A DNA stretch of 64,000 nt from Sphaerodactylus townsendi (lineage: Eukaryota), in contig NC_059425.1 in the NCBI RefSeq assembly GCF_021028975.2, forward strand, positions 57,412,001-57,476,000. The letters are read 5' to 3'. Every line of letters begins with the position of its first letter. The first letter of the stretch is position 1. Positions 1 through 64,000 of the stretch are shown here, in pieces. A program made the translations under genes and the position numbers. The notes beneath the pieces are model-generated. The model saw only the letters and a list, made by a program, of their open reading frames with translations. It ran no database searches and was not told the DNA's origin.

Positions 1-1201
1 TTTTTCCAGAGCTCCCCAAAATATCCCAGTTTTTCTGTTCAAAAATTGTTTAAAAGATACAGAAGAATTCTCACTCTCAGTTCCCCCCTTCCCCCCTTAT
101 CTCAGATGTTGCTCAGGATGCTGGTAAAAAGCCAAGTAAGCAGTTAAACTGTTTTTAATGAATGTGGCTTTTTCACATCTACTTTATGACCTTAATTACA
201 GTGGATAATATGTAGGGAAAAACAACTCTGCATTTAGGACACTTTCTACATATGCCCAAAGAGGCTGGCCCAGAGGTATAAAATCCTCTGCATCTAGCTG
301 CTATGTGAAGGCCATCTCTTCCTTTGGGAGACAGTAAGAACGGACCAGGCACCTCTGCCCTACAGAAGTATCTTTCTCTGAGAGCATCCAGGTGACAATG
401 ACATTGATCATCTTTATTGCATTGTAGACATCAGAAAATGTCTTTCCTTGCCAATTTTTTAGGAGAATTTACTTTCTTTCATGCCTTAATTTGTTACGTT
501 AAGATAAAAGTTCCATACCGACAAATATTGTTCTCCACTATTATTAAACTTTTGGAAAGAGTGTCAAAGAGCATATCAGTAGTAACAAATGTGTCTTTTA
601 CAAATGAGTCACATGGCCTTTGCCTCCACCTTCTGGTTCGACATAGTTATTACATAAGAAATCTGACACAATTGCCCATTGTCTGTTTGTATTTGTGTGT
701 GTGTTTTTCAAATTGGCGTCCATATTTTGCGCCTGGAGAAAAGCAATTGAGATGCACTTGCTGTTGAATAAAAACAAACAACCACTCACTAAAATCAAGT
801 TGCCTTGGGCATGTTGAGAGAAGGTGAAGGACACAACAAAAACAAGAGCAGACTGAATGGAAACTGTGCATCGCTGGTAGAGCAAATATGCATTTCCTTT
901 TCCTTCCAGGCTAATTTTATTTTTATATTTATGTGAGAAATTTAAAAAATGAGGATTAATCACACAAACTAGAACTCCCCAGTACTTTTAAACGTTTGGT
1001 ACAGAATACACAGAGAAAATCTCTCTGGGATTTGGCAGAGGGAGGGTTGTGTTTTTATTTTCTTCTGTGTGTACATGACATTTTTCATTTTTAAAATTTT
1101 TCTTCTTTTGTGTGTATGTGACAATTTTCTTGCCAGAGCAATCTGGGCAGCTGTTTGCATTGTGGAATAACTACAGTGATATCTACAAACATTTGAAATA
1201 C

Positions 1202-1282
1202 TTATTTATTTTATTTATTTTTATTTATTATTGCATTTTTATACCGCCCTCCCCCGGAGGGCTCAGGGCGGTGTACAACATT
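1202..1282 (-). mobile_element. L2-type LINE 3' tail fragment
   Basis: (TTTA)n followed by ataccgccctccccggagggctcagggcggtgtacaa. The same tail recurs at ~5205-5283, ~51195-51268 and ~61634-61708. Confidence 0.6.
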
Positions 1283-1469
1283 AACAACAGACAATAAAAA
1301 GATAAAAATAAATTAAGACTTAAAATGCAGCATTCAGCATTATGTCTCTTTGACCACACAATGAATGTTTTAAGTCTTTTAGCACCAAATTTGTGCCATA
1401 ACATCTGTTGATAGAAATTTGATAGAAATTTTAAAAAGCAGCTAAATTGCAACACAACCGTCTTTTCAA

Positions 1470-1473
<4 letters not shown>

Positions 1474-1531
<58 letters not shown>
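1474..1531. repeat. (CA)n microsatellite
   Basis: Pure AC dinucleotide run of about 58 nt. Confidence 0.97.
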
Positions 1532-1532
<1 letters not shown>

Positions 1533-2208
1533 GTTTCTTGCTATGTAATGTGATGGGTGCATGCTTAATTTTCTATTTAAGACAAAAGGGTGTTATGTTA
1601 TCATCATGAATTTATTTTAAAAAATAGCATACTTTTCCAGCAAAGATTATGGAGTTTGTCACTTTTTCCTCTTCACTTATGAATAGTGATAGTCTTTTTC
1701 AGAACAAGTGCTAATACAATATTTTAGAAAAAAAAATTCTATAAATAAAAATAGTCTTTTCTTCTTTGTGTCACATATTGTATTAGCGTAAGCATTTTGA
1801 TAACATTTTACATTTTGTTTTCATACTGCAATCTTGTTGGACTTCAACTACTTGAGTGCTCCTCATATATAAGCACTCACACTTCTAATTTGACACTTCT
1901 TAATTTGTTCCTTGCCTTCAATTGGAAAATATTTGTCTCTTATTCCTAAAAGACAGCAATATTGTTCTTTTGTGATTTTTTAAAAGTCCTAGTCTTTTTC
2001 CGGGTCTTTGTCCAGACGTATTCCACGCCCAAATCTTGTAACTATTGGTGCTGGCACCCTTGGGAGTGATTAGGATTATGGGTGGGTTTGATGATATTTT
2101 TTTGTATCTATGATTAGATACAGAAAACTTAAAAATTGATATTCTCATGCTGCCCCACTGAAATCCACTCACTATGGAATTCTCTGCGATTTCAATGGAT
2201 CTTTAGTA

Positions 2209-2293
2209 TATTGTCGAAGGCTTTCACAGCCGGAATCAGCTGACTGTTGAGGGTTTACCAGACTGGGACAGCTTGGAAAACCCACGATAGCCA
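2209..2293. mobile_element. Short Penelope-like terminal fragment with a small inverted arrangement; no ribozyme core
   Basis: tattgtcgaaggctttcacagccggaatca is the same terminus as at 27705 and, inverted, at ~37245-37268 and ~46632-46658. Confidence 0.6.
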
Positions 2294-2802
2294 GATCTTG
2301 TATTCTTCTATTTGTAGAGTGAAGATGATACAGCATTCTTTTTCTGCATCCATTTCAGGCCTATACTTCAGGAGAAAATTCTTTGCCTCAGTTGGAAATG
2401 GAAATAAATTCTTAAATCAGGTTGACCTTGTAAGATTGTTGTTATTGTAGAATGTTAGAGGTAGCCTCAACAGGACGGAGTAATTGGGTGACTTGGTAAC
2501 AGTAGAACCTAACCTGTGGCACAGCTCGGTGGACTTTGCCTTGAAATGCATGTTCTTCATCAGTGGTGGCGCTGTTACCCAGGTTGTGTACCTGCTTTGT
2601 ATTTCTTTTGAGGGCATTCATTTTCTGTTACTAATGCATAACTAAAGCTACATCTGTTTACATCAGTTCCTGTGGTACAGGTTGCTTGGATGTGAGAATG
2701 TATAACTGCATGTGTGAGTGATGTGTGTCAGAGACTTGGTGTATTTGAAGATTTTTGTGGTCGATCTGTGTTTTAATAAAATGATTAATCTTTCTTTTCT
2801 AG

Positions 2803-2913
2803 ATTTTTACCAGTTACATTGACTTGTTGTATCCCACAGAAGATAGAAATGATCGGTTAAAAGACTCCTATTTCTTTAACTGTGATTGTAGGGAATGCAT
2901 TACTAAAGAAAAG
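2803..2913 (+). CDS. SMYD2: SMYD2 coding exon (approx. exon 8; end of SET domain and post-SET cysteines)
   Basis: Translates IFTSYIDLLYPTEDRNDRLKDSYFFNCDCRECITKEK, matching SMYD2. Acceptor ttctag at 2797-2802, donor gtaatt at 2914; 111 nt, phase 0/0. Confidence 0.96.
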
Positions 2914-4518
2914 GTAATTTTATCTAACCAACTTGCATACTTTGTTATATAAGTGTGTCATAATCTCCCTTCAAAGATTCTATGCATTCTTCATCTCATT
3001 TTCATCATCATTTATTGATGCTTTGAGCTTTTTTGGAAATGGGTCAAAATGAAACAAATATTGATATGGTGTTTATATAAGTTTGGCCTAAGAACAGATA
3101 TGTGACATAATGTGCCTATTATTTCCAATTTCTATTTGTGCAACCGAGTCCAAGTGATTTATCCAAGGTCAGCCATTATGTGCGTGACTGAGATGAGATT
3201 TAAATGCAGTTTCAAGTCAACCATACATTCCTCCCCTCCTTATTTAGGTTTTGCCCACCATTTCTTTCTTAAGGTCTCAAATACAATGAGAAAGCTTCCA
3301 AAATAATTTCACAGTAACTGCCTAAATGTCAAAATCTTATTGTTTGTTAGCAATATGCAATATTTTTAAACTTGTTGTAGCAAGTTGTATAAAGGAGAAT
3401 TTTTCAGTTCCTAGTAGTTTGTGGCAAGTATTTCTTTTAAGGCCATTTAGCACAATTTGTTCAGGCATGAAGATCAAACAGAGTCCCAATTGTCTTCTCT
3501 GTTTCAAAGAGTCTTCTTCAATGCCTTGATCTACCAGAATTTTACTGTGCATAATAAAGTATATTACACAACAATTCACAAGCTATTATAGCAGATCACA
3601 TAAAAAGCTTACTCCAAGAGCTTCCATACTTAAAGAGACCAAAAATCAGCCTGCTGTTCTCTTTCAATTGTAGAACTTGGTTTCCAGGAACTCTCTTTGC
3701 ACCTGTGTGCTTAAAATGGCATCCTAGAAGGCTAGCTAACCTGAGTAATATAAAATGACAGGAGATTCAACAGGTGTGTCCCATGGATTACTTAACATGT
3801 GAAACTGAATGACATATAAATGTGTGGGTTCATAAAGATAAATATTATCAATGTAAGAGTCTAACCCTTACCTTAAATGGTTCAATAAATATTACTTCTT
3901 GTTTAAGAAACAAGACTTTAAAAAGCTGCTTTAAGCTTGGTCTGATTTTTCCCCATATATGCTCATGACCATTGATGGCTAATTCTGGGGGAAAAAACCA
4001 TGTTGCTTTAGCTGTACAATAAAATGGTATAATTAAAATGCCTATTTGATTATTGAGGGAACATTTTCCATTTGATTTTTCTAGCTTCAATACATTATGT
4101 TTGGTATTTCTACATGTTTCACGTGTTGTCTTTCATTTTGGTATACTATTGCTAAGTTCTGTGCAATCTGTTTTATGCTTCCTATAGACAGGTTTTGCAA
4201 AGGTGATTGGAAATTGTAATTTTCTCTCTCCCTTCTGAGCTCTGTGCTTGTGTCTGCTCCATTTAGCACAAAAATTAAGACGTCTGTGCACCCACAACAA
4301 TTTTCTAGATTTTTTTATGCTATACTTTTAAATACTGTTTTAGAAAAGGTGGGAGAAAATGGAGTCAAATGACAAGCTCTCCCTGCCCCCAGTTCTATTC
4401 TTCTAATCATTTGTGCTTCTTCATAGTTTTTTGTAGCTATTGTCAGATTCTGTGTGGGTCTGCTTTTTCTGTTAGAGCTAAAGCAGCTCTTCTACGTCTC
4501 ATGCAACTCTTTCCCCAG

Positions 4519-4639
4519 GACAAAGATAAACTTGAAATCCGCAAGGTGAATGAGCCTCCATCAGCAGAAGCTGTGCGAGATATGATCAAATATGCCAGAA
4601 ATGTGATTGAAGAATTCAGGAGGGCCAAACATTACAAAT
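4519..4639 (+). CDS. SMYD2: SMYD2 coding exon (approx. exon 9)
   Basis: DKDKLEIRKVNEPPSAEAVRDMIKYARNVIEEFRRAKHYK plus T. Acceptor ccccag; followed by U12 donor ATATCCTTT at 4640; 121 nt. Confidence 0.96.
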
Positions 4640-4769
4640 ATATCCTTTGGTGCTCTTGGTTCTCTGTCTTTCTGTAAAATGGAACTTTACATTAGCAGCC
4701 TCATTTTGTTGGTGAACAGAAATGAAATTCTCTCTGGCATATGCTCTTTGTGTAGGGAGCTGGTTCATT

Positions 4770-5283
4770 TAAATAGGGACCGTCTTTCCCCCTATGTCCC
4801 ACTTTGTGCTCAGCAGAGGCCAGTTTACTGGTGGTCCCTGGCCCCTCTACAATACGTCTGGCCTGCACCCAGGCTAGGGCCTTTAGTGCTCTGACCCCTG
4901 TCTGGTGGAACTCACAACCATGTTCCGTTAATGCCCTGCGGAACCTTAAGGAGTTCCGCAGGGCCTGCAAAATGGTTTTGTTCCACCGGGCCTTTGGTGG
5001 TTTTGGTGGAGAGACAGCCATAGAAAGGTTGCCGCTTCTATTGTCCAATTGACACGCTGGAACATCATCTTAACGAGCCCCCTTGACATGTATTGTATGA
5101 TTAGTGCCATCTGATTATTATATTATCATATGTTAAAATTAGTATTTTGGGATTTTAAATGATGGTTTTAAGTTATCTAACTGTTTACTGTTGGTTTTAA
5201 ATATGTTGTACACCGCCCAAAGCCCTTTGGGGGTGGGCGGTCTATTAAATTTAAATTATAAGTAATAAAATAAAATAAATTAA
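4770..5283 (+). mobile_element. L2 LINE 3' end (ORF2 C-terminus, 3' UTR and tail), inside the SMYD2 U12 intron
   Basis: ORF 4804-5052 reads ...LLVVP...RAFSALTPVWWNSQP...FRRACKMVLFHRAF, like an L2 ORF2 C-terminus. Ends in a (TAAA)n tail. Confidence 0.8.
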
Positions 5284-5294
5284 AATGTATATAG

Positions 5295-5969
5295 CAGAGG
5301 TCGGGAACCCGCGGCTTGCGAGCCGCAAACGGCTCTTTACCACTTGAGGTGCGGCTCCCGGCATGGCTGCCCCTTTCTGCAGGGGAGAGGAGAGAAAAGC
5401 GGCTCAGGCCAGGCTGCTGCTGCGTGCTCCCCGTTCTAACGGGGAGTGCGTGGGATTCCCTCCGCGGCACCCAGCTCAGGCCGGGCCACTGTGGGGAGTG
5501 CGTGGGATTCCCTCTCCCCTCCCTACAGGGAGAAAAGCGGTGCCCAGCTGAGGCCGGGCTGCTGCTGCTCGCTTCCCTGCAGGGGAGGGGAGAGAAAAGC
5601 GGCGCCCAGCTCAGGCCGGGTCGCTGCTGCGCGCTCCCCGTTCCAACGGGGAGCTTGAGGGATCCCCTCCCCTGCAGGGGAGGGGAGAGAAAAGAGGCGC
5701 CCGGCTCAGGCCAAGTCGCTGTGCACGCTCCCTGTTCCAACGGAGCGCATAGGTTGGAGTGGAGAGAAAAGTGAAGCTGGCTCATGGCTCATGGATTCTT
5801 CAAGCAACACACTATAGTTGTTTGATACAAAGCGTAAAGGTAAAAAAACAAAATACGCAGTGTTATCTTCATTTTAAATGTCAAAAAGTATTTGCGGCTC
5901 CATGCGTTTTCTTTCCCTTGGAAAATGGGTCCAAATGGCTCTTTGAATGTGAAAGGTTCCCGACCCCTG
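5295..5969. mobile_element. Non-autonomous hAT (Charlie-group) transposon with GC-rich internal repeats
   Basis: TIRs cagaggtcgggaacc / ggttcccgacccctg. Perfect 8-bp TSD GTATATAG (5287-5294, 5970-5977). Confidence 0.9.
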
Positions 5970-6285
5970 GTATATAGAGTTCTACCAAATATGTTCTCTT
6001 TGGAACTGAACTTAGTGTAGGGGCGAAGTATGTAGAAATTCATTTTCAGCTGACTTCTTGAGTGTATTTACTGATGTGCTGCTGAGTGAACAAAAATGGG
6101 ATGGTTGTGGGGAGCTGCAAAAACTCTGCATTCTAGCAGGGAAACAAGCATCGCTGATCTAACACTTCCTTGAGACTTCAAGTGAGAGAAATCTGTTCCA
6201 GTCAGCCTTCAAGATATTTGTTAAATCACGTAGTTATTGATTTCCATAAAACTAGAAGATAAGTGGACCATCAGTCAGTATAGAG

Positions 6286-6423
6286 CAGGGGTCTTCAAAC
6301 TGTGGCCCGCCAGATGGTCATGGACTACAATTCCCATCAGCCCCTGCCAGCATGGTCAAGTGGTAGGGCTCATGGGAATTGTAGTCTATGAACATCTGGA
6401 GGGCCATAGTTTGAAGACCCCAG
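6286..6423. mobile_element. Palindromic hAT MITE (138 bp)
   Basis: TIRs caggggtcttcaaact / agtttgaagaccccag. 8-bp TSD GTATAGAG (6278-6285, 6424-6431). Confidence 0.9.
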
Positions 6424-7215
6424 GTATAGAGCCTCTAACCACATATTCTGAGATTGTCTTCTGGCTTTCTATATGCACACTCTCCTTTTTCAGCAAGGTT
6501 TAAACCCCAAGTATATTGACCTCTAGGGGCTCAGGCCTCTGGTGGCTTACCTGTTTATAATGTGCCTTTCTACCATAAAAGCCTTAAAGGGGGCAAATAT
6601 AAATAAAATAGGATAAAATTGAAAAGGGGTGAATGTTGTAAGCCCCTTGTCCCCAGTTGACAGAAAGCAGTATATAAATGAAGTAAATAAATAAACAAAG
6701 CCTTTACTAAAGAAATAACCAATTTCACGTTATTTTCAGCTTTAAATATTTGCTGTCTCTCTAATGATGCTAGTTTAGACTAATGGTCTATCTTGTCCTG
6801 CATGTTGTTTTCAAGAGGGCCTAGAAAAACCTAGGTGTTTCTGGAAATCCCTACAGCAGGTTGGAGCCAAACTTTCACAGAAGGCTTAAATTTAACCCTT
6901 AGTCACCAGCATCTGGTTTTAGACGTATTGGGCATCTGAACATGGTGAGGCTGTTAGGTATCATGGCTAATGGCTTTGCCACACTCACTTAAGCAGTGTG
7001 AAAATGGTGCAAAATGGTTTAAAACATTTTCACACCGCTGTTTTTGGCCTATGTGGAATCTGCCTTAGTATAACAGATGCCGGAGACCAAAAATGATGAT
7101 GGGTTGTATGCGTGTGTATGTGTTTTACATAGAAAGATCTCCTTCTAAAGGGACTGGTACAAAGTACTTGTCTTTAAGCTGTACGATCTGTAATATTCCT
7201 TGACTCTTAGCTTAC

Positions 7216-7390
7216 CCCCAAGTGAACTGCTGGAGGTTTGTGAACATAGCCTGGACAAGATGGGCTGGGTGTTTGAAGAGAGCAATGTGTACATGCTGCA
7301 CATGATGTATCAGGCCATGGGAGTCTGTCTCTACATGCAAGACTGGGAAGGTGCTTTACGCTACGGGCAGAAGATTATCAAACCATACAG
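7216..7390 (+). CDS. SMYD2: SMYD2 coding exon (approx. exon 10; C-terminal TPR-like domain)
   Basis: (S)PSELLEVCEHSLDKMGWVFEESNVYMLHMMYQAMGVCLYMQDWEGALRYGQKIIKPY(S). Donor gtaatg at 7391; 175 nt. Confidence 0.96.
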
Positions 7391-7622
7391 GTAATGTGTA
7401 ATTACAAAGAAATTTAGGAACAGTATAGTATCCAGAAGTACGTGTAATGCATCTTTGGTTTTAATCAAATAATGAGATCTAATTTAAGTAATGCTTCTGC
7501 CTATAGGCCAGCACTGTACAGAAATGAAATGACAATATCTTAAAGAATGCAAACATGTTTATTTCACAATCCCTCTGATGAATGTACATGTTCAGAAGCA
7601 GGGCTGTCATCTGAGTAAGAGC

Positions 7623-8668
7623 CAGAGGCGTATCTAGGCAACTGGAGCCTGGGGACAAAACCTGAATTTGGCGCCCTCCCGCCCCATATGGGCAGCCACC
7701 CTCCCCCATCACAACCAAACAATGATTTGTTTCACCAGCTCATAAAACACCTCCCATCCCCAGCAAAACATACATGGCTCTCTCCCCATCAACTCTCTTT
7801 CCTAATTTTGTCCTCACACCAACCCTGTGAGGTAGGTTGTTAGCCTGAGAAACAGCTCCAAGCCAATGCAAGTGTGTATTAAGCATGTAAATCTCTCACA
7901 AATCACCCCCAACAAAACATTTACCAAACAAATGTCAGCATCATCTCACACAAAACACCTCCAGTAGAATCCACCCCCAAACAGCATCACTTTCAATGGT
8001 GTTTAAACTAGGGAGCCCAAATTCTTTTAAATCCACCTTAAAGGGAGAATCTGGGGTCCCCAGTTAAAACAACATTGAAAGTGTTGCTGTTTTGGGGTGG
8101 ATTCCCCCCACCCTGAAACACCATCACTTTCAATGTTTAAACTGGGGACCTCACATTCTCCCTTTACATCCATGCCGAAGGGGGTGGATTTAAAAGGAGA
8201 ATCTGGGGAAATTTGGGGGGTGCCTGCTGTCAGGGGTGCAATTGTTAAGCTAGCAGCACCAAAATTTCAGAGTATATTTAGGAGACTCTCCTGATGATAC
8301 CACCCAGGTTTGGTGAAGTTTGGTTCAGTGGGTCCAAAGTTATGGACCCTCAAAGGTGTAGCTCCCATTTCCTATTAGTTCCCATTGGAAACAATGGGGG
8401 ATGGGGGCACCCCTTTGGGAGTCCATAACTTTGGACCCCCTGAACCAAACCTCACCTAACCTGGGTGGTATCATCAGGAGAGTCTCCTGAAAAATCCCTG
8501 AAATTTTGGTGCTGCTAGTCTAAAAACCGCGCCCCCTGCAGGCCGAACACTGAAAAAACACTAAAAAATAGGAAAAACACATAAACGAACCTGAAATTTT
8601 TGCGCCTTCCACTAGGGGGGCGCCCGGGGACATAGGGTACCCCATGTCTCTAGGCAAATACTCCACTG
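7623..8668. mobile_element. Non-autonomous hAT-type transposon (CAG[T/A]GGCGTA termini)
   Basis: Ends cagaggcgtatct ... aaatactccactg. Near-perfect 8-bp TSD GTAAGAGC/ATAAGAGC (7615-7622, 8669-8676). Contains internal palindromic modules. Confidence 0.85.
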
Positions 8669-9393
8669 ATAAGAGCCAATTTAGTGGATTAATCATATGG
8701 TTTGTCATGATTGCATACATTTGCATATGAATGAAGCAATAGATTTTGAAGAAAAGTATTTATTTTTAAATGATATGTGTTTGTATTGCGGCAGCACCAT
8801 TCTCTAGGAAGTTTCTTGTGCGTGAGAGAAGAGGTATGCCTTGTCTAAGGTGATCTCTGCTCTCTGTAGATTTTATACTGCACACCTTTTTAATTAATAA
8901 AAAACTTTTTAATAGATTAATTTTAGCTGATTTAATCAAGCAACACAGTACTATCTGGAATCTCATCTTGGTAAAAAATAGAAAGAGTCAACTGTTTTCT
9001 GGCAACATAGTAATACCTATCTTTCATCCCAATATACAAGATAATGTGGAAAAAAACAGACAAAGCCCACCAAAGTCTTGATACTATTAGGAAACCCTAC
9101 AGTGTTCTTTAGAGTGTAACAGACCCAAGAGAATCAGAGAAGTAGTGTGGATGGAACTTGCCTACAATGTCTGTCCTTGTGTATCAAATTCCAGTGACAC
9201 AGGAAGTAAATGTTTGATGATCATCATTGTGTGAGCAAGCCTTGGTGAGGGAAATTCTATATAAATTCAGCACAGTGACTTGGACTTCTACAGAAATCTC
9301 TCCCTAGATCTGTCTCCAAATATTCTTTTTGTGATTAGGGTATTGACCTCCACATCAGCTACTCTTCTTCATGGCTAGTCTGCTCTGAAGCCA

Positions 9394-9458
<65 letters not shown>
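9394..9458. repeat. Compound (TG)n(AG)n microsatellite, followed by a decayed SINE fragment
   Basis: Seen directly in the sequence. Confidence 0.95.
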
Positions 9459-9460
<2 letters not shown>

Positions 9461-10269
9461 CATTTATTCATTACATTTTCTTTATCCTACCCTTCCTCTC
9501 AGAAGCTCAACCCCTCCCTCCTTATTCTTACAACTGAGATGAGAGGGGGCTGACCTAAGATCACCCAATGAGCTTTATGGGTGAGTGAAGTTTCAAACTT
9601 AGGTCTAGTAAGACATTCTAACAACTGCTCCACAAGTCGCCACAAACACTTGGCATCTCTGACTTTCACTAGCTTAGCTTCTGTGAAGTCATGACTAGCT
9701 TGGCAAGTTCTGTTATCAAGAGGGGCAGGGAGGCGGTCTAAAATCAGAAAGCTGAATGTTAAAGGGGGTTCAGGGAGAGTTAGAATTTAAATGAAATTCA
9801 GGAATAGTTTTTCTTCATGTGATTTCAGTGAAGTATTTGCTAAATTGATATTCCTGTACTGGCTTTCAGGTTGCTGGAATAGCTTTTGACAGTAACAGAT
9901 ATAAGCGACTTCCAGTAGCTCAGGCTAGCTTATGGTTTCTTTCTGCAGTTGCCCTGTTTGTAGCTCCATAAAAGCCAAGTGCTGGTGCTGGTAACACCTT
10001 CTAATTTTTCCAGTTTTCCATCTATGGCAAGGGAGGCCACTTTCCTATCCCTCACATTCTCCTAAAGCTACAACAAGCTGGCCTCATTACAACTTATGGG
10101 CTTAATGATTCTGCTTCTTCCCAAACGTAGCACTGTAGTGCCAGAGTTTTTATATGGGTGGCCTCAGAGGAAAGAGGAAATAACCAAATATTACCGCCAA
10201 TGATTTTTTGCATAATTTTTTTTAAATTTTTCTGAATTGGGCTCTCCTGGTCATAGAAAACACGACTCA

Positions 10270-10452
10270 TCAAGGTGTTTTCAATTAATTGCAGCCCTGT
10301 GGCTTAATGACCTCCAAAATGTCCTGTCATTGACCAGTTTGCTCAAGTCTTGCAAATTGAAGGCCAGGCTTCCTTTCTTGAATCAATTCTCATCATGTTG
10401 GGTCTTTTGCCTGTTGTCTTCAACTTTTCCAAGCAATATTGTCTTTTCCAGC
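10270..10452 (-). mobile_element. RTE/BovB-type LINE 3' fragment
   Basis: The minus strand encodes a degenerate LEKTILLGKVE...DL..LV.DRTFWRSL, resembling an RTE ORF C-terminus. Confidence 0.65.
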
Positions 10453-11369
10453 GTGTGAAGAAAGTACATTCATTCCTTTAAGTTTACTTGGAGAGCTCAT
10501 TTATCTTGGATGGCAACCACTTAGTCGTAGATCATAAACAATGCAAACTTTTGGCATTCATTGAAGTTGTAAACTATGTTTGTGTTTACATAAACGGAAG
10601 TTGGATTTTACGAGACCATATCCTAACCCTGACAGATAAGCTTTAATTACCAAGAATGATCGAGTGGGAGTCATCTCCCTTGTTCTGGACTAGAGGAGCA
10701 GATGCCATAAAAACTCTGACGATGCTAAAGGAAACTCATTCTACGATTTATTCAAAGATTCATTCTAAGACTCAATTCATGCCTTCAACTGTATGGCCTT
10801 TTTAAAAATATTTGGAACTGTTTAGAGCTGAGAGAAACCTGTTTGTATTTTTTTTCTTTTCTTTTTAATAAACTTTTAAAAACTCAGCTGAGAGTATCTG
10901 GATTAAGGACCCTGTTCTCGGTACACTACTGGAAAAAGGGCCCCAGCTTAGGGCAACCCCTCTTTTCCTTCACACAGTAGTTCTTGCCTTTTCATAAATA
11001 TGACCAAAGTACAGTAGTCTCAGTTTAGACATGTTAGTTTCTAAGCAGAGTTCAGGCTTGTTTTGATCTGGAGCCCACTTATTTGTCTTTTAGGTAGTAT
11101 GTGTTTTCCGTATCACCACTTTTCCAATGTATTAATATAGTCAACACCTATCAGATCCTTGATGTTTTTATCTCCCTTCCTGTAGCCTTAATGTGAAAAT
11201 TCAGGTCATAGTTGAATGGCAAAATACATGGTTTTCATTGTAGAATATGAATTTCAATCTTTGACATTTCTGACTTCAGCGTGTTGGACCTGTAATGGTG
11301 GTGAGCTGCTGATAGTCACAGTACTAGAGAGACCAGTGACTTGATTTGGCTCAAGGCAGTTCCCGGATC

Positions 11370-11738
11370 TGAATAGCCTAGGCTAGCCTGATCTCATCAG
11401 ATCTCAGAAGCTAAGCAGAGTTGGTCCTGGTTAGTACTTGGATGCAGTGCCGTGGGTATAGATTTTGTTATGGGGTAGGTTCGGTGACTGAGGGCTTTCC
11501 AGCTGTTCCGTTCCATCCATTGTTTCAAGCAAGCCGGACATGTAATGGGAGGGGTTTGAACTCGAGGACCCCCCCCCCCTTACCTACATGCTTGCTTGAA
11601 TGGGAAACCACCAAGACCACCAAAGACAAGATTGGTGGCTATGCAGAGGAAGGCAATGACAAACAACTTCTTTCTTGCTTTGAAATCCCTACTGGTTTGC
11701 CATAAATTGGTTGCAACTTAATGTCACTTTGCACACAC
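11370..11738 (+). mobile_element. 5S rRNA-derived SINE with RTE-like tail, interrupted by a hAT MITE (11445-11594)
   Basis: gcctgatctcatcagatctcagaagctaagcagagttggtcctggttagtacttggatg matches the internal region of 5S rRNA. The insert is flanked by an 8-bp TSD CTTGGATG/CTTGAATG, after which the SINE resumes (ggaaacc...ggcaatg...cttgctttgaaa). Confidence 0.75.
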
Positions 11739-12515
11739 ATCCCCTGATATGCCCTACTTCAATCTTGTCTTTGAGGAAGAATGTGTTACTCCTTATGCAG
11801 CCTCTGTGTTTTGGAAATTTTAACTTTTGAATTCATTGAGCTATAAAAGACACACTTTGCAATCTTTTGGGAAAGTCTTTGCAGAAAAATCTATCAGTAG
11901 TTTAACTCAAAGGTTGTGTAGCTGCACTGGGTACGCTGTGCTTGAGCATGGACCAGTTGCAAGGATTCTTGGCAAGCTGTCATCTTGGGGAATGATTTTC
12001 TCTCCAGCTGGGGGAGTGCAAGCAAGCCTCTCCCTTTGATTCGGATGCCAACATGAAGTCATAGATCAGCTGGCAGGGAGTGGTGATAGGCAAAACACAA
12101 CAGCACATTCTTCCCCTGGGGCCCAACTCAGATTTATCACCCCAGTGACTCACCTAGATTTTATTGGCATAGAGTCCAATGTTCTAAGCTGGTCTAGGAT
12201 GGCTTTGCAATTTGGGTTGCCTAGCCTGATGCCTCCACTTCAAATCGGTCAGTGACAGAATGTCAGATTAAATTCGTTGGGTGGGATTACTCTGCTCAAG
12301 GCCATTGGAAGTTGAATGAGCTTCAGTTGACAAAGATGGTTTTGTAAAAATACTGGGAATGATCAGCTGTCTATACATAAAAAGAAGGTAGAGGGGCCTC
12401 TTGGCCATAGTGACTGGGGGCTTGTGTCTGGCCAAAGCTTGTATTTATGACCTGAGCTGTATCAAGACATAACTGAGCTATTGAAGTTTCAAGATCTGTT
12501 CCTTTTTTTAAACAG

Positions 12516-12624
12516 TAAACATTACCCTTTGTACTCCCTCAACGTGGCCTCCATGTGGCTGAAGCTGGGGAGACTGTACATGGGCCTGGAAAACAGAGTG
12601 GCTGGTGCAAAAGCTCTGAAAAAG
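12516..12624 (+). CDS. SMYD2: SMYD2 coding exon (approx. exon 11)
   Basis: (S)KHYPLYSLNVASMWLKLGRLYMGLENRVAGAKALKK. Acceptor aacag, donor gtattc; 109 nt. Confidence 0.96.
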
Positions 12625-14849
12625 GTATTCTTTTTTCTTGTAAAACAACTGTGCCAGTTATTGGGTTTTAAAAGTCACCTATAGAGATGTTTCTAGCTTT
12701 ATTTGTTGTCTTCCTTTGTTTCTTAACTTTTGTTTGAGGCAGCTGCTTTCATCTTGTTGAAGGAGCAGAGTTTCAGGCTCTCTTCTGTGTACCAAAATGA
12801 TGATTGTAGAACTCTGGATCTAGGCATGGGCCTCTTGCGCCTGTCTTAATTCTTTTCACCGACTCTGCATCTCCTTCAATTAAGGTGGCAGCAAGCAGCC
12901 GTTTGGTTTAATTTGTACATATGGTTTTCTCAACAGGATCCCTTACTGAAAAATCACCCTCAGTTTCTGTGGTTTGTGTACAATCAAGAGCTGTTCAGAA
13001 ACTGAATGTTCTTGGCTCTCATGGTAGCTGGCATATGGCACTGAGCAGATTGCATTTCAGTAGCTAACTTGAATGTTAGTGCATATGGTAGTCAAAATAT
13101 TTTTTTTTTGTAGCTGAAAAACCCTGTGTGTTGGGGTGAGGTGTATAAGCAGGGGATTGGTAAGTTTTGGCAAATGTGGGGTTTTATTTCACACCAAAAG
13201 ACACTAAAAGTGTGGTAACTTACATGTGACAATTGCTTTGTTTAGCCTGTAGATGCCAGTTAAACTATACGTATTAAAGGCAGAGCAGCCAGGCCATGGC
13301 AAAGAGACCTAAGCGGCACTGGAGACAAAGATTTTTAAAAGGCTGTATTTCCTATACAGTTATTCCAAATACAGCCATCAGATGGTTAGTGTTATCATGG
13401 GTTTAGTAGGAATATATATATTTAATATATATATATAAACTGTTTATCAGTGCCTTAATTTTCATTTGCTAAAACTTATCCCCCAGTTAGGATGACTTTC
13501 ATAAACACGTTTGGAGGTATTTGGGATTTTGTCACCCTCAGTGATTTGGTGACATCTACAATCCTGAATACTATTCTACTGTCTCCAAACCAGATGCACA
13601 AGTTAAATAGCACTGACTGTCAGCTCCATGTTGAAAAGGTTTGTGTTTTCCCCATCTTCCCCATTCTGTTCTTTAATCAGTTATTGATTCATAAGTGGAT
13701 GTCTCTTGTCCTCCTACTTCAAGGTGTGTATTCAGGATACCTGAGCAGAGACCATAGTTGAAAAATACCCTGTTTGTGTTTCTGGGTATATTCAGGGTCT
13801 GCCAAATATATCCAGAATTTTTTGGGAAGCTCAAAAAAATGGTCTTGAAATATTTGGGGTTGTCGGGAAGATCAGGAGCCAGTGTTTGTAGGCTCCCGGG
13901 GACTGTTTTTTCCCTCCCTCCTCCCCCTTCACTTCATTTTTGCATCTTGGAGGAGTTCTATGGGTTGCCAGGCTGCTTCCGTCAGTTTCAGGTTTGTCAG
14001 TTTCAAGTGGTGCCTTTTTCATCTTTGCAAGAGTTGCTTTGTGTACTGTTGGCTGATTTTACAGTGTAGCTCATAACTCAGTGCTTGGATTTTTCTCTGA
14101 CATTAGTCTTGTTGAGTTTGTACTGCCACAATGGTACTAGATTCTGCTGGGCATTCTGTCTATTGTCATTTGTTCTGCTAGGCTGGCAACATCGCTCATT
14201 CTTTGCTTGGATTTGTTATTCTGAGATCCTCCAGCTTGACAGTAGTCCTGTTGAGCTTGCACTGCCACTATGGCTCTGGGATTTACTGGGCTTCTGTACA
14301 TTGTTATTCATTTTTCTGGGCTTTGAAAAGCCCCCCCCCCCCTTGCAATCTGTAATTTTAACAGCAGACATTGTCTAGTTTGGTTTTGCTTCTACTTGGC
14401 TTGGCATGGTGGCTTTTGGTTCTACAGGGATTACTGGGTTCTGCAGTGGTTCTGTTGGGGATTGGTTTGTGTTGGTTCTTCCATGGGAGGCATGCCTTGA
14501 GCAGTGATTCCTGATTGCAGGCATTGCTTTTGCTTAAAAGCAGCTTGGAGGTATTTCTCTTTTTTTCCTTCATAGGAAATAATGAAGGATGACTTTGGTA
14601 TCCAGTTCAGGTGCCAATAGAATTGAACCCCTTGGACCAATCTACCTTAAAGTTGGGGGTATTTAAAGGACATGAATCAGCAGCTCTGCTGCAATTTTGG
14701 TCCCTGTACCTTGAAATACAGCCCCTTCCCCAGCCTCCTGGAAAGTTTCCCTATATACAATAATGGACCCAAATCTGAAAACCCTATCAGTATTGGAATT
14801 CAAGGATAATAAATTGGAAAAATACAGGGGTTTTTTCCATACCCCTATG

Positions 14850-14930
14850 CCTATCCCATGACTGTTCAGTTGACTCAGAAGCTTTTGATGACGGATTTTG
14901 TCAAAGGCTTTTTGGATGTCCAAGTATTTA
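14850..14930 (-). mobile_element. CR1 reverse-transcriptase fragment
   Basis: YLDIQKAFDKIRHQKLLSQLNSHGI matches the CR1 RT motif YLDFxKAFDxVxH. Confidence 0.75.
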
Positions 14931-15872
14931 AAGAATGTTAAACGGCTGGTGATACGAAAGATCCCTGCACAGAAGTCATGCTGATTTATTGTCCTTTCCA
15001 CCATATAGACATAAGAGAAGGCCAGTCTCACGTGGGTAAGACAATATTGGTCTGTAGAGGATGGTTAGTCTGACACACTGTAAGGCTCTTCCTTGAGAGA
15101 AGCATCTATACTGCTCATTTCATTATAGCATCTCCCCCTAACTTATTTGTGACTTCGTCAGCAGAAAGGATCAATGTGAGAATTGGACCATTGTCTATCA
15201 TATTCATATTTAAGAATGTTAGCTTTATTATGAACCTTTTGCAGATCAGTTCTACAGTTACAATTCAGAAATGAACTGTAAATCCCAAGATGACCATTGA
15301 CACACCGGTTAGGTGAGGACAAGGGCCTTTATGCTGTTTGTTTTCCAACTTGCTGGGATGTGTAGCAATTAAACCTTCAACTTCCATCTGTGGCTGACTG
15401 CCTTTTCCATCATCTCTGGGTGTTTCTGTAGGCAAAGAGTGGTCCAGGAAGCCCCCACCCTAGGGCAGTAGCGGATGGATGGCTGTGTTCAAGATATGGA
15501 TGGTGACTGCCTACTCCAGTCCACCAACAAATTCCATCTTGTCCTGTGATGGTGTGAATACTGTCTGGCCCAAACTAAGCTTGGAACTGTTCTGTATTAC
15601 AGTAATAATCGGTTAAGTTTGGATAGAAAGGCACATACAATGTCCTTTAACTTTTTTGCTTTCAAAAGGGGCTTGACAATCTCTTGGGATCAAAAGGGAT
15701 GTGTATATAATAAGGTTTGATACTTACAATCAAATGGGCTGTTTTTTTTTCCAATTGGGTACTTTTAAGGGGACAAAAACCAGTCAGAGGTTTCTGACTC
15801 TTCAGGATCCCTGAAGAGAACATTTCATAAACTAAGGCTGTCTGAATCAATTGTATTTTTTTCTTTTTTCAG

Positions 15873-15953
15873 GCAATTGCTATCATGGAGATAGCACATG
15901 GGAAAGATCATCCATACGTTATAGAGATCAAAAAGGAATTAGAGGCCCACTGA
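15873..15953 (+). CDS. SMYD2: SMYD2 last coding exon
   Basis: AIAIMEIAHGKDHPYVIEIKKELEAH*, after a long pyrimidine tract and cag; TGA at 15951-15953. Confidence 0.96.
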   Translation, partial: AIAIMEIAHGKDHPYVIEIKKELEAH

Positions 15954-16608
15954 GTCTTTGAATCTATGCAATCCTTCAACCTTTCTTTAAAAGCCTTGCT
16001 ATGGAAACATCGGGAGTGCTTTGAAAACTGACATGGGATAAAAGCTTTTCTGTAAAATAATTGGAATGACAAACATGTGGTGCACTTAGGCCTTGCCTCT
16101 TGCATTCTCTGAGATTTGTGAAGTAACTTGAGCCTTGACAAATTAATTTTTGAATGTTTTTTTAAGAAGGAAAATGCCACAGTTTCATATATTTAACGCC
16201 TTTGATCACGTGCAGAGCTGACCAGTTCTTGTTCCCTGCAGATTTTAATGTATTATGTATCTTAGTCAGTTAATTAAATTGGGACAACCTTACTAAAGCC
16301 TGCTTGCTTGTTTGCCTCTTAGCTGAGTGCTATTGTGAAATTGCTTTTAGTTCCCAACAAAGTAGGACCTGTGCCCTATTAGGGTTTTTTTTAAAAAAAA
16401 TAACTTTTGTTTGTGAGCACTTGTGAACTCTCAAGCCAACATGTGGTATGAACTTTGCTCTTGCTTACAGTATGCCTCTCAAGTATAAAATCTCAGGTTG
16501 ATTGTCCAATTTATGTTAAGAGTGTCCCTGCAAAGCTAGTGAATATGCTGCCTCGTAGCCAATGTATGGAATATCTGTATGTTTCTAGTGTGTTTATGAA
16601 CCTTCAGG

Positions 16609-16614
16609 AATAAA
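16609..16614 (+). terminator. Candidate SMYD2 polyadenylation signal
   Basis: AATAAA about 655 nt downstream of the SMYD2 stop codon. Confidence 0.5.
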
Positions 16615-17777
16615 AAAAACCCTTCAGGCTTGAGGGACTTTTCTCCCATAAGGGAATGCTCACATGTTCACCATTGTCTTGGGTAATAGCACTACATCTG
16701 TCCCTGATCATCAGAAAAAGCTGACAGCTGTTTTATATATACCGGTAGATATTTCAACTGCTGTGCTAGAAACACAGGAGAAAAGACGTATGGGTGTAAA
16801 TTTTCTTGTTTATACTGAAGTCTTTCTTGAAAGGCACACATACACACTGTAGCTCTCTCGGTTTTAAAATCCTGAGATACTTCATAATGGATCTTGGATT
16901 TTCAGCGCTACCTGATATAATGGAATTTTATATGAAAGGGGTTCTTCAGAATTAAATACATTTAAAAACAATGCTAACCAGCTAAAATAGTGTGGAAAAG
17001 CCATGTGTGGTGGCCTTTGGTAATGGAGAAGGATCACGTTTTTCCCTAAAGAGGTGGTTGTGGAAGTGAGTTTCTCCATAAGTGGGGATAGATAGCCTTA
17101 CTGTGGATTCTTAGACATCATCCCTCCACAGTTGGAGGCAGGCAGGAGGAGGCAGGCCCAAATCCATGATGTTTTCCACATGTACCCAAGGATGGCACCA
17201 GCACTCTGAAGGTCCCAGGGACAAAAAGAAGAGCCACCTCTGAAAAAGTTCCAGCTCTGTCCATCTCAGTCAGATCTGCTACTTCCTTCTCTCAAGCCAC
17301 AGTTCTGGGGACAGAGGAGCTCCTACCAGATCCCAGTCTTGACTCAAATAGACCCTTCTAAAGATCAAAATAGTTCCTGTATCCTAAATGGACGACACTT
17401 TAGATGCCCCACACTTCTCTGCAACAGCAGCACTTATAGTAGCGCAGAAGAACCTGCAGGTTATGTGCTGAAAGGAGGATCTTCTTTTGAAGACTGATTA
17501 CCAAATCTTCTCTTTTCAGAGGAGAAACTCTTTGGGCCCTCTGATCTCAATGATCTGGTCATTTTCATTTAGAAAAGAGGGTCCTAAATCCAGCAGGCCA
17601 GTTTCAAGCTCCTTTTGTTCATTTAGAGATGCCTTTTCACCACAGAGAGTAGAGATTCAAGGAGCTCCAAATCTTATTGGAACAAGTCCAGGTTCCACTC
17701 CAAATCTTAGATCAGTTCCGGGGGTTTATTCCACCAACAGGAAGTCAGAAAAGAAGAAATTCAACTCTCAGCACCAT

Positions 17778-18317
17778 AATAGGCAGATGGCTGAGCAGGC
17801 CTTTGGCTCTGTATCCAGTCATCACTAAGGAGGGAGTCCAAGTAGCAGACAGGGCTTATCCGCCTTCCTTGGGACCGATTTCCCATATCTCCCAGGTCCA
17901 GAAAGAACAACTGACATCTGCTAATGCTTCAATTCACTGATCATCTCTTGTACATCCAAACAGCAGAGTTGGTGACAGAGAAAGAAAAATTTTCTGGGCC
18001 CTACTCTTCCTTGTTTGTCATGCCTAAGAAAAATCAAGATTGGAGGGTAGTCCTATATCTGAAGCCTCTCAACAGGCTTATGAGGAGACGGCAATTTTTC
18101 AAGGAGTCTTTGCTATCTATTGTAGAAACCCTCCAAGTGGGAGATTTTCTAGGGGTTTTTTTTTTTATTTCTGCCACCTCAGTCCTATCTTATTATGTCA
18201 CATGTCATCCTGTTGATCAACTTAACAGTGCGTAATCTGCCTTGAATCTCTGAAAGGCAAACTATACATAACATAAATAGAATAAATTCTATCAATCTCA
18301 AGGAAGCCTACCTTCCA
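17778..18317 (+). mobile_element. Degenerate DIRS1-like retrotransposon RT fragment with a nested L2-tail insertion (~18152-18286)
   Basis: IGRWLSR...VIT...AY, then a frameshift to GPYSSLFVMPKKNQDWRVVLYLKPLN...ESLLSIVETLQVGDFL. Resumes after the insertion as SINLKEAYL (18288-18314), matching DIRS RT GFYSxLFxVPKK...LDLKxLN...SIDLKDAY. Confidence 0.75.
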
Positions 18318-19750
18318 CTTTCCACTTTATTTAGGTTTAGCAGCCCATCAGCTAGACACCAAGAAAATATTTTAAGAATTAAGAAAACCAGAACAGCATT
18401 TTTAAAAAACACTCAGAAATTATCTTAATTTATGGGTTTCAGAAGTAGCTGAATATTTAATAGCCATTTTGCAAGAAAATTCTCCGTTTGTTTGCAAAAG
18501 TAAAAGAAAACATGCAAAAACAAATTGACAAGGAACAATCACAAAAGAGGAATTCCATCAAGACGCCTTTGCATCTGTGCTGCAGATTGTATATTATACA
18601 GTCTTAATTTATAGCATCTTAATTTCAGTATTGTCAGCATATAAAGATGGAATGGGGATTCAAATTCGGCTAAGTATTTGATTCCTTGATAGAGTGGGTA
18701 ACATTTTGGTCTGATATCTTGTGTTAATAGGTTCTAGTCCTAACACTCGTTTCTTCCCTTCCAAAGAGATCAAAGATGTCAAAGGAGCAAATTGTGTGTA
18801 GTTTTGGAGTCTTACTATTTTATTCCAGCACCCTGTTTACGTTCCAGTCCATCCATCACCCTCCATGAAATTCCTATGAATTGCCTATGGCAAAAAGCCA
18901 TTTTTAACAAGTGCTACCATTCAATCTGTCTTCCTCCCCATGAGTCTTTACAAACCTATGACAGCATTTGTAGCATGCCTCAGGCTCCATGGCATCTACA
19001 TATACCCATGTATGCACATATGAAGCTGCCTTATAGTGAAGCAGACAGGCACCTTTGTTGGTGGTTCTCCATCTACTCAGCCTGGCAGTGGTTCTCCAGG
19101 GACTCAGCAAAGGTCTGCAGGTCTCCTACAGTCAGATGCTCTAACTGACAATACAATTGACTGAACCTGGCTGCCAAGCACTTACTCTGCAATTGAGCCA
19201 TAGCCCCTTATATCCACTCCCAGTAGTCAAAATGAGTTATATGTCCAGGTGCCAATGAAAATTCTGAAGAAGCTGTTTCCTAATCAATTACCAGAAGAGA
19301 ATCCTGACTCCATCAAATTTAGTTCACCTTGGAACATCAATCAGCACTTCCTTGTCCATACTCTTCCTTCCAGAGAATGCGTCTTCACCCCCAGATTGAT
19401 CTGTCAGGAATGAATATCCATGAGTCTAATATGTGCAAGACGCTGGAAGAGACACCTCCCCCAGTAGTCAGGCCAAGTACTATACATCTTTCCTTTTGCT
19501 TAATTAAAAAGAGTCTCCCCCAAATTCATTACTATAGACAACACAACCTGTGGCTCACCAGGCTGATCACAACACACTAGCTACTTGTTGCAATGATCCC
19601 GATATTCCATACACACTCTGCTTTTGGCTGTCTCACAGGGTTAGTGAGCTTCCAGAAGATCTCAGTATGGTTGGTATGCCACACTGGGTCAGACTGATGC
19701 AACTTGCATATTTATAATGCTTGTTTCAACAGTGATAAAAAGTGTCCATG

Positions 19751-19805
19751 TTTATTGTAATCAAACTGGTAAGTAGACAACTGGAATTTGAGAAAAAAAT
19801 TTATT
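19751..19805 (-). terminator. Candidate PTPN14 polyadenylation signals (two AATAAA on the minus strand)
   Basis: TTTATT on + at 19751-19756 and 19800-19805, at the end of an AU-rich, UGUA-rich segment typical of a 3' UTR end. Implies a 3' UTR of about 3.9 kb. Confidence 0.55.
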
Positions 19806-22800
19806 GCATAAGATTAATATAAAAGCTTGGCATAGTCATTTATAAAAAAAACAAAGCTTTGAGTCAGATTTCTCACACTGGAAAAGAGATCTTATTTACA
19901 CAGGCAATGAAAATGTAAAAAAAATGAAATTGATTAATGCTGAAGAACTTACAAAAACAGACCAGAGAACAGTGCAAAAATACTGTCAGTCAGTCGGTTC
20001 TACACAAAACATAAAACCAACAAGCAAAAGCTTATGTACTGATAGAATGTACATTAGTGTACAAAATAGCATGCATAGTTTTTTGAAAAAGGCATTCAAT
20101 AGTACAAAATGGAGCATATGGCAGTCATATTGAATTAATGGAAATAAACATAGTCAACCTCAGTTGTTTACAAAATTTATACATACAAGAAAACTTAAGT
20201 ACGTCCAAATGATGGCTCTGGACTTGAGTCAACAGAGCAAGTACCAGATGAAGTATAACAATATTGTAGCAAAATAGAATTAAGTCCAGTGCTGTAAAAA
20301 TCAATTAAGCATGTTAGTTTCTGTAACACAAGTCATACAAGATTATACAGGTGCAATTTAGAAACATCTGCATATGTAAGCTTTTATGCAAAATATCCAC
20401 AAAAGGATATTTTTGTTTAGAAATTGAGAAAATGTTCCCATCAGTGGTGATTTCAACAGAATTAAGTTGTGTTACTTTAAATACTCTAGCTAATTCTGGT
20501 TAAAAATGGGCTAGTAGCGCAGAAATGGAGCTTGATGAGAATAACAGGGATTAAATTTTGTCCAATTTAACTGGACACTAAATAACTCTGAGTCTGGTGA
20601 GATAGTTGAGGCAATTAAGAAAATCAGTAGATTATCTCACCAGTTCACTATCAGCTCTGACTACTACACTACAAATTCATATCCAGGATTTGTGAATGCA
20701 ACTATCCATGGGGTAAGCTGAAAATGCAAAAGTGGGGGAGCTGTCCAAACTTGTTTGACTGAATCCATTCTGAAGCCCTCTTATGCAATTTCTATCTCTT
20801 TTCGTTTTTGTTATATTTGGAAACATTGAAATGGATCCAGGGATCACTGATGTTCACCAAATTGGAGTATAGTGTTGTGATGCATGAAAACACTTAAGTT
20901 TTTTTATCTCAAGAGAGCATCCTGACCTGAACATTAATTTGCTGGAAGAGCCAGTGTTAGTACAAACATTACTTAGTTGCTTTGAATACAAAGCTATGGT
21001 TTATAATAGTTTATATTAACCCTCAAGTTATACAACACTTGGAAACAGAGGGGCATTCAAGCATTCCATTCTCTTGGTCCGTCAAGTGACAACAATCCTG
21101 GAGGAAATAACAAGGATTGTGTTAATTTGCTCACCTTCCAAGTCCATGACTGATTTCAAGTAATGGTTCAGGACTTCCACTGTTATTCTGGGAACTAATA
21201 GGAAAGCCAGAAAAAGCTGGGTACCTCAGGGGATGTCACCTATCTGCTTCAAATTGATGTTTAACATCGTGGGAGAGAAGCTGATTCCTTGAAACACCAT
21301 AGAAGCCCAAGTCCACAGCTTCACTTCTGGCAACCTATCCTCCAGGAACAATTAGAACCCCCATAACACTATGCCCAGCCAGCTCAGGTAGATTACCTCC
21401 TGTGTATTAATCATATATTTGTATTAATAAAGCAACAACATCCAAACAGAATAAAAAGTTTCAATCTAAAATTGTGGCAAATTAACGGGGAATTCAATTC
21501 CTAGGCTGATTTTTCTGTGTGATTCCTGAAATTGGTTGAGGAATTCCATATCTTGTATATTTAAAAGAACTCTGGCCTGGCAAAGCATCTCTTTACCATG
21601 CAATTTTAAATGTTGCCTTTTATCTTGTGATGCCAAAGTGACCAAGAGAAGGAGATTAAAAATTGTTCAAGATAATGTAACAACTTCTTGCTTAAGATGT
21701 TAACAGACCTTGTCAAGGTCAAGTCTAGTGTGAGCATGTCATTAAAATTTAAACTGCATTTTAATATAAGTAACTTTGAAATCCATCGCCCATGTCAGGT
21801 ACAGCTTCAAAATAGTTGCATATTAGGCTAGCACCTCTTTGGCTCATGAGTGAGCATTGCATTTTCTTTTTTCATTTTGGAAGGTCTGCAATTCTGTGAC
21901 AAAAAGCCTTGCCTGCATGTCCTCCACTTTTGCCTCTTAGCATCTATTATGCTTGCTTATTAAATAATTTTTTTCCCATGCACTTCCAGGAAAGCCAAGA
22001 ATATATTCGTTTCAACTGAGATATCATAATAATCAGACCTTGGAGCGGACTGTTTTCCCCATCCTATTCCCTAACTATCAGGCCAAATGGAACAATGGGA
22101 CTTGACAGCTCTGGGTTCAAACTTAATTCATCATTAGGAAATTATTCAAAAAGCTATAATGAGATAACTAATTTAATACACTTTGCTTCAAGGTTTATTC
22201 CTTGGCCGGCTTCCCAGATACAAAGCGTCTCTGTGCAATTATCACGCAGATGCCACTAAAAGACTTTAAATGGTTGCAGCTAATTTAACAAGAGATATGT
22301 TGGCACTGGTAAGGAGGTGCTGGCCTGAAAACAGGAGTTGACTGAAGAATCAACACAATCTCTAAAAGAACATCAACAAGAGACTGTTCCTCAACATTTT
22401 ATAATGCTCTCTTTTCCTAGCCATTTGTGGAGAGGAAGGGATTTGAGTTTCTCTGTTTCCTTCAGCAAAGTTTACTGTTCCTTATGCCCAAGGCTGTCCT
22501 TGGCTAGAAAGGTGCTTTTAATGTGGCCTAGCTCTACCCTTAGCTTCAGCCCAGCCCAGCCCACTGCACAAGCCAAAGCCCTTTGCTTCAGCATGGCTGT
22601 CTCAAACTGCATGCTCCCAAAGACTAACAGTAAATTACCTGGAAAGCGTAACTTCAAATGCCATACCTCATTGGCATAGGATGCGTTCTCAGAATCAAGT
22701 GCTGGCACTGGGAGTTCAAACACCTGAGCTTAGACAAACCTCATCCTGAGACTTGAAAGGCTGCTGACAGATGGAAGAGATGGTACTGGTCTGGAGGCCA

Positions 22801-23701
22801 AGGAATTTATTCAATATGAATCTGCTTGATAGGTTCATCTGATACGTCACTGTTAATCAGAAGAACAGACTGCAGAGGATGGAATGTGCCTTATAAGATC
22901 TAGGGCACAAATTGCTAAGAAGTTCTTGCAAGTCTCACAGAACTACATAGGAGTTGCCAATGTAGTTCAACTTCCCAATAGACTGTCCCTTAGAAAAGCC
23001 TACACACACTCCCCCAGCTTTGACATTATATATTATATAGTTAATGAGATCTGTTTCCTGAAATAGGTGAGCAGGATTCAACCATAATTTGGTGAACAAA
23101 GATTGATGAGGCACTTCCAGAACACCCCTCCGCCCACCACCAATAAGACTGCTCTTGTTATAACAACCAAATGATGTTGTAGTAATGTAGTTGCATACAT
23201 GGAGGCATTGCTGAATGTTGAAGATTTGCACTTCGCTGCTGCTGTTTACTCATAATTCTAGCTTATTCCATCCCATAATTGTACAGAAATGTACATACTT
23301 TCAGATTTGGATAACATGAAACCTATAGTTGGGTCTTGTCTCCTATTTGCATGTCTTTGAAAAGGATGAAAAACAATGTTTTTAATGAGCCATCAGATAG
23401 GAACATCTTCCCTCACAGTCACGTTACAATGCAGAACAGTCATTTCAAATGTGGTTCAAATCCAAAGTTAAGTTTCACAATTTTTTTAAAAAAATTACAC
23501 ATCAGTTTAAGACAATAAAAAAAATAAATTATCTCATATAAAATAATCTTGGGAAGAACATGGTCTCCTTACGAGTGAGGCAGTTTTGGGAGTGCCACAC
23601 AATACTGAAAGACATGGTTATTGTTGGAGAAGAGATTTGCAAAGCCACCAGGTTGCAGATGTGATGAGCAAAGAGAGCAGGAAGAGTCTCTTCAGGGGAT
23701 G

Positions 23702-23830
23702 CTAGATAAGCCTCGAGTTTTGTAGGAACAGAATGAGCACCTGATAGACAAATTTGTACTGAGCAATGGTTTGGATCATGAACATCCTTTGATCCCTCAG
23801 ATGTTGCAGCATCATTGGCACATCCACTTT
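23702..23830 (-). CDS. PTPN14: PTPN14 last coding exon (approx. exon 19; Q-loop)
   Basis: KVDVPMMLQHLRDQRMFMIQTIAQYKFVYQVLILFLQNSRLI*. Acceptor ttttacag; TAG at 23704-23702; 129 nt. Confidence 0.97.
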   Translation of the reverse strand, partial: KVDVPMMLQHLRDQRMFMIQTIAQYKFVYQVLILFLQNSRLI

Positions 23831-26800
23831 CTGTAAAATTGAAGAGAAAAATTCACCTATATATTTTGCACGAGGCAACTATAGTCAAGACAGTAACATG
23901 GAAAAAGAAAAGGGAAATGCTTCTTCTCCATTTGGTTTGTATCACTGCCCACAACACATGTATGATTTGTAAGAAGGGACTTTGAGATAGAAGAATACGA
24001 AGAAAGAAGAATCAGAGTCCACCCTGCATCTGTAAGCCTCAGGGGGGCTGTACTGATTCCAATGCTGAATACTGCTGAGCAAAATGAATAGGAAAAATAG
24101 CATGTATAACGGCAGCCATTGGCAAGGTCAACACCACGCACCAAGCCCAAATGAAGCTGCTACCTCTTGTTCAAGGCACCATTTCATTCACTTTCCTGAT
24201 CAGAACTGCAGCTACTGAGAAAAGGTATAGTTCAGAAAGTTATCCGGGTTAGCCTGTTAAAAACAGAAAGCACTTTATCACTGCCTTCATTGACTTACTA
24301 TTGACACAGAGGCTGCATTAACTTAATAGTGGCCAACTGGGGTGAGGGCAAAGGCATCACAAATCCAAAATTTCACTCCAGTATACCTTAATCTGTGTCA
24401 CTGAGAAGTGAAATTGGTCAAGTTTCTGATCATCACCGCCAACCAATTTGCTGCATCTCTGCAGGGGTGTTGGCTTCTACTTGTTGCAAGTAGCCCGTTC
24501 CTGCAAATATACAGGAACAGGAGGGAAAAAAGTCCATCGATCCATTGGCTGCCTGATCTCCACTAGCAAAAGGGAAGGGAGCCAGTCCACAGGTGATCAA
24601 GCATTCCCTACTCAAAAACTGATAACGAACTCTTGAGAAATGTATAACACATATTACATTCTAGAATTTACATGACTAGATGTTTTCTCAACAAGCTATG
24701 ATTTTTATAGTTACTAATTTTAAGTGAAAAGTTTTCTAAATATGTCCACATACAATGCAACTGACTTTGTAACTAGCCCACTTTGGACAATCTGCAAAAA
24801 CCTAGTTCGCTGAAATCATGACGACAGGCAACTCACTTCTTCTACTCCTTGTTGAGAAAAAAAATTATAAGAAGAAAAAAAGGAATTCAAAGACAACGCC
24901 ATACAAAAGCACAGAAACTTGCCACTGAAACAATGTAATTATCTAAGCTATGTGGATATGAATCAGTAGCTATCAAAATAGGTATGTGAATGAAGTTATG
25001 TGAAACAGAGAAGCTTTTTATAAGAAGAAAAAATCGGGTAAACTGCACATATAGTGGGCATTAAAACATTTATCACCATATTTATGCAAAAAGGGAGAAT
25101 AGTAAAATGAAAAACTGATTTTCACAGAACAAAACCATCAGTTTTTTTGCATGAGATTGCAATCTGGTCATCTGACAGATGGAGAATTGTTGCTTTACGT
25201 CAATGGTTCACTAAGGTCATTTGTCTCTCTATCCACCAACCAAAGTTTCCTACCGCTTTAATGTAGCTCTGATCTATTATCATGCTCCTCACCATGTCGA
25301 TTCTCTCTAATGTGGCCTCCATCATTGCCATCAGGGCACTACTTTACTAAATTAAATCGTAGTTTCTAAATTTACCCAAGATGTTTGTTCCACTAAACTA
25401 CACGAGCCTTCTCCTTTCCTCCATTTCTAGTTAGACCACACCCAAAAGAAGCACTTCTTTCCAAGAAACTGGCCAGCTATTGCAATGGAACGGTGACGGT
25501 CAGTAGCTTATACAAGTTCATGGAGAATAATTTCTTCAAATCTCAGGGAAGCTAAGAAGGGTCTCTTGCCTTGAAAACCCCACCAGCGGTTGCCAAGTCA
25601 AACAGGACTTGATGGCAAAAAAAGAAAAAGAGGAAGAAGCTATTAGCCATGAAAACTGAATTGAACTCCACCTTCAGAGGAAATAAACCTCTGGGTACCA
25701 ATGCTGGAGGACATCACTGCTGAGGAAAATTTGAATTCCATGTCCTGCTTCTAGGGCTCCTGGAGACGTTTACCTGGCCACTGTGTGCAACAGGTTGCTG
25801 AACTTGAAAAATGTCATTAAAAACCCTCTCAAATCTGAAACTCCATTGGTGACCAAACCAATCCAGAATACCAGTATGGAAACATCCAAAATCTGAATAT
25901 CAATCTTTTCCCAAGCCCATAGCCCTATTCCCTGATGGCAGAACTCATCAAGGCACTGTTTTTTTAAATCCGATCCTATTTCAAACATGTGCCAATAAGC
26001 ATGCAAACTTTTTTTCAGTACTTCATTATACTCCTTTACCATCCCAAAGAATGTTGCTGTGTGGAATCTGATCATTAGCTCATGACCTAATTGCCTTACT
26101 AAGCCAGTCAGAACATGGTCCTGGTCTGAACAGGAAAAAAATGCAGGCCAGTGTAGACTTGTACAGCCTAACCTGAATCTTAATAGTTGTGTATTTGACA
26201 GCTGTTTGGGATATCTTTTTCTGCTTGGTGGAAAAACAAGCAGTTACTACTCACACAGACACACTCATATCAGCCTTTTGTGCTGTATAGAGAACTGGGA
26301 CATTGTTTTTGCATTTCATAGTATCCTTTGTTATTTGCATTTTGGCTTGAAAAAATCTTGCTAATCCATCTCCAGTTGCCTTGATTGATCCCTTAATACC
26401 ACAAAAGAAGCACCTTCCAGTTTGGGGGTGGGGGGGTGGGGGAGCTTGCTTTCAAGTAAATAGAACACCTAAGCAAATCCCACTGAACACAAGGGAAAAT
26501 TTCCCTTTAAAATGAAGGCATAAAATCTATGGCCTGGATCTACAGGATTATTTTTACATATGTAATGGGGGCATTTTTGCTGATTCTCTCTGCCCACAAT
26601 AGAATTCTGACTCATGCCATTTTGGGGGGCTCCCAGTTCCGCAGGATATTTCAGGGACACTTTGGACTGAAGCAGTAGGGGGAAGTCACACTCCACAGAG
26701 AAAAATATGTGCAGGCAGATTTCATACACATTTTGGGAAAAAGACAATGAACTCAATAGTTGATGGAAATTTGTATAGTGGAATACAGATTAAAAAGGCC

Positions 26801-27699
26801 ACAGTTAAAATACCTGAGGAACTATTGTATGCTTTATTATACTATCTAGAGGATATAGTAGGAAAGAAGATTTATGATTCATTTTTAACTTGTTAACAGC
26901 TTTTTAAATAGCGATATCATTGTATATGGAAAGCCATGTTGCCCACCCTTGGAAGAATACTTCACTGTTTTCAACAAGGCTGGAGGAAAGGTGTCCTGTT
27001 GCTTTAATAGAGGCTTAACGGGATGCTATTTACTAGCTGCTGTTATTTACATATATGCCATGAAAAGCTTCAATTTTCTGTCTCTATATATTAACCTTCT
27101 GCTAACAGGACTTTTCCCCCAGGTCTGTTGACAACCTTACTAAAAGTGATGGTTGTCTTAATGAAGTTTATATATTAACAATTATTTTTAGATATCTAGT
27201 TTTCTTGCAAAGTTTCCATTCTCCAATGGTTGCTATGTTGTACAATGATATATTTGGCAACTTTGTGGTTTTCTCTGTTATGAATTTTTAAAAAATATAT
27301 CTAAAGGTGTTTATAATACTTTGCCAAGATGCCATTTGTGAAAAGGGATGTGTCACCTCCTCTTTCAAATTATAAGGCAACTGCAAAAACAACTATTTTA
27401 GTGTGTGTGGATTTACTGCAATATATTGTAAGGCTCAATAACTCTTACAAACCTTCGGAATTCCAGCTTTCATTCATTAAATAAAAATGGAATTGTTTCT
27501 CCCAAGCTTGGAACAGTTTCTCCCTAATTTCTCCCAAAATTAGGGTTATTCTAGGAAACAGCATGGATATCTGACATATCTGTATCTCTTGCTAATTATT
27601 ATAGGCCACCTGAAAGAAGTGCTTAAAAAACAACTTGAAAAAATAATTAAGTTGCTAGTAAGAGCTATGAAGCGAGTTTACAACAAAATAAAGAGCTAT

Positions 27700-28317
27700 T
27701 AATGTATTGTCGAAGGCTTTCATGGCTGGAATTACTAGGGTGTTGTGTGGTTTCCAGGCTGTATGGCCGTGTTCTAGTAGCATTTTTCTCCTGACATTTC
27801 GCCTGCATCTGTGGCTGGTATCTTCAGAGGATCTGATGAAGTGGTGGGATTCAGCAGGTTCGCACCGGCAGAACCAGTAGTTAAAATGGTGCTTGTAAAC
27901 AACCAGTTGTTAAATTATTTGAATCCTACCACCGGAACTGGTTGTTAAATTATTTGAATCCCACCACTGATCTGATGGTAGCAAAGCAAGTGGAATATAT
28001 ATACCTGTGGAATGTCCAGGGTGGGAGAAAGAACAATGCAGATGCCCTCACTAATTGATTATGCTGTCTTCATGGTTACTCACATGCTAAATGGGTGGAT
28101 CCCACCCAACAAATGCAAATCAAGCTTGCTAATTGCACCCTTTACACCTGTTAACAGGGAAATGGTTCTTTCTCCCACCCTGGACATTCCACAAGTATAT
28201 ATACTCCACTTGCTTTACTACCATCAGATCCTCTGAAGATGCTAGCCACTGATGCAGGCGAAGAGTCAGGAGAAAATGCTACTAGAACACGGCCATACAG
28301 CCTGGAAACCGCACCCC
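27700..28317. mobile_element. Palindromic Penelope-like element with nested hAT MITE (27839-27969)
   Basis: Inverted arms ~27742-28034 and ~28165-28313, flanked by the 10-bp duplication AAAGAGCTAT (27690-27699, 28318-28327). The nested MITE has gtggtgggattca / tgaatcccaccactg TIRs and TSD ATCTGATG. Confidence 0.8.
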
Positions 28318-29593
28318 AAAGAGCTATCTGACAGTTCAAAAGGATCAAAAATCAATAATGATAAATTAATATGTATTAGTCAACCAATATTGGCTAGATT
28401 TCCAAATATTCAGTACAACCAAAATATTAATTTAGATGGCTTGATATAAGGCTTGATATTGTTGTGAACAAACATGGTACTTTTGTGGCCACCTTAGCTA
28501 GAATGCATTTCTAAGTAAGGAGGAATATGTTTCATGAATCAAAATTAAAAGATGCTCTGTCATATGTGGGACACCCTTTTAGAGGTGGAGGCTGTAGCGT
28601 CATGACCTGTTGTCACTAGGCTATACTTTTCCAGGTCCTTGTCTTGGATGACTGTTCTGACCGCAGCCACTTACCCTATTCCTTCACTACCTCTTATTTC
28701 TGATCCTTTTTTTAAAAAAAAACCCTAAAAATTTAAGCCTTGGGAGCAAAATAAATCATACAATGTTTATATAGGATAGGTTCAGAAATTAAAATAAAGT
28801 TACTGTTCAATCAAGCATTGAAATTAAAACTATAGTTTGCAGAACATGCATGGATGCTTTGCTTTTTTCTTCTCTCTCCCTCCTGTGTTCAGAATCAATA
28901 AATGCTTTCTGCTTTAAGTGCAAACCATCATTTTTATTACAGCTGAACCTGTAAATTATGATTTATACTTCCCTTCCAAACTGGGAAGCCAAATGAAGTC
29001 TTGGTTTGGATTTTGAATATAAATCAGAAATTGCTAGTTAAAATGTAATACCAAACCATGCCTTGCAGAAGGGGTTTAAAAAACACACCAAAAAAATCAA
29101 AATGTCAAAGCAAGTAACGGACTGTAGAAGAGGAAGCAGTTGTGCTGGGGAGGGAGAATTCCAACTTGTAGTTCCTTCACAGACATTGTGAAATACTACA
29201 GAAAGGTCAGCAACACAAAGGGTTTTTTTTCCTTTTAAAAACATGCAGATTTCCTGTTAAAAGGGCATGTTCTATTTCCTGTGCTAACACTAACAAAGCC
29301 AATCACATGCACCAAGGTAATCCATATTCTTCACAGACACATTCCCAAATGCTGGATTTTTGCTGCTTTATTTGCAGTGATTTTCTAATTTTACTTCTCT
29401 GATTTCCATATTATTAAGCCTTCAAAACAAAAAAGTACCATGTCAGGTCCGTGCCCCATTGATTGGAAAGGCTGCACAGCCCACTTCTAGCTCCTCAAAT
29501 TTCACCATACATGTTCTGAATGGACTTTTGCTGTGGGGCTTGCCCTGGTCATTAATACACAAATAACTCCTTATGGAAGAAGTGTTTGCTTAC

Positions 29594-29757
29594 CTCATTG
29601 TGTTCCAAACAGCTAATCATGAGTTCTGTCAAAATAACTACCCCTGTTCTCCCCACACCAGCACTGCAGTGCACCACAATGGGAGGGTTGCAATTGTTGC
29701 TGCTGTCCAGAACACTGTTGGTATGGCGGCGCACAGACTGTATCTCTTCCAAATAAG
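29594..29757 (-). CDS. PTPN14: PTPN14 exon (approx. 18; catalytic P-loop)
   Basis: (S)[54 protein letters not shown], with intact [14 protein letters not shown] boundaries; 164 nt. Confidence 0.97.
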
Positions 29758-30813
29758 CTGTAAAGGAGGGGAAAAAGAAAATTACGGTCCCAAACCCTTC
29801 ACATAAAAGATAACAAATCTATGGAGAAGCAAGCTTCCTTTCAAATTATGATCATTTACATTTCTTACAAGACACTAATTATTTGGCCTCTGGACAGAAA
29901 ACAGCACCGAATCCAGCAAGTACCAGCAGGGTGTCAATTACTCCTTGGGACTTTGGTTCTTTAATTTAAGCAGCTCTTTAAAACACATACATATCTTCCC
30001 CCCCCCGCCCCCACTCCAAATCCCCAAGTCCCTTAAGCAGATGACTGTAGACATTACTTACAGCTATTCCTGCTATTAGCAGGCTGGGATCACAACAGCA
30101 GCAAGGTCCCCTTGAAACAAATTCCTGACAGCGCCAGTATCTAATGGAAAGGGAGCATCCATCTGGTCCTCCCCTTCCCTTGCATAAGGAATCAGCATTT
30201 CAAACATATATCTAACTGTGCTGCACTAGCAGGAGTTGGGGGATGTTTCCAGCACAGAATGGGATAGGGTAAAAAGGGTGTATATGTGCCGATGTCCATT
30301 GTCATGTGCAAAAACAGACCGTTTATTTTGTCGTGATTGTGAGTGCTTGGAACGACAACAAAACAGATGCTTCCACAATTTTTTTTTTAACATACGATGG
30401 CATATATAGTTAGGCAAAAAAAAAATTTCTTTCAGGGTAATGAAGTAGCCTACTTCAAGTTTTGTTGCCATACACTCCCCATTTCTTTCGCCGTGCCTCA
30501 GCCTCCAAGTTACATGTTGAAAGCCAGAGCTGTGCCTCTCAGAAGATCAGATCTGGCCCAGGGGCTTTCAGTCACTGAATGCATTTTTTTTCTTACCCTA
30601 GGATTACCATTAAGACTAAAGATATTGAACAAAACAATGGCAAAGGCTAAAGGGAATAATGCAACATTGTCAATGACATCAAGAAAACCCATTTGTTATG
30701 CATGTTTCTCATTACAGACCATTCTGATACTGGTTCTGATACTTATTTCCCCTCCCCCCTCCAAAAAAAGTGGGAAGAATCACACTTTCACGATAATATG
30801 GAAGAAATCTTAC

Positions 30814-31045
30814 AAAGAAAACCTTGCTCTTCTGGGCAACCATGATCTGGCCAGTCGGTGTACTGCAAATGCCATACTGTTTTTTCCTGCCCCAGCAAAA
30901 GGTGCTTGACCTTCAGACCTGTTGTGGCATAGCAACCAGAATCGGTGCGGAATTTGGTGGTCACCTTGAACTTCCCATATGTTGCTGAGCTGTGCTTGGA
31001 GCCCAACTTTGGCCAATAACGGTGGCTCTTAGTTCTTCCTCTTTC
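30814..31045 (-). CDS. PTPN14: PTPN14 exon (approx. 17; WPD loop)
   Basis: [77 protein letters not shown]. Acceptor aatag, donor gtaaga; 232 nt. Confidence 0.96.
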
Positions 31046-31576
31046 CTATTCCATAACAAGAGAAACAGGTACAAAATTAGCATGGCTTGGCTCTTACCTG
31101 ACACAGCTCCAATAGTCACAGAGAATAACTAACCATTCATCACTGAAAATCATGTACTCCCCCTCTTGTTCTCTGATCTACTACAAAAACAGGCCCTGCA
31201 GAATTAGTAACTTTCACAATATGCAATTGTTCAGTGGGAGGACTGTACCTTGGGTATTTATACAAATTGTACTGTATAGGATGGTCAATTTTTTCATTCT
31301 CTGGGTCAAGGATTAGAAATATATCAACGCCTGAATGAATGGATCTTCTGATATCCGGAATACATTTTTTCTATACCTTGCAAATCTCAACTTCAGGGTT
31401 CAAATGTGTCATCAGTTGGCCATGCACCAGCACAGGCAGAGAATCTGGAGGTACAAGCTAAGCTTCCCTGAAAAATTCACAACCACAGCCTACTCCTTTA
31501 GCCACTTAAAACCTGGAATAAGGCTTTAGAGGGTTGTCTTTTATTTTGTCATTTGGTGTTTTTATTATTTTTATTG

Positions 31577-31580
<4 letters not shown>

Positions 31581-31611
<31 letters not shown>
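31581..31611. repeat. (GAT)n microsatellite
   Basis: About 10 GAT units. Confidence 0.95.
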
Positions 31612-31638
31612 TTTGTATACCACCCTTCCCCAAAGGGG

Positions 31639-31722
31639 GAGGAAAGAAAGAGCTGAAAGTATACATGAGGAAAGAAAGAGCTGAAAGTATACATGAGGAA
31701 AGAAAGAGCTGAAAGTATACAT
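31639..31722. repeat. Perfect 28-bp tandem repeat, three copies
   Basis: GAGGAAAGAAAGAGCTGAAAGTATACAT three times with no spacers. Confidence 0.95.
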
Positions 31723-33168
31723 GTAGAGTACTGGGGATTAACAGACAGATTCAAAATTTCCTTCAGTTTTTCATAATTGATACTATGCATGTGGGCTGAC
31801 TCCAAAAATAGTGCACAGCAGGACATAATTTGTCAAAAAGATTGCCCTCGTTCTCCAGACAATTTTTAAAAAGTGTATGGCTGGAGTAACATGACATGGA
31901 TCCATATAGTTGGAAGAAAACAAAACAACTGTTTCATTTGTGATTGGTATTCAGCCAGTCCCCCAAGGGCATCATTCTGTACTCTCCCAGAAAGTTGGCC
32001 AAGAGGGGACAATACTGGTTGGCTGCTCCCACTCAAATGGAGAACATCTTCCTTGCTTCAGGGCAAACTAGGATGCATAGTTGTTCCAGGACTGCCCTTT
32101 TATCATACAGCATGCATTCCCACTTCTGTGGGGGCGGGAAAAGCCCACCATCTCGAGACAGCGAAAATTCCCTGCTACATCTATGTTCGCAATGAATAAT
32201 TGCCTTATTATAAATGCATGTATATAATCATAGTTCAGACCATGAGATAGTCCAAGTATTTGCAGCATTTTAGGCAAACACTCCCTCCCCGGTCAGATTA
32301 TTCTGTAACATTAAGTGGACTCTTGCTCCCCCTTCTGAACAGCTGAAACTGGTAAATGTTTAAAATAGGAAAAAATCAGGCCATGCCACTAAAAAAGAAA
32401 GGCTGCTCCTTGGTGGCCATAAAAGCAGAAGAGCTCTGAACTGGATACAGGGCTGGTTACTGGTAGCTGCCAGTTTTACAGCACGATGCATGGTTCTGGG
32501 ATCAGAAAAGAGGATTTTTTAAAAATGGACACTTTAACAGGTTTCTTGCAGCTGATAAGGATGCTAGTATGCAGACATGGCCTTGGATGAGTTATGAATG
32601 CCATTTGTTGCAAACAAGAGCAGCTTGGCTTTCTCAGAATTCACTGAAATTATCTTTGCTTTGTTTGGTATGCTACAATCTTCTTATACAGCAAAACATC
32701 CATTATTACATCATATGGCCAAAACGTTACAAATGTGGCTGTAACTCTTTAGTCATCCTAGGCTGAAATTCAAAAGGAATTTAGGGAGAACTTCAAAAAG
32801 GGTAAAGAAACAACAACAACGGGGCTACAAGCAGATATCAGGATAGAACATATGAGGTGTGTGTGTGGGGGGGGGGGTTATATAGTATATATATAGAATG
32901 AGAAACAACTATTATCACTCTAATCATGACAAGAAGTCATGATTTGGTTTGGATCATGGTGACATGACAAAGGATTTTTGTCTGGGGGACTGCTGTAACA
33001 TTTGACAGGCTGACTTGGAGAGTGGGTTAACCCAACAAACACAGAGAGAAAGGAAGTGATGGAGAAGAGGCTCGTACTCCCCAAAACTGATCCCGGTACC
33101 TTTCAGGGAAGGTACCCTCTCAGGTCTGAGAAATGTTACAGAGGTTTACTTTATAGAAGCCCCACTTA

Positions 33169-33339
<171 letters not shown>

Positions 33340-35284
33340 TTAAGTTAGCTGTAGAATTGAACATCTAAATCTATTTGAGAATTAACTTATTTAGACTCAC
33401 CAAGTGCCAACAACAGTTGGGTTTTCAATGATAATGTAGTTCAGTCATGTAGTCTATTATGCAGCAAACTGGGCAGTACATTAGCAAATCCCCTAAACTA
33501 TTTGAAGGCCCTAGGTCGAGTTTATAATGTGATAGATGGTTTTGACATTTCTGTACAATATAACGTCATTTCATTGTACCATATTTTTGTTGGCTTGATT
33601 GAGTTGAAGGAACCCTGTATTTTAGCAGACTTTTAAGGAATGTGTTGGGAGGGCGGGAAGACATGCAGCAAGGAGTATTGATGTTGAAAATTTGTAGGGT
33701 TTTTTTAAAAAACTATATTTGGACAGAATATGTATATCTTAATAGCTTGGTTAGAAGGTGTGTTTTTTTAAAAAAAAATGCTGTCAATCTCAAGGACATC
33801 AAACTTAGTAGTAATGTGGGAGTCTAGTGTGAGCTCTTAACAGGATGATATGAAAGTTTATTTGCCTGCTTAATCCTAGTCCAAATGCTCAGCTTCCTGG
33901 CACAAGACACAAATGATACCCCATAAATAGTCTAGAGGGAGTGCATTGCCTGGAATGCGGCTGCATTCTGTTGCCCTGATGGCAGGATATTAAAAATTGA
34001 TAATGGGGTGAAAGCCACTTGCTGTGTGACTAAGGTAAAATTTGCAGATGCAATTTCACCTTCTGAGCAAAAGAACATCTGCTTGGCTTCTGTAACAACC
34101 ACCTGGAGTGGGAGAAGAAGAGTACTGGCAGGAAACAGAGTTGTATACTAAAAACATTAGCACATGTCGCTACATGCACCACAGAACAATGCGCATATGT
34201 CCAATGTTGACACACAAGATGAAATATGGACTCTTAAAACTGGCTGGGGAAAATTCTTTCTTGGACCATGCCACCTCACAGGACAAAATTTATGCTTTGA
34301 GAAATGATCTCTCCTCCCACAAATGGATGCAAAAAAATTAGATTCAGTAATCAGTCATCCAAGCTGCAACAGATAGTGCCAAAAAAACACAGTATCTGCT
34401 ACCCACCAGGTTCTTTGGCAGAAATCTGACAGGATTCTGGTTCAGGAAGGTGTTTTGACTCAACAAGGTTTAACACAGTAAATTATGACCCAAGCTGGAT
34501 TTGTAATGTAAGCAGTAAAATATATTTACAATTTAAGCTGTTTTGACCAGCAATTAAATATATAAAAGCAGACAAGTTCAAATTCTATTAAAATAATGCA
34601 GTTCATATAGCCAACTCTGTTTTTTTTCTTTGAAAGGTTCATCTCATCTAGGTATACATGGACTACCCAGAAAGTAAAGAACTTTCAGTTTGTATTGAAC
34701 CAACTTTTTTTTCATAAATGTTCAACCTTTTCAAAAGAATGAGATAGTGAATGATTTTGGGCCAATACAGATTTGGGCTCCAGTTCCCAAGTCAGAATCA
34801 AGATGCCCGTTACACAAGCATTTTACCTAAAAATAGTTGAGGGCAGATTCTAGGCCTGTTCTAAAAATAGCTGTGCTAGGCCTTTTAGCATGTTTGGAAT
34901 AGATTAAGTCATCTACTTCAGATTCTAAAACTCAAACTGAAGTTTTCCCTACCATGAACTGAGAGTGCCCTAAGGCACTGATAATCTTTCTTCACCTGTA
35001 AAATGAGAAAATAAGTGAGTCACACCACCAGAAAGTTATTGTGAGGATGAACAAGTGAAAGGAGTAGAAAGTATTTTGCGTACAAAAGCAATAATCCTAC
35101 AGATCATTCCTCCTATTGTACCTAAAAATAATAGAGGCCAAATGAACATAACTTTCAAATGATTCTCCCATTCCATTTACACTGAGTACAGATCTCACAA
35201 TGGTTTTGTGGATAAGGATGGTAAACTGGAAACAGGGAGATCAGAGTTTCTTTCAACTACAGTGGTTATTTCCTCTGCCTTTAC

Positions 35285-35503
35285 CTTTATGTGTGAGGCA
35301 TTGATGTAGCCAGTATTGTTTTCTTTGGTTGGGACCAACTCTACTCGATTCTCCTCATACGGAATGACTTCCCTCACACGGTTACGCTCTGCATTCTCTG
35401 GAAGCATTGCTGTGGTAAAGTTTCCATCTGCTTTCTTCTTTGTAATCTGCTCATACTCAGTGAATACCATTCCTTCTTCCAGTTTTCTCCTCAGAATTTT
35501 GCA
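35285..35503 (-). CDS. PTPN14: PTPN14 exon (approx. 15; start of PTP domain)
   Basis: [73 protein letters not shown]. taatag/gtaaag; 219 nt. Confidence 0.95.
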
Positions 35504-37050
35504 CTATTATTTTCAACCCCCAAAAGAAGAAAAAAATATTGTATCTCAAGACAAACTTCACATAGTTGCTACACATCATACTAAATATAGTTGGAAGCAA
35601 ATAAATAAATAAAGACCACTGTGATCTGCTGAATATTGTATAGAATTCCCCTCAAATCTTCTGATTTCACACTTGATCTATTCCATCCCGTTTAAGAATC
35701 AGTAACTACTATTATTACTATCTTGTTGGAACTCAACTTCAGTCTGAACCCATAGCCAGTTCATCCGAGCCACTATGCAGTGGCTTAGGAAAACAAAATG
35801 ACACTGGCTGAGAGCTGAAATAAATCTACAGGGTCATATTGCCTCTCCTTGTCTCCAGATGCCCATTATCCACAACAGTCTTAGTTCCATGACCAAGCTG
35901 GAAGCCTAACTGCAGCAAATTCAGAACACCTGCTTTATCCAGAAATGCCATTTCTTGTGAAGCAACCATACAGCCAAATAAATTTTCACCCAAACAGGAA
36001 ACACTGATTTTAAAAAAGCATAAAAGGCTGTTACTGCTTTAAGGATGGCTTTTTTCAAGGGGTGTGTGTGTGATAACCACTTTCTTCAATAAGGATATTC
36101 CTTTCCTAGTTGATGACTGATAGTGTGAAAACCCCAAGGTCTTCTGTAGTTGGTGATCTTTCACCAAGCAAGACCCAAGGCCAGTAAGTACATGGTAGGA
36201 GAACATACCACAGAGCAAAAGATAAATGTGCTTGCCTGCAGAAGCCCTTTGTAAATTGCAGCTGATTCATGTCAAAACACAACACATTAAGCAGAGTGCG
36301 GTCCTGTAAATACAGCATGTCATGACAGATTCATTCCATTTGCTTGAACATGCTTTTGCAGAAGTGATTATTTCCAGGGCAACAGAAAGCAATACTGTCA
36401 TAACTGACAGCACAACTAGACATCATGGTGTCCCTGGATTCGACTTGGGCAAGCTGCTGCCATTTTAGAGCTGAATGGGGGCTGTTTAAAAATGTTGCAA
36501 GGGTCCAGTCCTGATGAGACCTATAACATGAAGGGATCAGTTGTTCTCACTCCATGCCTTTTCAAGTTCCAAAACAGCTGCATGTGTATCTCAATTCCTG
36601 AAACGATATGGGAGGCGGGGGTGGAGATGTGGGGGGGGGGGGGGGAGACCACCTGATTGCACTGTGCTGCCCTAATGGTATTTTTATGTGAACTTCATTC
36701 ATCTCTAAAATGGTCATGCCCTGTGCTACATATGCTTGATCCTAAGCATATGTATTAATCCTTGGTTAATCGATGTGCATAGTGTTGACTGTCTGTGGAA
36801 TGCCATTTTTTCAACAGCCCATAACCTTGACAGTGGTGCTATTTCCATAGCATCTACAATGATATGAGAATTTTTTATTATAAAAGCGTCATTTCCATAC
36901 AACACTAAATCTGGGCTAGTTATACACTTAAAAAAAAACCCCGTAGCTTTAATTCTATATGAGAAAATCAGAAAGAGTATTATTTCAACTTAAACTCAAC
37001 AGGAGCAGTGACAGGGGTAGTGAAAGGGGCAGACTTGCAAAGGTGTTTGG

Positions 37051-37269
37051 AATACCGGTTGTTGTGGGTTTTCCGGGCTGTGTGGCCGTGGTCTAGTAGA
37101 TCTTGTTCCCAACGTTTCGCCTCCATCTGTGGCTGGCATCTTCAGAGGTGTATCACAGAGGGAAGTCTGTTACACACTGTGTTTTCTCTCTTTTCTCCCA
37201 CGGCCAGACACCCCCCAAAAAACCCACAACAACCAGTTGAATCTGGCTGTGAAAGACTTCGACAATACA
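37051..37269. mobile_element. Penelope-like element, short inverted form
   Basis: ggttgttgtgggttttccgggctg... and inverted ...aaaacccacaacaacc...gtgaaagacttcgacaata. Flanking duplication GTGTTTGG (37043-37050, 37270-37277). Confidence 0.75.
37108..37148 (-). ncRNA. Minimal type-I hammerhead ribozyme motif (Penelope-associated), intact catalytic core
   Basis: Minus strand reads CCU-CUGAAGA-U-GCCAGCCACAGAUGGAGGC-GAAAC-GUU^GGG: CUGANGA and GAAA cores, stem II GCC/GGC, palindromic ACGU stem III, NUH triplet. Confidence 0.7.
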
Positions 37270-37574
37270 GTGTTTGGGATATTTTTCAGTTTATCCACTT
37301 TGAGGATGAGAACATGATCATTGGAGGTTTGAGACTTACCACCTTCTTGTATGACTCTTCCCTTACCAGGCTACTTAAATCCACTGGGGAGAATCCTGGT
37401 TGACTGGGTCTGAGGGGCAGTTAATTCTGCCTTGAAACAAACTGGGACCTACCTGGGACCCAGGTGATCTCAATAACTGTTCACCAGTCTCAAATGTACA
37501 ATTCCCAAGCAAGGTGATTGAACAGACAGAGGCTGAACAATCTCTGGCTTTCCTGGATGAAGCAAAGTGTTTAG

Positions 37575-37745
37575 GTCCTTTCCAATCTGATTTCAGGTCT
37601 GGCTAGGGGACTCAAACAACCTTGGCTGCTCTGGCAGATGATCTGCACCAGGAGATGATCAGATGGGATGAGATTTTATTGATTCTCCTGAACCTTTCAC
37701 CAGTTTTTTATTCCATGCATCATGATATCTTTCTGGGCCACTTTT
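37575..37745 (+). mobile_element. Decayed L2 RT fragment
   Basis: Reads PFQSDFRSG*GTQTTLAALADDL, like the L2 motif PFQSGFRPGxGTETAL. Confidence 0.55.
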
Positions 37746-38919
37746 CTGCAGAATATTTCTGATATTTACTGGGTGTGAAGTATCAGAATTGGGAAATACC
37801 GGGAGTGCCTTTATGGAATCAGATGTTGCTGATCTGACCCCAGAACTATTGGCCATTTCATCATGTCAATCATTTTAGACTGCATGATCCTTTCTTGGGT
37901 GCTTTCAATACTAACGACCACAGTTCAATGCAAATGGTGGTTTAACAGTAACATTGAAAGACATGTGAACATTCCTGAGAGGTCCTAAGATCTCCTAGTA
38001 TTGTGCATCATTTTGCCAACAGCATTTAAGTCCAGTGTCTAAGGCTGCAACTAGACATGATGCAAGAGAACTATGACTGAACTGTCCCAACATCTTTCAT
38101 TTCATTTAAAAGCAGTCTGGACTAAAAGAGTAGATTTGGACTGGGACTATGGCAGAGGAATTTAATTGCTCCCTCTCCCCCTCTTTTCAATGAAAAGCAG
38201 ACCTCTCTACCTAATAGCCCCAGAATATTGAAGGGAGGGGGAATTTATACAGCCACTTAGCAAAGAACAATTCCTATTTGAAAAAAAAGTATTGAATGGG
38301 GGGGAACCTTACATCCCAAAACAATAACCCTGCTGTTTACAAATGAAATTAGACATTGGGAAAATGGATTACAGATCTCTCAAATATTGTCCACCTTTGG
38401 ATATCTGACTCACTATACAGAAATATTGGGAAGGGAGTAATGGAAGAAAGGATACTCAGCTCCCACCCCCTCCCAATACTTGGCAAGATGAGAAATTTCA
38501 GCATAAGCTCATTAAAAAGAATGGGAAGGAAGGAATTTGTGAGAGCTGCCAAAGTTTGATTCCATTTGGTAAAAATGGCCTACCAAAAAATGAAGTCTGT
38601 TGACTTCATTATTCAAATACCTTCCAGTATTCATGGAGATTAGTGTAGATGAAGAACCCCTCTTGAGTGAGTGCAAAGATTTTGCTCAAGGGGGGACATG
38701 AAGTTTTCTGTTTCAAAAGCATGATTTTGATGCGCCAGCATTTAGTCCCAACATTTCACTACTGGATTCAGTCACTGGGGATCTTTTGTACAGAGGGCTG
38801 TTTTTGCAGTTATGTTTTGTTTTGTTTGTATTTCATACAGCTACGTTTTTAATACTACAGAAACTATTACTAGCAGAAAGCAAAACCAGTGTGCATTGTG
38901 TTGAAAGTTCTATCCTTAC

Positions 38920-39063
38920 CCGCTCATCCATGGGCACCTTGGTGACTTCATCCTGGCTATCCTCAGGCACTGGAACACGAGCAACTGAGAGACCATTGAG
39001 CGCTGCCAACATCAAGGGCCTCTTCTGGGCCTCCAGGCCTGCCATCTTCTGTTTCTCTAGATA
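38920..39063 (-). CDS. PTPN14: PTPN14 exon (approx. 14)
   Basis: YLEKQKMAGLEAQKRPLMLAALNGLSVARVPVPEDSQDEVTKVPMDER. aaag/gtaagg; 144 nt. Confidence 0.95.
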
Positions 39064-40100
39064 CTTTTGGCAAGAAAAGGCACGCTTTCATCTCAGGGTG
39101 ATTAGAAATAATGCCAACAGAATGTTGGAATGTCTTTTTAATCTCCAAAAAAATCTACAACTTGGTCCGAGGAGTGCAGATGATTGCCATTAGCAGAGCA
39201 AATTCAAATGCGTCTCCTAAACTTCCCATTATTTCCCTGGGGGGCCTGTTCCTACATGAATGCAGAGTTTTAATTTCAAAGTAACAGTCCCACATTACAG
39301 AAGACTTGCGATCAAAGACAGGCATATCTGTGTGTGCGTGTGTGTGTGTGTAAGAGTTAGACTGAGGGAACAGAAACAAACAAGCCAAGCAAATCACAAA
39401 GATGATACATAAACCCAGACTGGGGGTGGATTTTAAACAGTGTTGTTATGCTGAAATAAATACAATGAGTCCCATTAACAATATATTCCCCATGACTAAG
39501 CTCATAAAAAGCCAACTGGAAACTTGTTTCATTGCCACCAGGTAGATAATGTGCAAGTGTGGCAATAGAGAGAATTAAAACACAACAACAGAGCTTTGTG
39601 AGATCTGAACAAGGCACAATGAGTAGGTTTTTGTCCAACTAAATTTGCTTATTCAAAAGCCAGAAATGGCATCACCTCTCCTTAAGTCAAAACCTACACT
39701 TGTAGCTTCTCTCATCCTTAGAATTGTAGACAGGAAAAAGAGTTGCCTTCCTGGCGCTTTACAGAAATAAGAATAGCCAGATGTAGTAGTCCTCAAGATG
39801 ATACCTGCTTGCAAGGGAAGCTCATGGTATAAGTTCCCTGCTAATAGCCCAGGTGGCAGCAATCTCCCTCCTCTCCCCCCACCAGCCTCCTTCTCTATCC
39901 AGCATTGAAGAGGAGGACACAATGGAGGAAATATGCTAGACAATAGGCATTTTGTTCCCGCTTTTCCCACACATAGAGACAGATATAAGGGTGCTTGCTA
40001 TGCCATTGTCAACATCCTTCTCTTATGACACGGAAGCTCAGCCTCCTATGCACCTCCTACCTAGGTGCCTGTCACTGACTTCTTTTCAGTCAAGTCAGGT

Positions 40101-40610
40101 CAGTGGCGGAGCGCCAAGGGGACAGGGTGTGCATTGTGCACTGGGCGCAAGCCTGGGGGTGAAAAATCACCCCCGCCCCCCTTTTCCCCACCCCCACCCC
40201 CGCAGCCCCCCCACGGCACACACACACCACCCCCCTTCCCACACTTACCTACATTCCTTTTCTTTTTTTAGTACTTTCTGAGGCTGAAAAAAGCGGCCTA
40301 TTTACAGTTCAGGCTAAAAACTGCCTGAGGAACTACAGTTCCCAAGAGACCTTGGGGCTCACAAAGTCTCCTGGGAAGTATAGATCGTCAGGCAGTTTTT
40401 TCCCCTGAACTGTGAAGAGGCCGCTTTTTTCAGCCTCAAAAAGTACTAGAAATAGAAAAGGAACGTAGGTAAGTGTGGGAAGGTGGGTGGGGGTGTGTGC
40501 CGTGGGGGGACTGCAAGGGCGCTGCCACAGGGGGGCGGGGAAAAGGGGGGCATGGGGGGTGGAAAAAACACACTGCGTACCTGGCGCAGTTTGGCCCAGC
40601 TACGTCTCTG
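40101..40610. mobile_element. hAT-type non-autonomous element with a long internal palindrome; start of a compound transposon cluster extending to ~41775
   Basis: Ends cagtggcggagc ... gctacgtctctg; inverted arms ~40200-40352 and ~40362-40510. Further termini at 40618-40645, ~41030-41042 and 41725-41775. No clean TSD. Confidence 0.7.
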
Positions 40611-42995
40611 GATTCGGTAGTGGGATTCAAATAATTTAACAACTGCAGGGAGAAGTTCCCTTCTTGGGGCCCATTTTCACCCATCAAAGCAAAAGGGGGG
40701 GGGGAAAGTCTGTCATTTTGTACAAGATTAAAATGACCAGTAATAGAACCCCCATTTCACACATTTCTCTTTTCTTGTGTTGAAAGACACAGATTATGCC
40801 CCCCCCCCAAAGAACCCCCTCAAATTCCACTTGGATGGTGAATTAAAATTGGTGCCTTTAATGGGACTGTCAACTTCTAGGGGGAACTGAACCCCCCCCC
40901 CTGGAAAATGTCTGCCATGGAGGGTGGACTCGCCAGCCATATTCCTCACTGAGCATGGCCCCTGCCCTGGTCCCAAAAGCCACAGCTTCTGAGAATCTAC
41001 CCCCAAATATCCTGGGATTTGCCTGCCGGGAGTTGGCAACCCGCGACAACCATGGATGAGGATGATCCCGGCCTTCCTCCCTTCCACAATCTACAAGTTT
41101 ACCCTCCACTGGCTTACTCTGAAGTAAACCTTCCAAGATCCACGTGCAAGGCTTTCCCCATGCACTCCTGCCCTCCTTGGCAATGCAGAAGCAAACAATT
41201 CCCACCCACCCTGCCTCCTCATCAAACAACCCCAACTAGTGCAACCTTGCAGGGCTGCAGGTAATAACTCCTTTAAAACCTGACATCGTCTTTCTCACCT
41301 GGACTCAGCCAGGTTGCCATCCACCAGGAAAGCCCTTGGAGCTCAGCAGGGCTGCTGGGGGGTCTGCAACCAAAGGTGGCAATGCTGGGGTCCCCCATGT
41401 GGTCCAGCCCCCCAAGAAGGTCCTGGGGGAGGGGGAAATGAGGCCACCCAAATCAGGGTCAACCCCTGACCCCCAATCAAGGGAGGGGCGGACTGAAGTT
41501 AGGATTGCGCTGAAAATCAGCTGAGTCACTCGGAAAGTCCAGATGTTAGTGAAGACCTTCCAAGAGGATAGCTCTCCAGGCAGCTGAGACAGGGAAGCCA
41601 GAAGCAGCTTGGGATAGCTGTCTCGGGCTGTGCCTCTCTAGGAAAAGAATTCTTTCCCATTAACCCTTAGGGCCACTCTCCGAAGGAGGCTGAGAGGACC
41701 CAAGCCACGCGGAGCCGCAGTACAAGGACAAAAGAGCCACATGCGGCTCCGGAGCTGCGGGTTGCAGACCCCTGGGCTAGATTCCCCATCAGCCTGTGCT
41801 ATCACATGACAATACCTGCCTCGATGCAGAGCCTCCTGTTAAATGACACGCAAGATTCATACCAGTGTTTATAAGCTAACTTTTTTTTTTGCTTAAAGTA
41901 GTGCTTTCAAAAGGTCCATAGATCCCACAGAGCTTTGTCTGCTCCTGTTTGCAATGCCACTACACCCTTTGGAGTGGGCAATGTGAGCTGTTCAAACATG
42001 TGTTCTATTTAATATAGAGTTTATTCAGCCATTTCATATCTGCAGTTCATATTAATGTTTTTTTGCTTTCAGCTAAGAAAGTCCAGACTTCTAGTCACCT
42101 ATTCAGTTCAATGGCATAGAACCTAATGCAGGAAATGGGAAAATAAAGATAACTCTGAGCATAATCCAGTCAAACTCCACTGACCTTGCTCTGAGATACA
42201 TGTTCTTAAACATCTCCCACTTACACAAATGGCTCTTCAAAATGTCTAGTTATGTTTGGACTGCACCCTTTATTTTGCAAAGATGGCTTTAAAAGTTACT
42301 TGTCATTCTTTTGACACATGGGCTTGGCTCCAGTGATGCGCAAGAGGAAACATAAGTGGATTTAGCGCAGTTCTGCTTTCACACAATCTTGTGGCACACT
42401 AAGCACTTTCTTCCCTATATATTGCAGCACCCAGAAATTGGTTTTACAAGAGGAAACATAAATGGAGATACAATATATTTGACTTAGAACTAGCATCTAC
42501 CACAGTCTTTTCTTTGCATTTCAGTTTGCACAAGAGCTGCAGCACAAGAAGAAATTACATATTGGATCTAACCCAAAACCTATGTTTTCAAAAGTACAAA
42601 TTTCCCATCATGATAGCAACTATCTCTAAATAGCTACCCCATCAGAATCATTACTTAGGAATTTCTTGTATCTTGAAGATAAGACAAAAATTCAGAAAAT
42701 CTGCAAAGAACAGAACACAGAATAGGGCATGCAGAACACAGTCAAGTACCTTCAACAGAATCTTGGGAATGCTCAAAGTACGTTTCTAAAGTAAGTTTCT
42801 AATTACAATGGAAGTTCTATTAAAAGTACATTCGTGATCTGACTTTCTATCACCGAATGCTCGCACAGTCAAAGAGATGCATATATTTCTATTTCAAAAA
42901 TCAACTTTAACAGAGTACTGCTTTTAAGTGGCACTGCTGCCACTTTTTCAAATCTATCATATGGTTGCTAAATTCAGAAATAAAAATATACTTAC

Positions 42996-44455
42996 CCTCA
43001 TCTCTCTTTCTATGATACTATCTTCAACAGAAAACATTTCAGATACAGGCCTCTCCTTCACCGGCTCTTTCTTGACTCTCTCTTTTACAATGGTTAAGTC
43101 TGGTTCTGAGATCGATGGGCCTAGTGAAGAGCCATTCACCGCTGTTGGGTCAGTCCGACATACACTGACAGCCTTTGTAGGCCCTGGTCTCATGGCCTTG
43201 ACTCGAGAAACAGACAATGTAACGTTCATTGGGTCATTCCTTAAGGCTCCATTGCTAACGCTTTTCCTGGCTCCGGGATACTCTGGGGGAGGTTTGTTTG
43301 GTATTCTAGCCAAGGCAGCTTGCAGCTGAGCACTGTACTCCATGTTTTCATGGAATGCTGCCATAGAGGAAACAGATTCCGAGGCTTCCTCCTCCTCTTC
43401 ACTTTCACTGCTGTGTATCAGCATTGTGGCATCTGAGAAGGTCTTCTTGTGATGGTAGTGAGGGAGCTGCACTATTTCCTCTGGCTGCACCTGCTCTCGC
43501 AAAGTATTTCTGCGTGGTAAAGGAGCGTTTAGACTCTTTAAAGTCATGACCTCTATGCCACGCACCATGTTGCTGATGACTTCCAAACTCTGCCGCTTGT
43601 TGACAGGTGCATGGTGCTTGACTGCCCTAAGGGGTTCGCTGACTTCCTGGAGAGACTGGTGGATGACTGGAGAGCTATCCTCTTGGAAGGTCTTCACCAA
43701 CATCTGGACTTTCCGAGTGACCAGGTCAGGGCTGCTTCCACTAACATACTTGTGGCGATGGCTTGCTAGATCAGGTGTGCTGGTAGCAGGGCGTGGACGT
43801 GGATATGGGGGTGGTGGTCTAAAACGGTAGTTTTTTAGTACATGGGCTGTACCTCCTCTCTGGCTATTTGGCATTTGCATGTTGGCCAGCTCTGGTGTGC
43901 TAACCGTGTGGGAAATAGCACTGGCTGCTGCTTTAGTCTGTGTAGGATTTATGGGCTTCATTTGTTCAGATGGAGTGATGTGTTTTTTATAAGTGCCTTG
44001 GGGCCCATAGGTTATAGTATAAGGAGAGCGCTCCCGAATTTCTGGTTGGCTATACACAAGGTCTTTGGGGTGATTATAAGCATGGGTGTTCCCGATATTG
44101 AGGTTCCGCAGCGACTGGCTTTGGCTGTCTGTATGAATAATCCCTCTATTCATTTGCCTCATTACAGTTTCATAGTCTGGCGTTGGCCGATAGGAAGGTA
44201 CTATGATTGCACTATGTCTATGGCTAGGGATGTAGTCTGCTCTCATGATGTCACTCCCAGGGATGCTGAGGTTGGAGGACATTGGAGAAGCCTGAATGAA
44301 ATTTTGTGAGCGGTTGAGGGAGTTCATACTTGGGGCGCTGCACACACTGCCGTTGGGGACGTTGCCATTCAAGTAGCTGTAGTCCATTGCACATCTATCC
44401 AAGCTAGTCTGAGATCGACAGTAAAACATTTCTTCATTTCCATGGAAAATGCTGT
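42996..44455 (-). CDS. PTPN14: PTPN14 large linker exon (approx. 13) with two PPxY motifs
   Basis: DSIFHGNEE...RPPPPYPRPRPATSTPDL...KPPPEYPG...EDSIIEREMR. PPPPY at 43803-43817, PPPEY at 43278-43292. ttcag/gtaagt; 1460 nt. Confidence 0.97.
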
Positions 44456-44943
44456 CTGAATACATGAGGGAAAAAATGAAACAAGTTAACAAACAGGACA
44501 ATAGAGTGAGTAAGAAACAGAAGGAAGGATGTAGAAACCTTTTTGAGGGGCATGCTATGATTTCCAGCCATGGAAGAGGGGAAAAAAATCAAATGCGCTC
44601 ATGGTGTTTACCTCAGACAGGAAGTGAAATCTGATCATAGGCACACGGCTCTGGATTGCTTCCTGTATCATAATATGATATTGTCACAATCCAGCAATTT
44701 GTGAATGGCAACTCCTACTCCCATGTCTGCTACTACCCATTCACTGGCCACAGGGCAAGGCTGTCTCTCAGCCCAATCTCCCAAAATCTGCAGTACACAG
44801 ATAACAACATCGACCGGTCTTACAAGGCAATGGTTCAGGCTTACCATAATTATATTTGTGAAATGTGTTGAAACTTCTAAACCTTGTAATATATAAACGT
44901 TAAATATAATTACTGTTAATTAATTGTTAATTATAATAAATAC

Positions 44944-45022
44944 CTTGTGAATTGTGAGTTTCAGGGTAGGGTTCACCACACTGGACATGCATAGGAGGCA
45001 AAATACATGGGTGCTGCCTTGG
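44944..45022 (-). CDS. PTPN14: PTPN14 exon (approx. 12)
   Basis: PRQHPCILPPMHVQCGEPYPETHNSQ(D). ttttag/gtattt; 79 nt. Confidence 0.93.
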
Positions 45023-45221
45023 CTAAAATGTAAAAATAAAAATAAACACAATATATTTATAGGTGAAAATCTGCTATTTAGTACATTTAGACACTTGCTC
45101 TTTGACAAGCATCTGGGAGAAGCTTGAAAGGTTAATTATTTTCTTTAACATCTTTGTGTTTCACTTTCATGATGCCTAAAACTGCTTGTAATAAATGATT
45201 TTACTTAGCCAAGATATTTAC

Positions 45222-45279
45222 CAAGGACGATTTACTCCAGGTGGGCCGTCGCCTGATGGGAGGAGGAGAATTTGATTGT
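45222..45279 (-). CDS. PTPN14: PTPN14 exon (approx. 11)
   Basis: (E)QSNSPPPIRRRPTWSKSSL. cgcag/gtaaat; 58 nt. Confidence 0.94.
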
Positions 45280-46290
45280 CTGCGGGTGAAACACATAGGA
45301 AGTTATTCTAAATATGGGCCATTCTACCAACAGCATACTCCACTTCAGAAAATTAAAAAGGGACCTTTATATATTGTAATTATTTGGTTTGTAATGGATG
45401 TAAATGGGTTGAAAAGGATGCATTAAAATCTTTTATAAAGAAACAAACACACACACACATGCCTTTAAACACACACACTACCATCCTTGCATCACCTTAT
45501 CTTGAAAATGCAAGATAAGAACTAACTGGAAGTAAGCATTTTGTTGAATGTAAATTGAACTTGAATAGCATACCATTCACTACATGCCTTAGGCAAATGA
45601 TATAGAGAGCAGAGAAGGGTTCCGAACAGGCTAAGCACACAGACTGAAGGAGAACAGAGCGATGGAATAGGCAAATGTGGGCATGGATGTTGGGGAACAA
45701 AATGCATCACTTGAGGCAGAGAGGAGGAAAAGGAAAAACCATAACATTCAGCTAGAGTAAAGTGCTTACGTGAAGAGAGGAAAGGCAGAATTTCGCCTCT
45801 TACAGTTTCTCATCTGGTGAATGACGTTATGCGCAGTTAGTAAATACACACCCACGTAAAAAAGAAAGACTAACAGAGCCATTTTCAAAACACATAGAAT
45901 GGGAAATCGCAGGTACGATCCAAGCAGTACTAATTTTAGGATTAAAGTGTAAACTTGCCCCTTAGTCAAGAGTCCCAGGGCAATTGAACAAAATGCAGTA
46001 TACAAAGAATGAAACAAGAAAATAAATATTTGTATATTTGATTTTGATCACATTTTTGTCCAAGGAGTGCAGAGAAGTGCACCTATCTTTGTAACAACCC
46101 TGCAAGTTACATCGAGAGACAATGACTGCACCAAGGTCGCCCAGTGAGCTTCACAGCTGAAAAGGGACTTCAACTCCAGCCTCCATAGCCTTAGTTTGCC
46201 CTTCTGCTCTATGTACCCCACCTGCTCACCAGAAATCATGAATGCAATCCAAGCATCAACAGGGCATTGCCACAAGAACAGTCATTACAA

Positions 46291-46658
46291 TGGGGTGCTG
46301 TGTGGTTTCCAGGCTGTATGGCCATGTTCTCTGTATAGCAGCATTCTCTCCTGACGTTTTGCCTGCATCTGTGGCTGGCATCTTCAGAGGATCTGATAGT
46401 TGGAAAGGAAAGTAAGTGGACTATATATAGCTGTGACCTTTACTGTCACAGTATATATAGCTGTGACCTTTACTTTATATACAGCTGTGACCACAGCTAT
46501 ATATACTCCACTTGCTTTCCTTTCCAACTATCAGATCCTCTGAAGATGCCAGCCACAGATGCAGGAGAAACGTCAGGAGAGAATGCTGCTAGAACATGGC
46601 CATACAGCCCGGAAACCACACAGAACCGCAGTGATTCCAGCCGTGAAAGCCTTCGACA
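46291..46658. mobile_element. Palindromic Penelope-like element with a hammerhead motif on each strand
   Basis: Inverted arms ~46293-46437 and ~46489-46628. 13-bp duplication ACAGTCATTACAA (46278-46290, 46656-46668). Hammerhead motifs at 46349-46391 (-) and 46536-46578 (+). Confidence 0.82.
46536..46578 (+). ncRNA. Minimal hammerhead ribozyme motif with a mutated stem II closing pair
   Basis: UCCU-CUGAAGA-UGCCAGCCACAGAUGCAGGA-GAAAC-GUC^AGGA. Confidence 0.55.
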
Positions 46659-47423
46659 GTCATTACAAAGCTTACGATGATTAAGTATTCTGTGAGGACA
46701 AACACGCTGCTGAGAAAGCCCAAAAGCTGACAACATGAACCACAACTCAGATGGCATCCTGAAGGATCCTACATGATAGAAAGCAATCCTACGCTGCACA
46801 ACTGTTGCAATGTCTAAAATAGTGGCGGTAGTATTGTATCTGCCTATTCTTGCAATCAATTAACAGGGAAGTTAATCTTTCCATCCAAGCATTCACCCTC
46901 TCTCTAATTTCTTCATTCTCTCTATTTGTACTGATAGGCAGAAGTAGAACTCAAGTTGGCCTGCAGAAAAAAACATGTTTCTTCTAACTTTTATGGTTTG
47001 AGCAAAAATATTTTAAATTCAAAGCTTCTGAGAGAATAGAGTAGGGACTACTCTAGAACAAAAAACAGACATCATTAATCACTACATCCTGACACCATGT
47101 CCATGACCACACTCTTGGAAAATGAAAACATTTTTTTCTTAAATTGAGAATACTGGAATAAAAATATCTTCTGCTCACATTTTCATGGAGCTTTGGAACA
47201 ACCTCAGACAAGGCTTGAGTGTCAATTATCAGCCACAGGAATGGGATTAAATTATTCTATACATTGTTACAAATGAAAAAAGGCAATGGAAATGCCTTTG
47301 GCACAGAATCCATGGAATATCTCACCCTGGGTCCTACTATGAACAACTGGGACCTACAAGAACACCTGGGGGGTGGGATCTGAAAGAAAGAAAAGGAAAA
47401 AGAGGAGGAGGGAAAGAGAGAAA

Positions 47424-47569
47424 NNNNNNNNNNNNNNNNNNNNNNNNNNNNNNNNNNNNNNNNNNNNNNNNNNNNNNNNNNNNNNNNNNNNNNNNNNNNN
47501 NNNNNNNNNNNNNNNNNNNNNNNNNNNNNNNNNNNNNNNNNNNNNNNNNNNNNNNNNNNNNNNNNNNNN
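47424..47569. other. Assembly gap (146 N)
   Basis: Run of N. Confidence 0.99.
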
Positions 47570-49020
47570 ATCAAGTTCTTTCCCTTCCCCCACTAAGAAG
47601 AGAACTGGAGCCTCCATTCCCCACTCCCCCAGCACTCATCAGTGCTGGTCCTGCCCAGAGAAGGAGACTGACTCTCCAAGGAGCAGAAGCAGGCCACCTC
47701 ACCTCACTTCCTGGAGTCCTTGCTCTCGCCTCCATATGGGGATACACCTCCCCCCGTCATGCCGGACTACATCTCGTGCCTCTGTGCTGGCCTACCTCCC
47801 CCTAGTCAGGTTGCTGTCACCCGGCAAAGTGCACCTTCCCTACCCCACCTGGGATTGAGGAAGATTACTGGCCACCTGGGACAGCTCCCGCCCTGTTCGT
47901 GTAGCCTCGTTTTTATAAGCAGTTGGAAAGGGCATAGCTGCAAAGAAGCAACATGTCAAATGGCTGCTGACCTTGTGGCTCCTGCTACGAGTCATCTGCT
48001 CTGTCTTTACCTTGGCCTGAATCTCTGGACCTTGGCCTGAATCCAAGGTTTATCCTTGGATTTGTTGCTGTGAGTGTTGGAACTTTTGTGCTTGACTTCT
48101 GGAATACAAATTTGACTGTGGAAACTGGACTCTGTATGTGTGTGTGGGAGCAGGTACGGAGGAACCAGGTAAGTTCCTTTGAAGCATATCAGGGATTCTT
48201 CAAAGAGAAAAAAGCCCCAGTAATACAGACTGTTCATACCGCCTCAGGAAAGTGGCCCACACTCTGTTTAAGGAGGGATGGCAAGGCCAAGCAAGCCTGA
48301 ATAGAGTACACAACCTCAAACAAAATTCTGTGCAACTCTGGCATTCTATGGCAAAAATGTAGATGTTTTTGGACAGCCAATCCAGAAAAAGTTTGCTGAA
48401 GACTTCATTCTCATACTTCATTCTCATAATATTTCTTACTCATTATTGATATTTATTTAAAAGCCTGGTATGCAGTAGTACAATTGGATCTTTTTGTGTG
48501 TGAAAGAAAAAGAGTTTTATAGGGTGAGATGTGGTATGATGCATGCTTTTGAATAAACCCTTTTTGACTGTTGGACTCTAGAAAAGACCCCAGCCAGGCC
48601 ACATCCTGCAATACTGTGAAAATAATATCAGAGTTTTCCCCCTACATCCATAAAAGTCTCAGATTAGATTTTTGAAGGGAATAAAAAAGAAAATTAAATC
48701 TGTTGTGAGTTTTCTATTTAGTTACTGGATACCATGACAAAAGTACATTCATAGTACAAGTATAAACACACAGATTTTACGCCATTCCTCTTTTCCTATC
48801 CGCGCATCTCTCGAGTGTCTCTCTCAGGAAATCACACATTAATTCTATAGCTGCTGTTTCTTATCTCTGAAACAAGGAGGACCTCTTTTAAGTCTGCTGT
48901 ACCTGCAAAGACCTAAGGGGGAACATATTGCAAAATACCCTTAAAAAGCCAGTGCCTGCACCAAAAGAAGATTCCATGTTCATTAAAGTGAATCAGAATT
49001 CACAAAAAGTGTATACTCAC

Positions 49021-49103
49021 TCTGTGCAGATTTTATTCTGTTTGTAAAACTTGTGCTTCACAGCAAACAGGCGTGAAACATACTTGGCATTTTCAAGGTC
49101 ATC
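49021..49103 (-). CDS. PTPN14: PTPN14 exon (approx. 10; end of FERM)
   Basis: DDLENAKYVSRLFAVKHKFYKQNKICT(E). tcaag/gtgagt; 83 nt. Confidence 0.95.
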
Positions 49104-50280
49104 CTTGAAGGAAGGTGACAGGAGAGAGAAAACACCAAAACGGCATTTAATCACAGTGCAGCTTGGACAGCAAAGCGTTGTCCGAAAAATGTCATGTTAT
49201 TCAAATATTCAATAGATATAAGGCTGTATTCAGGAAATATGCACAAAAAACATCAGTAATCAGCATCTAAGTTACAGAGACATTAATGGAACCTTGCTAC
49301 ACCGTCTGGGCCCAAACAACAGCCCAACACATGTACAATGCATAGTGGAAATGCCTGAAAGCTATCAGCTTGCAAAGGAGAGAAAGATATAAGTGTAAAA
49401 ACATTTAAATTAATTATCCAGACTGGGTAGCTTATACAGTGTCTTTTTAAATGAGGCTATCTGGGGCAGTTTCCTCAATGCCATGTGCACTACAAGCACT
49501 CTGGCACCATAAAGAGGGTGGACCCCACCCCAGCTGACCTCTCGGAAAGTTGGGCAACTGTGTTATCTTCTAAAGGATGTGGCAATTGACTAATTCAATA
49601 ACTGATGTGATGACAAGTTGGACAGAGATGCAAGGCCTCCAGCTGGTTACCACTTCTCTTTTCCAACCTTCCATTCACTTCACCATCACCACAGAACAGA
49701 ATACTCATCTATGTCATCACAAAACCAGAGGCTCAAGAAAAGCCCCCTGATCAGCTTGTTTTCCCCATTCCTGGAGCACCGCCAGCTCACCTAAGAGTCT
49801 ACAGGAGGTCAAGGAAGGGGCAACAATTCCTTTAATATTTTTTATGTAAGTGGGTGGCACACTGTAGACTTCAACCATCACTGTTCGCTGCAGTACCATC
49901 TAGTTTCTAGGAAAGTTGATTTCAAGGAAGACAGCCCACCTTGGGACTCTTCAAGAATACAATAGTTTTCAAATGAAACAGCAAAATTTGAATCTAGTAG
50001 CACTTTAAAAGCCAACAATATTTTCTCAGGTCAAAGCTTTGGTGAATCACACATCATTACTAGATACATCACTTTGACTCATAAAACCTCAGACTCTGGA
50101 AAAAAAATTTGATCTTTAAGGAACTACAATATTCAAATTTTGTTCTATAGAGCAACAAAGCTACCCATCTGAAACTATCCTCAAATGCAAGTTTGCCACA
50201 TAGCAAATTTACTTGCTTACTGTCCAGCTTAAACCACCCCCCCCTTCTTCCCAATAATGATCTCTAAATACTATGCTTAC

Positions 50281-50368
50281 AGTGTGGAAGAGCACAGTTT
50301 CTTCCTTGTTGATGAGCTCCACAGCAATCGAGGACCTGTTGTGTGTTATGTTTCCAATATCATTCCAC
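50281..50368 (-). CDS. PTPN14: PTPN14 exon (approx. 9; FERM)
   Basis: (R)WNDIGNITHNRSSIAVELINKEETVLFHT. ctcag/gtaagc; 88 nt. Confidence 0.95.
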
Positions 50369-50614
50369 CTGAGAGAAGCAACATTGTCAAGACAAACATC
50401 TTATTGCAAAACAGCCAGAGCTAACATTGTTATTCTATTTCAAAGAGAAATGTTGATCAATGACTTGGCTCAACCAAGTTTCTATTCACTTGGCTTGGAC
50501 ACATAAATTTGGATGATGCTATTACATGTACAGAGTAACCAACAGTCTATTCAACTAAGCAGCAAAACAGATAACTGATCTTTCACTTATCTTTTCCAGA
50601 AAAGGAAGATTTGA

Positions 50615-51175
50615 TTTTGGGTGCTAATTAACTAGGTCTTGTTTATCTAAGGAAGGTTTCTTCAAAAAAGGCTTAACAATAGCCTCTTTTAAGGATTTAG
50701 AGAAGCTACTCTGAGAAAGAGATGGGGGGGGAGGGAGGGAGGGAGAGGATGTAATAACCTCCCTCAAAGAGCCCTCTACCACATTCTGGCTAGCTTTCAC
50801 CAACCTGGATGGGTAAGGATCGAAGGAACAAGTCGTTGCTCTCACAGCAGCCAAAATTCTATCAACATCAGTTAGTGAGAGCTGGGGGAAGCAGTTAAGA
50901 AAATGACCAGATATTGCCAACAGAGTCTCCATTACACCATTTGCATCAAAACTGGAAACAACGTCTTCGTGGAACTCAGAGATTTTGTTTGCAAAAAAGC
51001 TTGCAAACATGTCACAGCTGAAAGCCAATCATTTAATGTTTTGGGACTTCTCCTTAGGAGTGGTCATGGTCTGAACTAACCTAAACAACTGAGCTGGACA
51101 TGAACTAGCAGATGCAACAGAAGCAGAGAAGAAAGACTTCTTCATTTCTTTCACTGCCACTTCATAGGCTTTCAA
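50615..51175 (-). mobile_element. L2 LINE ORF2 fragment
   Basis: ORF 50624-51028: FASFFANKI...ATTCSFDPYPSRLVK...LKEAIVKPFLKKPSLD, the L2 pre-RT region. Confidence 0.85.
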
Positions 51176-51488
51176 ACCAGATCCATAAACCAGATCACCG
51201 CCCAGAGCCCCTAGAGGATGGGGCGGTATAAAAGTTTAATAAATAAATAAATAAATAAATAAAATAAAGTGTTCTCAAGGCGAGCATGCTGCCAAACTTG
51301 CTCTAGTCATCTGAATTCTCTCTTCCTCTGCCTGAGCTCCTCAGCAATCCAAGGCCAAAGGAAAAATGGGGATGCAGAGGAGTTAGAGAGCTACCAAGTT
51401 GATAGCCAATTGAAGACTCTCTTAACACCCTGGCTGTATCATTCAGACTTCTGAACTCTTTTCAAGTACACTCTCAAAAAGTAGAAAA

Positions 51489-51638
51489 CCTCATAGGGTT
51501 TTCAAGGCAAGAGATATAGTTTGCCTTCCTCCATGCAGCAACCCTTGGCTTCCTTGATGGACTTACATCCAAGTAAACCAGAATCAATCCTGCTTAGCTT
51601 CCAAGATCTCATGAAATCAGACTAGTCTGGGCCATCCA
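51489..51638 (-). mobile_element. Second copy of the 5S-derived SINE
   Basis: Minus strand reads ...gatcttggaagctaagcagg...tacttggatg... followed by tail tctcttgccttgaaaaccc. Confidence 0.65.
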
Positions 51639-51761
51639 AATCAGGCAGACACGCAGGTGGTAAGCCTCAAATATACAAGGATCCTGGCTAGATCATCAGT
51701 TCTACAATGGAAATCTAAAATGCTCTGGATCTAGCATTAATTTCTTTATTTTTCACTTTAC

Positions 51762-51850
51762 CTGTAGATTACTGTGAGCCTTCCAATTCTGTTTTTTACA
51801 AAAATCCCCATACAGAAAATTCCAAGATGCATGTCATTTCCGTGATTGTC
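51762..51850 (-). CDS. PTPN14: PTPN14 exon (approx. 8; FERM)
   Basis: DNHGNDMHLGIFCMGIFVKNRIGRLTVIY(R). tgtag/gtaaag; 89 nt. Confidence 0.95.
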
Positions 51851-51956
51851 CTACAGAAAAGGAGGAAAATCCAAATGTAATCTTACAACGAAAAATACTA
51901 CTAAGTGAAGAGAAGATTGCAACATTTGGCAACAGCAACTATCACTTTTTTAGATA

Positions 51957-52681
51957 CCGTATATACTCGCATATAAGTCGAATTTTTCAGCTCATTTTTT
52001 GTGCTGAAAAAGCCCCCATCGACTTATATGCGAGTGAGGTGTATTTTAAAAAATATTTTAGGGTTTTTACTTTGTTGGCCGCCAGGGGGTGCAGTTTTTA
52101 GGCTAGCAGCACCAAAATTTCAGGGTATCATCAGGTGACACTCCTGATGATATCAGCCAGGTTTGGTGAAGTTTGGTTTGAGGGGGTCCAAAGTTATGGA
52201 CCCCCAAAGGGAGTGCCCCCATCTCGCATTGTTTTTAGTGGGAGCTAATAGCAGATGGGGCTACCCTTTTGAGGGTCCATAACTTTGGACCCCCTGAACC
52301 AAACTTCACCAAACCTGAGTGGTATCATCAGGAGGGTCTCCTAAAGATACTCTGAAATGTTGGTACTTCTAACACAAACATTCCTCCCCTGACAGGCACC
52401 CTCAATTTTTTCCCAGATTCTCCCTTTAAATCACCCCCCCCCCTTGTGAGTGGATTTAAAGGGAGAATCAGGGCTTACAGAGCTAGTTTACTGTTTCTCT
52501 TTGAAATAAATATTCAAAAACATTTAACCTACTGATCTATTTTTATTTTTGAAATTTACCAGTATTTGCTGCATTTCCCACCCTCGACTTATACGCGAGT
52601 CAATAAGTTTTCCCAGTTTTTTGTGGTAAAATTAGGTGCCTCGGCTTATATGCAGGTCAATTTATACACAAGTATATACGA
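51957..52681. mobile_element. Non-autonomous Tc1/mariner-superfamily (Tc2/pogo-like) transposon
   Basis: TIRs ccgtatatact... / ...agtatatacg(a) with TA on both sides. Closely related to 57593-58552. Confidence 0.85.
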
Positions 52682-54830
52682 TATTAGTGTGGTGTTATGG
52701 TTAGCACACTACTGTAACAGAGACCCAGACTAAACCCCATTCTGCCATGAAACTCACTTGGGTGACCTTGGGACAGTTAGTCTCGCTCTGCCTGACCTAC
52801 ATTATTGGGTGGTTCTGGGAATTAAACTACAAGAGAGAAAACCAAATTTGATGCCCTGGAAGAAGGGTGGGACAGGAACAAAGACAGATGGTGTTACAGT
52901 AATGTATCAGGACAACCTGAGCCAACATTCCATCAGAAGCTCCACAACACTGATAATACAACCCAGATTGCTGACCATATACAGTGTGTTCACGGTATAT
53001 GGTCAGCAATCACTTTTTCTAACTCCATAGAACATTCATTAGTATAATATACCAGAGATATTATATCAGTGCATGGGCTATCACCATGGTTTTAAAAGAA
53101 AACAGCTCTTAAACAATCTCAGCCTATCCTAACACATTCAGTTAAATTCTCACTCTTTACCCTTAACATAATCCCTCCAGTTTGTTTTGCACAGCATTGA
53201 ATTCATTTGGTGAATACCAAACATTACCCACAGTGAAACAAAACTAGAAGATTGTTTATCAAACTAATGAACTGCAGCACAGAACTTTAAATCTTCTGCG
53301 AGCCTTTGATTTCTGTCAGTTGTGTAAAGGCTGGACACAGAAGACCACAATATCTCTGCCTTCCAGTGTACAAGTCATTAACTTTGATGGAGGCTGTCAC
53401 AAGTTCCAGAGTGCAGAGCTAGCTAAATTCTTTCTTTCCTTCTGTCCCTTTGGGCTAATTTGAGAGCTGCCCTGATTCTTTACATCAGCCAAAGCAGACA
53501 CAGGACACTTCTTGAGCTGCAATGTGCCTCAGGGCAGAAACTGAATTGCCAATGGCAGAAAAGGCTACTGAGAAGCTAGATAAGTGCAGCAGCAATGTGT
53601 GTGTGTGGGGGTGGGGTTGAGCATTTATTAAAAAAGAAATCAAAATTCTATATATTTCTACAAACTAGCTGCACAAGTCAATACACACTGTTCAGCCCTC
53701 CCTAGATAAAAAGTACATGAAACATTACAGTAATTAAATGCTTATAATAATTAAAACTGAAGAGACCAAAAGAGAAAAAGGTAGACAAATGAATGATACG
53801 CTTATTTCTTTTGAGGTGTTCACAGTGTTTTAAAATTACTGGTCAAAAGCCACTAATTTCAAACCCACTAAAAGCTCTCAGTGGAAACTTTCCAAAGGAC
53901 ACAAATGCAAGGATTCTGAGGTGCAGCAGAATCAATCCCTTTCCTTTGTAAAGTTGCAAATGGTATTAAGCTCATATTTGAAATGTCAGACTGCAGCTCA
54001 GTGGCAGATCACATGCTATGCATAAAAAAGAGTCTCGTGTTTAAGCCCTATCATCATGGGGTTTAGTCTGTGCTAACTGATGGTTCCTTCTTGCTAAAAT
54101 GGCCCTGTCCTTTGTAAACATTACAACATTGAAAACTGGTTGGGTGGTCTCCAATGACTGGAAAACATACACCATAGAGTGAAAATCTATTTGACATAAA
54201 CATTTACTACACTAAATTTGTGGAGTGCATAACCTTCAAATATTAATACAATGTTTTTATCTCACTAATCTTCCATTGTGGAACTTAAAACAGTTTACAT
54301 GCAACATTCATTAATATTCCCATTAGGTACTGATGAAATGTATGCTTACTTAGATGCTTATATAATAACGATAATAATCATAACGATTATTATTTCAGGT
54401 TTAACAGATAGCAATAGACATTTTCCCTTTAAAATTATTAAAACTGGCCATAGTTTGGATCTCAAAACCTTGCTGGCTAATTTGTGACATTTTAGTGGTC
54501 CTAATAAAAGGAAAACAATTTCTGTGGGTTTGGGATTGCCTTTTTCACCCCAGAAGGAACTGACAGGAATGTTTTTACATTTAATATTTACACTGTCTAT
54601 ACCAGCTGCTTGCATTACAAGATGATATATCAGGAAGGTCAAATCCACCTTCCCTTCCATCCCACACCATATTTTCCTTTTATATGGATTCAAGCACCTG
54701 ATTGTGTATGTGTTTTAAACACATAGAACTGGTGAAATACCTCTGCAGTCTGGTCTAGATGTCTCATATTTCCCTGATGACAATAAACTTTTGAAACGTA
54801 AATGAAATTACAGTCCCCATACTACTTTAC

Positions 54831-54918
54831 CTTCACAGGGAAGCTCTCCTGACCAAAACCATCCAGACGTTCAACTTCACTGATGTAAAGAAATTCTGCT
54901 TCTGCTGCTGGTATGCCA
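54831..54918 (-). CDS. PTPN14: PTPN14 exon (approx. 7; FERM)
   Basis: (S)[29 protein letters not shown]. cgcag/gtaaag; 88 nt. Confidence 0.95.
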
Positions 54919-55137
54919 CTGCGAATGAAAATTAACACACCGGATTGTATAGACAATCAAAGCTTCTAGACAGAGCGCTGGGCCTAAGCCGCTGCTGTAA
55001 GTGGGGCACGGGGGGCACTTGCTCCAGGAGACCATCCCCCCCCCCCCGCAATGCCTCTGATGACAGCCCAGATATGCAAAGACATTAAGGCCCTGTAATC
55101 TTGGCAGCCATTGGCACATTGACATTTTAGGACTCAC

Positions 55138-55208
55138 CTGTGGTTTTTATGTTCCTGAGCTACTTTTTGAGTAAGTTCCTCAAGTATTGCTTCATCTTGA
55201 GTCCAATC
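55138..55208 (-). CDS. PTPN14: PTPN14 exon (approx. 6; FERM)
   Basis: DWTQDEAILEELTQKVAQEHKNH(S). tatag/gtgagt; 71 nt. Confidence 0.95.
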
Positions 55209-57592
55209 CTATAGACATACAAACAACAGTATTGTTTCTAAGTAAGACAAAGAACAGAGGAAGTAAAAATACTTTAATTTTTATAGCTAATGTGGTTTTA
55301 TGTTTGGGTGCAGAAATAAGATTGGCAAACCAAGATGTTTGAGAATTTGACTACATTCCATCTTGTTTTATAACGTTTCATAATGGTGATTTCTGCATTT
55401 CATTCCCCTAATATGGGCCAATATGTCTATTGGACAAGAAGAACTAAAGATGGCTGGATGTGATTTCATAATCATGCCACTCTCATGCATCAGAATTAGA
55501 TTAGCAACAGAAATATGAGGGTCACGAACAAACTGAAAACTTGAGGAAGGAGATACAAGCATATTCAAACAGAGGCAGTGGGTAGCTGTTACAATTTAGC
55601 CTATACTTCCAGAAGACTGAGAGGAGATTTGTTAGAATGCACGGCACCAATTTGGACTGCCTCTGTATATAGAAAGTTAGCTCATGAAGATCAAGGTTGT
55701 AGCTTAGCTCTCAGTTTTCCATTTAAAAGTTTTATTTTTCCTAAGAAGTGGATTAATGATGTGGTTCTCCAGTTGCGGTTCTGAAGTGGTTCAATCCATT
55801 CTGTCACCTCATTCTGCTGCTGGTATAGATCCAGTTGTAGTTCAGAAAAAAATCAATTAGGACCATACAACTGATTTGTACATTCATATACCCATAATCA
55901 GTAAGAAAGAGAGGGTGTCCCCTACATTTAAAATTCTGTAAAGGATATTATGGTATGGTAAATTTCTATATCTAAAGAGTTTTTTAAGGCAATTTCCCCC
56001 CCAAAATACTAACTGCATTCAAGATAGTAGAGTTTATCCTGGACAGTAACAAAATTTTACTACATTGCCCTGTCAGCTTATAAGAGGTTATTGACACTCC
56101 TTCACTAACCTGTCTGTATTACCCAGGCTACATTGAACTGAACAGAACTACAAGTTATACAGAAGAACCTAGGCGCATGTTTTGCAAGGACGGGTACCAG
56201 TTCCTGCTACAAAATATTAAACCAATGCCCCAGGGGACAAGCAAATTGTTCTTCAGCTCAAAATATAACAATTACTGAAATGAAGGGCATTCTAAGAATA
56301 TCATGTTGAATCCTACCATGGAAGCAATTTAGAGTTCATACAGATATAAGAGAGAATGGACCAAGAATGTCAGAAGAATGAAAAGGGGGGGGGGGGCTGA
56401 ATTCTTCTCAGCTACATGCATGTCTGTTGATAGCATCTTAGAATTACGTGATCAAAAGTTTTGCTGTCCATGTTATTTAAAACATGCAATACAATGCACT
56501 CATAATTTCAGCAATTAAAACAAATATGTATATTATGCAACAGTAGGTCATATGTAGCTCTGAGTTTTTCTTTTAAAATAATTTCATACAAATTGTATTT
56601 TTGCTTAATTTCAAAAATGAAAAAGAGAACCTAGCATACTCCCCCCCAAGTGATTACTTCAGAATGCCAGAAGGCTATGTGCATTTGTACCTGACTAAAC
56701 TGTCTTTTTCTTACTGATTAGGGGCCTCCCTGTAATATTTGCTCCTGACAATGAAAAATGTGAATGCCATAACTTGCTAATGAAAAATGGCATTGTACAT
56801 GTCTGCACACAGCTACACACCTGTGAGGTGTTCTTCTGCGTACATAACTTTGTTCTTTTGACTGCTGAAGAAATGCCGTTTGACATATATTGTAACTGCA
56901 CAAGATCAAACAAAGTCCAAGCACAGCAAGCCCCTCACCAGTTCAGAAACTTCTTGGAATAATATTCTTGCCTGCCCTAGGCAAAGCCTCTGGTCCATTC
57001 AGGATTCAGTTAATAAGGCTTATTATTAATGTGGACAATCAACTTATTAACAGTAAACTAGAACTATCCCATTTGGACAGTAAAATGACTTGAAAATACT
57101 GAACACTAAACCACTTTAGTGACTGGGAAACTCCAGTTCATTTAGTCACTAATTTTAGCATTTTAGCTTCACAACCTTCTCATGAAGAAGGTTAAGTTGA
57201 GATAGTTCTGGTCCAAGGATATCCAAGGCTGAACAGAGATTTGATTCTGGGCCCTCCCCTATACTCAAGCCCAACATTCTGTTCACAGAGTTCACTGGAT
57301 GGTCTTGGGTAGGCTACTCTAAAAGAAGGCTGCAATACAAATGTACTCAAAAGAAAAATTGCACCTCTGCTTCTGAAGCATCCTGGGACACATTTTATGT
57401 CTCCTACTGATAATTCTAAGAGCAGTGGGAATCAAATTGTTAAGGGTTCATCATGATCTTAAGCAAAAAAATAAAATGGATAATTCTGCCATATTTACAG
57501 TATACCTCGCTCCATACTATTTGTTCTAATTTATTTAGAAAATTTGCATCCAACCTTTTATAAATAATGCTCATTAGCAGACATAAGATATA

Positions 57593-58552
57593 CCGTATAT
57601 ACTCACATGTAAGTCGAATTTTTCAGCACATTTTTTGTGCTGAAAAAGCCCCCCTCGACTTATACGTGAGTCAGGTGAATTTTTAAAAATATTTTAGGGT
57701 TTTTATTTTGTCGGCCGCCAGGGGGCGCAGTTTTTAGGCTAGTGGCATCAAAATTTCAGGGATTTTTCAAGAGACTCTCCTGATGATACCATCCAAGTTT
57801 GGTGAAGTTTGGTTCAGGGGGTCCAAAGTTATGGACCCTCAAAAGGGGTGCCCCCATCCCCCATTGTTTTCAATGGGAGCTAATAGTAGATGGGGCTACA
57901 TTTTGAGCCAAACTTCACTAAAACTAGGTGGTATCATCAGGATAATATCTTGCCGACACCAGCCAGGTTTGGTGATGTTTGGTTTGAAGGGGTCCAAAGT
58001 TATGGAACCCCAAAGGGGGTGCCCCATCCCCCATTGTTTCCAATGGGAGCTAATAGGAGATGGTGCTACATTTTGAGAGTCCATAACTTTGGGCCCCCTG
58101 AACCAAACTTCACCAAACCTGGGTGGTATCACCAGGAAGGTCTCCTAAAGATACTCTGAAATGTTGGTACTGCTAACATAAACATTCCTCCCCGGGCCAA
58201 AAATCAAGTTTTGAAAGATTTTAACTTTTGTGTTTCAGCTTGGTTGCTAGCTGAGCTAAGGTTTTTGTACTTTTAAAGTTATTGTTGAGACCATATTGTT
58301 CTTGATGACCCTCTTTTCCACTTACAGAGCTAGTTTACTGTTTTTCTTTGAAATAAATATTCAAAAACATTTAACCTACTGATGCCTCAATGTAATTTTA
58401 TTGGTATCTATTTTTATTTTTGAAATTTACCAGTAGCTGCTGCATTTCCCACCCTCGACTTATACGCGAGTCAATAAGTTTTCCCAGTTTTTTGCGGTAA
58501 AATTAGGTGCCTCGGCTTATATGCGGGTCGACTTATACACAAGTATATACGG
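57593..58552. mobile_element. Non-autonomous Tc1/mariner-superfamily (Tc2/pogo-like) transposon, longer copy
   Basis: TIRs ccgtatatact / agtatatacgg, TA TSD (57591-57592, 58553-58554). The internal palindromic module is duplicated. Confidence 0.88.
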
Positions 58553-59175
58553 TACTAACAAATGCTTGGCAGAAGCACATACGAGATCATCCATAGGGAT
58601 GATTCTAGCAGAAGCTGAGACACACAGCTTACTGAGTGGACCCGATTTTACTTCCCAAAAAATCTGTAGCCAAGAATGCACCTTGTTCCTTTCTAGTACA
58701 GAAATTGTAAAAGTCAACCCATATATGAACTTATCCAATTCTGGGTTCAGTTTCTCAATATCGCCTGACTTATGAACTCATGAGATCCCTACACACTGAG
58801 GCACACTATTGGTCCATCTACCTCAGTGTAACATACTCTCTTAGTAATTTTGAAACAATACCTTTCTAACTGAGGTTGGGGAAACCTGGACCTTCTGTTT
58901 GCAAACTAGGTACTCTACCACTGAATTATGGTCCTGTTACTAGGATATGAGGGAACCTTGAGAGCTGACTTTTTATATGTACACATATACAGACTGAGCA
59001 TATGAAAAAAATTATACCTGAGATTATAGTGTTTAGTAACATGAATAAAGTGCTAATTTAGGGGAGAACAACACTAATATTTTATGGTCTGGTTTGTTCC
59101 CACTCCCTAAAACCATAGCCGAGCAACAAGGAGTTGCATAATACTTTTAAAGAAAAGTCACAGGTTTTAGCTTAC

Positions 59176-59243
59176 CATAGGAAACAAAACATATTCCCGG
59201 AGAAAATCATGAGATTCAAAGTGATTGTAATCTCCAAAATCAG
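59176..59243 (-). CDS. PTPN14: PTPN14 exon (approx. 5; FERM)
   Basis: (A)DFGDYNHFESHDFLREYVLFPM. tacag/gtaagc; 68 nt. Confidence 0.95.
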
Positions 59244-59794
59244 CTGTATGGGAGAAGGAAAGAGGAGAAAAAGATTAAATACTACCTCCACAATCAAACC
59301 GGCACCGTTCCGCATTCAGTTAAAAATGACAGCTAAATTTGTGAACTACCAAGGCAAATGGAACCCACCAGCCCAGCCATACGTAGCTGAACCTTACCCT
59401 GATTTACACAGAGTGTAAAGCAGCAGAACTGACAAGTACCTTGGAAAGCCATGATAAATTGGATGGTGGTGTTTGGCTAGATGGGTCACAAGTTCTGGAG
59501 AACATATAATGCCCACTCTGAGAGAAAGCCATTGGCTGAGACAAAGCAATGCAAGTCTTCAGGTAAAGACAAAAAAACTGTGTAACTCTTTTCCTGTTGA
59601 TGTCTACCAATTTCTTGAATTTTCATCCTTCTCAGGAAACATATGCTCTGAGTGAACAAACTGCTTTAGAGGATGGACTCAATGGCATCACATCCCCATT
59701 GAACTCTGCCTCCTCCCCAGACTGCCCTCAAACATTCAGGAACTTCCCACTCCCAAGCAAGCAGCCCTACAAGTAGAAATACTTTGAGAAATAA

Positions 59795-60094
59795 AGAAGA
59801 AGAAGAGTTTGGATTTATATCCCCCCTTTCTCTCCTGCAGGAGACTCAAAGGGGCTTACAATCTCCTTGCCCTTCCCCCCTCACAACAAACACCCTGTGA
59901 GGTAGGTGGGGCTGAGAGAGCTCTGAGAAGCTGTGACTAGCCCAAGGTCACCCAGCTGGCGTGTGTGGGAGTGTACAGGCTAATCTGAATTCCCCAGATA
60001 AGCCTCCACAACTCAGGCAGCAGAGCTGGGAATCAAACCCGGTTCCTCCAGATTAGATACACGAGCTCTTAACCTCCTACGCCACTGCTGCTCC
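59795..60094 (-). mobile_element. tRNA-derived CORE-type SINE (Squam3-like), near full length
   Basis: Minus strand starts GGAGCAGCAGTGGCGTAGGAGG (A box) then GGTTTGATTCCC (B box), with a CORE-like centre and (CTT)n tail. Confidence 0.8.
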
Positions 60095-61410
60095 TAAAGT
60101 CTCATAAAGACTATGGTCAAGCTTTGGTGACTACAGTATGCATTCAATTCATCATAGCACATTAATTTTGTATTTTAATTTCAAAGCTGTGTGCAGAATG
60201 GAGTTGGTAGTCTTTCCTAAGGATGATAATATTGCATTTAAAAGAAGCTCTTTTGTATCTTTTTCTACGCAGCTTAACTTTAAAAGGAATAAAACTGCCC
60301 AAGGGATTTTATTTTAATTGATTCAGATCAAATACTGTCTAAAAGATTGTCACATGCAATATGTTGGAAATTCCCATCGTAAATTATGCTGTTCAAATAT
60401 TGTTGCAAACTCTTAAAGACAGTTTTACACTATTTGGGGGTGCTGAAAATGCCATTTCATTTTGTTTGATCACAAATGTGAAGGAAGCCAAGTAGACTGT
60501 GGAACCAGTAGACTGGGGTTTTATTGTTTTTTGAATGTTTTGTATTGGAAAAGGCACAGTATAAATGTTTTAACAAACAAATAAAAATAACCAAACAGGA
60601 TACTTAACTACAATTCCTCAATGTGAATGGATGGAGTGCTAGACTAGCTAGATCTTTTGCCAGATATAGCACAGGTCATTTTACATAATAAGGAACCATA
60701 CAATTTGTCAGCATTGCAAGATTCATATTCTCTCTCTTTTTTTTTATTACGCAAAGTGGTTGTGTTGTTATCCACATATCCTTTTAATCCTCTCAGAAGC
60801 CCAGTGAGGTAGATTAGGCTGAGACAATGTAACTGGCTCAAGGTATTTCATGTGAATAGGAATTTGAACTTGTGTACCCAAACTCCTTGACACCCTCGCC
60901 ACTATACCACTTTGGCTCTAATTAAAAAAAAAATTGGGACAAAGGTTAGTTATTATTTACTCATTACTCTTTCTTGCTATAAGAGCAAAAAGAATAATGC
61001 CAACAAGATTCAGTATCATTTAATGAAGAAAGAAAACTGATTCAGTTAAGACTTTCTCATACAGAGTTCTTCTTGATTTGAAAACTAAAAATTCAGTGCG
61101 AAGGTTCTCATTTTTAAGTCCCCATTTAGCTACAGAGCAGGAATCCTGAGCTCTTCTGTAGACTGGGATAAAGAGAGAAAAAAGATATTGAATCCTTCCA
61201 AATACAATAGGGACAATTTCTTAGATGTTTAATTCAATATATGTATAACTGTTGTTTCTAAGCAATATGCTACTGCTTTTTAAATCAGTGACTAGTTTCA
61301 TATCAGCTTTCATGCTTAGGAAGTTTTCATTACTAATCTTAGAGTAAATCCCCATTATGGTCTAAGAAACAAATAGAACTAGAAGAAATTAGCAGGTGTG
61401 CTCATCGCAC

Positions 61411-61508
61411 CTTGAACAGCCAATGCAGCTAGCCTTATGCCTTGTTCCAGTGAAGATCGCAATCGCCCATCAAGAACATCTTTTTTTACTTGTAGGTAAT
61501 ACTGATAC
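61411..61508 (-). CDS. PTPN14: PTPN14 exon (approx. 4; FERM); earlier exons lie beyond the window
   Basis: (R)[32 protein letters not shown](A). tgcag/gtgcga; 98 nt. Confidence 0.95.
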
Positions 61509-62214
61509 CTGCAAATAAAAGAAATAGCAAAATTAAACCAACAGGATATCTCCTTTGATATTTTCTCATAGAGCCAACCCCCCCCCCCACCACCACATTG
61601 AGATTTTGTTTCCACACAAACAAGATCTGTATATTTTTATTTTATTTTATTTATTTATTATTCAATTTATACACCGCCCTCCCCCTAAGGGCTCAGGGCG
61701 GTTACAACATGCTCATAATAGATGCCTACTCATGCTAACTGTGCAACATTTGATATAAGGACAACAGATAAACTTCAGTGGCTAGTTTAAGAATCAGAAT
61801 AATACATCCTGCAGTGTTTTAAACCACTGAAATAGCCACTATCATCTTTATTTATGCTGATTTGTTTGCCATCCTCAAGAGGATTCAGATGGCACATAAA
61901 ATATTGAAAACCTGCAAACAATAATAAAATTAAAATATCTGACACCAACATTAATCAATTATTTAAAAATAACAACAGTAACAACAACAATACTCCATAA
62001 AACCAGATTAAAAAGTGAATAATTTACACAACGACCCTCCCAGTTTTTGAAAGGTAGAATAGTGGGGCTTTTCTTAACTTTCACTAGTAAGTTGTTTCAT
62101 CATGTAGAAGGTACAACTGAAAGGCCTTATCAGGGGAAGTAGCAGACGGTACTTTCTGCAGGAAGGGATCTTCAAAAGACCCTTCAAAAATGAACTGAGA
62201 TGATGTAGGCAGGG

Positions 62215-63002
62215 AAGAATAAGAAGAGCTTGTATTTATACCCTGCTTTTCACAAGCATAAGGACTCTCAAAATGGCTTGCTAACTCCTTCCCTCCCCTC
62301 CCCACCTTGTTAGGTAGGTGGAGCTGAGAGAGTTCTGAGAGAGTTCTGACAGAATTGTGACTGGCCCAAGGTCTCCCAGCAGCCTTCATGTGGAGGAGCA
62401 GGGAAACAAATCTGGTTCTCCATAGAATTATAGAGCTGGAAGAGACCACAAGGGCCATCAAGTCCAGACCCCTGCCATACAGGAATACACAATCAAAGTA
62501 CCTTGAGAGATGGCCATCCAGCATCTATTTTAAAACCTCCAAAGGAGGAGTCTCCACCACCCTCCAAGGCAGTGAATTCCACTGTCAAACAGCCCTTACT
62601 GTCAGAAAGTTCTTCCTAATATTTAGGTGGAATCTCTTTTCCTGCACCTTGAACCCATTACTCCTGGTCCTAGTCTCTGGAGCAGCAAAAAATAAGCTTG
62701 CTCCATCTTCAACATGACATCCCTTCAGATATTTAAATATGGTTATCATGACACACACACACACACACACACACACTCAGAGGTGGGATCCAACCAGTTC
62801 TCACCACTTCTCTAGAAGTGGTTACTAATTTTTTCTGAGTGCTGAGAAGGGGTTACTAAAGAAACCTCCCTGCCCAATAGGGACTGGAGGTGCGTGTGTG
62901 CGGTGACGCCACAGTTTGAATCCCACCACCATCAGAACCTGTTTTTAAAATTTTTGGATCCCACCACTGCACACACTCCACCACTATACCACACTGGCTC
63001 TC
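62215..63002 (-). mobile_element. Nested stack: SINE interrupted by a CR1 3' end (62422-62750), (CA)n and a hAT MITE (62778-62969)
   Basis: CR1 ORF2 end IFKYLKGCH...TRSNGFKVQEKRFHLNIRKNFLTVRAV. MITE TIRs cagaggtgggatcc / ggatcccaccactg with TSD CACACACT. The SINE head resumes at ~62978-63002. Confidence 0.8.
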
Positions 63003-64000
63003 AACAGAATATCACAATAGGAGAAGCAGTCATGTAGATATGTGGGTTCCAGGTCATGAAGGGCTGTATGGGTAATATTAGCACCCTGAACTGAACCTAG
63101 AAACCAGAAGTCAATCAAATAATTTCAAAATTTGTGTAATATTATATTTTGCCTTGCTGAGAACAATAAACTGGCTGCAACATTTTGCACAAGCTGAAGG
63201 TTCCAAATCATTTTCAAGGGCAGTCCCATATGGAGCATGTTGCAACAGTTTAATATCAAGGTACTTTGGTACTGATTCATGCAGCCAGAACAATTAGGTC
63301 AAAGTATGCAAAAAACTTCCATGCCAAGTGAAAATGGAGAAATGCTTTTTTCCACACAGATCTCACATCTTTCTCTAGAAACAACACTAAATAAAAAACC
63401 TCACGCCCCACCCTCACACTCAGCGCAGAATGGTGCAGTCATGTCCCAAACAGAGGGAGTGAAATACTATCCAAAGCCACAGCATTACCAACCAGGATTC
63501 ACTTTGTCAGGATTCAATTAAACTTGTTCATCTTTTGTCGCTACACCATAGCACCCAAGCTCTTGCTCAGGATCATAACGGGAGTATCAGGGGGTTTAGA
63601 TCAAGAAAGATGCAGGTGGGTGTCAAAGTATGTTCCTGCATCTGATGTTAATTTACACAGAATTTTTAAAAAGCAGTGTCTGCACCAGCTCTGTTCACAT
63701 AGCCAGGTTCCCATGTTAAAAGCAGGAAAATAGGAAACAGGATTAAAGAAATTTTCCCATATGCTTTCTATACTTCTTGCAGTGATTGCTCCCTCAAGGT
63801 ATTCATATCATTCACTGTTATATCATTTCTCCCTGACCTTTCTCCCAAAACCATCCTTATCCATACATATTTAAGTACAAAACATACACCTAATTTATAA
63901 TAAATATCTATTCATTTTATCAATGAGAAACTTTAAAATTATTTTACTTTAGTATATTTCTGTGTTGTTGCTACTGTAGAATAATAACTATGTCAAGATT

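What the first reader, a model, noticed from the sequence alone, without database searches (positions are those of the whole stretch)
37108..37148. Intact minimal hammerhead ribozyme, sense-oriented in PTPN14 intron 14
Seen: the minus strand (the PTPN14 pre-mRNA strand) reads CCU CUGAAGA U GCC..GGC GAAAC GUU^GGG. It has both catalytic cores, stem II, a 3-bp stem I and a self-complementary ACGU in place of stem III; predicted cleavage is between 37111 and 37110. Established: Penelope-like retroelements carry such minimal type-I hammerheads, which are thought to cleave as dimers through the palindromic stem III. Inference: this intron could be cut co-transcriptionally if it pairs with another copy. 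Two more same-strand copies lie in the same pre-mRNA (27788-27831, 46349-46391), though both are damaged.
Basis: partly seen in the sequence, partly recalled or inferred. Interest (0 to 1): 0.7.

Follow-up and report, generated by a model that had tools for sequence, protein, structure and literature searches.

The report
Penelope transposon stub carrying hammerhead motif
The self-cutting RNA motif in this gecko PTPN14 intron is real, but it is one of about 15,700 equally intact copies left across the genome by a known lizard jumping gene, and it likely does not cut the gene's RNA to any meaningful extent.

Summary
The motif is there as described: sense to PTPN14, in a 3,416-nt intron, with every core base intact. 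It lies in a 215-bp inverted stub of a Poseidon-type Penelope-like element (PLE), flanked by a 12-bp target-site duplication. The motif overlaps that element's start codon, as in the anole element PAc. The genome holds 15,700 exact matches to the intact pattern (0 for the reversed control), one per 115 kb, so one in this window is expected. Copies lose core CpG bases as fast as flanking CpGs (20% against 19%), and sense and antisense copies are balanced in a neighbouring large gene (small sample). Cutting here is unlikely. The motif has no stem III and needs a partner whose core makes the cut. Both same-strand neighbours are damaged, 9 kb away and in other introns. The next exon follows in about 25 s. 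PAc's ribozyme cut only with its protein; this stub holds 83 of the 172 ORF bases that PAc's insertion assay needed. No cleavage assay could be run. The scan reported this family before at other loci of this genome. Ordinary; low interest.

The parts
37108..37148 (-). Minimal type-I hammerhead motif of the GUU family; predicted cut between 37111 and 37110; two private changes against the family majority (loop II C>G at 37123, A1.1>G at 37110)
37111..37116 (-). Palindrome AACGUU; its inner ACGU would form the intermolecular stem III, and the outer A14/U17 pair would likely be inhibitory
   Evidence: sequence; duplex energies; effect inferred
37057..37139 (-). First 83 nt of the element's ORF (MPATDGGETLGTRSTRPRPHSPENPQQ); the AUG overlaps A9-U-G10.1 of the ribozyme
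   Evidence: 14 of 27 residues identical to the N-terminus of anole RT protein P0122, E 7e-7
37055..37182 (-). Sense arm of the insertion: 3' end of the pseudo-LTR with the hammerhead
   Evidence: the same pLTR follows a GIY-YIG-type ORF end in L019, L068, L078, L204
37197..37269 (+). Inverted arm holding the element's 'tail'; predicted to pair with 37057-37096 and put the hammerhead in the loop of a long hairpin
   Evidence: (z -4.0)
37043..37054 (.). Target-site duplication, left copy (12 bp, 11 of 12 identical)
37270..37281 (.). Target-site duplication, right copy
35504..38919 (-). Host intron of PTPN14 (3,416 nt, GT..AG), between coding exons 13 and 14
27790..27830 (-). Damaged GUC-family copy (G10.1>A, C15.2>U) in the last intron
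28230..28270 (+). Damaged antisense GUC-family copy (A15.1>G, C15.2>A); other arm of the 27.7-28.3 kb inverted insertion
46350..46390 (-). Damaged GUC-family copy (G12>A) in the intron between coding exons 9 and 10
46537..46577 (+). Damaged antisense GUC-family copy (C11.1>A); other arm of the 46.3-46.7 kb inverted insertion (15-bp repeat at its flanks)

Best explanation
This is a 215-bp, 5'-truncated, inverted stub of a Poseidon-clade Penelope-like retrotransposon whose hammerhead motif is intact, likely only because this copy has so far escaped neutral CpG decay, and it is likely a passive passenger that does not measurably cut PTPN14 pre-mRNA. Shown: repeat family, target-site duplication, link to an RT/endonuclease ORF, copy number, decay rates. 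Inferred: the motif works, if at all, on the element's own tandem transcript, as a strand-swapped dimer helped by the element's protein. In the intron it lacks an intact nearby partner, a stable stem I, the full protein-binding region and the time to act before the next exon is made.
For: 15,700 intact-pattern matches, 4,239 of them GUU, 0 in controls; 0.55 expected per 64 kb. The pLTR follows GIY-YIG-type ORF ends and RT motifs in both families; a query piece from this family is 68% identical to anole RT protein P0122. Core/stem CpG bases are changed in 73 of 361 cells against 68 of 365 downstream (P=0.64), G12 is lost in 18 of 90 copies, and 22 of 92 GUU copies are intact. In 400 kb of a minus-strand fn3/LamN gene there are 7 sense copies (1 intact) and 7 antisense (2 intact). 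Stem I pairing probability is at most 0.002 in the full insertion. Active-shaped dimers with the two cis neighbours cost +7.1 and +8.0 kcal/mol. The cut site is 1,607 nt from the 3' splice site, about 25 s at 3.5-4.1 kb/min (rate, and 'slow ribozymes had no effect', from passages of PMC10919898). Minimal hammerheads had no activity as monomers and low activity as dimers (PMC4209133). PAc's ribozyme showed no cleavage without protein and no RNA-seq ends at the site, and its minimal template needed 172 nt of ORF (PMC11167929). The intron's spliced joint is present in 3 of 4 runs laid.
Against: All core bases are intact, and the ribozyme lies in the loop, not the stem, of the long hairpin. This copy's A1.1>G weakens an inhibitory CUGA/UYAG pairing: folding cost in the bare 41-mer is 2.1 kcal/mol against 2.4 (GUU) and 4.5 (GUC). 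Family RNA is abundant in the raw-read runs (about 130-220 reads deep per direction over the element), so trans partners may exist. An uninterrupted 837-aa ORF of the sister family exists in the genome. In the anchor-selected subset, non-CpG core bases varied less than loop bases (12 of 630 against 35 of 819, P=0.011); this was not significant in the wider sample (P=0.10). The strand test is small. The folding energies leave out Mg2+, tertiary contacts and protein, and are similarly unfavourable for the family majority. No data set could see cleavage ends.
Confidence: 0.88

Rival explanations
1. The stub is cut at a low level in trans, when RNA from one of the thousands of intact copies, or the Poseidon protein in tissues that express it, supplies the partner core. 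The cut would mostly fall on the excised intron and have little effect on the mRNA.
For: Intact core and palindrome; abundant family RNA; an intact sister-family ORF; PAc's ribozyme is protein-assisted.
Against: The stub has 83-85 of the 172 ORF bases that PAc's template needed, and about +44 to +83 is predicted to be locked in the hairpin. Dimers are predicted unfavourable by 4.3-6.5 kcal/mol even with intact partners. No places where many molecules begin or end (a weak test).
Confidence: 0.09
2. One reading: the copy dimerises in cis with another copy on the same pre-mRNA and cuts intron 14 co-transcriptionally, tuning PTPN14 output.
For: Three same-strand copies lie in the PTPN14 coding span; fast intronic ribozymes can abort splicing (PMC10919898 passages).
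Against: The partner's core cuts this site. 46349 lacks G12, and 27788 lacks the G10.1-C11.1 pair and is made 9.3 kb later. Both lie in other introns. Heterodimers cost +7.1 and +8.0 kcal/mol. The window to the next exon is about 25 s. There is no sign of selection on copies.
Confidence: 0.02
3. The motif is not a working ribozyme even in the GUU family's source elements: it persists as pLTR and start-codon sequence inherited from a GUC ancestor, and U17 has weakened or disabled it.
For: The motif overlaps the ORF start. U17 extends the palindrome to AACGUU, allowing an A14-U17 pair. PAc's ribozyme was dispensable for insertion in vitro. GUC and AUC are reported as the most effective triplets (PMC9217987 passage).
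Against: The non-coding core C3-G8, upstream of the AUG, is identical in both families while the sequence just upstream differs. GUU satisfies the NUH rule, and a GUU-cutting ribozyme was the most active in that same paper. This rival concerns the family and does not exclude the best explanation.
Confidence: 0.25

Closest known systems
PAc / Poseidon of Anolis carolinensis (Frangieh et al. 2024, PMC11167929)
   Same: Hammerhead in the pLTR with the ORF starting at stem II. The cut lies 26 nt after the AUG codon in both. The N-terminus is homologous to anole protein P0122, which I take for PAc by size and family, not by name. Copies end at two sites that define a 30-40 nt 'tail'. Genomic ORFs match P0122 at 85% (GUC family, L194) and 77% (GUU family, L204).
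   Different: Gecko host; GUU instead of GUC at the cut (P0122 has Ser at that codon, this family Leu); this locus is a 215-bp non-coding stub.
Minimal hammerheads (min-HHR) of metazoan PLEs (Cervera and de la Pena 2014, PMC4209133)
   Same: No helix III, palindromic 15.2-16.2, extra base between 9 and 10.1, G10.1-C11.1 pair, thousands of dispersed single copies per genome, reported in reptiles.
   Different: Helix I is 3 bp here (4-5 bp in the schistosome consensus). Helix II is 3 bp plus an interrupted extension. Copies here are very uniform rather than highly variable.
[quoted passage not shown]
   Same: Self-cleaving motif in the sense strand of an intron.
   Different: CPEB3 is a conserved ribozyme with a measured 2-3 min half-life and 9.9 kb to the next exon. 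This is a high-copy repeat, needs a partner, and lies 1.6 kb from the next exon.
Animal non-LTR retrozymes (bioRxiv 10.64898/2026.07.22.740005, passages)
   Same: Non-coding, PLE pLTR-derived, hammerhead-bearing sequences; 42-44% of the Xenopus copies overlap introns.
   Different: Retrozymes are head-to-tail tandem units; this is an inverted stub with a single hammerhead.

Membership tests
Hammerhead ribozyme | Core C3 U4 G5 A6 N7 G8 A9 G12 A13 A14 A15 U16 H17 | tested here: met
   against the list in PMC3088659
Hammerhead ribozyme | Three helices closing the core in one molecule (canonical monomer) | tested here: not met
   A15.1-U16.1 would close a 2-nt loop; no Rfam hammerhead hit up to E=5; stem I probability at most 0.002 in context
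Hammerhead ribozyme | Site-specific self-cleavage | not testable with these tools
   needs a bench assay; available reads cannot show such ends
PLE minimal hammerhead (min-HHR) | Extra nucleotide between 9 and 10.1 | tested here: met
   U at 37138; criterion
PLE minimal hammerhead (min-HHR) | G10.1-C11.1 pair | tested here: met
   G37137 and C37119; stem II probability 0.90 in the full insertion
PLE minimal hammerhead (min-HHR) | Palindromic 15.2-16.2, no helix III | tested here: met
   ACGU at 37115-37112
PLE minimal hammerhead (min-HHR) | Located in the pLTR of a PLE family | tested here: met
PLE minimal hammerhead (min-HHR) | Covariation supporting stems I and II | tested here: inconclusive
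   stems are the same in both families, so they say nothing either way
Penelope/Poseidon PLE | Family ORF with RT and C-terminal GIY-YIG endonuclease | tested here: met
   RT motifs and a GVY-x-IPCSC-GKVYIG...REAIEIHK endonuclease end upstream of this pLTR in L078, L083, L068; P0122 carries RVT_1. The endonuclease was recognised by recalled motif and homology: Pfam GIY-YIG did not hit the sister-family piece and a PDB search found nothing
Penelope/Poseidon PLE | Hammerhead overlapping the ORF start; optional 30-40 nt tail at copy ends | tested here: met
   sense arm ends at about +83, inverted arm carries the tail
Penelope/Poseidon PLE | This copy autonomous (pLTR-ORF-pLTR) | tested here: not met
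   215-bp stub between target-site duplications
Non-LTR retrozyme | Head-to-tail tandem units | tested here: not met
   inverted arms with one hammerhead
Domesticated intronic ribozyme | Conserved at the orthologous site in other species | not testable with these tools
   no related genomes are held for this window

The most novel reading that the evidence does not exclude
Thousands of intact, sense-oriented Poseidon hammerhead stubs in gecko introns act as latent cut sites. They fire in trans only where the Poseidon protein or partner RNA is present, so a transposon protein nicks host pre-mRNAs, PTPN14 among them, across the transcriptome. The GUU family's six-base palindrome AACGUU is a variant tuned for such dimer docking.
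Probability: 0.04. Interest if true: 0.65.

Novelty: new member of a known kind. Interest (0 to 1): 0.1.

Why it matters
As found, it matters little: it is one more copy of a known kind of transposon-borne ribozyme motif. The family could still serve an open question, namely whether metazoan PLE hammerheads cut RNA in vivo. With 15,700 intact copies, a genome-wide count of sense against antisense intronic copies, or cyclic-phosphate sequencing, would test that with real power. PTPN14 is not a privileged test site; same-strand tandem intact copies such as G000:C1:4702501-4702850 are better.

Tried and rejected
Rfam scan to E=5: no hammerhead family. The loose core pattern alone is at chance. 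Pfam GIY-YIG search of the genome found 3 matches, none carrying this pLTR; L033 is a different PLE. Run search: no RNA holder listed, which is no evidence on expression. Raw-read runs X5-X7 carry another organism label and differ from the window at three exon positions in all reads shown; reads on the element come from other copies (about 99% carry the family base at 37123). They do not test this copy, and the absence of piled ends is a weak blank. Contig runs X1-X4 cannot show ends or levels; similar contig depth on both sides of the motif was not used as evidence. A possible distal extension of stem I appears in some folds, but by eye its register differs between the families, so it was not claimed. 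In the strand test, the second region (zf-C4 gene, 200 kb) gave 2 minus and 4 plus full copies, none intact; its gene limits were not fixed, so it was left out of the sense/antisense count. Papers not held: Lunse et al. 2016, Fong et al. [quoted passage not shown] Searches 'hammerhead + PTPN14' (0 papers) and 'Penelope + hammerhead + gecko' (1 irrelevant paper) found nothing on this locus. The PAc supplementary figure gave no text and its GenBank file could not be read, so PAc's nucleotide sequence was not compared.

Full report
Observation. The minus strand at 37148-37108 reads CCU CUGAAGA U GCC [13 nt] GGC GAAAC GUU^GGG. All 13 core positions listed in PMC3088659 (passage) are present, and the predicted cut is between 37111 and 37110. 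Helix III is absent as a monomer. Rfam returned no hammerhead among 17 matches up to E=5. The loose core pattern is at chance in this window (8 against 7.2), so the case rests on the full motif and its family.

Host gene. The exon at 35282-35503 matches PTPN14 structures best. The large exon is 100% identical to a record named PTPN14 of Sphaerodactylus townsendi, a gecko. A leopard-gecko PTPN14 maps 18 coding exons on the minus strand, and the motif lies between the 13th and 14th. The intron is 35504-38919, and its spliced joint appears in 3 of 4 runs laid. 'Intron 14' fits if there is one non-coding first exon (recalled from human). The other same-strand copies are in the last intron and between coding exons 9 and 10.

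What it is. The motif belongs to a dispersed repeat. The pattern of an intact motif has 15,700 exact matches in 1.81 Gb and 0 when reversed; 4,239 have GUU. That is one per 115 kb, or 0.55 per window. Two families occur in the window: GUU (this copy) and GUC (four copies, in two inverted pairs). Longer genomic copies tie both pLTRs to the end of an endonuclease ORF, and the GUU pLTR also to RT motifs. A GUU-family endonuclease piece is 68% identical to an 836-aa anole RT protein, P0122. P0122 finds an uninterrupted 837-aa GUC-family ORF at 85% and a broken GUU-family copy at 77%. The AUG overlaps A9-U-G10.1, and the first 27 codons are 52% identical to the N-terminus of P0122. This is the layout described for PAc (PMC11167929; parts 1, 2 and 4 of 4 read).

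Anatomy of this insertion. A 12-bp target-site duplication (37043-54 and 37270-81, one mismatch) encloses 215 bp. The sense arm (37182-37055) holds the pLTR end, the hammerhead and 83-85 nt of ORF. A short spacer follows, then an inverted arm (37197-37269) with the 'tail'. In the pre-mRNA the arms are predicted to form a long hairpin with the hammerhead in its loop (-88 kcal/mol, z -4.0). I looked for the duplication after earlier scan notes mentioned such repeats.

Is intactness selected? I fetched 60 ten-kb loci centred on the first GUU-anchor matches of contig C1, plus 464 kb around the window, so the sample is partly conditioned on flanking anchors. Of 190 profile hits, 138 covered ribozyme and tail: 92 GUU, 33 GUC and 13 unassigned, which were left out. 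In the GUU family, CpG bases of core and stem were changed in 73 of 361 cells against 68 of 365 for downstream CpGs (P=0.64). G12 was lost in 18 of 90 copies. Non-CpG core bases were changed in 26 of 911 against 119 of 3,021 downstream (P=0.13; three high-variation subfamily columns dropped). 22 of 92 GUU and 13 of 33 GUC copies remain intact. Against this, the 63 equal-length copies of the 66 anchor-selected ones showed less variation in the core than in the loop (12 of 630 against 35 of 819, P=0.011). I read that as variation among source elements (inference). This copy differs from the family majority at 2 of 40 positions, a typical number. In 400 kb of a neighbouring minus-strand gene with LamN and fn3 exons (USH2A by recalled synteny), full copies were 7 sense (1 intact) and 7 antisense (2 intact). 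That shows no depletion but has little power.

Mechanism. Minimal hammerheads form helix III only as dimers. Monomers were inactive and dimers weak (PMC4209133, parts 1-2 of 4 read; review passage). In the strand-swapped dimer, one molecule's CUGANGA, stem II and GAAA meet the other's UH and 3' strand of stem I (my model). So the site at 37110/37111 needs an intact partner, and this copy's own core would act on the partner. The upstream neighbour lacks G12. The downstream one lacks G10.1 and is transcribed 9.3 kb later. Predicted costs of the active-shaped dimer over free monomers are +4.3 (homodimer), +7.1 and +8.0 kcal/mol (neighbours); family-majority homodimers cost +4.7 and +8.7, so the calculation does not single this copy out and omits Mg2+ and protein. 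Stem I is essentially unformed in context (at most 0.002). The cut site is 1,607 nt from the 3' splice site, about 25 s of elongation, and slow intronic ribozymes did not affect splicing (PMC10919898 passages citing Fong 2009). PAc's ribozyme cut only with protein, was dispensable for insertion, and left no RNA-seq ends. Its minimal template for insertion needed the first 172 nt of ORF, where the authors hypothesise the protein binds; this stub has half of that, partly hairpin-locked.

Points against. The core is intact and outside the hairpin stem. The private A1.1>G lowers a competing pairing. Family RNA is abundant. An uninterrupted ORF exists in the genome, its expression unknown. None of my data can see cleavage: the raw reads carry another organism label and map from other copies.

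Comparison and verdict. It works like, and meets every tested sequence criterion of, a PLE minimal hammerhead. It fails the test for a canonical monomeric hammerhead and for a tandem retrozyme. No paper on this locus was found. The scan has described the same family at other loci of this genome, including a sense copy in another gene's intron. The one family-level detail I did not see in the papers read is the GUU cut site with a six-base palindrome. Verdict: a real motif in an ordinary transposon stub, likely inactive here. Interest 0.1.

Noticed in passing
window 41525-41582 (+): A 58-bp inverted copy (96.6% identical) of part of PTPN14's large exon (43664-43721) lies in the following intron; it could pair with the exon in the pre-mRNA.
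   Followed up: partly
window 27838-27968: A roughly 130-bp insert with an 8-bp flanking repeat (catcagat) splits the 27.7-28.3 kb Penelope insertion; looks like a hAT-type MITE (label recalled).
   Followed up: no
L194 (G000:C3:109298-111745): Uninterrupted 837-aa Poseidon ORF of the GUC family, 85% identical to anole P0122, with an inverted pLTR at its 5' end.
   Followed up: partly
G000:C1:4702501, 4702610, 4702810 (+): Three same-strand intact GUU hammerheads within 350 bp; a far better cis-dimer candidate than the PTPN14 copy. Same-strand neighbours under 1 kb were rare: 3 against 43 opposite-strand pairs.
   Followed up: no
L033:694-1638: A different Penelope-like family (Neptune-like by recall) with a 315-aa open frame and a Pfam GIY-YIG hit.
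   Followed up: partly
G000:C1 about 57,251-57,276 kb and 57,396-57,407 kb: Two long tracts (about 25 and 10 kb) of over 90% C with periodic A; probably assembly artefacts.
   Followed up: no
window 8155-8569, 51954-52686, 57590-58557: Another fold-back repeat family with several copies, giving sub-threshold miRNA hits in Rfam.
   Followed up: no
L187, L193, L153, L144: A third, more diverged hammerhead-bearing family with AGCAAAAAC-like sequence after the cut site, mostly GUU.
   Followed up: no
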